Shown here piece after piece: positions 1 to 64,000 of a DNA stretch of 64,000 bases; within the stretch, counting starts at the first letter, position 1; each line of letters opens with the position of its first letter. Made by a program: the position numbers and the translations under genes. This stretch comes from an uncultured Candidatus Binatia bacterium (GTDB lineage: Bacteria; Desulfobacterota; Binatia; UBA9968; CAXXLF01), in contig OZ244621.1 of NCBI GenBank assembly GCA_965218425.1, positions 2,688,001-2,752,000 of the forward strand, given 5' to 3'. The notes below the pieces were generated by a model that had not been told where the DNA came from, searched no databases, and was given only the letters and a program-made list of their open reading frames with translations.

Positions 1-1359
1 GGCGCCATGACCGGTTTCCATATCCAATACCAGCGTTTTCTCGGCCTCGCTTATGGCAGGATCCTTGAGCATGCCGCTAGTCAGGACCATCTCGGCAAAC
101 GTGGAAGCCGTCTCGGCAAGGGTCATGGGCCCTCGTCTGGCATAGGGACGGATGTCGCCCATGACTTTACTGTGAAAGGCGTGTCCGGCCTCATGGGCCA
201 AGGTCAACACGTCTCCCATGGAACGGTTGTAGGTCATGAAGATTCGGGATTCTTTGGTCAGGAGAGAACCCGTGCAAAAGCCGCCGGGGCGTTTACCGGC
301 ACGGGGCCGCCAGTCGATCCAGCTCCTGTGGACCACCGACCGGAAGAAATCGGCGAGAGCGGGGTACGATTGATCGAAGGAGTTTTGGATGAGGGCTTTT
401 GCTTGATCCCAAGAGAGCTGCCCTTGACCAGGAATGGAGAGCGGGGCGCCCAAGTCATACCAGGCTACCCCCGCGGTCTTCATGGCCCTGGCCTTGAGAC
501 GGAGAATTCGGCGGGGCAATTCGAGTTCCGCGTGGACGGCCTCCATCATGGCATTGAGGGTCTTTTGTGTGATCCCGGACTGGAACAGGGCGACATCGAG
601 GAAGTGGTTCACGCCTCGATGCCGGTCGAGAGTCAGGCGGGTTCCTGAGATGCCGTTCAGAGCGGCAGCGGTGGTGTCTTCAACACTCCGCCATGCTCTG
701 TTGCCGGCCTCGAATGCGGCCTTTCTGACGCGGCGGTCCGGGTTTTCCATGAGAGAACGCCGCTGGGATATGGGCAAGCGCTGGCGGGTACCGTCCGGGT
801 AGATCATGTGGAATTCAAGCTTTCCGGATAGGGTGTCGTAAAGACGCCCCCAGGCGTTGATGCCGTCCACCCCGAGATCGGTGGCGAGCACTTCCTCTTC
901 CCGGCTCATCCTGTTGAGAGCCTCCTGGCGCAGGCGGTCTAGATAATGCCGTGCGCCTCGAAACTGATCACGTTTAGACACCATGGCAAACGCCTCAGGG
1001 GATGCCTCTTTGACGGCGCGCAGTAGTTCGACTCTGAGCTTGGCAAATTCCGCCCTCATCAAGGACATCTGAGCTTCCTCTTTGACGTAGGCCTCGTTTC
1101 GTGCGTCGGCGGAGGCCAGACAGCCGATGTAGGAGCCAAGGTGAGAGAGACGCACCTGGAGTTCCTCGTTCTTCTCCAGTATTTCCGACCACTGACCAAC
1201 AGTGTCGGGGTTCAGGGAGGGTAGGGCGCCAGCCCGTTCCCGGAGTGAAGCAATGTCTTTTTGTAACGACTCTTTGAATTGTCGCATCTCGCGGCCATTG
1301 AACTCCGGAAAATAGCTGGTGAGGTCCCAGTCCATTTTGTTGTGATTGATATTCGCCAT
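1..1359 (-). CDS. pepF: Oligoendopeptidase F (M3B family), 3' end runs off the window
   Basis: Not in the ORF track; translated by hand: MANINHNKMDWDLTSYFP...GKRPGGFCT...LAHEAGHAFH...LAETASTFAE. Has the HExxH zinc motif and M3B signatures, and stays open to base 1. Confidence 0.88.
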   Translation of the reverse strand, partial: MANINHNKMDWDLTSYFPEFNGREMRQFKESLQKDIASLRERAGALPSLNPDTVGQWSEILEKNEELQVRLSHLGSYIGCLASADARNEAYVKEEAQMSLMRAEFAKLRVELLRAVKEASPEAFAMVSKRDQFRGARHYLDRLRQEALNRMSREEEVLATDLGVDGINAWGRLYDTLSGKLEFHMIYPDGTRQRLPISQRRSLMENPDRRVRKAAFEAGNRAWRSVEDTTAAALNGISGTRLTLDRHRGVNHFLDVALFQSGITQKTLNAMMEAVHAELELPRRILRLKARAMKTAGVAWYDLGAPLSIPGQGQLSWDQAKALIQNSFDQSYPALADFFRSVVHRSWIDWRPRAGKRPGGFCTGSLLTKESRIFMTYNRSMGDVLTLAHEAGHAFHSKVMGDIRPYARRGPMTLAETASTFAEMVLTSGMLKDPAISEAEKTLVLDMETGHGA

Positions 1360-1486
1360 GGTGAAAACGTTTCCTTTCTGAACTGCCCAGAAGGCTACCT
1401 GCCTTGTTCGCCGGTGTAAAGAAGATTTTGCGGAAGGCTTCGAGAATTGAAACTCTCCGCCGGGACCTGAAAAGACTTGCTCAGTG

Positions 1487-1586
1487 CTCCTCGGGGAGCG
1501 ATCCTCCGGCCGTGGGCAACAGGCCGGTGAATATCTGAGGCTTTACGTTCGATGCCCACGGCCTTACGTCTCGCTCCCCTCGTCGC
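1487..1586. repeat. ~100-bp self-complementary direct repeat, copy 1
   Basis: Near-identical to 2880-2979. Internal inverted repeats GGGGAGCGA/TCGCTCCCC (1493-1501/1571-1579) and GGCCGTGGGCA/TGCCCACGGCC (1508-1518/1553-1563). Confidence 0.85.
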
Positions 1587-1781
1587 CCCACGTTGTTAGG
1601 CGCAGGGGGTCTGGCACGAAGAAAGGGAGACGTCCGGTACTGGCGGCTCATGCCAATTTGGCATGTCAGATCAAATGATGGGGCCTCGTGGCCGAGACCC
1701 ATCGGCTCCCGCTGAGAGGCAGGCCCCCAAGCCCAGAAATTCGCGATTTTGTAAATGGCGCGCTGAGCGAGCTTGCAAACC

Positions 1782-2875
1782 TATGGAGAGCCGCATAATA
1801 TAATGACATTGGATAAGAACTTAATGTATAGTGGTGGTATGGGAAACCCACTTGGAGTGCGACGGGACTTTGAAGCATTGGAGCGGCGGTGGATGGAGGC
1901 GGGGAGGCTGTTGAAGCGAGGGCTGTCGGAGGCGGAGGTGGCGCGTTGGGTGGGAGTGCACCGCCAGTCGGTGAATCGATGGGCGCGGCAGTTGGCCGAG
2001 AGCGGCAGAGCCGGGCTCAAGCAGGCGGGGCGTGCCGGACGCAAGCCGCGACTGAGCCCGGCGGATCTGAAGAAGATCGAGGGCGGTTTGAAACGGGGAC
2101 CCGAAGCGCTGGGGTACGACACGAGCCTGTGGACCGCAAGGCGAGTGGCCCACTTGATTGGGGAAGCCTGCGGAGTCACATACCATCCGGGCCATGTTTG
2201 GCGGATATTGCGGCAGTTGGGGTGGAGTTGCCAGCGGCCGACGGGACGTGCCTTGGAACGAGATGAAGAGGCGATCCGGCAGTGGAAGAAGAAGCGCTGG
2301 CCGGAGATTAAAAAAAAGCCCGAAACGAGGGGCGAACCATAGTGTTCGTGGACGAAAGCGGGCTGAGCGAGCGGCCGAATCGGTATCGTACGTGGTCGCC
2401 CCGAGGACAGACGCCAGTGCTGCAATATCACTTCAACTGGAAGAGTCTGTCGGCCATCGCCGGAGTCACCTGGTGGCGCTTGTACTTTCGAGTGTATCCG
2501 GGAGCCATCAAGAGCCCCCAGATCATCGAATTCCTGAAGCACTTGATGCGTCATGTTTCCGGGCCGCTGCTGGTAGTGTGGGACGGACTGCCCAGCCACC
2601 GGAGCCGGTTGGTTCGGGACTTTGTTGCCGCTACCGAAGGCGCGTTGGTGCTGGAACGGTTGCCGGCCTATGCACCGGAACTGAATCCCGTCGAATACCT
2701 CTGGGGATACTGGAAGCATCATGAACTGCCCAACTTCTGTGCCAAGGACTTCGCTCAACTCAGCCACCATGCTCGTCGGGCCCTTTGCCGAATGCGCCGC
2801 AGGCCTCGTCTCGTTACCGCCTTCTGGAAACAGTCCAGCCTTTTCTGATGTCATTATATTATACGAGGATCAATA
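1782..2875 (+). mobile_element. IS630-family insertion sequence
   Basis: Imperfect 28-bp terminal inverted repeats sharing ATAATATAATGACAT (1782-1809, 2848-2875). TA at both ends; the reconstructed empty site is AACCTAGGTT. Confidence 0.92.
1839..2848 (+). CDS. IS630 transposase (HTH ORF + DDE ORF joined by a -1 frameshift)
   Basis: ORF A (to 2342) has winged-HTH segments. ORF B has FVDESG, WDGLPSH and YAPELNPVE. An A8G slippery run at 2310-2318 gives the fused read KKARNEGRTIVFVDESG. Confidence 0.9.
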
Positions 2876-2879
2876 GGTT

Positions 2880-2979
2880 CTCCTCGGGGAGCGATCCTCC
2901 GGCCGTGGGCAACAGGCCGGTGAATATCTGAGGCTCTACGCTCGATGCCCACGCCCTACGTCTCACTCCCCCTCGTCGC
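2880..2979. repeat. ~100-bp self-complementary direct repeat, copy 2
   Basis: Near-identical to 1487-1586; starts 4 bp after the IS630 right end. Confidence 0.85.
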
Positions 2980-3220
2980 AAACCGCTGCAGGGTGAGGAG
3001 TTTTGGCCCCCGGTCCTTTTCAATTACCACGGCCTGTTGCAGGTTGATGTCGTGCTAAGTAAGCCTTCGCGGCATAGCCGCAGCCCGCGGTGGAGTCATT
3101 TTAGTCCGTCGAAACTCTAGGCGACTGGAGTGACTGGAATGGAAATTCCATGACTTCTTGACTTTGAAGTTTCTTCTCACCTAGAGTGCCGTGAGAGTAA
3201 TAAATGAGGAGGATCAATTT

Positions 3221-4048
3221 ATGGCAATTGCGTCCTACGCAACCGTAAAGGTTGAAAAGGAAGATGGAATCACTTGGGTGACTTTGAATCGCCCGGAGAA
3301 ACGCAATGCGATGAACCCGCAGCTCCACTTTGACATGCTGGATGCGATTACGGATCTCGAGGTGGATGACGAGACCAAGGTGCTGGTTTTGACGGGCGCC
3401 GGGGACAGCTGGTGCGCCGGACAGGATCTTAGAGAGTATTTTCGCGGACTGGAGAACAACCCCAAAGAGCGCAGGCGCGCGGGATGGTCCAGTCAGCAAT
3501 GGCGCTGGGAAAAACTCTACATGTTCCCCAAGCCCACCATCGCCATGGTGAACGGATTCTGTTTTGGTGGCGCCTTCACCCCGCTGGTGGCCTGCGACTT
3601 CGCCATTGCAGCGGAGGAAGCGATCTTTGGGCTTTCCGAGGTCAACTGGGGTATCCTTCCCGGTGGGCTAGTGACCAAGGTGGTGTCCGACATCATGAGC
3701 TACCGCGATGGGCTCTACTATTGCATGACCGGGGATAGCTTCGACGGCAAAAAGGCCGCCGAGATCCGCCTGGTGAACTATGCGGTTCCACGTGCCAAGT
3801 TGCGCGGGGAGACCGTCTCATTGGCCAAGAGGCTCATGGAGAAAAATCCCTGGGCGCTGCGCGGCTGCAAGCAAGCCTTCAAGACGGTCCGAACCATGGA
3901 TTATCACCAGGCGGGGGATTATCTCGCAGTCAAGAGTTTGGAGATCAGACACACGGATAAGGAAGGGGGCCGTGAGAAGGGCATGGAGCAGTTTCTGGAC
4001 GAAAAATCCTATCGTCCCGGCCTTCAAGCCTATGACCGTAAAAAGTAA
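3221..4048 (+). CDS. ech: p-hydroxycinnamoyl/feruloyl-CoA hydratase-lyase (crotonase family)
   Basis: LNRPEKRNAM, MVNGFCFGG, FGLSEVNWGI and the C-terminus EGGREKGMEQFLDEKSYRPGLQAY closely follow recalled HCHL/Ech. RBS GAGGAGG precedes ATG 3221. Confidence 0.85.
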   Translation: MAIASYATVKVEKEDGITWVTLNRPEKRNAMNPQLHFDMLDAITDLEVDDETKVLVLTGAGDSWCAGQDLREYFRGLENNPKERRRAGWSSQQWRWEKLYMFPKPTIAMVNGFCFGGAFTPLVACDFAIAAEEAIFGLSEVNWGILPGGLVTKVVSDIMSYRDGLYYCMTGDSFDGKKAAEIRLVNYAVPRAKLRGETVSLAKRLMEKNPWALRGCKQAFKTVRTMDYHQAGDYLAVKSLEIRHTDKEGGREKGMEQFLDEKSYRPGLQAYDRKK

Positions 4049-4086
4049 CCAGAAGTGAGGCGAGTTGACAGGGGAGGGAAAGCAGC

Positions 4087-5253
4087 GTGAACTTTGAGCT
4101 ACCGGAAGAGATCCAGCTCATCAAACGAACCGTAAGGGAGTTTATTGACCGAGAGGTTATTCCCTTGGAGCGTGAGTATCGCCCTGAAGGGGAGGAGATG
4201 CCGGACCATATCATGAAACCCCTCCAGGAAAAGGCCAAGGCTCTGGGGTTCTGGCACCTCGACGTCCCCAAGGAATACGGCGGTACTGGGCTCGACCTGC
4301 TCACCCGCTGTGTCATCACCGAAGAGGTTTCCCGTACGGCAGCCATCCCGTTTCGCAGCAACGAACTGTTCGGACCCTCGGTGCGGCCGGTTTTGTTTCA
4401 TTCCAATGAGGAGCAGAAGGAGCGCTTTCTCTTTCCCGTATTGAGGGGTGAGATGAAGGTCTGTTTTGCCCAGACTGAGCCGGACGCAGGAAGTGACCCC
4501 GCGAACATGCGAACCCGGGCGGTGCGTGATGGAGACCACTTTGTTTTGAATGGAACTAAACGCTTCATCACCGGCGCCGGTCGTGCGGACTATGCTCAAT
4601 TGATTGCTGTAACTGACCCGGAAAAACGAGCGCGCGGCGGCATTACCTGCTTCATGGTGGACATGAAGAGCCCGGGGGTATTACTTGAACGCCAGTGGCC
4701 CACCATGATGGGGGATGCACCCTGGCAGATCGTCTTCGACGACGTACGGGTCCCCGCTGCGAATATCATTGGAAATCTAGGACAGGGCTTTGCCCTGGGC
4801 CAGAATTGGATCCAGGAGGGTCGCATCAAAGGGCATGGCGCCCGGCCCCTGGGGATCGCCCGGCGCGCCCTGGACATGATGATCGATTACTCCCACAACC
4901 GTGTCACCTTCGGGCAACCGCTAGCCGAGCGCCAGGCGGTGCAGTTTATGGTGGCCGATTCCGCCACGGAACTCCATGCGGCACGGCTCTTGGTTTACGA
5001 ATGTGCCTGGCGTAGCGACCGTGGAGAGGACGTGCGCAACCTTTCCTACATGGTCAAGATCACGTGCACGGAGATGGCCAGTCGGGTGGTGGATCGTGCC
5101 ATTCAAGTGCACGGTGGTGTCGGGTTGACCAAGGACCTGCCCCTGGAATGGTGGTATCGGCAGCTTCGCAGTATTCGAATCACGGAGGGGGCCACCGAGG
5201 TTTTACGTTGGCGGCTGGCGCAGAACCTCATGAAGAGACGCGGGCCGCGCTAA
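4087..5253 (+). CDS. Acyl-CoA dehydrogenase
   Basis: FAQTEPDAGSD, LNGTKRFIT, RVTFGQPL, AIQVHGGVG, ITEGATEV motifs. Confidence 0.92.
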   Translation: MNFELPEEIQLIKRTVREFIDREVIPLEREYRPEGEEMPDHIMKPLQEKAKALGFWHLDVPKEYGGTGLDLLTRCVITEEVSRTAAIPFRSNELFGPSVRPVLFHSNEEQKERFLFPVLRGEMKVCFAQTEPDAGSDPANMRTRAVRDGDHFVLNGTKRFITGAGRADYAQLIAVTDPEKRARGGITCFMVDMKSPGVLLERQWPTMMGDAPWQIVFDDVRVPAANIIGNLGQGFALGQNWIQEGRIKGHGARPLGIARRALDMMIDYSHNRVTFGQPLAERQAVQFMVADSATELHAARLLVYECAWRSDRGEDVRNLSYMVKITCTEMASRVVDRAIQVHGGVGLTKDLPLEWWYRQLRSIRITEGATEVLRWRLAQNLMKRRGPR

Positions 5254-5259
5254 CCAAAT

Positions 5260-5545
5260 CTATTTTGAAATTTTCTCCCTGAAATTGGGTTTGGGGATCG
5301 GATAAAAGACGACTCGGGCAAAGGCGCAAAGGATAAAAAAATTATAAACTCGAAATCCGAAATTCGAAACAAATCCAAATGATCAAAAGACATAAAATTC
5401 CAAGCAATTTCGTTTTGGATTTCGGTTTTTGGATTTGAGTGTTTTGGTTTGTTTGAGATTTCGAGCTTGGGATTTCGAATTTTAATTCGGCGGCGTCTTG
5501 GCGCGATAAACCTTGACGAAGTTGCTCTGATGAACATTTCAAAGG
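5260..5545. repeat. Nested palindromic intergenic repeat (REP/MITE-like)
   Basis: Homologous to 32490-32735 in inverted orientation (both yield the spurious peptide MFEISSLGFRILIRR). Contains GCAAAGGCGCAAAG and the CGAAATCCGAAATTCGAAAC / GAGATTTCGAGCTTGGGATTTCG arms. Confidence 0.75.
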
Positions 5546-5587
5546 GTTTTATACGCTTAACATGCCAAAATAAGATCTCGTCAAGAC

Positions 5588-6031
5588 TTAGTTTATCCCT
5601 CCTGTCTTGTTGCGAACCTGTGCCTCTTGTATAGCCTTCCGAAAGTTCAAAGGTCCAGAGATAACAGGAAGCTCGATATCGCCTGCGCCTGTCCCGTAGC
5701 AAACTAGCTTACCGTAACCCAGAATGCGACCGATCACTCCCTGCTTTACGTTGATTTCTTCGATTCGATTGAGACTCATCTCTTCTGTCTTTCTCGCGAT
5801 CCAGCCTTTCTTGTAGACGAGACGACGATTGGTAACGACGACCTCTGTCGTCCATCGATTGACGAGCATCACGAGTCCGAAAAAGCTAAGAACGTAGGGT
5901 AATATGAACAGGAAACCTCCAACAATTCCTCCCACGAAAAGGACAATAGCCGAGTAGTTGTAAAGCCAGTGGAATTTCGCCCAGCTGATAATTCTTTCTC
6001 CGGAAACCATTGTCTTAGTTACGTACGACAA
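5588..6031 (-). CDS. Bacterial PH-domain (bPH_2-like) membrane protein
   Basis: Two TM helices followed by VVTNRRLVYKKGWI...GRILGYG. TTG start with a GGAGG RBS. Confidence 0.75.
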   Translation of the reverse strand: MSYVTKTMVSGERIISWAKFHWLYNYSAIVLFVGGIVGGFLFILPYVLSFFGLVMLVNRWTTEVVVTNRRLVYKKGWIARKTEEMSLNRIEEINVKQGVIGRILGYGKLVCYGTGAGDIELPVISGPLNFRKAIQEAQVRNKTGGIN

Positions 6032-6232
6032 GAGAACCTCCCTCCCTTTCTAGAGCCGGACCCAGGTGGAATTGCCGGGTCATGAAGCCATCACAACAGA
6101 GGAAGTAAAGTTCCGCTTATTCACCCAAGGCTCCGGGAGCTACCCTTCGCCAGAATCGGGCTCTTGTATTCAACGGATGGCCCGACACACGGACCTCTGT
6201 TGAATGGCTTCGAGACTTAGGATAGGCTTTAC

Positions 6233-6541
6233 ATGTCTCTAAAGTCAACGATCCCCGCTAGGGTTAGATTATTTGATGGCTTGACAGGGGAACCTCCAAT
6301 GACAGACGAAGAAAGAGACCACTTACTCGGTAGATTTGCTGCTCTTGAGTACGTGGTCTACATCACCGTCCTGAGCTTGGACTCTGAGGTTTATGACAAG
6401 ATTCAACGGGATCTGAACCGTACCAGCAGCTCCTCTGATGTTGCCGCACTTCTCGCAAGTGAAAGCAATAGCTGGAGAGATGGGTTTTTTGCGGTTCTTC
6501 ATAAACTCCGGATCTTTGCTCATCACTTTCCAGATAGCTAA
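6233..6541 (+). CDS. Hypothetical protein
   Basis: 102-aa ORF with no recognised motif; the true start may be 6299. Confidence 0.35.
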   Translation: MSLKSTIPARVRLFDGLTGEPPMTDEERDHLLGRFAALEYVVYITVLSLDSEVYDKIQRDLNRTSSSSDVAALLASESNSWRDGFFAVLHKLRIFAHHFPDS

Positions 6542-6654
6542 AAGCAGTTCTTCGTCTTTCACTTTGATTCTCCCGCGGAGGATAAACAGCCGTTCGGTTA
6601 TTTTTGGCATGTCATGTTAGGCGTATAAAACCCATTTCAAAGGTAAAAATCTAA

Positions 6655-9093
6655 ATGGAAGCATCGTCAGCCTCGCTCCTTTCGGGTCTTCGAGTCCTGG
6701 ATCTCAGCACGGCCATGGGGGCCCTGTGCGGCAGGCTGCTAAGCGACCTGGGAATGGATGTGGTCAAGGTGGAGCCTGCGGGCGGGGATTCCCTGCGCAG
6801 TGAACCTCCCTTTGCAAAAGACCAGCCCCACCGGGAGGGAAGTCTCCCCTTTGCTTACCTGAATGCCGGCAAGCGCGGCATTACCCTGGGTCTCACCCGA
6901 CCTGATGGTCGGAAACGTTTCCTAGATCTCGTGGAGCGGTCCGATGTGATTTTGGAGAGCCATGCGCCCGGTACCTTGGAAGAATGGGATCTCGGTTTTA
7001 GTGTCCTCTCTGAACGTCAGCCGAAGATTATCTTGGCTTCCCTCTCGGGATTCGGACTGAGCGGCCCCTACCGGGACTACCTCTCACCGGACATCGTTAC
7101 CACGGCCATGGGCGGGTTACTTTACATCAGCGGTGACCCGGGCCTTGCGCCCTGCATGCCTCCCGGCGCTCAGTCCTACAACTATGCCAGTCTATGCGCG
7201 GCCTACGGTGTGATGCTCGCCCTTTGGCAGCGGGAAAAAAGCGGTATTGGAATACACGTGGATACTTCGGCACAGGCAAGCATGGCTCTCCACGAGCATG
7301 TGGCCTTTACTTACTCTGCGGAAGGAAGGCTCATGAAACGGGCCGGAAGCCAACATCAGCATGCTGCACCAGCCAACCTCTTTCCTTGCCGGGACGGTTA
7401 TATCTCCCTATTTGTAACCCAGCGTCACTGGCCCCTGTTTCTCGAGATCTGGGAGAATCACCCTCGGGAACTCGATGACCCGAGCTTGAATAGCAACGCG
7501 GCAAGACACGCTCGGGCCGGTTGGTTGAACTCCCTGGTAGCTACTTTTACGTCGAAGTATAACAAGGACGAGCTCGCTCACATCATGCAGAAGCGAGGGC
7601 TTCCTGCTTTGCCGGTAAACAGTCCCGGGGATTTCCTGGGTGATCGCCACATCCGGGAACGTGGGTTCTTTGGGCAGGTGACTCATCCCGTGCTCGGATC
7701 CTTTCAACAGCTGGGAGCCCCGTTCATGGTGGAGGGAGAGCGCCTCGCGCCATCCGTGGCGCCGCTATTAGGCCAGCACAATTCAGAGATCCTTGATGGC
7801 ACGCTGGGATCGGGTGAAAAAGCGCCAAGGGATTTGGCGGGGCAGGGGAGGAACCAACGGGACAGACCCACGGCCTCCGTGCCAAGCACAAACAAGATCC
7901 TTCAGGGGATCCGAGTACTTGCCTTGACCAACGGATACGCCGGTCCCTACGCAGGGCGATTTCTCGCCCAGTATGGGGCTGAGGTGATCAAGGTGGAATC
8001 CATGAAGGGCGGCCTCGATGCGTTTCGGCATTACGGTCAGTCTCCAAACATAGATGCCGCCCCTCGATTCATCGAGTGCAACCTGGGGGTGCGTTCCATT
8101 ACAGTTAACCTGAAGCATCCGGTGGGGGCGCGACTCCTGAAGGAGTTGGCGGGTCATTGTGATGCGGTGTTAGTCAATTTTCGACCGGGGGTTCTTGGAC
8201 GTCTCGGCCTCGGCGACGAGGAAATTCGAAAGGCAAATCCGAAGATTATTATTCTCAAGTTACCTGGTCTCGGTGAGACGGGACCCAAGAGCTGGTACGG
8301 CACCTGGGGATTTAACCTTACCGCCTTTTGCGGGATGACCTACCTTTGGAATCACCCCGGACAGCCCCGTCCCATTGGTAGCCAGGGTGTTTATCCGGAC
8401 CATGTGGGGTTCGTCCTGGCTCCCACAGTGCTGGTGGCAGCGCTGCTCCATCGAAGGCTCATGGAGCGAGGCGTGTCCATTGATCTGGCGCAGGCTGAAT
8501 CCACCGCGTATACCATGGGGGTGAGCTATCTGGAGGCCGGGATCAATGGCAGAGAGCCGGAGCCCCGGGGCAATCGGGACCCCGTTGCGGCTCCTCAAGG
8601 CTGCTACCGTTGCCAGGGAGAAGACCGATGGTGCGTGGTTTCAGTCCGGTCGGATGAGCAGTGGAGCAAGTTCTGCCATGTCCTGGATCGGGACGACCTG
8701 GTTGGAGATCCACGGTTTGCCAACATTTCATCCCGGTCTTTAAGTGCAGTGGAGCTTGATAAGATCATAGAGGAATGGACCCGGGCGCAGTCGGCAGAAG
8801 AGGTGATGAAAAAGCTCCAGGCAGAGGGAGTGCCGGCAGGCGTAGTGCAGAGCGCAGCGGATCTGTTAAAGGACCCGCAGCTCCGCGGCCGGAATTACTT
8901 TGAGGGATTTAGGGATTCACCCATCGGACCCTTCGAGCTTCCACGTAGCCCGTTGGAGTTCCGCGGTATGAGTAATGAACCGCTGGCCCTGCCCTCTCCT
9001 CTGGGTACGGATACCGGTCCGATTATGCGTGACCTGCTCGGATACGACGATGCGACCATAAATCAATGGCGTGACGACGGTGTTCTAACCTAG
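6655..9093 (+). CDS. Family III CoA-transferase (CaiB/BaiF), two fused domains
   Basis: Two copies of the LxGxRVL...G(A/M)(D/E)V(V/I)KVE module in 812 aa. Confidence 0.92.
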   Translation: MEASSASLLSGLRVLDLSTAMGALCGRLLSDLGMDVVKVEPAGGDSLRSEPPFAKDQPHREGSLPFAYLNAGKRGITLGLTRPDGRKRFLDLVERSDVILESHAPGTLEEWDLGFSVLSERQPKIILASLSGFGLSGPYRDYLSPDIVTTAMGGLLYISGDPGLAPCMPPGAQSYNYASLCAAYGVMLALWQREKSGIGIHVDTSAQASMALHEHVAFTYSAEGRLMKRAGSQHQHAAPANLFPCRDGYISLFVTQRHWPLFLEIWENHPRELDDPSLNSNAARHARAGWLNSLVATFTSKYNKDELAHIMQKRGLPALPVNSPGDFLGDRHIRERGFFGQVTHPVLGSFQQLGAPFMVEGERLAPSVAPLLGQHNSEILDGTLGSGEKAPRDLAGQGRNQRDRPTASVPSTNKILQGIRVLALTNGYAGPYAGRFLAQYGAEVIKVESMKGGLDAFRHYGQSPNIDAAPRFIECNLGVRSITVNLKHPVGARLLKELAGHCDAVLVNFRPGVLGRLGLGDEEIRKANPKIIILKLPGLGETGPKSWYGTWGFNLTAFCGMTYLWNHPGQPRPIGSQGVYPDHVGFVLAPTVLVAALLHRRLMERGVSIDLAQAESTAYTMGVSYLEAGINGREPEPRGNRDPVAAPQGCYRCQGEDRWCVVSVRSDEQWSKFCHVLDRDDLVGDPRFANISSRSLSAVELDKIIEEWTRAQSAEEVMKKLQAEGVPAGVVQSAADLLKDPQLRGRNYFEGFRDSPIGPFELPRSPLEFRGMSNEPLALPSPLGTDTGPIMRDLLGYDDATINQWRDDGVLT

Positions 9094-9154
9094 CCCACCA
9101 AAAGTCACGTAACTGGCCAAAGTATCCAGCGGGCTACGGAACACGCAATTTTTA

Positions 9155-10291
9155 CTATTTCCCCTTGGTTGCAATCAGCCTTTTGACGAATTTCTGCGAC
9201 GCCTCCATCTTGGGCAGGAAGCCGGGGTCTTTTTCTAGAAAAATATACGGGAACCCTTTCTTCCTCAGATTGTGTGGAAGCACTTTGTCTTTGGGAATGT
9301 CGATACGCAGGGAGTTGGCTCCGTCCACTCTTTGCGCAAATTCCTGTCCCTCCCGGCTGAGCCACCAGTTGATGAATAGCTTCTGGGCATTAGGGTTCGG
9401 CGGGCTGTCCATAGCAAAGACGGCGCTCCCGCCAACGGCGATTCGCGATCCCTCTGAGAGGGCGTGGGGGAAGCGTTCGTCCACAGGTAGGCCTTGCCTC
9501 CTTGCGTTGCGAACCTCTGTCCTGCAGGCGAACATGCAGATGCTGTATTTCCCCAATGCAAGCCACTCCGCCGCCTGCCGGGCATTACTTGAGATGGTCA
9601 CATTCATCTCCGTCAGCAGGCTGCGTAAAAAAGGCTTCCCCAGATTGGGGTGCATGTAGTAGAAGGCCGTGCTCTGAAGGGTCCCGGCGGAACTGGGATC
9701 ACGCATGACGATCTTTCCCTTCCACTTGGACTTGAGCAGGTCGCTGTAGGACTGGATCTCTTTGGGGTCCACAAGGTTCGTGTTGTAGGTGATCTCTGCC
9801 GTCGAAGCGTTTCCGCCCCAGGCCACGATGTATGCACGGTCCTTTTCATCCAGGTAGGTGAGCCCACCCTCGTACCAAGCGGAATCATCCAGTGCCTCCG
9901 GGTGTATGAGCAGCGGTTTCAGGGGAGCAAGAGCCCTGGCGGGCATTAGCCTCGCTTGAGAAGTGCGGGCGCCGCCCATCCAGAGGTCTATGGTGAACCT
10001 TCCGGCCCGACGTTCTGCCAGAACCCTGGACGCTTGCTGACCCGAGGAGCCGGTGGAATTGATCCACTTGATGCCAAACTTCTTTTCGAACTCGGGGATC
10101 ATCTTGCCCACGGCTCGGCCGGTTCCGCAGCAGATGAACGTAACAACTTGCCCTTCCGCCTGTGCGGCCTTGATGAGTGCATTCCATTCTTTCTTGAAGT
10201 CGTCTGCCTTAGCGGGTGTGACTGTTCCAAGAATGATGACTATCGTACCTGTAATTAGCGGGAAAAACGCAAGAGCTTTGGTCAGCTTCAT
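9155..10291 (-). CDS. ABC transporter extracellular solute-binding protein (AfuA/FbpA-like fold)
   Basis: Signal peptide; ITYNTNLV, DLLKSKWKGKI, PNAQKLFINWWLSREGQ. Confidence 0.85.
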   Translation of the reverse strand: MKLTKALAFFPLITGTIVIILGTVTPAKADDFKKEWNALIKAAQAEGQVVTFICCGTGRAVGKMIPEFEKKFGIKWINSTGSSGQQASRVLAERRAGRFTIDLWMGGARTSQARLMPARALAPLKPLLIHPEALDDSAWYEGGLTYLDEKDRAYIVAWGGNASTAEITYNTNLVDPKEIQSYSDLLKSKWKGKIVMRDPSSAGTLQSTAFYYMHPNLGKPFLRSLLTEMNVTISSNARQAAEWLALGKYSICMFACRTEVRNARRQGLPVDERFPHALSEGSRIAVGGSAVFAMDSPPNPNAQKLFINWWLSREGQEFAQRVDGANSLRIDIPKDKVLPHNLRKKGFPYIFLEKDPGFLPKMEASQKFVKRLIATKGK

Positions 10292-10854
10292 AATTGTTTC
10301 CCTCCGTATTTAATTTAAAGGTCCGAACCGTATCCCCTTCTTTCGACGGGGCATGACGTTACCAGTCCAGTATGATTCAGTCAAGGCGCTGGACCTGTTC
10401 CATATCAACCACGATTTTCATCATTTTTCAGAGGCCCTTCAGGATGACCGCCGGCGAGCGGGCCGTCCTGTGATTCTTGCTCCTAGGATTAAGGTTATTC
10501 CAAGTATTTATGTCTGCAACCTTTTTTCTGTTTTCTAATGGAGTTTAGGTCTCGCGAAGAATGTCGGATCGGAGTTGACAGACCCCATTCCCTATGCTGA
10601 TATAGGGTCACTTGAAGCTAAGAAATTGATCCCTATTCCCTTGTTGGTTGAGGCAGTTTTGGGAGCATTCTCAGACAAAATGGAGGGAAAAAGTATCATT
10701 AAAGGGGGAATCAAGGGATTAAAAATCGGCCAGGTGCCCTACTCATTCGTGGTGGGTGTGTGCTGGCCTTTTCTTTTGCGACAATGACGGTTGTTTTGAA
10801 ACTGGGTAGGGTTGATATTTTGAGTAGATCCATCATGGAGGAGGAGACAAGACG

Positions 10855-12081
10855 ATGCCCATAACCAAAGAGATGAACGATTTTCTGACCAAGGTGGGTC
10901 CAGGCGAACCTGCAGGTGAGCTCTTGCGCCGTTACTGGCATCCTGTTGCCGTGGCTAAAGAACTGACCGAGGAGAATCCCACAAAGTTTGTCCGCATCCT
11001 CGGGGAAAACCTGGTGCTGTTTCGCGACATGAAAGGTCGGGTGGGTCTCCTGGAGGACCGTTGCGCGCATCGCGGTGCCTCTTTGGTTTACGGAAGGGTT
11101 GAGGAGCGGGGGATTGCCTGCGCCTATCATGGATGGCTCTATGACACGCAGGGGAATTGTTTGGAAACCCCACCGGAGCCTGCCGAGAGCAAGTTCAGAC
11201 TGACCATCAAGCAAAAGGCCTATCCGGTGCAAAAACTCGTGGGTCTCTATTGGGCATACATGGGTCCGGAGCCCGCCCCCCAGATCCCGAAGTACGATAC
11301 ATTGTTCCGTACGGACGGCCACCGCAAGATCGTGGTTCATCCCCAGTTGGACTGCAATTGGTTTCAGGCCATGGAGAACTCTGCGGATCCATCCCATCTG
11401 CAGGTCCTTCATCAGGAATTTGCCGGCAGGAAAGGGAGAAAACCGGAGAGCACGACCCGGGGATTTACCGATGACGTTGATAATTTCGAGTTCTACACGG
11501 TCCCCTACGGCATCATCAAAAAACGGCTCTACAAAAACGGCATGCTGGATGAACATCCCGTAATCTTCCCCAATATCCTCAGACAGGGGCCGAGCACCCA
11601 GATCCGCGTGCCCATCGATGACGAGCATACCATGCATATCCACGTTATGTTTACGCTCGCTGGAAACGGAGCTCCCTCACAGGACCCGCAAGACCTGCCG
11701 GTGGAGTACAAACCACCATACAAGGAGCCGGCCCACCAGATCCATCCTTTTACCAGGTACACCCTGCAGCATGTGATCCCTCAGGACCATATGGCATGGG
11801 AAACCCAGGGGCCGGTTGCTGACCGAACCAGGGAACGCCTGGCCACCGCGGATAAGGGGATCGTGATGCTGAGGGAGATGTTGAAGGAAAACATCGAAAG
11901 GGTGCAAGCAGGGCTTGACCCCATACATGGATATTCCCGTGATCCTAATCAACCCATTATCGATACCAACATCGATAGCGGACTGGAGCAGACGAGGGCC
12001 GACCGGGCTCCGGAGGTGAAGAAGGGTGGAATTCGAGAAATCGCTCCACTCGGCAGTACCTCGGCCGACCAAGCTAAATAG
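10855..12081 (+). CDS. Rieske non-heme iron oxygenase alpha subunit (LigX / phthalate 4,5-dioxygenase-like)
   Basis: VGPGEPAGELLRRYWHPV; Rieske ligands CAH...CAYH; mononuclear Fe site ENSADPSHLQVLH; QDHMAWETQG. Confidence 0.9.
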   Translation: MPITKEMNDFLTKVGPGEPAGELLRRYWHPVAVAKELTEENPTKFVRILGENLVLFRDMKGRVGLLEDRCAHRGASLVYGRVEERGIACAYHGWLYDTQGNCLETPPEPAESKFRLTIKQKAYPVQKLVGLYWAYMGPEPAPQIPKYDTLFRTDGHRKIVVHPQLDCNWFQAMENSADPSHLQVLHQEFAGRKGRKPESTTRGFTDDVDNFEFYTVPYGIIKKRLYKNGMLDEHPVIFPNILRQGPSTQIRVPIDDEHTMHIHVMFTLAGNGAPSQDPQDLPVEYKPPYKEPAHQIHPFTRYTLQHVIPQDHMAWETQGPVADRTRERLATADKGIVMLREMLKENIERVQAGLDPIHGYSRDPNQPIIDTNIDSGLEQTRADRAPEVKKGGIREIAPLGSTSADQAK

Positions 12082-12102
12082 AGTCTCATAAGGAGAAACA
12101 AA

Positions 12103-13248
12103 ATGAAGCTGCGTAGTCAACTTAATCTCCGGGCAATGCTTGCGGCCATGGTTGTCCTTTTGGCCTTGCCTGCAGCGGGGTTCGCTCTGAGTGGTTCGTT
12201 CGACCAACAGTGGGCGGAACTCCTCAAGAAGGCCCAGCAAGAGGGAAAGGTAGTTGCCTTTATTTGCTGTGGTGTCGGGCGTGGGGTCGGGAAATACATT
12301 GGGGAGTTTGAAAAGAAGTACAAGATCAAGGTTGTGTTTTCCACCGGCTCATCCCGGCAGCAGTCGGACCGCGTTCTAGCCGAGCGCAGGGCCGGTCGGT
12401 ATTCCCTTGACGTCTGGATGGGGGGTATCACATCGGTGAACACGCGCCTACTCCCTGCAGGGGTTGTAGAACCCCTCAAACCACTCCTGATCCACCCTGA
12501 GGTTCTCGACAAGAAGGCATGGTACAAGAGCGAGGGTCCGGTCCTTATGGACCCGGAGGCAAATTATGTTGTGGCCTTCCGTGGTAACGGCGGTTTCACG
12601 TCGGAAATCACCTACAACACGGACAAGCTCAACCCGGACGAAATTAAATCCTTCTGGGATCTATTGAAGCCTAAGTACAGGGGGAAAATCGTAGGTCGCG
12701 ATCCCAGTACGGCAGGTGTGGGACAGAGCACCGCGTACTACTACATGCATCCAAAGCTAGGTCCCAAGTTCCTCCACAGGCTGTTGACCGAAACGGATAT
12801 TACCATTGTGAAAAACGCCCGGCAGGCAGCGGAATGGTTGGCTCTGGGTAAATACTCCATGTGTCTGTTTGCCTGCGGACGGGAGGTGAGGAGTCTGATG
12901 AGGCAGGGGATGCCGGTGCGCGATGAAATTCGAAAACTGCTCAAAGAATCTCCGCGAATCAGCGTCGGAGGCGGGGCCATCTGGTCCATGAAGAATGCGC
13001 CGCATCCTAACGCCCGCACGTTTTTCCTCAACTGGTGGCTAACCCGGGACGGCCAGACCCTGATGCAAAAGGCCGATGGCGATGACTCCCTACGTGTGGA
13101 CATCACTAAAAAGGGGGTGAATAAAGCAGCCAGACGGCAAAAGGGCGTTGAATATTGGTTCCCTGACAGTGACCCCGAGTTCCAGAAAAAGCTGGGTGAG
13201 TCCATGGCCTTCGCGCGCAAGGCCCTGGTCTCGGTGGGCAAGAAATAG
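12103..13248 (+). CDS. ABC transporter extracellular solute-binding protein (paralogue of 9155-10291)
   Basis: Signal peptide; shares FICCG, RVLAERRAGR and NARQAAEWLALGKYS with the first copy. Confidence 0.85.
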   Translation: MKLRSQLNLRAMLAAMVVLLALPAAGFALSGSFDQQWAELLKKAQQEGKVVAFICCGVGRGVGKYIGEFEKKYKIKVVFSTGSSRQQSDRVLAERRAGRYSLDVWMGGITSVNTRLLPAGVVEPLKPLLIHPEVLDKKAWYKSEGPVLMDPEANYVVAFRGNGGFTSEITYNTDKLNPDEIKSFWDLLKPKYRGKIVGRDPSTAGVGQSTAYYYMHPKLGPKFLHRLLTETDITIVKNARQAAEWLALGKYSMCLFACGREVRSLMRQGMPVRDEIRKLLKESPRISVGGGAIWSMKNAPHPNARTFFLNWWLTRDGQTLMQKADGDDSLRVDITKKGVNKAARRQKGVEYWFPDSDPEFQKKLGESMAFARKALVSVGKK

Positions 13249-13274
13249 GGATAAACGAAAGGGCGTAGTAGCCT

Positions 13275-15023
13275 ATGAATCGAATCGCCGGGACCGGTAC
13301 AGCCGCATCTCCCTGGAGTGCCATCCGCCGTCCAAGCACGGGCACATTTGTGATGGCAGCGCTGATTCTGACCTTCGGGTTCTACATCCTCTATCCGGTG
13401 GTGCTCATCTTTGTAAACAGCTTCAATATCGCCAGTATCGTAGATCCCTACAAATTCAGCTTTCAGAACTGGCAGATGGCCTTCTCCCAGCCAGGGATCA
13501 TGAAGTCCATCGGCAACACCTTCCTGGTTTACGTTGCCTATACATCTATCAGCTTCCCTTTGGCCGTGGTTATTTCCTGGATCCTGGCCCGCACTCGAAT
13601 CCCCTTCAGCCATGGCCTGGAATTTATGTTCTGGGTCTCCTTCATGCTGCCGTCACTCTCGACAACCGTCGGGTGGACCTTTCTCTTGGACCCGGATATT
13701 GGCTTTATCAATCAGGCGGTGAAGTGGTTTCCCTTTGTGGAAGAGGGCCCGTTCAATATCTATAGCGTCCAGGGAATTATTGGCGCCCACCTGTTCGGCA
13801 ACGCCATCTCCCAGAAGGTGATGCTGCTCACACCTGCCTTCCGCAACATGGACCTGTCTTTGGAGGAGGCGAGCATCGTGTCCGGGGCATCGAATTTGGG
13901 CACAATGATGCGGGTTACCCTGCCCGTGATGATTCCGCCCATGGTGGTTGTCTTCATGTTGAACGTGGTGCGCATCTTCCAAAGTTTTGAGACCGAAAGA
14001 ATTCTGGGCACACCCATTGGGTTTTTCGTGTACTCCACCAAGATCTTTCAGCAGATTCGGGATTTTGATCCACCGGAATATGGGCAGGCAACGGCCCTAG
14101 CCAGTGTCACCCTTATTCTCATCGCCGCCATCATCCCAATCCAACGCTGGCTCCTCCATCGGCGCCAATACACCACCGTGACGTCGGCATACAAACCGGG
14201 GTTGATTCATCTGGGATGGTTTCAACCCATAGCAACCACTTTAGTTATCACCGTGGTTGCCCTGCTCACTTTGGTCCCCGTACTGACCCTCGTTGGAGGG
14301 AGCTTCATGACCCGGGTAGGGTTTTTCCAAGTCAACACCGTATGGACCCTCCACCATTGGCGGGAGGTGCTCCAGGACCGGTTTTTTCTACTCGCTTTAC
14401 AGAACACAATACTCCTAAGCTTGAGCACCGCGTTGATTTCTCCCTTGCTGTTTTCCATTGTTGCTTACGTGCTCGTGCGTACCAAGTGGCATATGCGGGG
14501 CATCTTGGACTCCCTTTTCTGGATGTCCGCATCCATTCCCGGTATCTTGGCCGGCTTGGGCTTGCTCTGGCTGTTCCTGGGGACACCCTTATTGAAGCCC
14601 ATATTCGGCACCATTTGGGCGCTGGTCCTGGTGACGTTACTTCAGGGTAAACTGACCAGTACCCAGCTATTCAAGGGGATATTCCTCCAGATGGGAGAAG
14701 AACTCGAAGAAGCGTCAAGGTTATCCGGAGCTGGTTGGTGGCGGACCTACTTTAGAATTTGGCTTCCCTTGATCATGCCGATGCTGGTCCTGGTGGGGAC
14801 GTTCAACTTCGTATTGGCGGCCCAGGCGACCAGTGGCATTATCCTTTTGGCCAGCCGTGGGACGGTGACGTTGTCAATTCTTGCGCTGGAACTGATGACC
14901 CATGCGGATGGGGCCGAGCTGGAGGCGGCAGGCATCGTCAGCCTTGTGATGATTGCCCTGACTGTGGGAGTCGCCCTGGTGGCCCGAAGGTTCGGACTCC
15001 GTGTGGGTGTCCCGCAGCGGTAG
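13275..15023 (+). CDS. ABC transporter permease (FbpB-type, two membrane domains)
   Basis: Hydrophobic protein with two EAA loops (LEEASIVSGA, LEEASRLSGA). Confidence 0.9.
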   Translation: MNRIAGTGTAASPWSAIRRPSTGTFVMAALILTFGFYILYPVVLIFVNSFNIASIVDPYKFSFQNWQMAFSQPGIMKSIGNTFLVYVAYTSISFPLAVVISWILARTRIPFSHGLEFMFWVSFMLPSLSTTVGWTFLLDPDIGFINQAVKWFPFVEEGPFNIYSVQGIIGAHLFGNAISQKVMLLTPAFRNMDLSLEEASIVSGASNLGTMMRVTLPVMIPPMVVVFMLNVVRIFQSFETERILGTPIGFFVYSTKIFQQIRDFDPPEYGQATALASVTLILIAAIIPIQRWLLHRRQYTTVTSAYKPGLIHLGWFQPIATTLVITVVALLTLVPVLTLVGGSFMTRVGFFQVNTVWTLHHWREVLQDRFFLLALQNTILLSLSTALISPLLFSIVAYVLVRTKWHMRGILDSLFWMSASIPGILAGLGLLWLFLGTPLLKPIFGTIWALVLVTLLQGKLTSTQLFKGIFLQMGEELEEASRLSGAGWWRTYFRIWLPLIMPMLVLVGTFNFVLAAQATSGIILLASRGTVTLSILALELMTHADGAELEAAGIVSLVMIALTVGVALVARRFGLRVGVPQR

Positions 15024-15034
15024 AACAGATTCCG

Positions 15035-16054
15035 TCAAAGGTTGTAGAGGGCGCTCGGGTTGTCGTTGAGAATCTTTTCGATGACGCGCGGACTAAACTC
15101 ACCTTTCTGTTGTAGACTTCGTAGCGCGTCGATCTCGGTGGCCGTGTCCGCATGACCGTAATCGGACCCGATAAGGATGCTGTCCTCTCCGGCATACTTT
15201 AGTATATAGGAGAGGTCGTCATCAGTCTGGCACGCCACGTAAAGCCGCATTTCCCGCATAAAGTTGGGACTGAGAGTCCTTTCTTTTCTCTTGAACCGCT
15301 TGACCATGTCGTGGATCGCGTAGGGTATCCACTGGGCGCTCACCTCTATAAAGCCGAACTTGAGTTTGGGAAACCGTTCCATGAGACCATCGGAGACGAT
15401 GGAATGGAAACTTGAGACCACCGGGAGCTTGTTTTTTCCAAACCCGATCTCTTGCTCGAATACATTGACCCAGTCAAAGCTGCCCGTGCCTGCGTGGACG
15501 CAGACGGGCACGTTGAGCCGGCTGGCTTCCTCGTAGAGGGGGTAAAAACAGGAGTCGGTGAGCACCCGGTCCTCGGGTATGGGTCGGGTAAAGAGTGCGC
15601 AGGCACCGTTGTCCTTGGCCCACTTTGCCTCGGCCAGGGCGTTTTCCATATTCAAGAGCGGAACAATAGCCGCCCAGTGCAGCCGTTTTTCCCCCTTTCT
15701 ACAGATGTCGACCATCCAGCGGTTGTAGCTTCTTGCAAGGGCCCGTTCGACCTCGGGTCGGCTGGTGAGGGGCCGGAGAAAGATGGAAGGGTAAAGGACC
15801 TGAACGTCCACTCCCAATTCGTCCATGTGTCTCAGCCTGACCTCGACGTCTTTCATCTCCCGGGAGGGCGCAGGGAATTCTTTGCCAACGTTGCCGCCCC
15901 GACCAAAGACTTTGCCATCGATCACCCAGAACTGCTTTCCCGGGTCGGACGAGGAGGTAACGGTAACAGGCCTAAATTTAGCGTCGGACCCGTCCATAAA
16001 TTCCCAAGTTCGCTCCGTTTCAATGACATGCGCGTCCGCATCGATTGTAGGCAT
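15035..16054 (-). CDS. Amidohydrolase_2 family protein (decarboxylase/hydratase/hydrolase)
   Basis: IDADAHV, VCVH, GSDYGHAD, ILNDNPSALY. RBS GGAGGT before ATG 16054. Confidence 0.88.
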   Translation of the reverse strand: MPTIDADAHVIETERTWEFMDGSDAKFRPVTVTSSSDPGKQFWVIDGKVFGRGGNVGKEFPAPSREMKDVEVRLRHMDELGVDVQVLYPSIFLRPLTSRPEVERALARSYNRWMVDICRKGEKRLHWAAIVPLLNMENALAEAKWAKDNGACALFTRPIPEDRVLTDSCFYPLYEEASRLNVPVCVHAGTGSFDWVNVFEQEIGFGKNKLPVVSSFHSIVSDGLMERFPKLKFGFIEVSAQWIPYAIHDMVKRFKRKERTLSPNFMREMRLYVACQTDDDLSYILKYAGEDSILIGSDYGHADTATEIDALRSLQQKGEFSPRVIEKILNDNPSALYNL

Positions 16055-16181
16055 GGATTTACCTCCCCTTGGCCCCAATTGGGATCAACTTACACTATTC
16101 CTGCGGATTTTGACAAGCGGTGCTAGGGGAAAAATCTTACGAATCAAGGTATGTTTCCAATTCGCGGCAATCCAACGGGCA

Positions 16182-16396
16182 TTATTTTAGCAAATCCAGT
16201 TGCTGCTGCCGGCTCCGATTGGAAGTCTTTTGAATATCCGCGAGTGACTCTTTGGTACTTTCGTATATCTTAAACTCCTTAGTAACGACTTCTTTCACGG
16301 CGCGCGAACCCGGTTCTCGTCGTCCTTTCCGCCACAGGGGGTGAGAATCAGGGCCATTGTTAGAACCTCAAGCATATTCATGTGATTTCGTTTCAT
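16182..16396 (-). pseudogene. Possible frameshifted small lipoprotein remnant
   Basis: RBS GGGAGG, then MKRNHMNMLEVLTMALILTPCGGKDDE..., continuing in another frame as VKEVVTKEFKIYE...LLK*. The 215-nt span is not a multiple of 3. Confidence 0.3.
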
Positions 16397-16650
16397 ATTC
16401 TTGGCCTCCCCATTGTTCTTGCAAGGGTTTGCTCTCATCACGTCACCCGCTATTATACGATACTCAGTCCCATGGAGCCATTTGAGGATCAGGAGGCCGG
16501 TCGAGTCAGTATTCTGCTGATGGGATCAAAGACCGCTGGATTTTATGCTGCTATTTTGCTACCCGATGTGGATGTGCGGTTCATGGCTTTTCGTTTGTGG
16601 GGAGCCAATCTCACTATCCACTGTCCGTTATAAGGAAAGGGAGGTCTACC

Positions 16651-17673
16651 GTGTGTGATTTCGCCGCCGATGCCGCAGCCGCGGAACAGCTATTGGTTGG
16701 GAGGACCCTCACTGTGGAGCGAGTCCGCGAGCTCAATGCCAAGGACTATTTCTACCAGATGCTCAAGGATAATCCGGAGATGCTCAAGATCTATCCGGGC
16801 ATCGAAAATGAACTGTTGCTGGGTGCCATTGACTGCCACATCCATGCCTACCCCGACTTTGTCCATCGCTCCCAGAATATGATCCAGATCGCCCTGGAAG
16901 CTTCCAAGTCGGGTATGCGGGCGGTGGCCTTCAAAGACCATTGGAACATCAGCTGTAGTTCCGCCTATCTGGTCCAGCGCCATGTTGATTTCTTATTCGA
17001 GCGCGGTGAAATCGAGCGCCGGGTGGAGGTTTACGGCGGCGCCGGCACATGTCATGGGATGAATCCCGACTACATCCGTGTGGCCCTTCAGTATCCCAAT
17101 TTCAAGATGATCTGGTTTCCCACCTTTACCTCGCTGGGTTTCTGGCGCGGGGCGGGTCATCCCGACAGGGGAGGCGTCAGGTTGGTGGGGGAAGACGGTG
17201 AGGTATTGCCCAATGTGGTGGAGGTCATGCAGATGGCGGTGGAGAAGAAAGTCGGCATCGGTTTTGGCCATACCGATTTTAAGGAGTTGCTGCCCCTGGC
17301 CAAAAAGGCCAAGGAGCTTGGCGTTCGTGCCACACTCGATCACCCGCTACTGGAACTCAACAAACTTCTTCTGGATGAAATGAAGGAACTGGCGGAGCTG
17401 GGGGTCTATGTGGGCACCTATTGCCAGCCCATGATCCCAAGCCTCTACCAACCGGTGGCTGACCCCATGGAGACCATTAAGACCATCAAAGAGATTGGAC
17501 CGGAGCGCTGTATTATTGGCAGCGACTTTGGCCAGGTGCTTCATATGGACGCCATCGACGGCATGCGCGTTTTCATCCGCGCCTTGCTGGCCTATGGGAT
17601 CAAGCCCGACCAGGTGAAGATGATGCTCAAAGACAATCCCGCCAAGCTCATGTGGTTGGATGAGTCGGCGTAA
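16651..17673 (+). CDS. TIM-barrel metal-dependent hydrolase (DUF6282-like)
   Basis: AIDCHIHAYPD, KDH, GFGH, DHP, GSDFGQ, DNPAKL. GTG start after GGAGG. Confidence 0.75.
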   Translation: MCDFAADAAAAEQLLVGRTLTVERVRELNAKDYFYQMLKDNPEMLKIYPGIENELLLGAIDCHIHAYPDFVHRSQNMIQIALEASKSGMRAVAFKDHWNISCSSAYLVQRHVDFLFERGEIERRVEVYGGAGTCHGMNPDYIRVALQYPNFKMIWFPTFTSLGFWRGAGHPDRGGVRLVGEDGEVLPNVVEVMQMAVEKKVGIGFGHTDFKELLPLAKKAKELGVRATLDHPLLELNKLLLDEMKELAELGVYVGTYCQPMIPSLYQPVADPMETIKTIKEIGPERCIIGSDFGQVLHMDAIDGMRVFIRALLAYGIKPDQVKMMLKDNPAKLMWLDESA

Positions 17674-17693
17674 CGGAATAGGAAAGGAAATCC

Positions 17694-19385
17694 ATGGCTC
17701 AAGACCTAAAGAAACACAGCCGCGCAATCACTGACGGGCCGGACCGGGCGCCGTCAAGGGCGATGCTCAAGGGAATAGGATTCACGGATCAGGATCTAGC
17801 CCGCCCATTGGTGGGTGTCGCCAACACCTGGATAGAGGTGATGCCTTGCAACTATCACCTGCGTAGGCTCTCGGCAAAGGTGAAAGAGGGAATCCGTGCC
17901 GCAGGGGGAACCCCCATTGAATTTAACACCGTGGCCGTTTCCGACGGCATTTCCATGGGAACTGAAGGAATGAAGGCCTCCCTGGTTAGCCGGGAAGTCG
18001 TGGCGGACTCAATCGAGCTGGTCACGCGGGGTCACCTCTTCGACGCCGTGGTGGCGCTGTCCGGCTGCGACAAAACCATCCCGGGCACCGTCATGGCGCT
18101 GGCCCGTTTGAATCTGCCTTCATTGATGCTCTATGGAGGCTCCATCATGCCGGGAAGCTTCCGCGGCAGGGATGTGACGATTCAGGACGTCTTTGAGGCG
18201 GTGGGAGCTCACGCCTCCGGCAAGATGTCCGATGCCGATTTAAAAGAGCTCGAGGGACAAACCTGTCCAGGACCAGGGGCCTGCGGCGGGCAATTCACCG
18301 CCAATACCATGGCCACCGCATTTGAGATGATGGGAATATCCCCCATCGGCAGCGCGAGCATTCCGGCCATGGACACAAAAAAAGACGATGCAGCATTCAG
18401 CGCGGGTCAGCTGGTGATGAAGCTGTTGGAGCAAGGTCTGACTGCCAAAGACGTCATCACTGAGGAGGCCCTCGAGAACGCCATTGCGGCCATCGCGGCC
18501 ACGGGTGGCTCCACCAATGGAGTGCTGCATCTCCTGGCGGTAGCCCGCGAAGCCGGCGTGTCTCTGGTGCTCGATGATTTTGACCGGATCAGCGCACGCA
18601 CCCCTCTGCTTGCAGATCTCAAACCGGGCGGGCGATTTGTAGCTACAGATCTTTATCGGGCGGGTGGTGTCCCGCTGGTCGCCCGACGTCTTTTGGAAGG
18701 CGGGTTGCTCAACGCTAACGCCATGACGGTTACGGGTCGAACCATTGGTGAAGAGGTTAAGAGTGCCAATGAGGCCCCGGGACAGGAGGTGGTTCTTCCC
18801 CTCTCAAAGCCGCTGAAGCCCACGGGGGGACTGGTGATCCTCAAGGGGAATTTGGCACCTGAGGGATGCGTGATCAAGGTAGCTGGACATGAGAGGGTTA
18901 AGCATCGCGGGCCGGCCCGTGTCTTTGACCGTGAGGAAGACGCCTTTCAGGCCGTGCAGGCGGGAAAGATTCAGGCCGGTGACGTGGTGGTCATTCGCTA
19001 CGAGGGCCCCAAGGGAGGTCCAGGGATGCGCGAAATGCTGGCGGTCACGGCGGCGCTGGTGGGTGCTGACCTGGGAGATTCCGTGGCGCTGCTCACGGAC
19101 GGCCGCTTCTCTGGTGCGACCCACGGGCTCATGGCGGGCCACGTGGCCCCGGAGGCGGCCCATGGAGGGCCCATTGCGGCCCTGCGGGACGGAGATATGG
19201 TGTCCTTCGATGTGGAGGGTCGTCGCCTGGACGTGGAGCTGTCGGATGATGAGATCCGGTCACGGCTCGGCCAGTGGACGCCACCAAAGGCGCGTTATGC
19301 GACCGGGGTCATGGCAAAATATGCTTACCTGGTCTCCTCAGCAGCCGATGGTGCGGTGACGGGATTCAACCGCAACGGGGGGTGA
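17694..19385 (+). CDS. ilvD: Dihydroxy-acid dehydratase
   Basis: [48 protein letters not shown]. Confidence 0.96.
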
Positions 19386-19392
19386 TAAGGCA

Positions 19393-20256
19393 ATGCGGTC
19401 CACAATAATTAAATTGATGGTGGTGTTGGTGGGTCTACTGCTCGCGAACGCCGTTCCCAGCTCAGCCCAAAGAGAGCCGGTCCGGAAAATTGACAGGATC
19501 TCCGGCGCACTCTATCGATTCCAGAACAATTTTCACTATTCGGTCTTTTTGGTGACCGGGGATGGAATCATTGCAACTGACCCCATCAACGCGGATGCGG
19601 CTAAATGGCTCAACGGGGAGCTGCGCAAGCGCTTTAACCAGCCGGTTAAGTATCTTATTTACAGTCACGACCACCCTGACCACATTGCCGGCGGAGAGGT
19701 CTTTGCCGACACCGCGGTGGTTGTAGCGCATGATAATGCAAAGGCGGCCATAGTTGGAGAGAAGCGGCCTGCTGCGGTCCCCAACGTCACCTTTTCCGAC
19801 AAGATGACCATTGAACTGGGTGGCCAAACCGTGGAGCTTCAGTATGTTGGCCGGGGACATTCGGACAATTTGATCGTCATGAATTTCCCGGGGCAACGTG
19901 CGCTGTTTGCGGTTGATTTTGTTTCGGTTAATAGACTCCCGTATCGGAATCTAGGGGACGCTTATTTTCCAGACTGGATGGAGGGACTGAAGGTCGTGGA
20001 AGGGATGGAATTTGACATTCTGGTGCCAGGTCATGGTCCCATGGGCAAGAAACAAGATGTCCGAAACCATCGTGCTTATCTCGACGATCTATACGAGGTG
20101 GTTCTCAAAGAGGCCCGTGCGGGGAAATCTCTTGAGGAGATGCAGCACAGCGTCAGGCTCCAAAAGTATAAAGACTGGGGCCGGTACAAGGAGTGGCTGC
20201 CGCTTAATATTGAGGGGATGTACCGAAACATCCAGCTCCACCGTCGAGGAAATTAG
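19393..20256 (+). CDS. Exported MBL-fold metallo-hydrolase
   Basis: Signal peptide; SHDHPDH, GHS, PGHG. Confidence 0.88.
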   Translation: MRSTIIKLMVVLVGLLLANAVPSSAQREPVRKIDRISGALYRFQNNFHYSVFLVTGDGIIATDPINADAAKWLNGELRKRFNQPVKYLIYSHDHPDHIAGGEVFADTAVVVAHDNAKAAIVGEKRPAAVPNVTFSDKMTIELGGQTVELQYVGRGHSDNLIVMNFPGQRALFAVDFVSVNRLPYRNLGDAYFPDWMEGLKVVEGMEFDILVPGHGPMGKKQDVRNHRAYLDDLYEVVLKEARAGKSLEEMQHSVRLQKYKDWGRYKEWLPLNIEGMYRNIQLHRRGN

Positions 20257-20280
20257 AAACGTAAGGAGAACACCGTAGCA

Positions 20281-20685
20281 ATGGCTAAGTATACAATGCT
20301 TTCTATGCCGTTAGGTAAGGTGAAAGAAAGGCAGTTTCTGGCCCGCGCCATGGGTTGTAAAGGAGTGGGTGTGAGTCTCATGCGACTCAAGCCGGGGGAA
20401 GGGGCCGGCTATGTCCACCGGCACAAGGTGCAGGAAGAGGTCTTTATCATCCTCAAGGGTACCGGCACCATCCTCCTCGATGGAAAACGTCACTCCATGC
20501 CGGAGGGTGCCATGGTGCGGGTTGGTCCCACCGTTTATCGTGCCATGGGCAACACCTCGAGACGAGATGTGGTGTACATGGTGCTCGGCGCGATCCCGCC
20601 AAAGAATTTTCCCAAAGGCGGTAGAACTCTTCTCGGAGATGGCATCCCAAACCGAAAAAGGACCGTACGCTGGAAAAAAAAGTAG
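20281..20685 (+). CDS. Cupin domain protein
   Basis: HRHKVQEEVFIILKGTG cupin motif 1. Confidence 0.8.
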   Translation: MAKYTMLSMPLGKVKERQFLARAMGCKGVGVSLMRLKPGEGAGYVHRHKVQEEVFIILKGTGTILLDGKRHSMPEGAMVRVGPTVYRAMGNTSRRDVVYMVLGAIPPKNFPKGGRTLLGDGIPNRKRTVRWKKK

Positions 20686-20784
20686 AGACGGCAAATTTGT
20701 TGCGTATCTTCTTTGACAAAATACCGGTGATCCCATAAAAAGGAATTAAGGCCGGCTCGTTTCAATCCATGGATTAACTGAACC

Positions 20785-21111
20785 ATGAGTAAACGGGAAA
20801 AAGATTTTGACCATGGGGTGGTCACGGAAACCGATAAAGAGACCGAGAAGAAGCTCAAAAAACCGCCCCTTTATAAAGTCCTGTTGCACAATGATGACTA
20901 CACCACAAAGGAATTTGTAGTGCAGGTTCTGGAGTACGTATTTCACAAGGCGCACACTGAGGCCGTGCATATCATGCTGCATGTTCATCAAAACGGTATT
21001 GGTGTAGCGGGTGTTTATACCTACGAGGTGGCGGAGACCAAAGTGGCCCTGGTGGATAGTTTGGCACGACAACACGAGTACCCTCTCAAGTGTACTATGG
21101 AAGAGGCCTGA
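20785..21111 (+). CDS. clpS: Clp protease adaptor ClpS
   Basis: [35 protein letters not shown]. Confidence 0.96.
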
Positions 21112-21112
21112 G

Positions 21113-23362
21113 ATGATTGCGAAAGAACTTGAAAAGATCTTAAAACTAGCGTTCCAAGAGGCAAAGAAACGACGTCATGAGTTCGTTTGCCTCGAGCATC
21201 TTCTCTACGCATTGCTCCAGGACGATGAGGCAAGCCGCACCATTTTGAAGTGCGGGGGCGATGTGGAGCAGTTGAAAAAGGATCTAGAGGATTTCTTTGA
21301 GAACAACCTGGAAAGGCTGCCGGCGGAAATGGACCGAAAGCCTCAGGAAACTTTGAGCTTCCATCGTGTGCTGCAACGGGCGATCCTCCATGCCCAATCC
21401 GCCGAAAAATCAGAAATCCATGGGGGAGATATCCTGGCCGCGCTGTTCCGAGAAGGGGACTCCCATGCAGCCTTTCTCTTGCAGAAACAGGGAATCACCC
21501 GCTTTGATGTGATCAACTATATCTCCCATGGGGTCTCCAAGGTCGATGACGAGGAAGAAGGAGAGGAGCTTGCCGAGGAGGAGGAAAAAGACGGCGAGGG
21601 CGCGAGGCCCTCCAGGGATCCCCTCAAGGCCTTCACCGTCAACCTGGTGGAAGAGGCCAAGCAGGGACGCATTGACCCTCTCATTGGTCGGGAGAACGAG
21701 ATTCAGAGAACCATTCATATCCTTTGCCGTCGGCGAAAGAACAATCCCATATACGTAGGCGATCCTGGAGTGGGGAAGACCGCCATCGCCGAGGGCCTTG
21801 CCTTAAAAATTCATCAACAGAAGGTGCCCGAGGCCCTCAAGGACGCGGTCATTTATGCTTTGGATATGGGGGCGTTATTGGCAGGGACAAAATTTCGGGG
21901 GGAGTTTGAAGCCCGTTTGAAAGGTGTTTTGAGCGCACTGAAAAAACAACCCGAATCGATACTTTTCATTGACGAGATTCACACCGTGGTTGGGGCAGGG
22001 GCCGCCAGTGGCAGCTCCATGGATGCGTCGAATATATTGAAGCCCGTCCTTGCCTCCGGACAGCTCAAGTGCATTGGCTCTGCCACCTACCACGACTACA
22101 AGAGTTATTTTGAAAGAGATCGAGCACTGGCGCGACGATTTCAGAGGATTGAAGTTCCAGAGCCCAGCGTGGAGGAAACCTATCAGATCCTTCAGGGATT
22201 GAAGGCCCACTACGAGAAGCATCACGGGGTAACCTATAGCTCCCCGGCCCTTCGCACCGCTGCACAACTGTCGGCGAAACACATCAACGACCGCCGCCTG
22301 CCTGATAAGGCCATTGATGTGATTGATGAGGTGGGGGCTTCGGTTAAAGTCTTGCCGCCCGATAAGCGCAAGAAGACCATCAGTCCCAAGGATATCGAAA
22401 AGATCGTGGCCACCATGGCCAAGATCCCGCCCCGCAGCGTGTCGGTGTCGGATAAAGAGCAGCTCAGTAACCTGGATAGAGACCTCAAACTAACCGTCTT
22501 TGGACAGGACGAGGCCATTGATACTGTGTCCAGCGCCATCAAGTTATCACGCTCCGGGTTGGGTCAACCTGAAAAACCCATCGGCTGTTTTCTCTTCCTG
22601 GGACCCACAGGGGTGGGGAAAACCGAAGTGGCAAAACAGCTTGCCCGTACCCTGGGAGTGGAATTCCTCCGCTTCGACATGAGCGAGTATATGGAAAAGC
22701 ATACGGTCTCGCGTCTCATCGGAGCGCCTCCGGGCTACGTGGGATTCGACCAAGGTGGCCTGTTGACCGACGCCGTAAACAAGACGCCTTATTCGGTGTT
22801 GCTCCTGGATGAAATCGAAAAGGCCCATCCGGATCTGTTCAATATCCTGCTTCAGGTGATGGACCACGCAACGCTAACCGATAACAACGGGAAGAAGTCG
22901 GACTTCCGCAATATCATTTTGATCATGACCACCAACGTGGGCTCGCGGGAGATAAGTGGATCGCCCTTGGGATTTGGAAAGAACACCAATGTGGGCAAGG
23001 GTAAGGAAGCCATGGAGAAGATGTTCAGCCCCGAGTTCCGAAATCGACTGGATGCCACGGTCTTTTTTAACTCGCTGAACCCTGAAGTAATCGAGCGCGT
23101 GGTGGATAAGTTTGTTATGGAGCTGGATCTTCAACTAAACGAGAAGAAGGTCTACCTCCACCTTACGCCGAAAGGACGTAGTTGGCTTGCCAAGAAGGGC
23201 TATGACCCCGTATTTGGTGCCAGGCCCATGGCCCGTGTCATTCAGACCGAGATTAAACGGGTGCTGGCCGACGAGATACTTTTTGGAAAGCTGCAAAACG
23301 GCGGCAGGGTAGAGATCGACGAGAGCGAAGACAAGCTCACGTTTAAGTACAAGGAATCCTAG
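21113..23362 (+). CDS. clpA: Clp protease ATP-binding subunit ClpA
   Basis: Two AAA modules (GDPGVGKT, GPTGVGKT), no middle domain, directly after clpS. Confidence 0.96.
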   Translation: MIAKELEKILKLAFQEAKKRRHEFVCLEHLLYALLQDDEASRTILKCGGDVEQLKKDLEDFFENNLERLPAEMDRKPQETLSFHRVLQRAILHAQSAEKSEIHGGDILAALFREGDSHAAFLLQKQGITRFDVINYISHGVSKVDDEEEGEELAEEEEKDGEGARPSRDPLKAFTVNLVEEAKQGRIDPLIGRENEIQRTIHILCRRRKNNPIYVGDPGVGKTAIAEGLALKIHQQKVPEALKDAVIYALDMGALLAGTKFRGEFEARLKGVLSALKKQPESILFIDEIHTVVGAGAASGSSMDASNILKPVLASGQLKCIGSATYHDYKSYFERDRALARRFQRIEVPEPSVEETYQILQGLKAHYEKHHGVTYSSPALRTAAQLSAKHINDRRLPDKAIDVIDEVGASVKVLPPDKRKKTISPKDIEKIVATMAKIPPRSVSVSDKEQLSNLDRDLKLTVFGQDEAIDTVSSAIKLSRSGLGQPEKPIGCFLFLGPTGVGKTEVAKQLARTLGVEFLRFDMSEYMEKHTVSRLIGAPPGYVGFDQGGLLTDAVNKTPYSVLLLDEIEKAHPDLFNILLQVMDHATLTDNNGKKSDFRNIILIMTTNVGSREISGSPLGFGKNTNVGKGKEAMEKMFSPEFRNRLDATVFFNSLNPEVIERVVDKFVMELDLQLNEKKVYLHLTPKGRSWLAKKGYDPVFGARPMARVIQTEIKRVLADEILFGKLQNGGRVEIDESEDKLTFKYKES

Positions 23363-24522
23363 CCCCCATCGTCCATCCCCTTTTTTAACTGGCTTCTTTC
23401 CAGCAACGCGTTTTGTTTGGAGACGGTGTAGGACCTTTCCTCCTTCAAGTGTTCCCGCAAGACTCGCCTGAAACCCTCGTCTGATATGTAGTGCATGCTG
23501 TAGGTCTTTTCCGGCTCGAGCCCCCGGAGTTCCTTGAAGCTTCCCCCCGCGCCCGCCTCGAAGCGCTGTAGACCCTTGAGAACGCAGTGTTCAATGGCCG
23601 AGTAGTAACAGACGTTGAAGTGAAGGAACCGGTGGTACTCGATGGCCCCCCAGTACCGACCGTACATTGCCGTCTCGTCCTGAGCGTTCAGTGTTCCGGC
23701 AATGACCCGTGAGTCTTTTTCCGCAATCACGAGACAAACATAAGGTTTAAACCTTCGGGCCAGCTCCTCAAAAAAGCCCATGGTGAGGTACTGCCTCCCA
23801 TAGTAGAGTTCATCAATATGGGCTTTGTAAAGATGGAACATGGTCTTGAGGAGGCCCGGGCTCAGTTCATCTCCTTCTACTGCCCGAACCTGAATGCCCT
23901 GGGCCGACAGCTCGCGCCGTTCCTTTTTAATCTTGTTGCGTCGGTCGCTGCGAAAGGAGCCCAGGTAGTCGTCGAAGGTCTCATAGCCGTGGTTTTGCCA
24001 ATGGAACTGGAGGCCAATTTTAGGTAGGAATCCGAGCTTCGTGAGCACCTCTGTCTCATCCTCCAGGCAAAAATTCACATGGACTGAGGAAATAGTATTG
24101 TCCCTACAGATCTGGATCAGAGATTGTCCGAGGAGATGAATCAGCTGACGACGATCCTCCTTAGGGTCGGTCAAGAATCGCATTCCCGTGACGGGAGTGA
24201 ATGGGACACCAACGAGCATTTTTGGGTAATACTGGATCCCCGACCTGGACGCGAAATGGGCCCACTCATGGTCAAAGACGAACTCCCCCATGCTGTTCCC
24301 TTTGAGATACATGGGACAGGCCGCAACGGGTTTACCCTCCTTCTCAATGACGATGTGCTGAGGTAGCCAACCGGTCCGTCCGGTAGCGCACCCCGTCTGT
24401 TCCAGGGCGTCGAGCCAATCCCACCGCATGAACGGCGATCCGCCCTTTAACAGGCGATCCCAGTCGTTGCCCTGAACCTCGCTAACCTTCTTGAGGACCT
24501 TGACCGTAAGCTTCGTTTCCAT
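23359..24522 (-). CDS. FemAB-like GNAT-fold protein (DUF482)
   Basis: SMGEFVFDHEWA, YYPKMLVGVPFTPVTG, YGRYWG, LHFNVCYY, FEAGAGG. Confidence 0.85.
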   Translation of the reverse strand: METKLTVKVLKKVSEVQGNDWDRLLKGGSPFMRWDWLDALEQTGCATGRTGWLPQHIVIEKEGKPVAACPMYLKGNSMGEFVFDHEWAHFASRSGIQYYPKMLVGVPFTPVTGMRFLTDPKEDRRQLIHLLGQSLIQICRDNTISSVHVNFCLEDETEVLTKLGFLPKIGLQFHWQNHGYETFDDYLGSFRSDRRNKIKKERRELSAQGIQVRAVEGDELSPGLLKTMFHLYKAHIDELYYGRQYLTMGFFEELARRFKPYVCLVIAEKDSRVIAGTLNAQDETAMYGRYWGAIEYHRFLHFNVCYYSAIEHCVLKGLQRFEAGAGGSFKELRGLEPEKTYSMHYISDEGFRRVLREHLKEERSYTVSKQNALLERSQLKKGMDDGG

Positions 24523-24715
24523 TGTCCCCTTACATGCCAGATGCATTCCGAAAGGTCCAGAGGGGATGAGATCGCTACGAATTTCATTTCAACCAGCGAT
24601 GCAAAGTGGAACTATCGGGGAGATATAGTAATAACTGATTTTGAGTAGAGTCTTGAGAACCATAGCCTGCGATCACAGGGGTAAGATGTTTCACAAAGCA
24701 TAGGTAGGTTTCACG

Positions 24716-25393
24716 TTAACCCTTTTCCACTTGAACGGCTTTGACCCTGACCCGGGCGGTTCCTTTTTTATGGAAGCCAATCTTTTTGGCGGCCCCCAGG
24801 CTAAGATCAATGATCCTATCGCCTGATCTGGCGTTGTGATCGCTGGGGAAGGGCCCGCGATCATTGACCCTGACGATAATGGAACGCTTGTTTTCAAGGT
24901 TTGTGACTTTAACGTACATCGGAAGAGGTAAATGCTTATGGGCGGCGGTTAACCCATTGGGGTTGAAGGCCTCACCATTGGCTGTCATACGCCCGCCTTT
25001 TTTATTTTGAGTCTCGTAGCCATACCAGGAAGCGACGCCAGTCTGTTTGTAGTTCTGAGCCTTCTTAACCGACATGGGATAGTATTTTCTCCCTTTAACG
25101 GTGTAGGGAGCGTTCTTGACTTTACCCTGGCGTATGGCTTCCTTTGGTGAGAGGCCGTCGATGGTTTCGATATCATTGGTTAGCGGCCATTGTATGGGAG
25201 CCTTAATCACCACATAGGTGAATTTACCCACCTTGTAAATGACCTTTCCGGTCTTATAGGTCGCCTTTCCTACCCATATTCCTCCTTTGATTGTCCCTAC
25301 AGTGGCCTTGTAGGGTGCTTTGATTACGGAACAAGCTCCCAGAACCAGGGCCAGAGCACCAAAAACGCCGCTGTTATAAGAGTTTATCTTCAC
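24716..25393 (-). CDS. rlpA: Septal ring lytic transglycosylase RlpA-family lipoprotein
   Basis: Lipobox LGAC; GVASWYG, TANGE, TAAHKHLPL, VNDRGPF, IIDLS. GTG start inferred. Confidence 0.85.
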   Translation of the reverse strand: MKINSYNSGVFGALALVLGACSVIKAPYKATVGTIKGGIWVGKATYKTGKVIYKVGKFTYVVIKAPIQWPLTNDIETIDGLSPKEAIRQGKVKNAPYTVKGRKYYPMSVKKAQNYKQTGVASWYGYETQNKKGGRMTANGEAFNPNGLTAAHKHLPLPMYVKVTNLENKRSIIVRVNDRGPFPSDHNARSGDRIIDLSLGAAKKIGFHKKGTARVRVKAVQVEKG

Positions 25394-25536
25394 ACTAAGA
25401 CCTTGCAAGGAGTGCCCGATTTGGGATATAGAAAACCTGGACGACCTGACACGGACGCTGTATCCAGCCCTATTTTCTACCAAGTTGACTGTCATTGCAA
25501 AGGCTGAGTGTGAAGTTGTAACCGGAAAGGTGGAAG

Positions 25537-25800
25537 ATGACTTACAAATTTTCCGTGGGTGACAAGGTTAGAATCAAAACCGAAGACTACAATGATCGAA
25601 AGAGGGTCCCCAGGTACATCATGGGAAGAGTGGGTACGGTGGAAACCGTGCGTGGTTTTTTCAGTAACCCGAGGGACCATCGGGAGGATCGGCCCCCCAT
25701 CTATTCCGTCGGTTTTGATCAGGAGCAGATCTCTCCACAAGGCTTCAAAAAAGATAAAATTATTGTGGATGTATTTGAAGACTGGATGATGGCCGAATAG
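25537..25800 (+). CDS. Stand-alone nitrile hydratase beta C-terminal SH3-like domain (ScnA-like)
   Basis: FSVGDKVRI...RVPRYIMGRVGTV...YSVGF...VDVFEDWM. Confidence 0.82.
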   Translation: MTYKFSVGDKVRIKTEDYNDRKRVPRYIMGRVGTVETVRGFFSNPRDHREDRPPIYSVGFDQEQISPQGFKKDKIIVDVFEDWMMAE

Positions 25801-25810
25801 GAGGAATGAG

Positions 25811-26728
25811 ATGCAAAAAGATCACGGGCATTCACACGAGGGTCACGACCATTCACACGAGCCTATTACAAAAGTGGTGCCACAGCAGCCCGAACATGTG
25901 CTCAGGCTGATCGCTCTGGGTGAAACCCTGGGGAGAAATGGAGTCACGGTGGTGGAAGATGGCCGGCTCAAGGCAGATGAACTGAACGCCAAAGGCGTGA
26001 CCAAGGGACTTCCCTACTTCGAAAAAAGACTCATGTCCATGCGAGGAGTGCTGGCGGACAAGGAGGTGGTTTCACAGGAGGAAGTGGAGCAGAAAAAGGA
26101 TCAGTTGAAAAAGAGCCGGCAAGGTTCCGACTTTGAGCTGCGTGTGATGGCGCTCACAAACCTGTTGGTTGAGAAAGGTGTTGTGACCCATGAGGATATT
26201 AACGGGCGATATGAAATCGTACGAGCACGGACACCCATGACCGGCGCGAAGATAATTGCCAGGGCATGGGTGGACCCCGAATTCAAAGCCAAATTGAAAA
26301 AGGACGCTAAAGCAGCGATTACGGAGATGGGCCCCGATCTCCTTGATGCAAATAACGGGGAGCCTGTGGACACCTGGAACATTACAAGGTTGGAAGTCAT
26401 AGAGAACACCGAAAAAGTTCGTAATGTGGTGGTGTGCACCCTCTGCTCCTGTTATCCCCGCGGCATCCTGGGTGAGCCTCCGGAGTGGTATACCAGCGAA
26501 AGTTACAGGGAGAGAGTCGTCAAAGAGCCCAGGAAGGTTCTTGCGGAGATGGGTACGAAACTTACAGATGACGTGGAAACTAAGGTTTACGACAGCAGCG
26601 CAGACATTCGCTACCTGGTGATCCCCATACGCCCAAAGGGCACAGAGGGAATGCCGGAAGACCAATTGGCCGAGCTGGTGACGCGGGATAGCTTGATCGG
26701 CGTGGCGGACCCTGTGGCGCATCCGTAA
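25811..26728 (+). CDS. Cobalt-type nitrile/thiocyanate hydrolase catalytic subunit fused to a beta N-terminal (ScnB-like) domain
   Basis: VVCTLCSCYP metal motif, ARAWVDPEFK, LVTRDSLIG. His-rich N-terminus and an extra helical block (LPYFEKRL...VLADKEVVSQEEV). Confidence 0.85.
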   Translation: MQKDHGHSHEGHDHSHEPITKVVPQQPEHVLRLIALGETLGRNGVTVVEDGRLKADELNAKGVTKGLPYFEKRLMSMRGVLADKEVVSQEEVEQKKDQLKKSRQGSDFELRVMALTNLLVEKGVVTHEDINGRYEIVRARTPMTGAKIIARAWVDPEFKAKLKKDAKAAITEMGPDLLDANNGEPVDTWNITRLEVIENTEKVRNVVVCTLCSCYPRGILGEPPEWYTSESYRERVVKEPRKVLAEMGTKLTDDVETKVYDSSADIRYLVIPIRPKGTEGMPEDQLAELVTRDSLIGVADPVAHP

Positions 26729-26775
26729 AAGTAGCGAATCGAGGCGGGAAATCTTTTTTTGCAAACGGAACCGAA

Positions 26776-28335
26776 TTGGATCCTGTTCAACTAGAGGTCT
26801 TTTCCAATCGCATGAGTTCCATTGCGGAGGAGATGGGTGTCCTTCTCAGCCGCACTGCTTATTCTCCCAACATAACAGAGAGACACGACTGTTCCTGTGC
26901 CGTTTTTGATGGCCGGGGCGATATGGTGGCCCAGGCCGCTCATATCCCTGTACACCTGGGCTCGACGCCGCTCTCCGTGCGAGCGGCCATTGAACGGATA
27001 CCCATGGAACCAGGTGATGTGGTCATTTTGAACGATCCCTTCGCCGGAGGGACTCACCTACCGGATCTCACCATGGTAACTCCGGTTTTCTTTCACAAAA
27101 AAGGGAAACCCATCGCTTATGTCGCTAATCGAGCTCATCATTCCGACGTGGGGGGCATGACACCCGGTTCCATGCCTCTTTCCACCGACGTTTTTCAGGA
27201 GGGATTGCGCATCCCCCCTGTGCGGATGGTTCGCGGCGGTAAAATCGTCAGAGACGTCTGGGATCTGCTGCTCAATAACGTGCGCACGGCTGAAGAACGT
27301 GACGGTGATTTGAAAGCCCAGTGGGGATCTTTGAGGATAGGAGCGCTCCGGGTGCTGGACGAAGCAAGGAGTCGAGGGTTGCCGCGGCTCGCCCGGGAAA
27401 TGATTGCCTTAACGAATTATTCCGAAAGACTTATGGGAGCTACTCTCAGAGAAATCCCGAACGGCTCCTACAGTGCCAAGGATTATCTTGATGATGATGG
27501 CATGGGTGGGAAGAGAATCCGGATTCAAGTGGAGGTGACCATCCATGGATCCAAGGCTCGAGTGAACTTTACCGGCACGGATCCCCAAGTGGAGGGTTGT
27601 CTCAATGCCAACGAGGCCATCACGCTTTCCTGTGTCTTCTATGTCTTCAAGGCCATCAGCCGATTTTCCATTCCCGCCAATGGCGGAATCATGCGCCCCG
27701 TCCAGGTGGTAGCTCCCCAGGGAAGCCTCGTAAACGCGAGATTCCCTGCGGCGGTGGCGGGAGGTAACGTGGAGACATCCCAGCGAATCGTGGATGTTCT
27801 ATTGCGTGCGCTTTCTGAGGCATTGCCCGGTCGGATACCGGCGGCGAGCTCCGGCTCCATGAACAATACCGCCATGGGCGGCTACGACCCGATTCGACAA
27901 AGGGTGTTTTCATATTACGAAACGGTGGGAGGAGGAGCCGGGGGCGGCCCGGGTGGACCCGGAGCTTGCGGCCTCCATACCCATATGACTAACACAATGA
28001 ACACACCCATTGAGGCCCTGGAGAGCCATTACCCCTTTCGTGTCTGTGCCTATTCATTGCGCAGAAATTCCGGGGGGACGGGGACACAGCGGGGCGGAGA
28101 CGGCCTGGTCCGTGAATTGGAGTTCCTCGCGGATACGCACTGTACCTTGCTCACGGAGAGGAGAACGATTGCGCCCTACGGACTCAAGGGAGGTGGGGAG
28201 GGTAGGAAGGGCAGAAACTCTCTCATTCGCAATGGTAGAGCGGCACGACTCCCTGGGAAGGCGAATCTGAACCTTCGCGCGGGTGACCGGCTTAGGATTG
28301 AATCGGCCGGGGGTGGAGGCTTCGGCCGGGGGTAG
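26776..28335 (+). CDS. Hydantoinase B / oxoprolinase family protein
   Basis: SPNITERHDCS, HIPVHLGS, NDPFAGGTHLPD, AHHSDVGG, HTHMTNT, GGGGFG. Confidence 0.9.
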   Translation: MDPVQLEVFSNRMSSIAEEMGVLLSRTAYSPNITERHDCSCAVFDGRGDMVAQAAHIPVHLGSTPLSVRAAIERIPMEPGDVVILNDPFAGGTHLPDLTMVTPVFFHKKGKPIAYVANRAHHSDVGGMTPGSMPLSTDVFQEGLRIPPVRMVRGGKIVRDVWDLLLNNVRTAEERDGDLKAQWGSLRIGALRVLDEARSRGLPRLAREMIALTNYSERLMGATLREIPNGSYSAKDYLDDDGMGGKRIRIQVEVTIHGSKARVNFTGTDPQVEGCLNANEAITLSCVFYVFKAISRFSIPANGGIMRPVQVVAPQGSLVNARFPAAVAGGNVETSQRIVDVLLRALSEALPGRIPAASSGSMNNTAMGGYDPIRQRVFSYYETVGGGAGGGPGGPGACGLHTHMTNTMNTPIEALESHYPFRVCAYSLRRNSGGTGTQRGGDGLVRELEFLADTHCTLLTERRTIAPYGLKGGGEGRKGRNSLIRNGRAARLPGKANLNLRAGDRLRIESAGGGGFGRG

Positions 28336-28417
28336 TTTTCCCTAGTAATTGTTATTGAGTTCGGCTATAGAAAAAGCCGTGCCAGTCAATACAGCGTAAC
28401 GAAAGGAGAAGATACAG

Positions 28418-29155
28418 ATGGCAGAAGCGATACCCAACATAGTTCCGGCTGATGACCCCGGTCTTTCCTCATCCATGGTTGATATTTCGGGGAAGGGGGG
28501 AGTCGTCAAAGCTTATCTCTCACACCCCAAAGATGGGAAGAATCTTGGGACGGTGATCGTAATTCATGAAAACAAGGGGTTGGTGGACCATATCAAAGAT
28601 GTGGCCAGACGGTTTGCCAAGGAGGGCTTTGTGGCCCTGGCACCGGATCTCCTCTCCCGCCTTGGGGGAACCGATCAGTACAAGACGGAAGACGACGCCA
28701 TTGCGGCGATCAGGAACGTTACCAATGACGGTGTGGTTGAGGATCTGACAGGCTGTGTGGATTATTTGAAGAAGCTCAATTTCGGTAATGGCCGTGTGGG
28801 CGTGGTGGGGTTCTGTTGGGGAGGGGGGCAGTCGCTGAATTTTGCCACAAAGTGTAAGGATCTAAATGCGGCGATTGTTTACTACGGTCGCAACCCGGAT
28901 CCCCTGGACGCCGTACAAAACGTTCCTTGTCCCGTGCTTGGAAACTATGGCTCGGAGGATAAGAACATCACGCCGGGCGTTGAGCCCTTGCAGGAAGCGA
29001 TGAAAAAGTTCGGCAAGAGCTTTGATCCCAAGATTTATCCCGGAGCGCAGCATGCTTTCAATAACAACACCAACGCGGGTCGCTATCATCCGGACGCGGC
29101 CAAGGACGCTTGGTCAAGATCGGTGAGTTTTTATAAGAAGAACCTAGCTGCCTAG
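28418..29155 (+). CDS. Dienelactone hydrolase family protein
   Basis: IHENKG, GFCWGG nucleophile elbow, AQHAFNN. Confidence 0.9.
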   Translation: MAEAIPNIVPADDPGLSSSMVDISGKGGVVKAYLSHPKDGKNLGTVIVIHENKGLVDHIKDVARRFAKEGFVALAPDLLSRLGGTDQYKTEDDAIAAIRNVTNDGVVEDLTGCVDYLKKLNFGNGRVGVVGFCWGGGQSLNFATKCKDLNAAIVYYGRNPDPLDAVQNVPCPVLGNYGSEDKNITPGVEPLQEAMKKFGKSFDPKIYPGAQHAFNNNTNAGRYHPDAAKDAWSRSVSFYKKNLAA

Positions 29156-29184
29156 GTCAAGAAGGGATTTCCTCCGGCACGTGA

Positions 29185-29538
29185 TTACTCCTCGTGGTCA
29201 CGTGTCGGATTCCATTCTGCGGTTGGATCCGGCCGCCTTCCAATGGCCCTACTCGCCTCTTTAGGAGAAATAAAGTAGGGCGTATCCGTCAAATCCTTCC
29301 AAATTGCTTTTACTTGTTTAGTATCTCCGAGGGAGCCCAGCCACGAAATAACGGCCACGGGAGCTGCGAAACCCATTATGGCAACTTTCACTGGTACGAA
29401 AACTAGATTGCCCACGGTGACCCCGGTGATCTCCCCTGCTTTATTGACCGCCTCTGCGGCATGGAGGTGGGCGGGGGACATGATTGCGATCATGAGGAAT
29501 ACAACCACAAGGGATCTGAGATTTGCGCGGTGGACCAT
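29185..29538 (-). CDS. Hypothetical exported/membrane protein
   Basis: Signal-peptide-like N-terminus; RBS AAGGA; follows 29551-29823 closely. Confidence 0.6.
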   Translation of the reverse strand: MVHRANLRSLVVVFLMIAIMSPAHLHAAEAVNKAGEITGVTVGNLVFVPVKVAIMGFAAPVAVISWLGSLGDTKQVKAIWKDLTDTPYFISPKEASRAIGRRPDPTAEWNPTRDHEE

Positions 29539-29550
29539 AATGATGTTCCT

Positions 29551-29823
29551 TTATTCAGAAAAGAGTTTGGCTCGGATGGCGTTAGTCTTGTTCGATGGGT
29601 CCCAATATCGGCGCATGCCGAAATAGTAACAACACCTTTCGCTATCCAGATCGTTATCAAAGACACGTAGTTTTCCGTCCTGGAAACGAATCCGAGTCAG
29701 GCAGGTACCCCCTGGGACAGAGGAAGTCATGATTTCTTCAACCACGCCAACTCCCCATTGGCTGTTTTGTTTATGAGAGACCTCGTTTCCCACCTGGAGG
29801 AATAGTCTTTTCCCTCTTGCCAA
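29551..29823 (-). CDS. Small SH3-like protein (DUF3553-like)
   Basis: GNEVSH...WGVGVVEEI...RIRFQDG. RBS GAGGG before TTG. Confidence 0.6.
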   Translation of the reverse strand: MARGKRLFLQVGNEVSHKQNSQWGVGVVEEIMTSSVPGGTCLTRIRFQDGKLRVFDNDLDSERCCYYFGMRRYWDPSNKTNAIRAKLFSE

Positions 29824-29879
29824 TTTCCTGCCCTCTTTTTTGAAACCTACCAGGATTCAACATTCAGTTCAATGTTTTG

Positions 29880-30758
29880 TTATCCCCTTGCGATCTTAAG
29901 AAAAGATGCCACGGCTTTAGCCAACCCTTGCGGGTTGTCACGATGGACCATGTGACCGGCACTTGCAATTTCAACCATGGATGAATGGGGAATTGCTTCG
30001 AAACGCTCATCCAGGTCCTTTCGATGCACCTGCCGACTCTCCTTGCCTCGGACCAGGAGTACCGGGCACTGGATGCGGCGCAGAAATTCCAGGGCCTGTC
30101 CCGCATAAAGCGGTTGGGGTGAGACGGTGCGGTGCAGGGGATCAAACTTCCATACGCGCTTTCCATTTTTTGTTTGCTGCGATCCGTGACGGGCAACGTG
30201 CAACGCCACCTTTAATTTCAACCTGGGATCTCTCCGTTGCAACCGCCTCGCCATTTGTTCCACCGACGCATACTCCACGGGTCTTTTCTGTTCTAGCGCG
30301 TTTACCTCCGTGACCCATTCCCCCATGCGCTCAGGCGCGTGTGCAAAGGAGAAGCCGGCGGGGCCAACCCCTTCCACCAGGATGAGTTTCTTGACCTGGG
30401 TGGGAAAGGTCCCGGAATAGATAAATGAGATGGTTCCTCCCATGGAATGGCCCATCAAGATCACGGATGAAACCTTTAAACTACGAATGAGAGAGTCCAC
30501 GTCCAGGACGTAGTCTGGAAAGTGATAGTAGCCCCCCGTACCCACCCAGCCGCTGTCGCCATGCCCTCGGCAGTCCGGCGCGACAATCCATAGCGGCTTT
30601 TTGGCTTTCTTCTCTATGGCGGTGACGAAAGGATCCCAGCTTCGAGCGTGATCCAGAAAGCCGTGGATCAGTATGAGGGGTGTTCCATTGGGGCTGCCCC
30701 ACTCGACGTAGTGGATCTTGAGTCCGCGGGCCTCGATGGTGTGGTCCTTGAGGCTCAT
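29880..30758 (-). CDS. Alpha/beta hydrolase
   Basis: HGFLD, GHSMGG, AGHMVH. Confidence 0.9.
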   Translation of the reverse strand: MSLKDHTIEARGLKIHYVEWGSPNGTPLILIHGFLDHARSWDPFVTAIEKKAKKPLWIVAPDCRGHGDSGWVGTGGYYHFPDYVLDVDSLIRSLKVSSVILMGHSMGGTISFIYSGTFPTQVKKLILVEGVGPAGFSFAHAPERMGEWVTEVNALEQKRPVEYASVEQMARRLQRRDPRLKLKVALHVARHGSQQTKNGKRVWKFDPLHRTVSPQPLYAGQALEFLRRIQCPVLLVRGKESRQVHRKDLDERFEAIPHSSMVEIASAGHMVHRDNPQGLAKAVASFLKIARG

Positions 30759-31258
30759 GGAGATGGGATTTTACTCAAAGGGATTTCAATGAAATCTTTT
30801 TCCTGCGGCTTCCAGGCGTAGGCGCAAATCTCTTTTACCACGTGATCGTAAATTGAGATGACGATCTGGGCGCTTTGGGGGTAGGTGGGTTCTCCGAAGG
30901 GGCTGGCAAACCCTTTGTCCTCGTCAGAGAAGTATGCCTTGTGGTTCGGGTGAGAGTGATAAAAGGCCTTGAGAGTTGCCCCTTCCCGTTCCGCCTGCTG
31001 GGTGAGCATATCGAGTTCCTTGAAATCCATTGCATAGGCGATGGTGGCGTCCCGTGGATAGGTCTGCGGGTCCAGGGCGTGGAGTTTGTTTTGAATGTTC
31101 GTGCAGCGATGCACTGCATCCCCTTGACCCCTGGAGAGGATCATCCCACAGCACTCTTCGGGGAAAGTGTCCCTCGCGTGACGTGAGATTTCCTCCCACG
31201 CGTTGTCTGTTAAGGTTAACTGGCTGGGCTCATTCATGGTGCCTGGGGGGGGGAGCAA
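30755..31258 (-). CDS. JAB/MPN (Mov34) metallopeptidase, Mec-like
   Basis: PEECCG and YHSHPNHKAYFSDED (E...HxH...S..D). Start uncertain (31258 or 31237). Confidence 0.88.
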   Translation of the reverse strand: MLPPPGTMNEPSQLTLTDNAWEEISRHARDTFPEECCGMILSRGQGDAVHRCTNIQNKLHALDPQTYPRDATIAYAMDFKELDMLTQQAEREGATLKAFYHSHPNHKAYFSDEDKGFASPFGEPTYPQSAQIVISIYDHVVKEICAYAWKPQEKDFIEIPLSKIPSP

Positions 31259-31262
31259 CTGA

Positions 31263-32477
31263 CTAATCGATTACGCCTTGGTCCACCAGCTCGGCGTATT
31301 CCTCGGTGGAGAGTCCCAAGAGCTCTTTGTAGAAGTACTCGTTGTGTTCGCCCAATAGAGGGTCGCATTTTTCGGGTCCTGCTGGGCTTTTTGAAAGAAT
31401 AAACGGGGGACGCTGATACTGCATCACTCCGATCTCCTTGTGCTTAAGCGGGACCCATTGGCCGCGATGGGATAGCTGTGGATCGGTGTAAATATCCTTC
31501 ATGGTGTTGACAATCCCCGCTCGAATACCCGCGGATTGAAGCTTCTCCACGATCTCTTTAGGGGCCCGTGTTTTCGTCCATTCTCCAATCTTGAGTTCCA
31601 ACTGGTCCTCGTTCGCTTTTCTTCCCTCACGGGTACTCAGATCTTTTGCCTTGGCCCAGGCGGGATTTCCCATCACCTTACACAGGGATTTCCATTCTTC
31701 ATCCGTGGACACGCTGATGACGCACCAACGATCCTCACCTTTGCAGGGAAACGCCCCATGGGGAACCATGTACGGGTCACGGTTGCTATCGCGGGTGGCT
31801 ACTCTGTCGTTCACCTTGTAATCGAGGAGGATCGGAGCAAGGTACTGAAGACCGGTTTCATACTGGGCCAGATCGATGTGCTGTCCCGTGCCGGTTCTGT
31901 TGCGGTGGTCCAGGGCCGCAAGGATTGCCACTGCGCCGTAGCCCACGGCGATGTAATCGATATAGGGCCCGTAGAGGATTTGGGGAGAGCCGTCAGGATA
32001 ACCCGTCAGGTTGGTAAACCCGGCCAGAGAGGAAAGCTGGGAGCCAAATCCCGGGTGCCTGGCGTGGGGACCCGTCTGTCCCAGATTGGAGCTGCTCAAC
32101 ATTATCAGTTCCGGTTTGATTTCCTTAAGAGTTTCGTAGTCCAGATCGAGGCGCTTCATGGTTCCCGGACTGAAGTTCTCGATGACCACATCGGACCAGG
32201 CGACGATCCTCTTTGCCATTTCCGTGGCCCGGGGTGTTTTCTTGAGGTTCAGGGTGATGCCCAGCTTGTTGCTGTTGGCCAGGGCGAAGAGACCCGAGCG
32301 GTTCAGGCCGTGAATGTTGTCTTTGTAGGGTGGGTAGTGGGTTCGGAAACCGTCGGGACGCGCCTTCGACTCCACATGGACAACGGTGGCGCCAAAATCC
32401 ACCAGATGCTTCCCCACCACGGGGCCTGCCGCAAAGGCGGCGAACTCGACGATTTTGACTCCCCGTAACGTTTCCAT
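31263..32477 (-). CDS. Family III CoA-transferase (CaiB/BaiF) subunit
   Basis: LRGVKIVEF, ENFSPG, GPYIDY (putative catalytic Asp), PLLGEHN. Confidence 0.9.
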   Translation of the reverse strand: METLRGVKIVEFAAFAAGPVVGKHLVDFGATVVHVESKARPDGFRTHYPPYKDNIHGLNRSGLFALANSNKLGITLNLKKTPRATEMAKRIVAWSDVVIENFSPGTMKRLDLDYETLKEIKPELIMLSSSNLGQTGPHARHPGFGSQLSSLAGFTNLTGYPDGSPQILYGPYIDYIAVGYGAVAILAALDHRNRTGTGQHIDLAQYETGLQYLAPILLDYKVNDRVATRDSNRDPYMVPHGAFPCKGEDRWCVISVSTDEEWKSLCKVMGNPAWAKAKDLSTREGRKANEDQLELKIGEWTKTRAPKEIVEKLQSAGIRAGIVNTMKDIYTDPQLSHRGQWVPLKHKEIGVMQYQRPPFILSKSPAGPEKCDPLLGEHNEYFYKELLGLSTEEYAELVDQGVID

Positions 32478-32489
32478 TGGTCTCTTACC

Positions 32490-32735
32490 GACTGAATGTT
32501 AAACAGAACCTCTTCAACAAAGATTTTCCCGCCAAAACTCCGCCTGATTAAGATCCGAAATCCTAAGCTCGAAATCTCAAACAAACCGAATCACTCAAAT
32601 CAAAATATAAAATCTAAAACAAGATTTTTGGTCAATTTCTGATTTATTTATGCTTAGCGCCCTTTGCGCCTTCGTGCGAGTCATCTTTTCCCCAATTCGT
32701 TATCCAGAACTCTTCCGAAAATATCAAATATCCTT
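32490..32735. repeat. Nested palindromic intergenic repeat (inverted homologue of 5260-5545)
   Basis: CGAAATCCTAAGCTCGAAATCTCAAACAAACC and CTTTGCGCCTT...GAGTCATCTTTT blocks match the reverse complement of 5300-5530. Confidence 0.75.
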
Positions 32736-32743
32736 GCCTTGGC

Positions 32744-34003
32744 CTAGAGAATACCTTGCTCTTTGAGCTGGTCCATCTCCGCCGATTTGATGCCCAATTC
32801 CTTCACGTAAACCTCTTCGTTGTGCTCGCCGATGAGGGGCGCGCGACGCCGCAGAGTGCGCTGGCCGGAAGAGAATTTTGAAAAGGCGCCCGGGTAAAGC
32901 AGGGAGGTTCCCAATTCCGGATGGTCAAGGTTCTCCCAGAACTTCCTGGCTTCCAATTGAGGGTCCGCTAGAATTTCTCTTGCCGTTGACACCGGGTAAC
33001 CGAGCATGCCGCGGCTGATCACGGCATCAAGAAACTCCTTTTTAGTGACCCCAAGGAAAAAGCGGCCTATGGGTTCTTCCATTTGATCGATTTCTTCCTG
33101 CGTCACCTCAGCTATGTTGAAGACCTTCCAGTCCTTGTTCTTTAAAATATCCGGGGCTACGCCCTTGGTGTCCATCCACTCCACCAGGGCCTGGTTCGTT
33201 TTTCTTCCCGCCTCGCCGCCATAGATGATGAAGTTGAGATGGCCGTCCTTACAGGGCCAGAACACGCGCATCTTAGCGCCCGTGATGCTGCGGCCTGTCA
33301 TAAATGAGCCGGCCCTCTTTTCCAGGTGCCGGTTCAGGTCCCAGAAGGTGTGGGCGTGGGAGAATGCCCAGAGCAGGCAGGCCTGTGCTGATACGTCCAC
33401 GTGCTGGCCTTCTCCGGTGCGCTGGCGCTGGAGATGAGCCGCCATGGTTCCCATGGCGGCGTAGGAGCCGGTCCAATGGTAGGATTGCGGAAAGGTGACT
33501 CGCAGGGGGGCCCGGGTGGGATCCCCCGTAAGCGACATGCAACCGCTCATGGCCATGATCTCGATATCCGAAGCGTTAAACCCGCTGTAGGGGCCGGTCT
33601 GGCCGAAGGGAGTGATAGACGTGAGGATGACACGGGGGTTCAACCGGCTTAGGGCGGTGTAGCCCAGTTGGATCCCATCGAGATATCCCGGGGTGAAGGA
33701 CTCAATGATAAAGTCTGACTTTGCCGCTAATTGGGAAAAGAGGTTCCGGCCGCGGCTCGTTTCCAGGTTTAGGGTAACGCCCCGCTTGTTGTTGTTAAAG
33801 GCAAACCAGTAGAGGCTCTTCTCCGGGTGAACTTGATTATGAAAAAAAGGACCGATATTTCTTGACGGGTCTCCTCCGGGTCTCTCGATCTTGATCACGT
33901 CCGCACCCAGATCCCCCAGGATCTTGCCGCAAAGAAAACCCAACTCGTCGGTCAGATCCAGAACCCGAAAAGGCGAGAGAAGAGCATTTTCACTGAGAGC
34001 CAT
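32744..34003 (-). CDS. Family III CoA-transferase (CaiB/BaiF) subunit
   Basis: RVLDLTDE, LGADVIKIE, NNNKRGVTLN, PLIGEHNEEV. Confidence 0.9.
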   Translation of the reverse strand: MALSENALLSPFRVLDLTDELGFLCGKILGDLGADVIKIERPGGDPSRNIGPFFHNQVHPEKSLYWFAFNNNKRGVTLNLETSRGRNLFSQLAAKSDFIIESFTPGYLDGIQLGYTALSRLNPRVILTSITPFGQTGPYSGFNASDIEIMAMSGCMSLTGDPTRAPLRVTFPQSYHWTGSYAAMGTMAAHLQRQRTGEGQHVDVSAQACLLWAFSHAHTFWDLNRHLEKRAGSFMTGRSITGAKMRVFWPCKDGHLNFIIYGGEAGRKTNQALVEWMDTKGVAPDILKNKDWKVFNIAEVTQEEIDQMEEPIGRFFLGVTKKEFLDAVISRGMLGYPVSTAREILADPQLEARKFWENLDHPELGTSLLYPGAFSKFSSGQRTLRRRAPLIGEHNEEVYVKELGIKSAEMDQLKEQGIL

Positions 34004-34014
34004 TTTCTTTGATT

Positions 34015-34044
34015 AAAAAAGGGCAGGGAGTTGACACCCTGCCC
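34015..34044 (-). terminator. Intrinsic terminator-like hairpin just upstream of the caiB pair
   Basis: Minus strand reads GGGCAGGG-TGTCAACT-CCCTGCCC-TTTTTT, ending ~11 nt before ATG 34003. Confidence 0.7.
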
Positions 34045-34134
34045 GGTTATATGAAGAACCCATTTATCGGGAAAGCCGATTGACCAAAAAGGGCAGAACC
34101 GAAGCGAAAAACCTCAACTTTTCCTCGCCCATTT

Positions 34135-34163
34135 CAAGTAGCAGGCACTAGTATAAATGTCAA
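34135..34163 (-). promoter_or_regulatory. Putative sigma70 promoter
   Basis: Minus strand TTGACA-17 nt-TACTTG, with a TG extended -10. Confidence 0.45.
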
Positions 34164-34289
34164 GCAAGTATGGAGGCCTTTGGGGGGTCGGAACGGGTTG
34201 AAATCTCGGCAAATCTAGACTAGGTATTATGAACCCTGCTTGGGTTCAGCGATATCATCTAAATTCAAATTATTCAATTGGGGGAAGTT

Positions 34290-35864
34290 ATGAGTAAGGC
34301 AATGAAAGAGGCCAATACAGGTGCTAAAGTGGTGACGGATCTGCGTGGAATGCTGGACTGGTTGAGGTCTGAGGGTGATCTGATCGAGACCGACAAGGAA
34401 GTAGATCCCAGTCTGGAGATCACTGCATTGCAAAAGCAGATGGACGGAGGCTGTCCTATCCTATTCAACAACGTGAAGGGCAAACCGAACCATCGCGTGG
34501 TCACCAATCTATTTGGCGATATGGATGTCATCAATAAGCTGTTCGGTTGGAAGGATCATCAGGATCGTACCAAAAAGCTGGCCTACGCGATAACCCACGG
34601 GATTCCCCCCGTGGTGGTGGATCATAAAGACGCCCCTTCTCAGGAGGAGGTCGTTGAAAAACCGAAGGAAGTCAACGAATACATGGTTCCCATTCGCCAT
34701 ACCGAGTACGAACCCGAACTCACGGTGGGTTCCGGCAACAGGCTGATATCCGGCGAGCATTTTGGCGGCGGAACGGACCTGGGTTATAACCGCATGAATT
34801 TTCGCTGGGGAAACATTGGGACCTTCCAGATTTCACCGGGTTCCCACATGTGGCAGGTGGTATCGAAGTATTATCGGGACGACAAGCCTGTGCCCATCAC
34901 CATGTGTTTCGGTGTGCCCCCTTCCTGTACACTCCTTGCGGGGGCGGGGTTTGACTATGTGGTGCTTCCTCACGGATGCGACGAGATCGCAATAGCCGGC
35001 GCGGCCCAGGGTTCTCCCGTTCGATTGGTGAAGGCCCGTACGGTGGACGCCATGGCCCTGGCCGATTGCGAAGTGGTGCTGGAAGGTTATGTCAATCCCC
35101 GCGACCGGCGCTACGAGACGGAAGAGTCGGAGAAGGCCGGGGTTCAGGGCCGTTTCCATTTCCATCCAGAGTGGGCGGGCTATATGGGTAAGGCCTATAA
35201 GGCGCCCACCTTCCACGTAACCGCCGTGACAACCCGCAAGCGGGAATCCAAGCCCATCATTTTCGCCCTCGGCGTGCACACCCTCGACGATCACAACATC
35301 GACACCACGGTGCGCGAAGGGGCCATGTACGAACTATTGGATCGTATACAGCCCGGGATTATCCAGGACGTAAACATCCCTTACTGCATGACGGACTGGG
35401 GCGGGGCCATTATCCAGGTGAAGAAGCGCAACCAGATTGAGGAGGGTTGGCAACGCAACTTCATGTCCGCTATCCTTTCCACCTCACAGGGATCGCGGAT
35501 TTGCATCGCGGTGAGTGAGGACTGCGACCCGTACGATATGGATGACGTCATGTGGTGTCTCACCACCCGTGTCAATCCCCACACGGATATCCTCAATCCG
35601 ATCCCCGGCGGCCGTGGCCAGACCTTCATGCCGGCAGAGCGTATGACCGCAGGTGGCAGGGAGTGGACCGCATCCAACACCCGATTTGAGGGTGGAATGG
35701 GCATCGATGCCACGGTCCCTTTCGGTTACGAAAACGACTTTCTCCGCCCCGTTTACGCGGTGGGCAAAGTTAACGCGAAAAACTTCTTCTCGGATAAAGA
35801 CATCCAGAACGCCAAGTCACGCATGAAGGGCTGGGTTCATTCGCTGGCGCGTACGGGCAGATAA
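34290..35864 (+). CDS. UbiD-family decarboxylase, phthaloyl-CoA decarboxylase-like
   Basis: GYNRMNFRWGNIGTFQISPGSHMWQV, QGRFHFHPEWAGYMGKAYKAPTFHVTA and the C-terminus WVHSLARTGR match my recollection of the phthaloyl-CoA decarboxylase clade. Needs alignment to confirm. Confidence 0.8.
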   Translation: MSKAMKEANTGAKVVTDLRGMLDWLRSEGDLIETDKEVDPSLEITALQKQMDGGCPILFNNVKGKPNHRVVTNLFGDMDVINKLFGWKDHQDRTKKLAYAITHGIPPVVVDHKDAPSQEEVVEKPKEVNEYMVPIRHTEYEPELTVGSGNRLISGEHFGGGTDLGYNRMNFRWGNIGTFQISPGSHMWQVVSKYYRDDKPVPITMCFGVPPSCTLLAGAGFDYVVLPHGCDEIAIAGAAQGSPVRLVKARTVDAMALADCEVVLEGYVNPRDRRYETEESEKAGVQGRFHFHPEWAGYMGKAYKAPTFHVTAVTTRKRESKPIIFALGVHTLDDHNIDTTVREGAMYELLDRIQPGIIQDVNIPYCMTDWGGAIIQVKKRNQIEEGWQRNFMSAILSTSQGSRICIAVSEDCDPYDMDDVMWCLTTRVNPHTDILNPIPGGRGQTFMPAERMTAGGREWTASNTRFEGGMGIDATVPFGYENDFLRPVYAVGKVNAKNFFSDKDIQNAKSRMKGWVHSLARTGR

Positions 35865-35883
35865 CCGCGTACTCACGCACTTG

Positions 35884-35918
35884 AAAAAGGGACGGCCCGT
35901 AAAGGCCGTCCCTTTTTT
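35884..35918 (+). terminator. Rho-independent (bidirectional) terminator
   Basis: AAAAAGGGACGGCC-CGTAAA-GGCCGTCCCTTTTTT after the UbiD stop. Confidence 0.9.
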
Positions 35919-35939
35919 CATACCTCTTTCTCTAAAAAC

Positions 35940-36190
35940 CTAACCGCCGATTTTCGCTGATTCTCGCAGATGAAAAACGGCAAAGAGCAAAGCGTCCATT
36001 CTTAAACCATGAGCTGTCAGCCGTCGGCTTTCAGCTCCGGACTCATTACTGCAAACCGTCTTTCTGCTCCTTTTCTCGGGCTGAGAACTGATAGTTGACT
36101 GCTGATAGCTAAATTCACTCAGTCCTCAGTACTCGTTACTCAGCACTGAGTCCACTTTGCGCCTTTGCGGGAATCATCCTCTATTCGATA
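35940..36190. repeat. Cluster of degenerate heptamer/palindromic repeats
   Basis: AGCTGTCAGC...GCTGATAGCT arms, CTCAGTC/CTCAGTA/CTCAGCA units, and the CTTTGCGCCTTTGCG motif also seen at ~5318, ~32662 and ~51706. Confidence 0.6.
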
Positions 36191-36197
36191 TCTTTAG

Positions 36198-36647
36198 TTA
36201 GAACTCTTTGAAGTTCGAAACCCTCCACGCGTCGTTTTCCATTCTTGCGGTGATAATCCAACGGCGGGTAAACTCAGGGGCATCCTCCACATTGATGGTT
36301 CCTTTGTAAATGAATGAGGCTCGCTGCTTGCCTATTTTTTCTTCCAGGAGTTTATAGTAGATCTTGGGCTTACGGGTGGAAGCGTCGATGACTTGCCCCG
36401 CGGTCAAGCGGATTTCTTCGTTAATCTTGTGGAGGGCAAGACCCACGCAAAATTCTTTCGCTTTTTTTAGATTGATATGGACGTAGTGTTGGTCGATAAA
36501 TTCCTCCGCCACACCTCTTGCCGTTTGAAGGTCTCTACCGCAGCCTGAAAAAACCAGAACAAAGATAATCAGAACATGGACGGCTCCCGCGCCCACTCTG
36601 CCGCTTAGATTGGCTACGTGGCCGTTGATTAAAAAAGTTGAGTACAT
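36198..36647 (-). CDS. Hypothetical lipoprotein
   Basis: Hydrophobic stretch and lipobox FSGC; the true start is probably downstream of the ORF-track start. Confidence 0.6.
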   Translation of the reverse strand: MYSTFLINGHVANLSGRVGAGAVHVLIIFVLVFSGCGRDLQTARGVAEEFIDQHYVHINLKKAKEFCVGLALHKINEEIRLTAGQVIDASTRKPKIYYKLLEEKIGKQRASFIYKGTINVEDAPEFTRRWIITARMENDAWRVSNFKEF

Positions 36648-36720
36648 ATGGCCTACTTTAACGTTGACGGTAGTGCTTCAAGCCGCTATTTGGTTGTCAA
36701 GACCGAGGGTGCGTATCCCT

Positions 36721-37200
36721 ATGGCAAATTTACTCGAAATGGCACCATTGAATTGGTTTCAACACTCCCCGACACGCACATTTGCACTTGTTCCTGCAGC
36801 GGTGTTGGCCTGGGAGTTATTCATAGATAAAGGGAGACTTCATGTCCAGCCTCTTTTTCTAATCCTCATGGTCTGGGGTTACGTCCAGTTCCGTTGGTGC
36901 GGCCGATTCAGAGGAGGGCGAGGCGGTGGAGGCCCTGGATTGCAAAGGCCGCCGGATCAATTGGTCACCACCGGCATTTATGCCTATACGCGTAACCCCA
37001 TGTACCTTGGACACAATATTTTTCTCGTCGGTTTAGCACTATCGTTGCAATCCTGGCTGGGGGCAATCATTGCCGTGGCCAACGCCATTTGGTTCCATAC
37101 CCGGGTCCTGGGTGACGAGAAACAACTCGAGGAACAATTTGGTCAGTCCTACATTGATTATAGGGATCGTGTGAAGAGGTGGATCCCGGGGCTCTTCTAA
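36721..37200 (+). CDS. ICMT/PEMT-family membrane methyltransferase
   Basis: LVTTGIYAYTRNPMYLG, DEKQLEEQFGQSY, VKRWIP. Confidence 0.8.
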   Translation: MANLLEMAPLNWFQHSPTRTFALVPAAVLAWELFIDKGRLHVQPLFLILMVWGYVQFRWCGRFRGGRGGGGPGLQRPPDQLVTTGIYAYTRNPMYLGHNIFLVGLALSLQSWLGAIIAVANAIWFHTRVLGDEKQLEEQFGQSYIDYRDRVKRWIPGLF

Positions 37201-37482
37201 CAAAGATTATCGGCATAAGGTCGCAGATGCCATGGTGAGGCACCTGACACGCACCTATATCAAAGCCGAACATTTTCAGCAGCAGCTCACCCAGATCGCC
37301 GAGCGTCTGGTCCGAATCAAAACATCAAAAGCCTGACCCCATCCCCTCTTACACTCAGTTAACGTAAAAGGTCCTTTCTTTCCAAGGGATGGGTGTTCAG
37401 AGACTCACAAGTCGATCAGCGCAATGGAATTATGGAGGCGTGTCAGTTGGTATCGACGGTTGGGTTGACTGAGTCGTAAGAC

Positions 37483-38244
37483 CTAGTGCATGATTCCTCC
37501 GCCTTCCACCACGAGCAGTTGGCCTGTCATGAAGTCACTATCGGAACTGGCCAGGAAGAGGGCCGTGCCGGTGATGTCTTCGGGCAGCTCTATTCGGCTG
37601 AACGCCCGGCCGCGGACGCTGGACTCGCGGCGCTGACGCACGTCGTCGGTGACCACTTCCTCGCTCATGGTTGAGCCCGGGGTCATGCAGTTTACGTTAA
37701 TGCCCCAGGGTCCTAATTGACGCGCCATTACGCGGGTGAGGGCGACTATCCCGCCCTTTGCGGCGGTATAGTGGGGCATATTGCCCGAGCCGCTGAAAAA
37801 GGTACCCGAGGCGATGTTGATGATTTTCCCGCCTTTCTGGTCTTTCATGACGGGAATGACGGCTCGGCAGCAGAGGAAGACGCCTTTGAGGTTGACCTCC
37901 ATGACCCGATCCCACTCCTCCAGAGGGAGTTCCTCTAGGGGGCCCTTCCACAGAGTCTGGGTTACATAGATGGCCGCATTGTTGAGGAGGACATCGATTC
38001 GCCCGAAGCGTTCTAAGGTCTCGCGCACCAAGCCTTCTACGCTTTTAGTGTCCCTGACATCGGTGGTCCTTGCCCAGGCTGAAGACCCGGATTCATGCAA
38101 TGCCGTGGCCACCGATTCACCCGCCCGTTCATCGATGTCGGCGATGACCACCCGGGCGCCTTCCGCGGCGAACCTTTGAGCATAGGCCTTACCGATACCA
38201 TGGCCCGCTCCAGTAATTATAGTCACCTTGTTCTGTAACCTCAT
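37483..38244 (-). CDS. Short-chain dehydrogenase/reductase
   Basis: TGAGHGIG, NNAA, YTAAK. Confidence 0.92.
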   Translation of the reverse strand: MRLQNKVTIITGAGHGIGKAYAQRFAAEGARVVIADIDERAGESVATALHESGSSAWARTTDVRDTKSVEGLVRETLERFGRIDVLLNNAAIYVTQTLWKGPLEELPLEEWDRVMEVNLKGVFLCCRAVIPVMKDQKGGKIINIASGTFFSGSGNMPHYTAAKGGIVALTRVMARQLGPWGINVNCMTPGSTMSEEVVTDDVRQRRESSVRGRAFSRIELPEDITGTALFLASSDSDFMTGQLLVVEGGGIMH

Positions 38245-38267
38245 GGCCGGTCCTCCAGCGACAGGGC

Positions 38268-38765
38268 TCACTCTGTTGCGAAAGGGTCCTTGTCTTTGGA
38301 TTGAATGAGGCGAAACAGGGTTAACATAACCCCCACCGTGATAAAGCTATCGGCAGCGTTAAAGGCAGGCCAATGGTACCTAGACCAGTAAACGTCGAGA
38401 AAGTCGATCACCTCCCCGTAGAGGAGACGGTCGATCAAATTTCCCATGGCGCCGCCTAGGATAAAAGATAAGGCTACCGTTAGGGTCTTTTCGCCCGCGG
38501 GCAGCCGTCTAAGGAGCACGACAATAAATCCCATGGCCAAGAGAGAAAAGAAAATGAGGAAGGAGGAGCGAACCCATCCTCTCTTCCCTGCGAGGATGCC
38601 GAAGGCGGCTCCCGTGTTTCTTATGTGGGTCAGGTTGAACAGGTTTTCGATGACGGGAATGGAATGGTGAAGGGGGATGGTCCGGTCGACGAGGAGTTTA
38701 GTGCCTTGATCCAGGACCAGGATCAGAGTGAGGGTGATCCCTATGAGTTTGATCTTGCGACTCAA
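38268..38765 (-). CDS. lspA: Lipoprotein signal peptidase II
   Basis: DQGTK, NTGAAFG, GNLIDR, VIDF, FNAAD. TTG start overlaps the ileS stop. Confidence 0.95.
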   Translation of the reverse strand: MSRKIKLIGITLTLILVLDQGTKLLVDRTIPLHHSIPVIENLFNLTHIRNTGAAFGILAGKRGWVRSSFLIFFSLLAMGFIVVLLRRLPAGEKTLTVALSFILGGAMGNLIDRLLYGEVIDFLDVYWSRYHWPAFNAADSFITVGVMLTLFRLIQSKDKDPFATE

Positions 38766-41674
38766 GTGGAACTCTCGGGTCGTAGGACCTCCGAACAGCG
38801 ACCGCACACCGTTGGATGATCAGAGTTCTTTCCGATGTCTTCGGTGTATTTCCAGCATCGCTCGCATTTTGGGACGTTGCCGTTGGTGGCGGCCTTGGAA
38901 ACCTCAATGCGGCCTCCGAGGATGGGGCTGTGATATCGGATGGCTAGGTTGCGAGTCCCGTCGCTGTCCAGCGGCCCAACAGGTTCCGATCCACCCTCTC
39001 TTAGTTTCTCGGCGTCTTCAGACTGCCACTTTGGATCAGGTTCCCCCAATTGCAGTTGCGAAACGATGGCCACATCGTCCCATTTAATGTTCTTGTCCCC
39101 GATGTAACCGGAAACATTCTTCTTATACATGGCAGGATAGAGAACGACTTTTGCGTCCAGGGAATGGCCGATGTTTCCGTTGGTCCTGGCAGCTTCCAAG
39201 GCTTTGAGTATCTCGGCCCTGATTTTGAATATCCCGTCCCACTTGTCCCCGAGCTTTTCATCCACGAGATCCTTGTCTGGCATTGGGATCTGGGACACGA
39301 GAACGCTTTGGGGCGCGCCTTTCGGTTTGGGTAGATGCTCCCATACTTCCTCTGCGGTGAAGGACAGAATGGGTGCCATGAGGTGGACCAGTGCGTCTAA
39401 GATCCGGTATAGGGCCGTTTGGGCGGAACGTCTATCCAGGGAACCGGCCCTACCGCAATAGAGACGGTCTTTGACGATATCGAGATAGAGGGCGCTGAGA
39501 TCAACGCTGCAGAAGTTATTTAACCGGTGGTAAACCGTGTGAAACTCAAAATTGTCGTAGGCTCCCCGACAGTCGCTGAGGAGTTGCTGGGTGCGGTGCA
39601 GGATCCAACGATCCAGCTCGGCAAGATCTTTCGACGCTACGGTGTCATTTTCGGGATCAAAATCGTAGAGATTCCCGAGTAGAAAGCGCGCCGTGTTTCT
39701 CAGCTTGCGGTAGGCCTCCACCAGGCGGTTTAAAATCTCCTTTGAGATCCGGACATCGTCACGATAATCCTCTGCGGAAACCCACAATCTCAGGATCTCG
39801 GCCCCAAAACCCTTGATGGTTTCCTGTGGGGCAATCACATTACCCAGGGACTTCGACATCTTGCGACCCGCTCCGTCCAGGGTGAAGCCATGGGTGAGCG
39901 CACTCCCATAGGGCGCTTGGCCGCGTGTCCCCACGGAAGTAAGAAGTGAAGTGTGAAACCACCCCCGGTGCTGATCGCTCCCTTCTAGGTAAAGGTCCGC
40001 ACGGCCCCCCAGCTCGGGATAACGTTCCACCACCACCGCATGGCTTACCCCCGAATCAAACCAGACATCCAGGATATCCTCTTCCCGAGAAAAATCTTTT
40101 CCTCCGCACTCTGTACACTGGAGGCCTGGAGGAATGAGTTGGTCGATGGAACGGATAAACCAGGCGTCCGAGCCCTCTTTCTCAAAGATCGAAGCGATAT
40201 GTTCGCACAGCTCCTGATTGAGCAGTGGCTGCTGGCATTGTTTGCAATAAAAAACCGGGATGGGAACACCCCAGGATCGTTGACGTGAGATACACCAGTC
40301 CGGTCGGCCCTCCAGCATGCCGCGGATGCGCTCTCGTCCCCAGTGGGGAATCCATTTCACCTGGCCCACTACCTCCAGGGACCGGCGGCGTAGATCATTG
40401 GCCTCCATTGAGACAAACCACTGCTCGGTGGCGCGGAAGATCACCGGATTTTTGCATCGCCAGCAATGAGGATAGCTGTGGGTTAGCCTTTCCTCCTTCA
40501 GCAAAGCGCCCTTTTCGTGGAGTCTCTCGATGATTTTCGGATCGGACTTGAAGACGAATTCCCCCGCAAGGTCTCCTGCATCGCGGGTAAACTTGCCCTC
40601 GGAATCCACCGGCGCAGACACTTCGAGGCCATAACGCTGTCCCACTTCGTAGTCCTCTTGACCGTGACCCGGTGCGATGTGCACACAACCCGTGCCTTGG
40701 TCCTTGGTTACGAATTCTCCAAGGATGATCCTTGCATCACGATCGATCCATGGGTGGCGGCATACAATTCCTTCCAGCCATTCACCGCTCCATACTGCTC
40801 GGTCAACCTGGTAATCTTTTTTCTTGAATCCGAAGGTCTCCATTAATGAGGGAATTAGATCCTGAGCAAGTATGAGCCCCCCGGCCGGTGTCTTGACATG
40901 CTTGTATTTCATCTCGGGATGCACTGCGATGGCCTGGTTGGCAGGCAGGGTCCATGGGGTCGTGGTCCAAATGACAAAGTGGGATCCCTTGGCTGAATCC
41001 GGCAAAAATTTTCCCTTAGGACCCGTTACTGCAAACTTCACGTAGATGGACGGAGAGGCGTGTTCCTCATACTCCACTTCGGCCTCTGCCAGGGCGGTAA
41101 CGCAGGAGGGACACCAATAAACCGGCTTTTTTTGCCGGTAGAGGGAACCCGCTGCAATCAATTTCCCCAGTTCTCTTATCTCCTGCGCCTCATAGGGAAA
41201 ATCGATGGTTCTGTAAGGGTGCACCCAGTCTCCTAATATCCCCAACCTCTTGAATTCTTCCCTCTGAATGGAAATGTACTTTTCTGCGTATTCCCGGCAC
41301 AGCTTGCGGACCTCTGCCTTGCTCAAGGACTTTTTCTTTGCCCGACCGATGGATTTCTCCACTTGAAGCTCGATGGGTAAACCATGACAATCCCAGCCCG
41401 GGATGTAGGGAGACTTGAACCCGGTCATGCTCTTGTATTTGACGATGATGTCCTTGAGGATTTTGTTCAGCGCGTGCCCCAGATGAATATTCCCATTGGC
41501 GTATGGAGGACCGTCGTGGAGAATGTATTTACCCTTGCCGTCATTGCCCTCCATCATCTTGAAGTAGGTCTTGTTTTGCTCCCACTTCTCCACCTGCAGG
41601 GGCTCGTTCTGGGGCAGATTGGCTCTCATGGGAAAGCGCGTTTTAGGCAGGTTGAGGGTCTCTTTATAGTCCAT
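38762..41674 (-). CDS. ileS: Isoleucine--tRNA ligase (type 1)
   Basis: GPPYANG, HLGH, GWDCHGLPIE, EGSDQHRGWF, KMSKS, C-terminal CERC...CGRC zinc finger. Confidence 0.97.
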   Translation of the reverse strand: MDYKETLNLPKTRFPMRANLPQNEPLQVEKWEQNKTYFKMMEGNDGKGKYILHDGPPYANGNIHLGHALNKILKDIIVKYKSMTGFKSPYIPGWDCHGLPIELQVEKSIGRAKKKSLSKAEVRKLCREYAEKYISIQREEFKRLGILGDWVHPYRTIDFPYEAQEIRELGKLIAAGSLYRQKKPVYWCPSCVTALAEAEVEYEEHASPSIYVKFAVTGPKGKFLPDSAKGSHFVIWTTTPWTLPANQAIAVHPEMKYKHVKTPAGGLILAQDLIPSLMETFGFKKKDYQVDRAVWSGEWLEGIVCRHPWIDRDARIILGEFVTKDQGTGCVHIAPGHGQEDYEVGQRYGLEVSAPVDSEGKFTRDAGDLAGEFVFKSDPKIIERLHEKGALLKEERLTHSYPHCWRCKNPVIFRATEQWFVSMEANDLRRRSLEVVGQVKWIPHWGRERIRGMLEGRPDWCISRQRSWGVPIPVFYCKQCQQPLLNQELCEHIASIFEKEGSDAWFIRSIDQLIPPGLQCTECGGKDFSREEDILDVWFDSGVSHAVVVERYPELGGRADLYLEGSDQHRGWFHTSLLTSVGTRGQAPYGSALTHGFTLDGAGRKMSKSLGNVIAPQETIKGFGAEILRLWVSAEDYRDDVRISKEILNRLVEAYRKLRNTARFLLGNLYDFDPENDTVASKDLAELDRWILHRTQQLLSDCRGAYDNFEFHTVYHRLNNFCSVDLSALYLDIVKDRLYCGRAGSLDRRSAQTALYRILDALVHLMAPILSFTAEEVWEHLPKPKGAPQSVLVSQIPMPDKDLVDEKLGDKWDGIFKIRAEILKALEAARTNGNIGHSLDAKVVLYPAMYKKNVSGYIGDKNIKWDDVAIVSQLQLGEPDPKWQSEDAEKLREGGSEPVGPLDSDGTRNLAIRYHSPILGGRIEVSKAATNGNVPKCERCWKYTEDIGKNSDHPTVCGRCSEVLRPESST

Positions 41675-41723
41675 GGGAGCGCCAAGGGGGACGAGTGGAT
41701 TTGGACATCTGTTGTAGAGGGAT

Positions 41724-42119
41724 TTATTTGTTGTGCTTCATTTTGCCGTTGCCGTTCAGGCCCCGGACCATTCTAACTGCAAACATATCCGCCTTGGTTT
41801 CGGCGTCAGCCCAAAAGAAGTAGTGGGCCAGCTCATGGTAAACCATGTTAATCCATTTTCTCTCCGAGTTGTACTTTCTGCCCCTTTTCCAGTTTTCGGG
41901 GTGAACCAGATGGATGTTTCCGTTCTCATAGGTTTTTCCTGCGGTTTTTCCCCAATCCATATACTCGAACCATTCCACGTTGGGCATCTTTAAATGATAA
42001 AAACGGCAAAGGGAGCCAATGGCCCTTTGAAAGTTGGAAGGCTTGTAATCACGGAAAAATAATGTGAGATGGCGATCCACCAAACGGCGTTCTTTTAATG
42101 GGGGCAATATGGTACGCAT
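41724..42119 (-). CDS. Small hypothetical protein with HExxH motif
   Basis: MVYHELAHY...E..AD.FA, resembling a minimal zincin. Confidence 0.65.
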   Translation of the reverse strand: MRTILPPLKERRLVDRHLTLFFRDYKPSNFQRAIGSLCRFYHLKMPNVEWFEYMDWGKTAGKTYENGNIHLVHPENWKRGRKYNSERKWINMVYHELAHYFFWADAETKADMFAVRMVRGLNGNGKMKHNK

Positions 42120-42372
42120 AGGTTTTGTCACCGGCCACAACAGGAGAATCTTTAGCACAAACGGAGGGAAATAAAAACAGCCCATGATAAAACGAGCTGT
42201 GGAAAATATGTGTAACCTATTGATTTACATAACGGATTCTGCCTCCACACAGAGAACGCTGTCAGCAGGCTTTGATCTGTGATATGTATGGCACGTAGGG
42301 TGGACTGTTGAATTTTTGAGGTGCCATCGGGTTCCTCCACTCCATTATCGCTGAAATTATTGGTCAATTTTG

Positions 42373-43311
42373 ATGCTGGATCGTCTTCTCGACAGGCTTT
42401 ACTTCGTCGGGGTCTATCTGACCTTTATTGGAGGTATTGGGCTTCTGAAGCTCCTCCCCCGGCGGGTGGTAGTCCGATGTTCCGAATTTTTAGCCGATTT
42501 AGGCTTCTATCTATTCCACGGCTTTCGAAAACGCTCGGTTAAGAATTTGAGCCTGGCCCTAGGTGCAGGTCTCGATAAGAAGGAAGCCGCTGAGGTGGTG
42601 CGGAATTCCCTCAGGAATTTTGCCCGCGACGTGGTGGAGATCGGTTGCGCCATCTCCCTGGCGCCCAGTGAGCTGCAACGGGAAATCCCCATCGTGGGTA
42701 AGGAGCATCTAGAGCGTGCTTTGGCTAAAGGAAAAGGGGTGGTTGTCCTGAGTGCGCATCTGGGAAACTTTTTTTTGGTTGGCAGCAGGCTAGCGCTTGA
42801 GGGATACCCTACTCATGTTCTGGTGAATCCCCCCAAGAATAAAAAGTTGCGCGATTTTCTTGCTGGAATCAGGTTGAAGGCGGGCCAAAGGACGATTCAC
42901 ACGCGACCACGACAAAAGGCCTCACGTGAATTGCTACAGGTTCTTCGGCGGAATGAGTTGGCGGTTGTGATTGCCGATGAATACAGGTCTGGTAGAGGAA
43001 TCTGTGTGCCATTTTTCGGCCGAACCGTCTTGGCCCGTCGTGGGCCGGCCACATTGGCCCTGCGAACCCATGCGGCGCTGATTCCTGTTCATCTTATTCG
43101 AGAGCCCGGTGGTCAGCTCAGATTGATTCTGGAACCTGAAATAAGGCCTCCCAGATCTGGGAATTTTCGTGCGGATACTGCGGAATGCACTCTGCGAATG
43201 ACGCAATGGGTAGAAAGGGTGGTGCGTTCCTACCCGGATCAGTGGAACTGGATGACCGTCCACTGGCGGGATGCCTCCCATGAATCCATGGCGGGGAAGG
43301 CACTGCGTTGA
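42373..43311 (+). CDS. Lipid A biosynthesis-type acyltransferase (LpxL/HtrB family)
   Basis: GKGVVVLSAHLGNF, PFFG, GPATLA, PDQWNW. Confidence 0.85.
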   Translation: MLDRLLDRLYFVGVYLTFIGGIGLLKLLPRRVVVRCSEFLADLGFYLFHGFRKRSVKNLSLALGAGLDKKEAAEVVRNSLRNFARDVVEIGCAISLAPSELQREIPIVGKEHLERALAKGKGVVVLSAHLGNFFLVGSRLALEGYPTHVLVNPPKNKKLRDFLAGIRLKAGQRTIHTRPRQKASRELLQVLRRNELAVVIADEYRSGRGICVPFFGRTVLARRGPATLALRTHAALIPVHLIREPGGQLRLILEPEIRPPRSGNFRADTAECTLRMTQWVERVVRSYPDQWNWMTVHWRDASHESMAGKALR

Positions 43312-43483
43312 ACAGACGGCACACCAACCACAAGGCGAACAAAGACAAATTATGCTAGAAAGCTCAGTACCCTGGGGTTACGCGTGGGGTCTTGGAGCAC
43401 GGCCCTTAATCGGGACTGTAAAAACTTCATCTCCGTGGTGGCCTAGGAAGGGTTCTGTGGTACGGGATAAAGGTGGGTGAACG

Positions 43484-44230
43484 ATGAATTTGACGAAGAA
43501 GCAACTAGATGAGCTCAAGGCAAAAGTGGCCCTGGGGAATCGGATCATGTTTCATCAAGGTCTAGCGGACTACCATGGCCATGTGAGCGCCCGGATTCCT
43601 GGGACCCGCAAATTCCTGATCAAGCCGGTACTGGCGGCCCTAGGCGGGATTTCCGCAAAAGACATCATCCAGGTGGATATCGATGAGTACAAAGAGGTCT
43701 GCGAGGAAAACTATGCGAAAACCGGAAATCAACGAGAAGTGATCAAGGTCAAATTGCCGCCGCGGGAAACCATGATACACGCGTCCGTGTATGAGGCCCG
43801 ACCCGATGTCAATTCAGTGGTTCACACGCATCAGCCACTGGCCACGGCCTTTTCGGTGGGCGGAGTTCCCATTAAGCCCATCTACAATCAAGCCGCCGCC
43901 TTTGACCCTGAGACGCCTATTTTTCCCAGTCCCAGGTTGATCTATAGCGTGCAGGACGGTAAGGATATCTGCCGGGCCCTAGGGGGTCGCATGGCCTTGT
44001 TGCTTCAGGGTCATGGTGTGGTGGTGGTGGGGGAGAGTGTGGAATATTCCACGGTTCATGCCATCTATCTGGAAAGAGCCGCTCATATGCAGTGGGTCGC
44101 AAGCTCCGTGGGAAATGTAGTGACGATGCCGCAAAAGGATATCGAGGATATGAAGGAAAACATGATCCATCGTTCCTATCACGCTTTCGCCTATTTTGCC
44201 TCTCTCATGCCGGCAAAAAAGGCTGGATAG
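43484..44230 (+). CDS. Class II aldolase/adducin family protein
   Basis: GHVSAR, ETMIH, SVVHTH, LLQGHG. Confidence 0.9.
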   Translation: MNLTKKQLDELKAKVALGNRIMFHQGLADYHGHVSARIPGTRKFLIKPVLAALGGISAKDIIQVDIDEYKEVCEENYAKTGNQREVIKVKLPPRETMIHASVYEARPDVNSVVHTHQPLATAFSVGGVPIKPIYNQAAAFDPETPIFPSPRLIYSVQDGKDICRALGGRMALLLQGHGVVVVGESVEYSTVHAIYLERAAHMQWVASSVGNVVTMPQKDIEDMKENMIHRSYHAFAYFASLMPAKKAG

Positions 44231-44284
44231 TGGCTGTCAATAATCAAACTGGTTCGGTTATTCATTTTTTGAGGAGATAATTCA

Positions 44285-45919
44285 ATGGCGAAGACAGAAA
44301 AGCTATCCGTAAAAGCTGATGCCGCAGGTCAAATAGGGGCGGCCCCAATTCAAGATCTGCGCGAATGGTTGCAGCGCGTGGATGAAATCGGCGAGCTGGT
44401 CCGAGTAAAGAAACCACTGCATTGGGACGAGGAGATGAGTGCCATCGGTTACCTGGTGGCCAAGCAGACCCCATCCCCTGCCATTCTCGTGGAGAAGGTG
44501 AAGGGCTATGAGAACAGTCCTGTGGGTGCCCGGTTGCTCTGGAATATCCTGGGCCCAAGCTTCAAACGGATCGCGGTGACGATGGAGGAGTCACCCGACA
44601 CCACGACCCTCGAACTGATCCGTCGGGTAAAGAACAAGCTGAAGAATCGCATTCCTCCCCGTGAGGTGTCGGCCAGTCAAGCGCTTCTGTATGAGAACAC
44701 GAAGACCGGCGCACAGATCGACTTGAGTCAGTTGCCCATTCCTAAACATTGGGCGCTGGACGGTGGCCGTTACGGGGGTACGGCGGATGCGGTGATCACA
44801 CGCGATCCGGATACCGGCTATCTCAACATCGGAACCTATCGGATGATGCTGCAGGGCAACAATCAGGTGGGGCTCTATCTCTCACCCGGTAAAGACGCAC
44901 GGTTGCATATTACCCGCGCCTGGCAGAGAGGGGAGCCCATTGAAGTGGCTGCGGCGTGGGGCATCGACCCGTTATTCATGATGGTGGGTTCTCAGACCTT
45001 TCCCAAGAATGTGTCCGAATACGAGTTTGCCGGCGGTGTGAAGGGACAACCCATTTCTGTGGTGCGCGGGAAGACATGTGATCTTTTATTGCCGGCCAGC
45101 GCGGAACTGGTCATTGAAGGGGTCATTAAGCCGCAGTCGGTGAAGCAGGAGGGACCCTTTGGCGAGTTTACCGGTTATTATGGAAGGCCGGAAGCCGGCT
45201 GCCCACTGGTGGATGTGACGGCCGTTCACTATCGTTCCAATCCCATCCTGACCAATGCGCTGATGGCTGACTACCCTTCTAATGAGCAGAGCACCTTCTT
45301 TGCCATTATTCGCTCGGCTCGCATATGGGACGATATCGACAAGCTGGGGGTTCCTGGGATTCAAGGCGTGTATGCCCACCCGGCAGGCGCCGGCGGGTTT
45401 GGTATGACGGTCATTAGCTTGGAGCAGCGCTACGCTGGGCACGCGGCCCAAACGCTGGCCCTTGCCGCTCAGGTCCCGGGGGGCGCCTATTACACCAAGT
45501 GGATTATTGCCGTTGACGACGACATCGATCCAACGGATATGGACCAGGTGATCTGGGCCATGAGCAGCCGCTGTAACCCGGTGGACGATCTCGATGTGTT
45601 ACGAAACACCTGGAGCACTTGGCTCGATCCCACCCAGAACCCGCCGGAAAATCGGCCCTACGGCTCCAAGGCCCTGATCAACGCTTGCAAAGAGCACCGT
45701 TACCTTCCGGTATTTTCAAAGCGAACTAGAATCCGCAAGGAGATGTACGATCAGGTGGCCTCTAAATGGCAAGATCTCGGACTGCCGGGCCAGGTTCCGG
45801 AGGTAAGAGACTTCGAAGAGAAAACCAACGTGGTCTATCACGAGGTGGGCGGATTCGAGCCCGGGGAGCAGCCGGGTGAAGACAAGAAAGGCATCGCAGA
45901 GAAAGATAAAAAGCGATAG
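44285..45919 (+). CDS. UbiD-family decarboxylase (second, different clade)
   Basis: NIGTYR, EGPFGEFTGYY, VDDDID, VIWAMSSR. Confidence 0.92.
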   Translation: MAKTEKLSVKADAAGQIGAAPIQDLREWLQRVDEIGELVRVKKPLHWDEEMSAIGYLVAKQTPSPAILVEKVKGYENSPVGARLLWNILGPSFKRIAVTMEESPDTTTLELIRRVKNKLKNRIPPREVSASQALLYENTKTGAQIDLSQLPIPKHWALDGGRYGGTADAVITRDPDTGYLNIGTYRMMLQGNNQVGLYLSPGKDARLHITRAWQRGEPIEVAAAWGIDPLFMMVGSQTFPKNVSEYEFAGGVKGQPISVVRGKTCDLLLPASAELVIEGVIKPQSVKQEGPFGEFTGYYGRPEAGCPLVDVTAVHYRSNPILTNALMADYPSNEQSTFFAIIRSARIWDDIDKLGVPGIQGVYAHPAGAGGFGMTVISLEQRYAGHAAQTLALAAQVPGGAYYTKWIIAVDDDIDPTDMDQVIWAMSSRCNPVDDLDVLRNTWSTWLDPTQNPPENRPYGSKALINACKEHRYLPVFSKRTRIRKEMYDQVASKWQDLGLPGQVPEVRDFEEKTNVVYHEVGGFEPGEQPGEDKKGIAEKDKKR

Positions 45920-45971
45920 AGTAGAAGAGTCCGGTGCCCGGCTTGGGTGAGCAGTGAGGGAAAGATGAGGG

Positions 45972-46373
<402 letters not shown>

Positions 46374-47789
46374 CTAGATATCGAAGTATAGCGCGAATTC
46401 ATAAGGGTGGGGCCTCAGCCTGATGGGATCCACCTCCTTGGTCCTCTTGAAACTAATCCAAGTGTCAATAACGTCCTTGGTGAAAACGTCCCCGTCCAGG
46501 AGAAATTCATGATCCTGCTCAAGGGCGTTTAGAGAGGCCTCGAGGGACCCTGGGATCGACTTTACATTGGCCGCCTCTTCAGGGGACAGATCATATAGAT
46601 CCTTATCGATGGGCTCTGGCGGCTCGATCTTGTTCTTGATGCCGTCCAAACCCGCCATGAGTTGGGCCGAGAAGGAATAGTAGGCGTTGCAGCTCGGATC
46701 GGGTGTCCTGAACTCGAGACGCGTGGCCTTTTCGCTGGATGAGTACGTCGGGATTCGGATACAGGCGCTTCTGTTTCGCACCGAGTAAACTAGATTGATG
46801 GGGGCCTCGTAACCCGGCACGAGCCTCCGATAGGAATTGGTGGTGGGTGCGATGAAGGCACACAGGGCAGGGGCATGCTTGAGCAGTCCTCCGATGTAGT
46901 ACCTGGTGGTATCGCTGATTAGGCCGTAGTTCTTCGGGTCATAGAAAATGTTCTTTCCTGCCTTCCATAGACTCTGATGAGTGTGCATGCCGGAGCCATT
47001 GTCCTGGAAAATAGGCTTGGGCATTACCGTAACGGTCTTCCCGTGTTTCCTCCCCACGTTTTTGATGATGTACTTGTAAATGAGTACACGATCCGCCATC
47101 TTCGTGAGGGTGTTGAACTTCAAGTCGATTTCGCATTGCCCGGCGGTTCCCACCTCGTGGTGGTGTACCTCCACCTGCAAACCGCTCTTTTCCAGGGTTC
47201 GGACCATCTCAGACCGTAAGTCCTGCAAATGATCCATGGGCGGGACCGGGAAATAACCTTCCTTGTATCTGGGCTTATACCCTAGATTGGGTTTTTCATC
47301 TTTGCCCGAATTCCAATTGCCCTCCACGGAGTCGATATAATAGTAGCCGTAGTTGTAGCTCTGATCGAAGCGAATATCGTCAAGGACATAAAACTCAATC
47401 TCGGGACCCCAGTAACTCGTATCCGCGACCCCCGTTGACTTGAGATACATCTCTGCCTTCTGGGCCACGTAGCGAGGATCCCTGGTGTAGGGCTGTCGCG
47501 TGATGGGGTCCTTGACGTTGCAAATTAGATTTAGGGTGGGCAATTCGGTAAAGGGATCTAAAAACGCCGAGTCCGGATCCGGGAACAGGAGCATATCTGA
47601 TTCGTCAATGGTCTGAAATCCCCGTATGCTCGATCCGTCAAATCCGATGCCATCCTCGAACAGTCCCTCGTTGAACTCGCTCATGGAAATGGAAAAGTGC
47701 TGCCACAGGCCCGGTAGGTCGCAAAACCTTAAATCGACGATTTCTACCCGGTTGCGCTGGGCCAAGTCTAATACTTCCTTAGGTGTCAT
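46374..47789 (-). CDS. glnA: Glutamine synthetase type I
   Basis: [35 protein letters not shown] adenylylation loop. Confidence 0.97.
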
Positions 47790-47895
47790 GTGATTCTTCC
47801 TCTCTTTCCTCGATAGTTAGGATATTGGCACGCAAGACCCTGTAGCATTTTTGGTGGCCTCTGAGAAGCCCCGGGCCCGCGGCCTTGCTTATTAT

Positions 47896-49218
47896 TTATA
47901 AGGAATAACCTCTTTCGTTGTGTTGGCTAAGGTCGAGCCCCTGGCGCTCGTCGTCTTCCGATACCCTAAGCCCCATCACTGCTTTGAGGATTCCCAGTAT
48001 GATGAAGGTCCCCACCATGGCCAGAATCCAGGTTGCAGCCACCGCCACAAACTGAATCCAAAGTTGCCCCGGGTTGCCGAAAAAGAGGCCGTTGCTTCCC
48101 CCTGAGTTTACCGCTGTGGATGCAAACAGTCCCGTTGCCAGTGCCCCCCAGGTGCCGCCAACCCCATGGACGCCCACGACGTCGAGGGAGTCATCGTATC
48201 CAAAGGCGGTCTTCAAGTTACAGGCAGTGGAGCAGAGGACACCCGCGCCAAGCCCTATGAGAAGGGCCGAGATGGGACTCACAAAGCCCGCAGCCGGCGT
48301 AATAGCCACCAGGCCGGCCACCGCGCCGCTCGCCGCCCCCAGGGCTGTGGGTTTGCCCTTCAACATCCAGTCCATGGCCACCCATGAAAGCACAGCCCCC
48401 GCAGTGGCTGTATTGGTGGTGACAAAGGCGATGGTTGCCAGCCCGTCGGCGGCTAATGCGCTGCCAGCATTAAACCCGAACCAGCCCACCCACAACAGTG
48501 AGGCGCCAATTACGCTGAAAGGAAGATTGTGCGGTGGCATTGCTTCCCGGCCGTACCCTGCCCGTTTGCCGAAAATGATGGCGGCCGCGAGAGCCGATGC
48601 GCCGGAGCTGATATGAACAACGGTTCCCCCAGCAAAATCCAATGCACCCATGGCTCCTATCCAGCCTCCTCCCCACACCCAGTGGCAAAGGGGATCATAG
48701 ATAAAAGTCGCCCACAGCAGAATAAATACGATAAACGTGCTAAATTTTACCCGCTCGGCAAACGCACCGGTAATGAGTGCCGGCGTGATGATGGCAAACA
48801 TCATCTGGAAGACCATGAAGGCTTGATGAGGAATGGTGGAGGCATAGCTCGAGGGCTCAACACCAACTCCGTTTAGGCCGAACCAGGCCAGGCTGCCAAC
48901 AATTCCGCCCACATCCGGGCCAAAGGCCAGACTGTAACCCCACAAAACCCATTGAACACTGATTAGGGCCACGATGATGAAGCTGTGCATGATTGTGGCG
49001 AGGACATTTTTCCCTCTCACCAGTCCACCGTAAAAGAGAAACAACCCCGGAATGGTCATCATCAATACCAATGCGGAGGAGGTGAGGATCCAAGCCGTAT
49101 CCCCAGAATCGATGGCGGGTGCGGCAGCAGCCAGGGTCAATTCCGGGAAAAGGGTCATAAAAGCTAAAAGACAAAGCAAGCTTAGAGAAAAGGTGCAAAA
49201 CGTCATTGTTTTACTCAC
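47896..49218 (-). CDS. amtB: Ammonium transporter
   Basis: DFAGGTVVH, GWFGFNAGS, GLVAITP, DDSLDVVGVHG. Confidence 0.96.
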   Translation of the reverse strand: MSKTMTFCTFSLSLLCLLAFMTLFPELTLAAAAPAIDSGDTAWILTSSALVLMMTIPGLFLFYGGLVRGKNVLATIMHSFIIVALISVQWVLWGYSLAFGPDVGGIVGSLAWFGLNGVGVEPSSYASTIPHQAFMVFQMMFAIITPALITGAFAERVKFSTFIVFILLWATFIYDPLCHWVWGGGWIGAMGALDFAGGTVVHISSGASALAAAIIFGKRAGYGREAMPPHNLPFSVIGASLLWVGWFGFNAGSALAADGLATIAFVTTNTATAGAVLSWVAMDWMLKGKPTALGAASGAVAGLVAITPAAGFVSPISALLIGLGAGVLCSTACNLKTAFGYDDSLDVVGVHGVGGTWGALATGLFASTAVNSGGSNGLFFGNPGQLWIQFVAVAATWILAMVGTFIILGILKAVMGLRVSEDDERQGLDLSQHNERGYSL

Positions 49219-49290
49219 GGTATAGTCCTCCCACCGTCAATCTAGATTTAAAAATTATAGATTGAGATTAAGTTAGGTACAGGGCTGGTT

Positions 49291-49307
49291 TTGCAATTGG
49301 CATGCCA
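49291..49307 (-). promoter_or_regulatory. Sigma54 (-24/-12) promoter of amtB-glnA-PII
   Basis: Minus strand TGGCATGCCAATTGCAA, i.e. GG-N10-GC. Confidence 0.8.
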
Positions 49308-49360
49308 GCGGGAAAATCTATATTTGTCAGGGTTTTTGCTTCCAGCCGATCAGGCTGTAC

Positions 49361-49396
49361 TGGCTAAACAATAGGCACATGCTTAGATTTTAAGCA
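49361..49396. promoter_or_regulatory. Tandem NtrC-like enhancer boxes
   Basis: Two 17-bp boxes, TGGCTAAACAATAGGCA and TGCTTAGATTTTAAGCA, resembling TGCAC-N7-GTGCA, upstream of the sigma54 site. Confidence 0.6.
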
Positions 49397-49423
49397 CGAG
49401 ACGCAAACCAATGGCGTGATTAT

Positions 49424-50362
49424 TTAGGACAAGCCTTGAATTTCAGAAGGGAGGGCAAAATGGACGTCGCTTTCTTCGAATCCAATATAGGAAATTTCAG
49501 CTCCCTTTTCCGTGAAGTATTTTACTGTTTCTTGAACCAATTGTTCCGGGGCCGAGGCACCGGAGGTTATTCCTACCCGCTCTATACCGTCCAGCCATTC
49601 CGGTTCGATCTCGCGGTGGTTATTAATAAGGTAGGACCGAACGCCTTTGGAACGGGCCACCCGGCAGAGTTGGTTGGAGTTTTCACTGTTGGGTGAACCG
49701 ATAACGAATACGAGGTCCACCGCACCGGATAGTTCTTTCACGGCGTCCTGTCGGTTTTGCGTGGCGTAACAGATATCGTTCTTGGGCGGAGTAATCATTT
49801 TTGGAAATCTTAGCCGCAGGGCTTCAATGATTTCCTTGGTGTCGTCCATGCTGAGTGTTGTTTGGGTCAAGACCGCAAGGCGGTCTGGATCCGACACATC
49901 AACATTTCTTGCTTCCTCGAGGTTGGAAACAATTCGAATGTGCCCAGGCGCCTCACCGATGGTTCCCACGATCTCGTCATGGTCCACGTGGCCGATAAGT
50001 ATTACCCAGTACCCTTGGGTTACGAACCTGCGTACTTCGCGGTGCACCTTCTCCACCAACGGACAGGTGGCGTCTAAAATAACCTGAAGCTTTTTCTTGT
50101 TCGCCTGTTCTCGCACCTCAGGGGAAATCCCGTGGGCGCTGAAGATCAATCTTGCCCCGCCTGGGACGTCGTCGACTGATTGGACGAAGACTACTCCACG
50201 GCGGCTAAATCCATCCACAACGGTGCGGTTGTGAACGATCTCGTGAAAGACGTACAGGGGCGGGCCGTACTTTTTGAGGGCCCGTTCCACGGTCTCAACG
50301 GCCATCTCAACGCCGGCGCAAAAGCCCCGAGGTTGCGCCAATACCACTTTCTTGACCTTCAT
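49424..50362 (-). CDS. ispH: 4-hydroxy-3-methylbut-2-enyl diphosphate reductase
   Basis: PRGFCAGV, IVHN, SAHG, DATCPLV, ICYATQNRQ, GASAP. Confidence 0.97.
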   Translation of the reverse strand: MKVKKVVLAQPRGFCAGVEMAVETVERALKKYGPPLYVFHEIVHNRTVVDGFSRRGVVFVQSVDDVPGGARLIFSAHGISPEVREQANKKKLQVILDATCPLVEKVHREVRRFVTQGYWVILIGHVDHDEIVGTIGEAPGHIRIVSNLEEARNVDVSDPDRLAVLTQTTLSMDDTKEIIEALRLRFPKMITPPKNDICYATQNRQDAVKELSGAVDLVFVIGSPNSENSNQLCRVARSKGVRSYLINNHREIEPEWLDGIERVGITSGASAPEQLVQETVKYFTEKGAEISYIGFEESDVHFALPSEIQGLS

Positions 50363-50566
50363 AAATTCAGACCTCGATTATTTGAAGTTTGGATGATAAG
50401 AATAGGCCTGTCAAGCTAAGGCATGCTCATTGCCTTGCCAGGGCTGCAGATCTCGATTTACGAAACCACACTATTCGGACCACAGCGGTGGAGGTGTCGC
50501 ATTGATGCTGGGCCCCAGAGATAGTGCGGAAGGGCCATTTCATAGTCAGTTCTTTCGGAGGTGTAG

Positions 50567-51682
50567 ATGGAAAGGCGAAGATTTCTTCTAACGGCTGGAG
50601 GAGTGCTGGCAACGTTGGGCGGAGCCATCACGGGTTGTCGTCAAGACACCAAGCCGAAGGACGCCCCGCGGGTCATCACGAAACCCAAGCATCAGTGGCG
50701 AATGGTAACCACCTGGACCCCGGCCCTCGACGTCCTTCAAGGTAATGCCGAACGATTTGCGAGTATGGTGGAAACCATGAGTGAGGGTCAGTTAAAGATC
50801 GAAGTCTTTGCGGCGGGCGAGTTGGTCCCGGCCCTGGGTGCATTTGATGCCTGCCAGCAGGGGACCATCGAGATGTACAACGGTGCCGCCTATTACTGGG
50901 CCGGCAAGGGGCCGGCGGCGCAGTGGTTTACGGCGGTTCCCTTTGGATTGAACGCGCAAGGCCAGTATGCGTGGTGCTATTCCGGCGACGGTTTAAAGCT
51001 CTGGGAGGAGACCTATAAACCATTTGGGCTGGTTCCACGTCCTTCTGCATCCACGGGAGTTCAAATGGGAGGGTGGTTCCGAAAAAAGATTGATGAAATT
51101 TCGGATTACCGGGGACTCAAGATTCGAATTCCCGGTCTTGGCGGGAAGGTGATGTCGAAGGCTGGTGCCTCGGTGGTTTTGACCTCTCCAGGCGATACCT
51201 ACCCGGCTCTTGAACGAGGAGTCATCGATGCCGCAGAGATGGTGGGCCCCCACGACGACATGAAGCTCGGGCTCCACAGGGCGGCAAGGTACTACTACTA
51301 TCCAGGTTGGCAGGAACCCGGGGCGGTCACGGAGTTCGTATTCAATCAGAAAGCCTATGAGTCACTGTCAACGGACCTTCGTGGTATCTTGGACGCCGCC
51401 GCCATGGCCATCAGGACCACGGCGTCCGCCGAGTACAACGTGAAAAACGCCGTGGCGCTGAAGAAACTACAGACGGATTTCCAGGGCAAGGTAGAGATTC
51501 TTCAGTTTCCGCCGGCGGTGATGAAGTCCCTCAAGGGACTTGCGGAGGAAGTGAACCGGGAAGAGTCCGGGAGGAGCCCAATGGCGGGCAAGGTCTACGC
51601 CTCCTACACCAAATTCCAGCAAGTGATGCGGGACTGGGGTAACATTTCGGACGGTCCCTACTACGAGATAATTGCAGGATGA
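50567..51682 (+). CDS. TRAP transporter substrate-binding protein (DctP/TakP-like)
   Basis: Twin-arginine-like MERRRFL with lipobox; QMGGWFRK, GLKIRIPGLGG, YYYPGWQE. Confidence 0.9.
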   Translation: MERRRFLLTAGGVLATLGGAITGCRQDTKPKDAPRVITKPKHQWRMVTTWTPALDVLQGNAERFASMVETMSEGQLKIEVFAAGELVPALGAFDACQQGTIEMYNGAAYYWAGKGPAAQWFTAVPFGLNAQGQYAWCYSGDGLKLWEETYKPFGLVPRPSASTGVQMGGWFRKKIDEISDYRGLKIRIPGLGGKVMSKAGASVVLTSPGDTYPALERGVIDAAEMVGPHDDMKLGLHRAARYYYYPGWQEPGAVTEFVFNQKAYESLSTDLRGILDAAAMAIRTTASAEYNVKNAVALKKLQTDFQGKVEILQFPPAVMKSLKGLAEEVNREESGRSPMAGKVYASYTKFQQVMRDWGNISDGPYYEIIAG

Positions 51683-51764
51683 ACCAGTGGGGAGAGATCA
51701 GGCTCGCGCAAAGACGCAAAGCACATGGCGCAGGGCGTCAGGAGTAATGAACCGCTCTCGGTAG

Positions 51765-52010
51765 GTTGCTGAGTTTCTGGTAAATGAGCAGGTGATTGAT
51801 GCAGTGGGCATTGACACCGCCAGTTTGGGTTACGGGAAATCGAAAGGTTTTATTGCCCACCGGATTCTTAGCAAGGCCAACAAGCCCGGATTGGAGAACG
51901 TCGCCAACCTGGATCGTCTGCTTCCGACGGGTGCCGCCTTGATGGCCCTTCCCATGAGGGTGAGGGGCGGATCTGGAGGGCCTGCACGAATCATTGCCCT
52001 TCTCCCTTGA
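51765..52010 (+). pseudogene. 5'-truncated cyclase/kynurenine formamidase-family gene
   Basis: Only the C-terminal part is present: AEFLV..AVGIDTAS...HRIL...GLENVANL...ALPM..GGSGGPARIIA. Confidence 0.75.
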
Positions 52011-52075
52011 GCGCGGGTTAGCTTGCGCCTTTACCCGAGTTGCTTTAGCATGGAAAGGGCGATTTTTGCGTTCCC

Positions 52076-55000
52076 ATGAGGAAATTCTTTAAATTTATTA
52101 GTCTACTAGCAGCCGGTGTCATATTTCTCGCCGTGCTGATCCTCATTACCTTGCACCACCTGGTCGAGGTGGGAGAGTTCCGTCGCATCCTTATTCGTGA
52201 AGTTGAAAACCGGACCCGGTTTAAAGTTAACGCGGGGAAAGCGGAATATCACGTTGGCGAGGTCGTGGGTATCTCCGTTCATGACTTTGCCTTGAGCGAC
52301 CCCAAAAAGGTCCAGCCTATCCTGGTTTCGGAGAGGGTCGTCTTTCAAATTTCGGTGCTGCCTTTGCTCTGGCGCAAGGTGGTTATTGATGGGATCCTTT
52401 TCTACAACCCCCACATTCGGTTTAACCCTAGGTCGGGACGTAGCCCTCGCTTGTTTGACTTGATGGTGGCGCTGTTTGGTTCCAATATTAATATTAATAA
52501 GGTGGGAATCAATAACGGACAGGTGGTGTTCCGCGAGCCACGTGAGGACGGAGGCGTTGCCACCACCTACTTCCGTGACATGGACCTGGAAATCCGGCAT
52601 ATAGAACCGGGGGACATTTCGCCCTTTGGAACCGGGCCCGGGGTTTCCGCTCTAGGCTACAGCATTAACACCACCTTGGAAAAGGAGGGCCGGCGGGCAG
52701 GACTTGCATCGGAGGGCGAGGTGGTCTTCCCTGACCGTAGCTTCGAGTTCCCGCATGCCTGGTTGGATGTTCGCGTAGCAGTGGAGTCTCTACCTGCGAG
52801 GCTATTGCCGGACTTCTTTGCCCGCCTCCTCCCCGTCAAGGGGCTCAAGGGCGTACTCAGCTCAAGTGTTCGCTGGCAGGGAATCCTGTCGGAGAACCTG
52901 CACATCGAAGGAGATCTCGACTTTAGCAAACTCAATGTGACTTTTCCCGGTTCCACCATGAAAACCCTGGCGCTGGGAGATGGCCGAATCGAGTTGAATC
53001 TGGGAGTGTTGCCGGACGAGATCCGATTCGAGCGCTTATCCTATAACTCCAACGATATCGAGCTGTCCGCACAGGGTTTGATGCGTTCTCCAATGGAGAA
53101 AGACCCCTATGTGGAACTAAGCGTTGGGTCGTCTTTCGTGCCTGTTTTGACCCTATGGAAGTATGTTCCACCCAATTTCAAGTCCTCCGCCGTGGGTTCC
53201 TGGATCAAGGGGGTCAAAGAGGGGGAATTGCGGTTGACCGATGCGCACATAAAAGGACGCCTTTCAAAGGTCCTGGACGCATTTGGTCCCGGCTTTGAAA
53301 ACCGACTTGCGGCTCAGGCCGAGGTCAGAGGGTTGAAATGGTTGCCGGCCGGCAGCCGATATCTCCCTGTGGAAAATCTGAGTGGGCGGCTGGCACTGGA
53401 TAAGGGAGTCCTGTCCTACAGCCGGTTCCAGGGAAACTACGGTGAGGTGGCGCTGAACGACATTGAGGGGAGCTACAAGATTTTTTCCACCGGGGACCCC
53501 CTTGAAGTTCGAGTAAGGGGCGCTACGGATATCGAGCGGTTGTGGAAGCAGTTGGCCGCGAATTTCTTGCCTGATCGGCTAATTAAAGCCACCGGCGGTG
53601 TGCAGGATTTGAGCGGTCAGGGTAAATTTAATGTCTATCTGCGGACGGACTTTAAATCCCCCCTCTTTTACCGGGGGCAGGTCCTACTGGAGGATGCGGG
53701 CGTCAGAGTGGGTAAATTTTCCCTTTCCAGGGGTTACGGCCGCGTCTCCTTTTCTCCAGAAGAGATACGGACAGGTGGTGTGACCGTGCGAGTGGGGGGT
53801 ACACCCATCCGCCTTGGGGGAGTCTTGAAGGGGTATCAAACCGGCAAGCCGAACTTTGAGCTTGAGGTGGACCTGCCTGGAGTTCGACTGGGAGAGGTGA
53901 CCCGTATACTGCTCTCTTGGGGTTCTCCTGATGATCCGGGTACGGTCCAGGGTAAAGTGCATTATCGGGGCTTCCTGGGGAGCAATGGGGACCGGCAGCT
54001 TACGGGGTCCTTGGAGCTATCCGGCGTTCAGCTCCCTCTTGGGTTGTTCAAAAGACCCATCAAGGATGTCTCCGGGAAACTCGAATTCGATCAATTCGGG
54101 GTAGATCTCAAGGGAATTAAGGGGCGAGTTGGAGATTACGACCTGGATTTCAGAGGTCGATACAATTATTTCGAGAAACCACAGCTGACATTTCTGGCCA
54201 CTGCCCCTTTCATGGACTTAGCTGAGCTCTTATTTCCGCGCGGCGAGTCCCCAAAACCCCCTTCCCCGGCAATGGAGCGTTGGTACGGCGGGCTCGAGGT
54301 AAAGGGCAAAGTCAAGGTGGACAAGGGGGTCCACAAAGGTTTTTCCTTCACGGATCTCGACTCCGACCTGTCCCTGAAGGAAAGACGCTGGGTCTTTGAT
54401 AACCTCTCCGCCCGGTCCAAGGAGGGACTCGTTCAAGGAAAGGTCTCCCTGATGGACCATCCAGGACAGAACCTTACCTTTTCGATAGAGCCGGATATCC
54501 AAAGACTTCCCGTAGAGGAACTGCTAGGTTTTTTTGGTATAAAAACCGGTGAGGTTACAGGGAAGGTGGATCTCTCCGGCGCCTTCAATTCCACGGGCGA
54601 ATCGGTGTTCGAGAGGAAGAAGAACCTTAACGGAGGGTTCAGGCTGCGAATGCGGGAGGGGATGGTTCGGCGGTTTAAGATCCTGGTGCGCATCCTCAGT
54701 CTCATGGACCTTTCCCGCTGGTTCACCTTGAGAATGCCGAACATTGACAACGAAGGAGTTGAATACCGATATATCAGCGGCGACTTTAAGATAAGCAAAG
54801 GGATCTACTCCACCGGGGACTTCGTCCTCGATAGCGAGGACATTCGCCTGAGCGGAGCGGGGACCGTTGACGGCTCGGATGCAAGTATGAATTTTGTCGT
54901 CGCCGTGCGTCCCTTTCCAAAGCTGAACGCAGCGGTAAATTTTATTCCGATCCTGGGAAAGGGAATCGCGGGCGTTAAAAACTCCTTGCTGGTGGCGAGT

Positions 55001-55120
55001 TTCCGAATCAAAGGACCCCTGAGAGAACCGAATATAGCCCCTGCTCCCCTCAGTACCCTCTCGGAGTTTTTCATTAGCACCCTGTCCATTCCCAGGGATA
55101 TGATCGGTCTTCCGAAATGA
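52076..55120 (+). CDS. AsmA/YhdP-like protein
   Basis: N-terminal TM helix, long beta-rich body, AsmA-like C-terminus (GDFKISKG...FRIKGPLREP). Confidence 0.8.
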   Translation: MRKFFKFISLLAAGVIFLAVLILITLHHLVEVGEFRRILIREVENRTRFKVNAGKAEYHVGEVVGISVHDFALSDPKKVQPILVSERVVFQISVLPLLWRKVVIDGILFYNPHIRFNPRSGRSPRLFDLMVALFGSNININKVGINNGQVVFREPREDGGVATTYFRDMDLEIRHIEPGDISPFGTGPGVSALGYSINTTLEKEGRRAGLASEGEVVFPDRSFEFPHAWLDVRVAVESLPARLLPDFFARLLPVKGLKGVLSSSVRWQGILSENLHIEGDLDFSKLNVTFPGSTMKTLALGDGRIELNLGVLPDEIRFERLSYNSNDIELSAQGLMRSPMEKDPYVELSVGSSFVPVLTLWKYVPPNFKSSAVGSWIKGVKEGELRLTDAHIKGRLSKVLDAFGPGFENRLAAQAEVRGLKWLPAGSRYLPVENLSGRLALDKGVLSYSRFQGNYGEVALNDIEGSYKIFSTGDPLEVRVRGATDIERLWKQLAANFLPDRLIKATGGVQDLSGQGKFNVYLRTDFKSPLFYRGQVLLEDAGVRVGKFSLSRGYGRVSFSPEEIRTGGVTVRVGGTPIRLGGVLKGYQTGKPNFELEVDLPGVRLGEVTRILLSWGSPDDPGTVQGKVHYRGFLGSNGDRQLTGSLELSGVQLPLGLFKRPIKDVSGKLEFDQFGVDLKGIKGRVGDYDLDFRGRYNYFEKPQLTFLATAPFMDLAELLFPRGESPKPPSPAMERWYGGLEVKGKVKVDKGVHKGFSFTDLDSDLSLKERRWVFDNLSARSKEGLVQGKVSLMDHPGQNLTFSIEPDIQRLPVEELLGFFGIKTGEVTGKVDLSGAFNSTGESVFERKKNLNGGFRLRMREGMVRRFKILVRILSLMDLSRWFTLRMPNIDNEGVEYRYISGDFKISKGIYSTGDFVLDSEDIRLSGAGTVDGSDASMNFVVAVRPFPKLNAAVNFIPILGKGIAGVKNSLLVASFRIKGPLREPNIAPAPLSTLSEFFISTLSIPRDMIGLPK

Positions 55121-55273
55121 GAAAGGAAGCGGGACCGCAGCTTAGGCCATTGACGGGAAGGGTCCGCAGAGGCGGGAGAAGAAAAAAGATCGTCCGAAAT
55201 CCAGCGGTGGTGTCGTGTCGGGGTCATGGGATATGATCCCGATGACCCGAGACCCTGAAGGTGCATTGATATC

Positions 55274-57022
55274 ATGACCGGAATGCAAAGGTTAAGAATC
55301 TATCTCTGGCGCCATTGGCAGAGTTACCTCCTGGGCGGAATTTGTCTATTCGGCACCACCACCCTGGTCATGTTGATCCCGTGGTGGATCCGCGCAGCCG
55401 TGATCGTCATTGAGCGCGGGGGAGCTAGGGAGGACGTGGTCACCTATGCGGTGATGATTATCGGGGCCGCCATAGGTCAGGGATTGGCCCGGACTTTTTC
55501 TCGCTTTTTGATCTTCAATTCCGGTCGGGCCATCGAATACGAGTTGCGCAATGATATCTTCTCCCATCTGCTCCGACTCCCCCTCTCTTATTACCGATCC
55601 CAGAGGACCGGGGATTTGATGTCTCGTGCCATCAATGACATCAACAGCGTGCGCATGCTCCTGGGCCCCGGCATCCTGAACCTCATCAACGCCCCTCTGT
55701 ACTACCTCTATGCCATGGTTTTGATGGTCCAGATTGATTTACGTATGACCTTTGTGGTGGTTCTGACCTACCCCATTATGGCTTGGGCTTTTCGAAGGTT
55801 CAGGGGCAAGATCCAGTCCACCTCCTTCAAGGTGCAACAGCAGATGTCGGTCTTGAGCAGCCATGTGCAGGAAAATCTCAGCGGTATCCACGTAGTGAAG
55901 GCCTATGGGAGGGAGCAGGACCAGACGCGCCAGTTCATGGAATTCAATCGCGTATACCAGGCAAGGAATATGGATCTGGCCCGGCTCCGAGGCCTGGTGC
56001 ATCCCTTCATGGGAGGGATCAGCGGGATGACGGTCCTGGTGATCCTTTGGTATGGAGGCGCCCGGGTCATTTCCGGTAATTTGATGATCGCCGACGTGGT
56101 GGCGTTTATTGCCTATCTTAATGTGCTGGCTTGGCCCACGGCGGCTTTCGGCTGGATGCTGGCGCTTCTGGAAAGGGGCAAGGCTTCCATGGAGAGGATT
56201 GAAGAACTCTTCAAGGTAGAGCCCTCCATTGCCGATCCGCCTTCACCGGTTCCCCTGCCGGACTCGGAGCAAGGAATTGAATTTCGCGACGTCTGCTTTA
56301 GTTACGGGAGGAAAACCAACGGGGAGTCCGCCCTCAAGAACATCAATTTCTACCTCCCGCGCGGGCAAAAGCTTGGCATCGTGGGGCGTACGGGAGCGGG
56401 CAAGACGAGCCTGGTTCAGCTCATTCCCCGGCTCTACGATGTCTCCTCGGGAGAGATCCGAATCGGCGGGCGGGATATCCGCACGGTCAGCCTCGCCGAT
56501 CTCCGGCAGACCGTGGGTTACGTTCCACAAGACGCTTTTCTTTTCTCCACTTCACTTCGCAGCAATTTGGCCTATGGCCGGGGCGGGGTCTCCGATGAGG
56601 CCATTGATAAAGCCGTGCGAACGGCCCGGTTGGATCAAGATGTGGAAAGCTTCGTTCAAGGGTTGAATACCATTGTGGGGGAAAGGGGCGTCGCCCTTTC
56701 AGGGGGACAGAAACAAAGGGCCACGCTGGGTCGGGCCATCCTCTTTGATTCACCCTTTATCATCCTGGACGATTGCCTTTCCAGCGTCGATGCGCAAACG
56801 GAGCAGGAGATTCTCAAGGAGTTCAAGGACCTCCTCAAGGAAAAAACCACCATTATTATCTCCCATCGGATCTCCGCCGTGAAAGAGGCCGATGAAATAT
56901 TGGTCCTGGACGAGGGGGAAGTCGTGGAGCGGGGAGATCATCAGACGTTGATCCAAAGGGGAGGGATCTACGCGGATCTTTTCCACCAACAGCAATTATC
57001 GGAAGAACTGGAGCAGCTGTAG
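55274..57022 (+). CDS. ABC exporter, fused TMD-NBD, subunit A (MdlA/YheI-like)
   Basis: GRTGAGKT, LSGGQKQR, degenerate Walker B ILDDCLS. Confidence 0.92.
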   Translation: MTGMQRLRIYLWRHWQSYLLGGICLFGTTTLVMLIPWWIRAAVIVIERGGAREDVVTYAVMIIGAAIGQGLARTFSRFLIFNSGRAIEYELRNDIFSHLLRLPLSYYRSQRTGDLMSRAINDINSVRMLLGPGILNLINAPLYYLYAMVLMVQIDLRMTFVVVLTYPIMAWAFRRFRGKIQSTSFKVQQQMSVLSSHVQENLSGIHVVKAYGREQDQTRQFMEFNRVYQARNMDLARLRGLVHPFMGGISGMTVLVILWYGGARVISGNLMIADVVAFIAYLNVLAWPTAAFGWMLALLERGKASMERIEELFKVEPSIADPPSPVPLPDSEQGIEFRDVCFSYGRKTNGESALKNINFYLPRGQKLGIVGRTGAGKTSLVQLIPRLYDVSSGEIRIGGRDIRTVSLADLRQTVGYVPQDAFLFSTSLRSNLAYGRGGVSDEAIDKAVRTARLDQDVESFVQGLNTIVGERGVALSGGQKQRATLGRAILFDSPFIILDDCLSSVDAQTEQEILKEFKDLLKEKTTIIISHRISAVKEADEILVLDEGEVVERGDHQTLIQRGGIYADLFHQQQLSEELEQL

Positions 57023-58840
57023 ATGGCCGTGACGTCTCAACAGGATGAGATCTTCGGAAAAGCCTACGACTTCAAACTCATGAAGCGAATGTGGCGCTTC
57101 ATTTCGCCGTATCGGAGTGTGTTCTTGCTGTCCCTGCTCTTGCTCCCTCTTCAACAGGCCTTTGGTCTTGCCCAACCCTTTATCATGAAAGTGGCCATCG
57201 ATCGATTCATCGAAGGTTCCAATCTATGGGGTCTCGGCATGGCCGGTATTCTGTTCGCCGTGGCGGTCGTAGGCGAGATGGTGACTCATTACTTTCAGTA
57301 TTACCTGACCATGATCGTGGCCCAGAAATCACTGGCGGACTTGCGAGTCAGCATTTTCTCTCACGTGCAAAAACTTCCCATGAGCACCTTTGATCGAAAC
57401 CCGGTGGGCCGTCTCATGACCCGGATGACCACGGATGTGGAGGTTCTCCAGGAGATGTTTGCCGCCGGGATCATGACCCTTGTGGCGGACATGATCATGC
57501 TTGTCTGGATCATCGCCATCATGTTTTATATGCACGCGGGGCTGGCGTTGGTTTGTCTTGTGTTGATTCCTCCCATGGCCCTCGCCATCAACTTCTTTCG
57601 TATCAGGGCTCGACAGATTTACCGTGTCATCCGGGAGCGTATCGCCCGGATCAACTCTTATCTGGGAGAGGCCATCTCCGGCATGTCCGTCATTCAGCTC
57701 TTTGTGCGCGGGGAAAGAAGCTTCCAGGAGTTTGACGAGCTGAACATAGCGCACAAGGATGCCATTCAGTTGTCCAATATCTATGAGGCTTCTCTCTTTT
57801 CCATGGTGGAGGCGGCAGGATCGATCAGTGTGGCCCTTTTGCTTTGGTATGGAGGCGGGGAGGTCTTGAACGAGGCCATTGGCATCGGGACCCTGGTGGC
57901 CTTCAAGGAGTATATCCACCGGTTTTTCATCCCCATGCGTGACTTCAGCCAGAAATACGCCGTGATGCAATCGGCCATGGCGGCGGCGGAGCGGGTGTTC
58001 CATCTGCTGGACACGCCCCTCACCATCACCAGCCCGGACCGGCCCGTATCGGCCAAGCCCTTTCGGGGAGAGATCGCCTTCAACGACGTTTGGTTCAGTT
58101 ACCGTGACAATGATCCGGTTCTGAAGGGCATCTCCTTCCGCATTGAACCCGGAGAGAGAGTGGCCGTGGTGGGGGCCACGGGTTCTGGAAAGACCACCAC
58201 CAGCAAGCTCCTCGGTCGCTTGTATGACGTCCAGAGCGGCTCGGTAACCGTGAGCGGGATCGACGTGCGGGACTGGGACCTCCCGGATTTAAGGCATCAC
58301 ATCGGCCTGGTGCTACAGGACGTTTTTCTCTTTTCGGGTGACGTCTTGACCAACATCTCCCTCGGTGACACCTCGGTTCCCTTGGAGCGCATCGAACAAG
58401 CCGCCCGGGCCACCAACGCCGCGCGTTTTATCCGGAAACTGCCCGGTGAATTCTCCGCACAGGTACGGGAACGCGGGAGCAACTTCTCCTCGGGTCAGAG
58501 ACAGCTCTTGGCCATGGCTCGGGTGCTTGCCTATGACCCTGAGGTGCTGGTGCTGGACGAAGCCACCTCCAGCGTGGATACCGAAACAGAGCTTTTGATT
58601 CAGGATGCCCTGGAAAAAATCATGAGGGGCCGCACCTGTCTGGTGATCGCTCACCGCTTGTCCACCATCCGCAATGCGGACCGGATCATTGTCATGCACC
58701 GGGGGGAAATCCGCGAGATGGGAACCCATGCGGAGTTGCTGGAAAGACAGGGGATCTACTACCGTCTCTACCAGCTCCAGTACGAGAGGGAAGAGTGGGC
58801 AGCGGAAATGGGAGCCCCCCGTGCTAAACTCATCGACTAG
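57023..58840 (+). CDS. ABC exporter, fused TMD-NBD, subunit B (MdlB/YheH-like)
   Basis: GATGSGKT, degenerate signature FSSGQRQ, LDEATS, IAHRLST. Confidence 0.92.
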   Translation: MAVTSQQDEIFGKAYDFKLMKRMWRFISPYRSVFLLSLLLLPLQQAFGLAQPFIMKVAIDRFIEGSNLWGLGMAGILFAVAVVGEMVTHYFQYYLTMIVAQKSLADLRVSIFSHVQKLPMSTFDRNPVGRLMTRMTTDVEVLQEMFAAGIMTLVADMIMLVWIIAIMFYMHAGLALVCLVLIPPMALAINFFRIRARQIYRVIRERIARINSYLGEAISGMSVIQLFVRGERSFQEFDELNIAHKDAIQLSNIYEASLFSMVEAAGSISVALLLWYGGGEVLNEAIGIGTLVAFKEYIHRFFIPMRDFSQKYAVMQSAMAAAERVFHLLDTPLTITSPDRPVSAKPFRGEIAFNDVWFSYRDNDPVLKGISFRIEPGERVAVVGATGSGKTTTSKLLGRLYDVQSGSVTVSGIDVRDWDLPDLRHHIGLVLQDVFLFSGDVLTNISLGDTSVPLERIEQAARATNAARFIRKLPGEFSAQVRERGSNFSSGQRQLLAMARVLAYDPEVLVLDEATSSVDTETELLIQDALEKIMRGRTCLVIAHRLSTIRNADRIIVMHRGEIREMGTHAELLERQGIYYRLYQLQYEREEWAAEMGAPRAKLID

Positions 58841-58879
58841 GTTGCCGGGATATCTCCGGGTCTTCATTCCCGATCTCAC

Positions 58880-60112
58880 ATGCGCGCCCCCGTTCTATTG
58901 ATTCTTCTGGTATTATTCTCGGGTTGTTCGCCCGTTTACGTTATTCGTGCCGCTTATGAGGAGACAAAGATCCTTTGGAGGCGCGAGCCCATCGAAAAGC
59001 TGCTGAAAAACCCTGCGTTGGATACCGAGACTCGAAAAAAATTCGAGCTGGTCCTGGCGGTTCGTGACTATGCCCGTGACAAGCTCAGATTGAGGGTTAA
59101 GGGAAGCTATGCCTCCTATTCCCGCCTGGGTCGACCGGTTCTCTCTTATGTGCTAACTGCGGCCCCTCAGACCAGTCTGGAGCCTTATACCTGGTGGTTC
59201 CCTTTCGTGGGACGGTTGCCCTACAAAGGCTATTTCTCCCAGGCGGAGGCGGAATCCAAGGCCAGAGAATTCCAGCAAAGGGGATATGACACCAGCATCC
59301 GCCCGGTGTCGGCCTTCAGCACCCTGGGCTGGTTCGACGATCCCCTGTTGAAGCATCTCCTGCGGTTGGACAAGGTCGATTTGGCGGAGGTCATCTTTCA
59401 CGAGCTCTTGCACAATACTCTGTTCGTAGCCGGGTCGGTAAATTTCAATGAAAGCCTGGCCAACTTTTTCGGCAACCGCGCGGCAATGGGTTTCTTTCGC
59501 GATCGTTACGGAGGATCGAGCCCCGAGTACTCGCAGGCAGCCGCGGCCTGGGAGCGGGAGCTGGAGTTTTCTGGATTTATCACCCGGGTTGCCGATTCTC
59601 TCGAAGAGCTCTATCAAAAGGACCTGTCGAGAGAAGAAAAACTCCGGCTGCGGGAGGGTATTTTTTCCCGTAGTCGAAAGGAATGGGTCGAACAGGTTGC
59701 CGGCAAGCCGCAACATCAGTACCGGGGGTATGGCGAACGGGAAGTCAACAACGCGACCATGGTTCGATATCTCCTCTATCTCGGCGGTCTGGAACTCTTT
59801 GAGTCGCTGTACGAGGCGCGGGGAAAGGATCTGGTGAAATTGATGGATTCGATCCGGCAATCCATCGAAAGGGGTGAGCCCCCCTTTGAGGCCGTCAGGG
59901 ATCTCGTGCCCCTGTCGAGGCCAGACCCTAAGGGAGAGACGCCGCCGGGCGCCGGTCTGAGTCCGGCGTTCGTTCCCGGAAACAGTAAAGCCAGGCGCCT
60001 TATTCCGCCGGTACCCGACGTATCCGCCGTCCCTCTTTCCACCGCCCCGAAGGCGAGTAGGGGCTCCGTGCCGGCGGCGGTTCATCAAACCTCGCGGGGA
60101 GTCCATGGTTGA
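58880..60112 (+). CDS. Putative zinc aminopeptidase lipoprotein (DUF2265-like)
   Basis: Lipobox FSGC; WWFPFVG, YKGYF, STLGWFDDP, HELLH...NESLA. Confidence 0.85.
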   Translation: MRAPVLLILLVLFSGCSPVYVIRAAYEETKILWRREPIEKLLKNPALDTETRKKFELVLAVRDYARDKLRLRVKGSYASYSRLGRPVLSYVLTAAPQTSLEPYTWWFPFVGRLPYKGYFSQAEAESKAREFQQRGYDTSIRPVSAFSTLGWFDDPLLKHLLRLDKVDLAEVIFHELLHNTLFVAGSVNFNESLANFFGNRAAMGFFRDRYGGSSPEYSQAAAAWERELEFSGFITRVADSLEELYQKDLSREEKLRLREGIFSRSRKEWVEQVAGKPQHQYRGYGEREVNNATMVRYLLYLGGLELFESLYEARGKDLVKLMDSIRQSIERGEPPFEAVRDLVPLSRPDPKGETPPGAGLSPAFVPGNSKARRLIPPVPDVSAVPLSTAPKASRGSVPAAVHQTSRGVHG

Positions 60113-60593
60113 TCATCGGGCCGAATCGGTGAAATTCGCAGCGGACAGAATGCTGGGGAGGCTGGCCAAGTGGCTTCGCATCATAGGCCACGATGTGGCC
60201 TACGGTTCCCATCTGGCGGGCTATGGGTTGGTCCGCACCGCACGGAAAGAAGACCGCTTGATCCTGACCCGCGACCGTGGAATCCGTAAGAAAGGCCCTC
60301 CCGACTATCTGCTCATCGAGAGCACCCGGTTCCGTGAGCAGCTCAGGCAGGTGATCCATGCCTATGGTTTGGATCCTGTAAAGAACGCCTTCACCCGGTG
60401 CGTGGAGTGTAATGACCTCCTCGATCCGATCCCCAAAGAGGCGGTTCAGGAGAAGGTTCCCCCTTACGTTTTCTCAACACAAGAGAGGTTCAGTGTCTGC
60501 CGGCACTGCCAGCGGGTCTACTGGCCCGCCACCCACCTGCACAAGATGCTGGAGGAGTTGAAGAGCCTGAGTGCGGGCCCGCGTGCAATTTAG
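60105..60593 (+). CDS. Mut7-C RNase (PIN-like) domain protein
   Basis: DRMLGRLAKWLR, ILTRDR, RCVECN...CRHCQRVYW..TH. Confidence 0.88.
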   Translation: MVDHRAESVKFAADRMLGRLAKWLRIIGHDVAYGSHLAGYGLVRTARKEDRLILTRDRGIRKKGPPDYLLIESTRFREQLRQVIHAYGLDPVKNAFTRCVECNDLLDPIPKEAVQEKVPPYVFSTQERFSVCRHCQRVYWPATHLHKMLEELKSLSAGPRAI

Positions 60594-60610
60594 CCGAGGT
60601 GTATGGCTGT

Positions 60611-60880
60611 GACCTTTTCTTGTTGCGGCTATTCGCCGTAAGGCGAATTGAAAAATCGGGTGAATTCAGGCAACTCCAAGTCCCAAGCGAAATCGAAGGA
60701 TAGGGGAATCCTGAGCGAAGCCCGCCGAAGGGGAATTTAGTAGGCAGGAACGTGCAGAGACTAGAGGTTGAGGACCCTGCCAATAAAACCTCGCTGGCGT
60801 CCGGCACCCATTTCTCAAATGTTTGAAGAGATATGGGTGATGAGATAGTCCAAGCCCGGTAGAAATATCAGGAGTACTTG
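60611..60880 (+). ncRNA. Group I self-splicing intron (~270 nt, no ORF)
   Basis: IGS GCGGCTAT pairs with upstream ATGGCTGT (U.G at the 5' splice site). P2 TTCGCC-GTAA-GGCGAA; P4 TTCAGG/CCTGAG; R GCAGAGACTAGA; S GAGATAGTCC; P8 ACCCAT/ATGGGT; P9 with GAAA loop; terminal G at 60880. Confidence 0.9.
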
Positions 60881-60921
60881 TAACCACCGTGTCGGGGGTT
60901 CGAGTCCCTCCCGGGGAGCCA
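60881..60921 (+). tRNA. tRNA-Asn(GUU) 3' half (positions 36-76) only
   Basis: T-AA-CCACC-GTGTC-GGGGG-TTCGAGT-CCCTC-CCGGGGA-G-CCA. A72/G73 and the spliced loop CT-GTT-AA indicate Asn. The expected 5' half (TCCCCGG...GGTGG) is not upstream. Confidence 0.85.
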
Positions 60922-60960
60922 TTTTTTCGGGGGCGAACTACAGCGCCTCGATAGTTAACG

Positions 60961-60994
60961 CGAGGCCCTGGAGGGTGACCCCTTCGGGGCTTCG
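60961..60994 (+). other. Strong hairpin downstream of the tRNA half
   Basis: CGAGGCCCTGGAGGG-TGAC-CCCTTCGGGGCTTCG (with G.U pairs); possible terminator or processing signal. Confidence 0.45.
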
Positions 60995-61063
60995 TCGTAT
61001 CTAGCCATTTTTCAAGCAGTTACGCCCCCTCCTACATGCTCCTCGATTCTCCGGTTCTCCAAC

Positions 61064-61380
61064 CGGACGCCGCGGGGTGTCTGCAGGGCGCTCCCCAAGT
61101 TGTTCACGGTCAGCGAGATCGGGCTGACCCCTGGCGCTGCTGCGGTGTCTGGGCACGACGAACGTGATCGACAACACCCACTCGGAGATGCCCCAGCGAA
61201 TGCGGCGGGTGACTCGGCAGAGGGACGGATCCGCTGGGCGGCCGCCTCGTTCCTGGACGCCGAGAGGAACTACTACACGATCATGGGCTGCCCGGATCTC
61301 CGGATGCTCGAGGCGCTCCTGCACGAGCTCGGCGCTCCGGTTGCGAGAAGAGGCTGCGTCGCAGGACCCGGATACGGTCT
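61064..61380 (+). pseudogene. IS256-family transposase C-terminal remnant
   Basis: Across frames: LFTVSEIGL / LRCLGTTNVIDNTHS..QRMRRVTR..RDG / RWAAASFLDAERNY..IMG..DL. Confidence 0.72.
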
Positions 61381-61404
61381 CCGCAAAAAAACAATTCAAA
61401 TCGC

Positions 61405-61456
61405 TTGACAGTCTATATCTGCGTTTATATACTGCTATATCAATGGTGATATAGCA
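61405..61456 (+). promoter_or_regulatory. Sigma70 promoter and palindromic operator of padR
   Basis: TTGACA(61405)-17 nt-TATACT(61428); perfect inverted repeat TGCTATATCA-ATGG-TGATATAGCA at 61433-61456. Confidence 0.8.
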
Positions 61457-61457
61457 T

Positions 61458-62099
61458 ATGAGCCTCGACCACATTCTCCTCGCCCTGCTTCACGAACCGT
61501 CGACCGGCTACGACCTCAAGGCGGCGTTCTCCGATCGGATTCGGCAATTCTGGTCCGCCGAGATCAGTCAGATCTACCCCACCTTGAAGCGCCTCGAGCG
61601 GCGACGTTTGCTCCAGAGCCGGGTGGAGCAGTCGTCGAAGGGGCCGAACCGGAAGGTTTATGCGCTGACAGTTGCCGGCCGGGAGGAGCTGCTGGACTGG
61701 CTTCGCGGTGGTCCGGTGATCGGCACGGAACGTTTCGCCTATCTCGCCCAGCTCTACTTCATGGATGCTACTGGTGACATCCGGGAGACACGGGCGTTCA
61801 TGATCAGTCTCCGGGACCATCTCGCCCGCTGGCTCACCCACCTGCAGGCGATTGAACGTGAGGTGACCGACACCGCCGGCCACGCGCCGGAGCGCTATAG
61901 CGACGCCGGCTTCCATCGCTTCGCGGCGCTCCGCATGGGCATCCATTCCGTCGGGTCGAAGGTGGTCTGGTGCGATGAAACGATCGCGGCGATCGACCGG
62001 CGTCTCGCGGGCGGCCCACACGACGCTGCGCCGAGCCCCTCCGTCTCTCTGCCCGCTCATCCAGACGCACCCGCAACGAGAAAGGACGGTAGGTCATGA
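61458..62099 (+). CDS. PadR-family transcriptional regulator
   Basis: LLALL..PSTGYDL, SQIYPTLKRLE, RKVYALT..GREEL..WL. Confidence 0.92.
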   Translation: MSLDHILLALLHEPSTGYDLKAAFSDRIRQFWSAEISQIYPTLKRLERRRLLQSRVEQSSKGPNRKVYALTVAGREELLDWLRGGPVIGTERFAYLAQLYFMDATGDIRETRAFMISLRDHLARWLTHLQAIEREVTDTAGHAPERYSDAGFHRFAALRMGIHSVGSKVVWCDETIAAIDRRLAGGPHDAAPSPSVSLPAHPDAPATRKDGRS

Positions 62100-62251
62100 C
62101 CTTGCTGCTCGACCTCGTCATCTGGGCAAACGTCGCCACCGGGTTCGTCGGCCTTGCGGCGTTCCGGGCTCGGTCCCCTTGGCTGCCTCGGGGTGGCGAC
62201 GATATAGCTCCGATTGGCATCCTTGTCACCCCGTCGGAGGTCTCCGTCTGA
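62096..62251 (+). CDS. 51-aa ORF translationally coupled on both sides (possible deletion remnant)
   Basis: ATGA overlap with padR and TGATG overlap with the next gene; MTLLLDLVIWANVATGFVGLAAF... Confidence 0.4.
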   Translation: MTLLLDLVIWANVATGFVGLAAFRARSPWLPRGGDDIAPIGILVTPSEVSV

Positions 62252-62919
62252 TGCCGTACGACATATTGCTCGTCATACACATTACAGCAGGGTCAGTCGC
62301 CCTGCTCATGGCAGTGATCGCGCTCGTTACAGCGAAAGGTGGGCGTCATCACGTACTGGCGGGAAGGGTTTACGCCTCCGCGATGACAGTAATATTTCTT
62401 ACCGCGTTGCCGCTGGCGATACTCGGCTCAAGCGTATTCCTGCTGCTCATTGCCGTATTCAGCTTCTATCTGGTCTTCGCCGGTTGGCGCTTTGCCCGCA
62501 ACCGCCGCGGACGTCCTCAACCGGTGGACTGGTCTGCCGTCGCGGCAATGGGGGTAACCGGCCTGGCGATGTGGGGCTACGGAATCGCCCTGGCCGCCGG
62601 CGGCGACGACCAATGGGTAACCATGCTCTTTCTCGGCGGCATCGCGGTGGCCCTGAGCCTCGTTGACACCCGATACTATTTTCGCCTCGCCAGGGAGCGG
62701 AGGCCGTCTGGCGGTAGGCGCATCAAGCGGCACCTTACCAATATGCTCGCCGGAACCATCAGCACCGTTACCGCCGTGTTCGTCGTAAATGTAGACACGA
62801 ACCCGGCGTGGCTGGCGTGGATTCTGCCCACAGTCGTCATCACTCCGCTAATCGTCTGGTGGAACATGCGCGTCCGCAGGCGGATGGGCGGACCGGAGCC
62901 GCGTCACGAAGGTGGATAA
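62251..62919 (+). CDS. Membrane protein, DUF2306-like
   Basis: IHITAG, KGGRHHVLAGRVY, HLTNMLAG, WILP. RBS GGAGG. Confidence 0.75.
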   Translation: MPYDILLVIHITAGSVALLMAVIALVTAKGGRHHVLAGRVYASAMTVIFLTALPLAILGSSVFLLLIAVFSFYLVFAGWRFARNRRGRPQPVDWSAVAAMGVTGLAMWGYGIALAAGGDDQWVTMLFLGGIAVALSLVDTRYYFRLARERRPSGGRRIKRHLTNMLAGTISTVTAVFVVNVDTNPAWLAWILPTVVITPLIVWWNMRVRRRMGGPEPRHEGG

Positions 62920-63189
62920 TCGCCCACCCGGGCGGCTGCCATTTCGGCGCGCTTCATCTGCCTTGCTGCCGTCATCCCGGTGAAAGCTGGAATCCAGTCC
63001 CTCCACAAAGCTCAGCACACATCTGAAGGCAGTCTTTATCGCGTCCTCTGGGCTTGGGCTTGCTGCGTATTGGATCGCCGGGACGCAATTAATGAGCTAT
63101 TGAATTGCGTCTGGTGCGCTTAGAAGCTCTTTTGAAAGGGGAGCAGTGGCCGTTATGGATCGCCGTAAGGGACAGAGCCAGTGCTCACC

Positions 63190-63250
63190 TGGTATGACAA
63201 GCGGGTCTGTTTCATAGACCTTTTGGATGAACAGTCGGGTCATATGCTTT
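63190..63250 (-). pseudogene. IS91-family transposase C-terminal remnant
   Basis: RLFIQKVYETDPLV resembles the WARLIxKVYExDPLxC motif. Confidence 0.5.
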
Positions 63251-63323
63251 CTCTCGACACCCTTTGAATGTTTCTTCACTCGTGCTAGGATCTTAATAGT
63301 CTTCGAAGTTCCTCAAAGGATAA

Positions 63324-64000
63324 ATGAGTATCCAACAAACAAACCTAGAAAATCATTCTTTAAGGCCGGAGAAAGTAACATTTACCGGAGGGCAAGGTGA
63401 GCTCGCTGGTTTTTTCTTTTTACCTCCGGGTAGAGGACCATTTCCTTGTGTAATAGACAATCACGGTAGTGGCATATCTCCTGGGACAACCGACCTATCA
63501 CACCCGCAAACAGCAGCATTATTTTTATCTTGGGGTTGTGCTTATTTTTTCCCGCACCGTGCCGGATATGGTGATTCATCAGGGACACCACTCGCAGAAG
63601 CAGTTTCTGCCGCGCGGGGTACAACAGAACATGATCATCAGTTGTCTGAAAGGCTTAAAATGGAGAACCGCGATGTTATTGCAGCGCTTAACTTTGCATC
63701 GACACGCGGAGAGATAGATGAAACACGTATTGTAGTTATGGGAAGTTCGCTGGGCGGAATCCATACTTTGTTAGCCCTCGCCGCGGATACCCGTTGGCAA
63801 TGTGGAATTGATTTTTCTGGTGGTGCCAGCCAGTGGGCGCAACACCCTAAGATAAAACAAATGCTATTAGACGCGGTAGCTGCCCTAACACAACCTATTT
63901 TCTTAATTCAGCCCAAAAACGATTTCAATATTGCGCCAACGAATGAGTTAGGTGCGTTATTAAAAGAGGGTCGCCATAAATATATAGCAAAAATCTTTCC
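63324..64000 (+). CDS. Dienelactone-hydrolase-like alpha/beta hydrolase, runs off the window
   Basis: Translated by hand: MSIQQ...PPGRGPFPCVIDNHGS...HRAGYGDS...RIVVMGSSLGG. Open to 64000; RBS AAGGA; AT-richer than the flanks. Confidence 0.8.
   Translation, partial: MSIQQTNLENHSLRPEKVTFTGGQGELAGFFFLPPGRGPFPCVIDNHGSGISPGTTDLSHPQTAALFLSWGCAYFFPHRAGYGDSSGTPLAEAVSAARGTTEHDHQLSERLKMENRDVIAALNFASTRGEIDETRIVVMGSSLGGIHTLLALAADTRWQCGIDFSGGASQWAQHPKIKQMLLDAVAALTQPIFLIQPKNDFNIAPTNELGALLKEGRHKYIAKIF

Follow-up and report, generated by a model that had tools for sequence, protein, structure and literature searches.

A complete group I intron joined to a truncated tRNA-Asn gene in a Candidatus Binatia genome: a probable remnant of the original intron-bearing gene

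The locus described here is found in a stretch of 64,000 nucleotides, the whole of which is referred to as the window, and all of its features lie on the plus strand. An intact ORF of 162 amino acids (60105-60593), having a Mut7-C domain of a PIN-like RNase (Pfam PF01927, E 8.3e-42), ends with the stop codon TAG (60591-60593), and 17 nt (60594-60610) separate this stop codon from the 5' splice site of a group I intron. The last eight codons and the stop codon of Mut7-C are provided by a junction sequence of 36 nt (60568-60603), for which the alignments give no homolog. It is followed by seven nucleotides (TGGCTGT, 60604-60610), being nt 29-35 of tRNA-Asn, with which the homology to the relatives begins and which form both the end of the 5' exon and the 5' strand of the P1 helix of the intron. 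The intron (60611-60880) is complete, 270 nt long and without an ORF, is inserted between tRNA positions 35 and 36, and is followed by nt 36-76 of tRNA-Asn, including the CCA end (TAACC...GAGCCA, 60881-60921). A G+C-rich hairpin in the acceptor/T-arm remnant, followed by GCCA and TTTTTT (60905-60927), is detected in a pattern scan as a terminator-like site, which is not significant (one site, as compared with a mean of 1.5 in shuffled sequences). The promoter scan detects no site upstream of Mut7-C or of the intron (the single site found is at 61405-61433), and the base composition around the locus is uninformative. Among the 13 runs listed for this stretch there is none of RNA.

The intron is matched by the Rfam group I intron model RF00028 at 60601-60872 with 80.7 bits (E 6.5e-19; threshold 50 bits), over all model positions (1-253 of 253), and this is the only match of the model, both in the window and in the genome, which is a single contig of 4.46 Mb. 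The 5' splice site follows T60610, and the terminal G of the intron is G60880, after which the 3' exon starts with TAACC; these splice sites are the same as those of 12 relatives. The P1 helix is formed by ATGGCTGT (60603-60610) and the internal guide sequence GCGGCTAT (60625-60632, the P1 3' strand in alignment A2), with eight pairs, the last of which is U.G, and a P10 helix of three pairs is possible between GTT (60622-60624) and AAC of the 3' exon. The P1 loop has 14 nt, and an ORF for a homing endonuclease is absent. The consensus structure of 13 sequences has 58 pairs, of which 17 show compensatory changes, and the window intron is 87% identical to the intron of a genome of the same genus (G001).

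The 41 nt of the 3' half (60881-60921) are 100% identical to C1:4330995-4331035, which are nt 36-76 of the only tRNA-Asn(GUU) of the genome. A complete cloverleaf is not present after removal of the intron, as only nt 29-76 are left, the acceptor and D arms are missing, and three of the five exon-exon pairs of the anticodon stem remain. With the 5' exon reduced to 7 nt, no tRNA can therefore be made from the window locus. ARAGORN reports no tRNA in the window, and when it is applied with intron search to the whole genome, the locus stays undetected and several implausible intron calls are made. An earlier reading of the same DNA, made from the sequence only, had proposed that a complete intron core ends in G60880, that P1 is still formed, that a tRNA segment 36-76 with CCA follows, and that of the 5' exon only TGGCTGT is left, with the Mut7-C stop 17 nt before the splice site. 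Each of these points is confirmed, the core by the match over the full model and by the sequence itself, and the covariance-model search that this reading had suggested gives a score over the threshold.

This sequence-only reading had also found no other 5' half in the window, and this result can be extended to the genome. In a fuzzy search of the genome in which as many as 6 mismatches were allowed, the 35-nt 5' half is detected only once, within an intact tRNA-Asn gene at 4.33 Mb. When 20-nt end pieces of the 5' half are searched with up to 3 mismatches, only three short near-matches are found genome-wide, two of them overlapping the genes of tRNA-Thr and tRNA-Phe and the third being at C1:3958404, with 2 mismatches in 20. 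The suggestion that the locus is part of a split tRNA whose 5' half is encoded separately is not in agreement with these searches, as the only 5' half lies inside the intact gene.

The intact gene (C1:4330995-4331070, minus strand) is the sole tRNA-Asn(GTT) of the genome and has no intron. It is preceded by a duplicate of the Mut7-C gene, the duplicated block being 60076-60567 (plus strand) in the window and C1:4331727-4331235 (minus strand) at 4.33 Mb, with 97.8% identity over 493 nt. This block starts about 30 nt upstream of the start codon of Mut7-C and reaches codon 154. The second Mut7-C is also intact, and the seven differences in the shared part are either synonymous (four) or conservative (three). 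The order at 4.33 Mb is Mut7-C, a spacer of 164 nt and the intact, intron-free tRNA-Asn, and the two copies are inverted with respect to each other and 1.58 Mb apart. When the copies are compared, 192 nt (the 164-nt spacer and tRNA nt 1-28) are seen to be swapped in the window for the 36 nt of 60568-60603, for which no homolog is found in the genome or in the loci of 13 relatives. The ancestral downstream sequence is also lost in the window copy, from the base after CCA.

Homology to G001 is seen both for the spacer at 4.33 Mb and for about 22 nt beyond the tRNA, so that the 4.33 Mb copy goes back to the same ancestral locus; as the intron is present both in G001 and in the window copy, the 4.33 Mb copy has lost it precisely. 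The 3'-half bases that are common to both copies of this genome differ from those of G001, which points to a duplication within this lineage. In G001 (L018:9560-9830, minus strand), the tRNA-Asn 5' end is partially duplicated over 30 nt, and this duplicate and an insert of about 76 nt are located just upstream of the real tRNA-Asn, and the spacer at 4.33 Mb (L004:8072-8235, minus strand) contains a shorter relic of this partial duplication; together these suggest an older rearrangement at the tRNA-Asn locus.

Several routes to the second copy have been considered. On both sides, the 4.33 Mb copy is bordered by unique sequence in which no repeats are found, which argues against transposition. 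A retro-copy is not supported, as there is no RVT_1 match in the genome and the copy runs at least 22 nt past the CCA, and a simple microhomology deletion, on our own reading of the junction sequences, is unable to remove the intron precisely. An inversion with duplicated ends is favored by the inverted orientation of the copies, which straddle the skew maximum at about 3.815 Mb, not symmetrically, and by the finding that the 4.33 Mb copy sits between two blocks which are on different contigs in G001. Against such an inversion, the genes found 6.6-9 kb downstream of the tRNA-Asn in another relative (G002, L020) have their best matches at C1:2879919-2882418, about 130 kb past the remnant, and their orientation is unchanged. 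It is possible, from these matches, that a large insertion or expansion follows the old tRNA site.

The homology of the window locus to the 4.33 Mb copy and to the relatives stops at 60922, one base past the CCA. The next 2.1 kb are specific for this genome and are followed by a multi-copy short repeat (63046-63231 of the window, about 65-185 nt), of which dozens of copies occur here and in G001, G002 and G004. Downstream of the remnant, repeats are densely spaced, also beyond the window (C1:2752000-2764000), and 63046-64428 in window numbering shares 98.6% identity with C1:472095-473478.

Logan contigs from three studies span both junctions of the locus (60567-60611 and 60880-60881). One contig (X4 record 17) covers 59800-60920, from the aminopeptidase gene through the CCA, with one difference; another (X2 record 11) covers 60574-60920 with 0 differences, and a third (X1 record 2) covers 60095-60920. 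This comparison concerns the window locus, and one of the runs may be the sample from which the genome itself was assembled. The X1 contig has all seven Mut7-C variants of the 4.33 Mb type (60231-60512) together with the intron of the window type, either by gene conversion between the paralogs or because the contig is chimeric; the variant at 60231 alone is also seen in X2 and X4. Paralogs can thus be mixed by assemblers or by gene conversion, as this contig illustrates, which is the point in favor of an assembly artefact or a two-strain chimera as the source of the arrangement. Such an origin is extremely improbable, given that the genome is a single 4.46 Mb contig and that one of the bridging contigs runs from the aminopeptidase gene to the CCA with a single difference. 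Because contigs from three studies bridge the junctions, the window arrangement is not misassembled; a misassembly, for which the sequence-only reading had proposed a check at the level of reads, is contradicted by these contigs.

Among 40 relatives, the intron together with the 3' half is matched in three genomes, being one of the same genus (G001), one of the same family (G004) and one of another family (G039), with 78-87% identity; 35 match the 3' half only, and two have no match. In the order, the intron is matched in 16 of 123 genomes when this genome is counted, where two of the matches are of 24-25 nt only and that of G099 is divided between two contig ends. The intron is directly preceded by a normal 35-nt 5' half, TCCCCGG...GGTGGCTGT, in every one of the 12 evaluable relatives of the order (including G101 and G083, which are marked unpublished). 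Scans of collections with an exact 26-nt core as the pattern give 14 loci on genome contigs and 56 metagenome loci, and the 5' half is present in cis at 67 of these 70 loci. At the remaining three, a contig end interrupts the locus, leaving 48, 88 and 342 nt, and the third is of the long form that bears an ORF; the collection loci overlap with the 12 relatives, so that the two sets are not independent. The truncated form is not found elsewhere in the order or collection scans, but only in this genome and in near-identical contigs. The comparison of the junction in related genomes, which the sequence-only reading had called for, thus finds a whole tRNA-Asn gene at the same place.

A long form of the intron, in which about 300 nt are inserted into the P1 loop, occurs at 28 of 67 loci, as judged by spacing. 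The insert of G004 (L008:976-1320, minus strand) encodes an ORF of 114 amino acids with an HNH-like motif (C..CH...H), running into the P1-P3 strands of the ribozyme, and its match to the Pfam HNH family (E 0.0041) is under the cut-off; in G101 a 51-nt remnant of the P1-loop insert is left. One record titled Candidatus Uhrbacteria (CPR; L055) has the same intron in a whole tRNA-Asn gene, near-identical to those of Binatia, and is probably a mis-binned contig. In its default mode, ARAGORN misses the intron-bearing tRNA-Asn in L007, L008, L009 and the window. The program is blind to this intron family, and such genomes therefore appear to be without tRNA-Asn in routine annotation.

The genes upstream of the feature are a YhdP/AsmA-like gene, two ABC exporters, a PF10023 aminopeptidase and Mut7-C, and the synteny with G001, G002 and G039 holds as far as Mut7-C and tRNA-Asn. 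In G002, an intron-free tRNA-Asn is found at the syntenic place, with Mut7-C before it, and Mut7-C is directly upstream of the intron-bearing tRNA-Asn at 51 of 64 evaluable loci (L046-L059, L064-L119). No conserved sequence is found downstream of the tRNA among the relatives. Because of the upstream synteny and the Mut7-C linkage, the window locus is, as judged from gene order, the original site of tRNA-Asn.

The score of the window copy (80.7 bits) is inside the range of RF00028 scores among the relatives (71.9-102 bits), the sister genome G001 having 95 bits. The alignment of 13 sequences shows nine private changes of the window copy at otherwise invariant columns, as compared with 0-3 in the other sequences. 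This is also seen with 54 unique sequences, where the window copy deviates at 9 of the 157 columns that are at least 95% conserved, and the other 53 deviate at 0.43 columns on average (median 0, maximum 3). Two pairs are broken in the window copy (C/U at the end of P4 and C.A in P6), and three or four Watson-Crick pairs are now wobble pairs; the changes in P2 are compensated, as are, judging by our own inspection of alignment A2, those in P5. Helices contain eight of the nine unusual changes, most of them either keep the pair as a wobble or are compensated, and the conserved junctions and the P7 region are unchanged. The guide sequence GCGGCTAT has two changes that are absent from all relatives, A to G and T to A (A2 columns 3 and 7), and one of these, together with an A of the 36-nt filler, extends P1 from six to eight pairs. 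In a relative-rate count, this branch has 15-17 changes and that of G001 has 5-9 (p 0.03-0.22, depending on the outgroup). This pattern fits a ribozyme that would have been under relaxed constraint for a short time; a loss of activity is not proven by the sequence. For a related tRNA intron, Zaug, McEvoy and Cech reportedly found in 1993 that the exon pairing of the anticodon stem is required.

It is probable that the feature is a truncated and redundant remnant of the original intron-bearing tRNA-Asn(GUU) gene of this lineage, and the remnant is most likely decaying. From the computed homologies, the deletion, the duplicate, the whole genes of the relatives and the excess of substitutions, we infer an order of events, together with the transcription, the residual splicing and the functionlessness of the remnant. 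The ancestor would have had, in this order, the two ABC exporters, the PF10023 aminopeptidase, Mut7-C, the spacer, tRNA-Asn (5' half, intron and 3' half) and a terminator. In this genome, the unit that begins about 45 nt upstream of Mut7-C and ends just past the tRNA is present twice. The 4.33 Mb copy, which has the spacer and the 5' half but not the intron, is the only working tRNA-Asn gene, and the window copy would have stayed in place and lost the 192 nt, with the 36 nt in their stead, as well as its downstream sequence. The intron-free duplicate would have made the window copy dispensable. The remnant is probably read through from Mut7-C, and its RNA may still splice itself, because P1, the three-pair P10, the terminal G and the catalytic core persist; the ligated product would not be a tRNA, and no function would be expected of it.

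Against decay, the ribozyme is not visibly broken and the adjacent Mut7-C ORF is intact. The retained piece also ends at two functional borders, the seven nucleotides that form P1 and the CCA end, and this would have to be a coincidence if only decay were at work. On a rival reading, the ribozyme would be a cis-acting element in the 3' UTR of Mut7-C, where self-splicing or cleavage would set the 3' end, the stability or the level of the mRNA, leaving the T-arm-like hairpin and the CCA as the new 3' end. The intact Mut7-C directly upstream, the preserved and even lengthened P1, the unchanged core, the hairpin and T-run next to the CCA and the strongly conserved linkage of Mut7-C and tRNA-Asn (51 of 64 loci) would agree with such a role, which is nevertheless unlikely: the arrangement occurs in one species only, the changes at invariant positions are in excess and include the two broken pairs, the terminator-like site is no more frequent than in shuffled sequences, and the anticodon-stem exon pairs are down to three of five. 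Group I ribozymes are able to trans-splice in engineered settings, and the remnant would be a natural case if its guide sequence were to bind GGCUGU of tRNA-Asn or its precursor, cut after U35 and ligate its own 3' half, thereby renewing or repairing the tRNA. The guide is able to pair with the cis exon and, in the same way, with nt 29-35 of the real tRNA-Asn, and the 3' half does not differ from that of the functional gene. We consider this very unlikely, as the 5' exon in cis, with its eight-pair P1, would outcompete a substrate in trans, the product would be the same as the substrate, with no obvious gain, and the target bases are in a folded and normally modified anticodon arm; moreover, this arrangement is seen in no second lineage (0 of 67 evaluable loci), and the substitution pattern suggests relaxed constraint. 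Taken more generally, a stand-alone module of ribozyme and 3' half, maintained by selection and acting either in trans on tRNA-Asn (after U35) or in cis as a self-processing 3' UTR of Mut7-C, would seem decidedly improbable. Nothing was found in support of the earlier proposal that the ribozyme donates a 3' half to tRNA-Asn, and the normal 5' half at the same place in the relatives, which that reading had itself named as an outcome contrary to it, speaks against a trans-spliced or split tRNA.

Integrases that target tRNA genes typically duplicate the 3' part of the tRNA, and the retained nt 29-76 match the span that is typically duplicated. The locus could then be an att-site fragment that was displaced when an integrase made an insertion into tRNA-Asn, with the crossover in the anticodon arm, and this would also agree with homology stopping right after the CCA, with the 2.1 kb of genome-specific sequence followed by the multi-copy short repeat, and with the downstream genes of G002 being about 130 kb further on here. 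This origin is unlikely, because it is the remnant that has the ancestral upstream genes next to it, and the intact gene that is followed by the ancestral terminator, which is the opposite of what an integration predicts. The upstream Mut7-C is duplicated as well, there are no more than two copies, in inverted orientation and at a distance of 1.58 Mb, direct repeats bounding an element are not found, and none of the five Phage_integrase matches in the genome is located between 2.60 and 3.17 Mb. Of the explanations offered by the sequence-only reading, the leftover of a rearrangement comes closest to the truth, except that it is the intact gene that has been displaced, with the fragment still occupying the ancestral locus; in the sense of an att site it is opposed by the duplicated Mut7-C, by the inverted and distant copies and by the lack of an integrase between 2.60 and 3.17 Mb. 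That reading had also allowed for a full tRNA-Asn with the same intron elsewhere in the genome; a full gene is indeed found, at 4.33 Mb, but the intron is absent from it. The decaying remnant of the original gene is therefore the preferred description of the locus.

The element resembles the known group I introns in the anticodon loop of bacterial tRNA genes, and the truncated copy is a new instance from a single species. A group I intron with an intron-encoded endonuclease was reportedly described by Bonocora and Shub in 2001 for the tRNA-fMet of Synechocystis. The relatives of the window intron are similar in that they carry an endonuclease-like ORF (28 of 67 loci having the long form by spacing), whereas the window copy has no ORF, the host tRNA is a different one and the HNH score of the relatives is under the cut-off. 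Split tRNA genes are said to have been found in Nanoarchaeum (Randau, 2005), and trans-spliced group I introns occur in organelles. Common to these systems and the window locus is a 3' half or exon without a 5' partner in cis, but in those systems the partner is encoded separately, whereas here there is no free 5' half and an intact tRNA-Asn exists. Ordinary tRNA pseudogenes and fragments are likewise partial copies, identical to a functional gene and located beside a breakpoint; unlike them, the remnant bears a complete and apparently foldable ribozyme and is at the ancestral site, and it is the functional gene that has been relocated.

In a preprint (Williams 2020, bioRxiv 10.1101/2020.01.27.920355) the number of known classes of bacterial tRNA group I introns is raised from 4 to 21. 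The introns described there are similar to the window intron, being compact ribozymes of about 240-270 nt in the anticodon loop that have a U at -1 in the U.G pair of P1, end in G and are patchily distributed among relatives, and the window site would be Asn.4Ug in the naming used there. The window copy differs from them in its 5' exon of only 7 nt. Asn is not mentioned in the running text of the preprint, nor in a review of 2014 (PMC3984707), and the searched passages of PMC5733544 and PMC8450103 contain no bacterial tRNA-Asn intron. Among the full-text literature matches listed, none concerns a group I intron in a bacterial tRNA-Asn, as judged by the title and the start of the abstract.

If the main reading is correct, the locus would be an ordinary but instructive relic, as the two products of a tRNA-intron loss are found together in one genome, namely the working gene without the intron and a copy that has kept the intron and lost the exon. 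It would also be a dated snapshot of the decay of a redundant ribozyme, with drift starting at helix positions while the catalytic junctions remain as they were. A warning for annotation is that tRNA finders miss every member of this tRNA-Asn intron family. If instead the module were maintained by selection, it is the seven exon bases of P1, the whole catalytic core and the CCA end that selection would have kept, and the locus would be of much greater importance only if its RNA acts in trans or controls Mut7-C.
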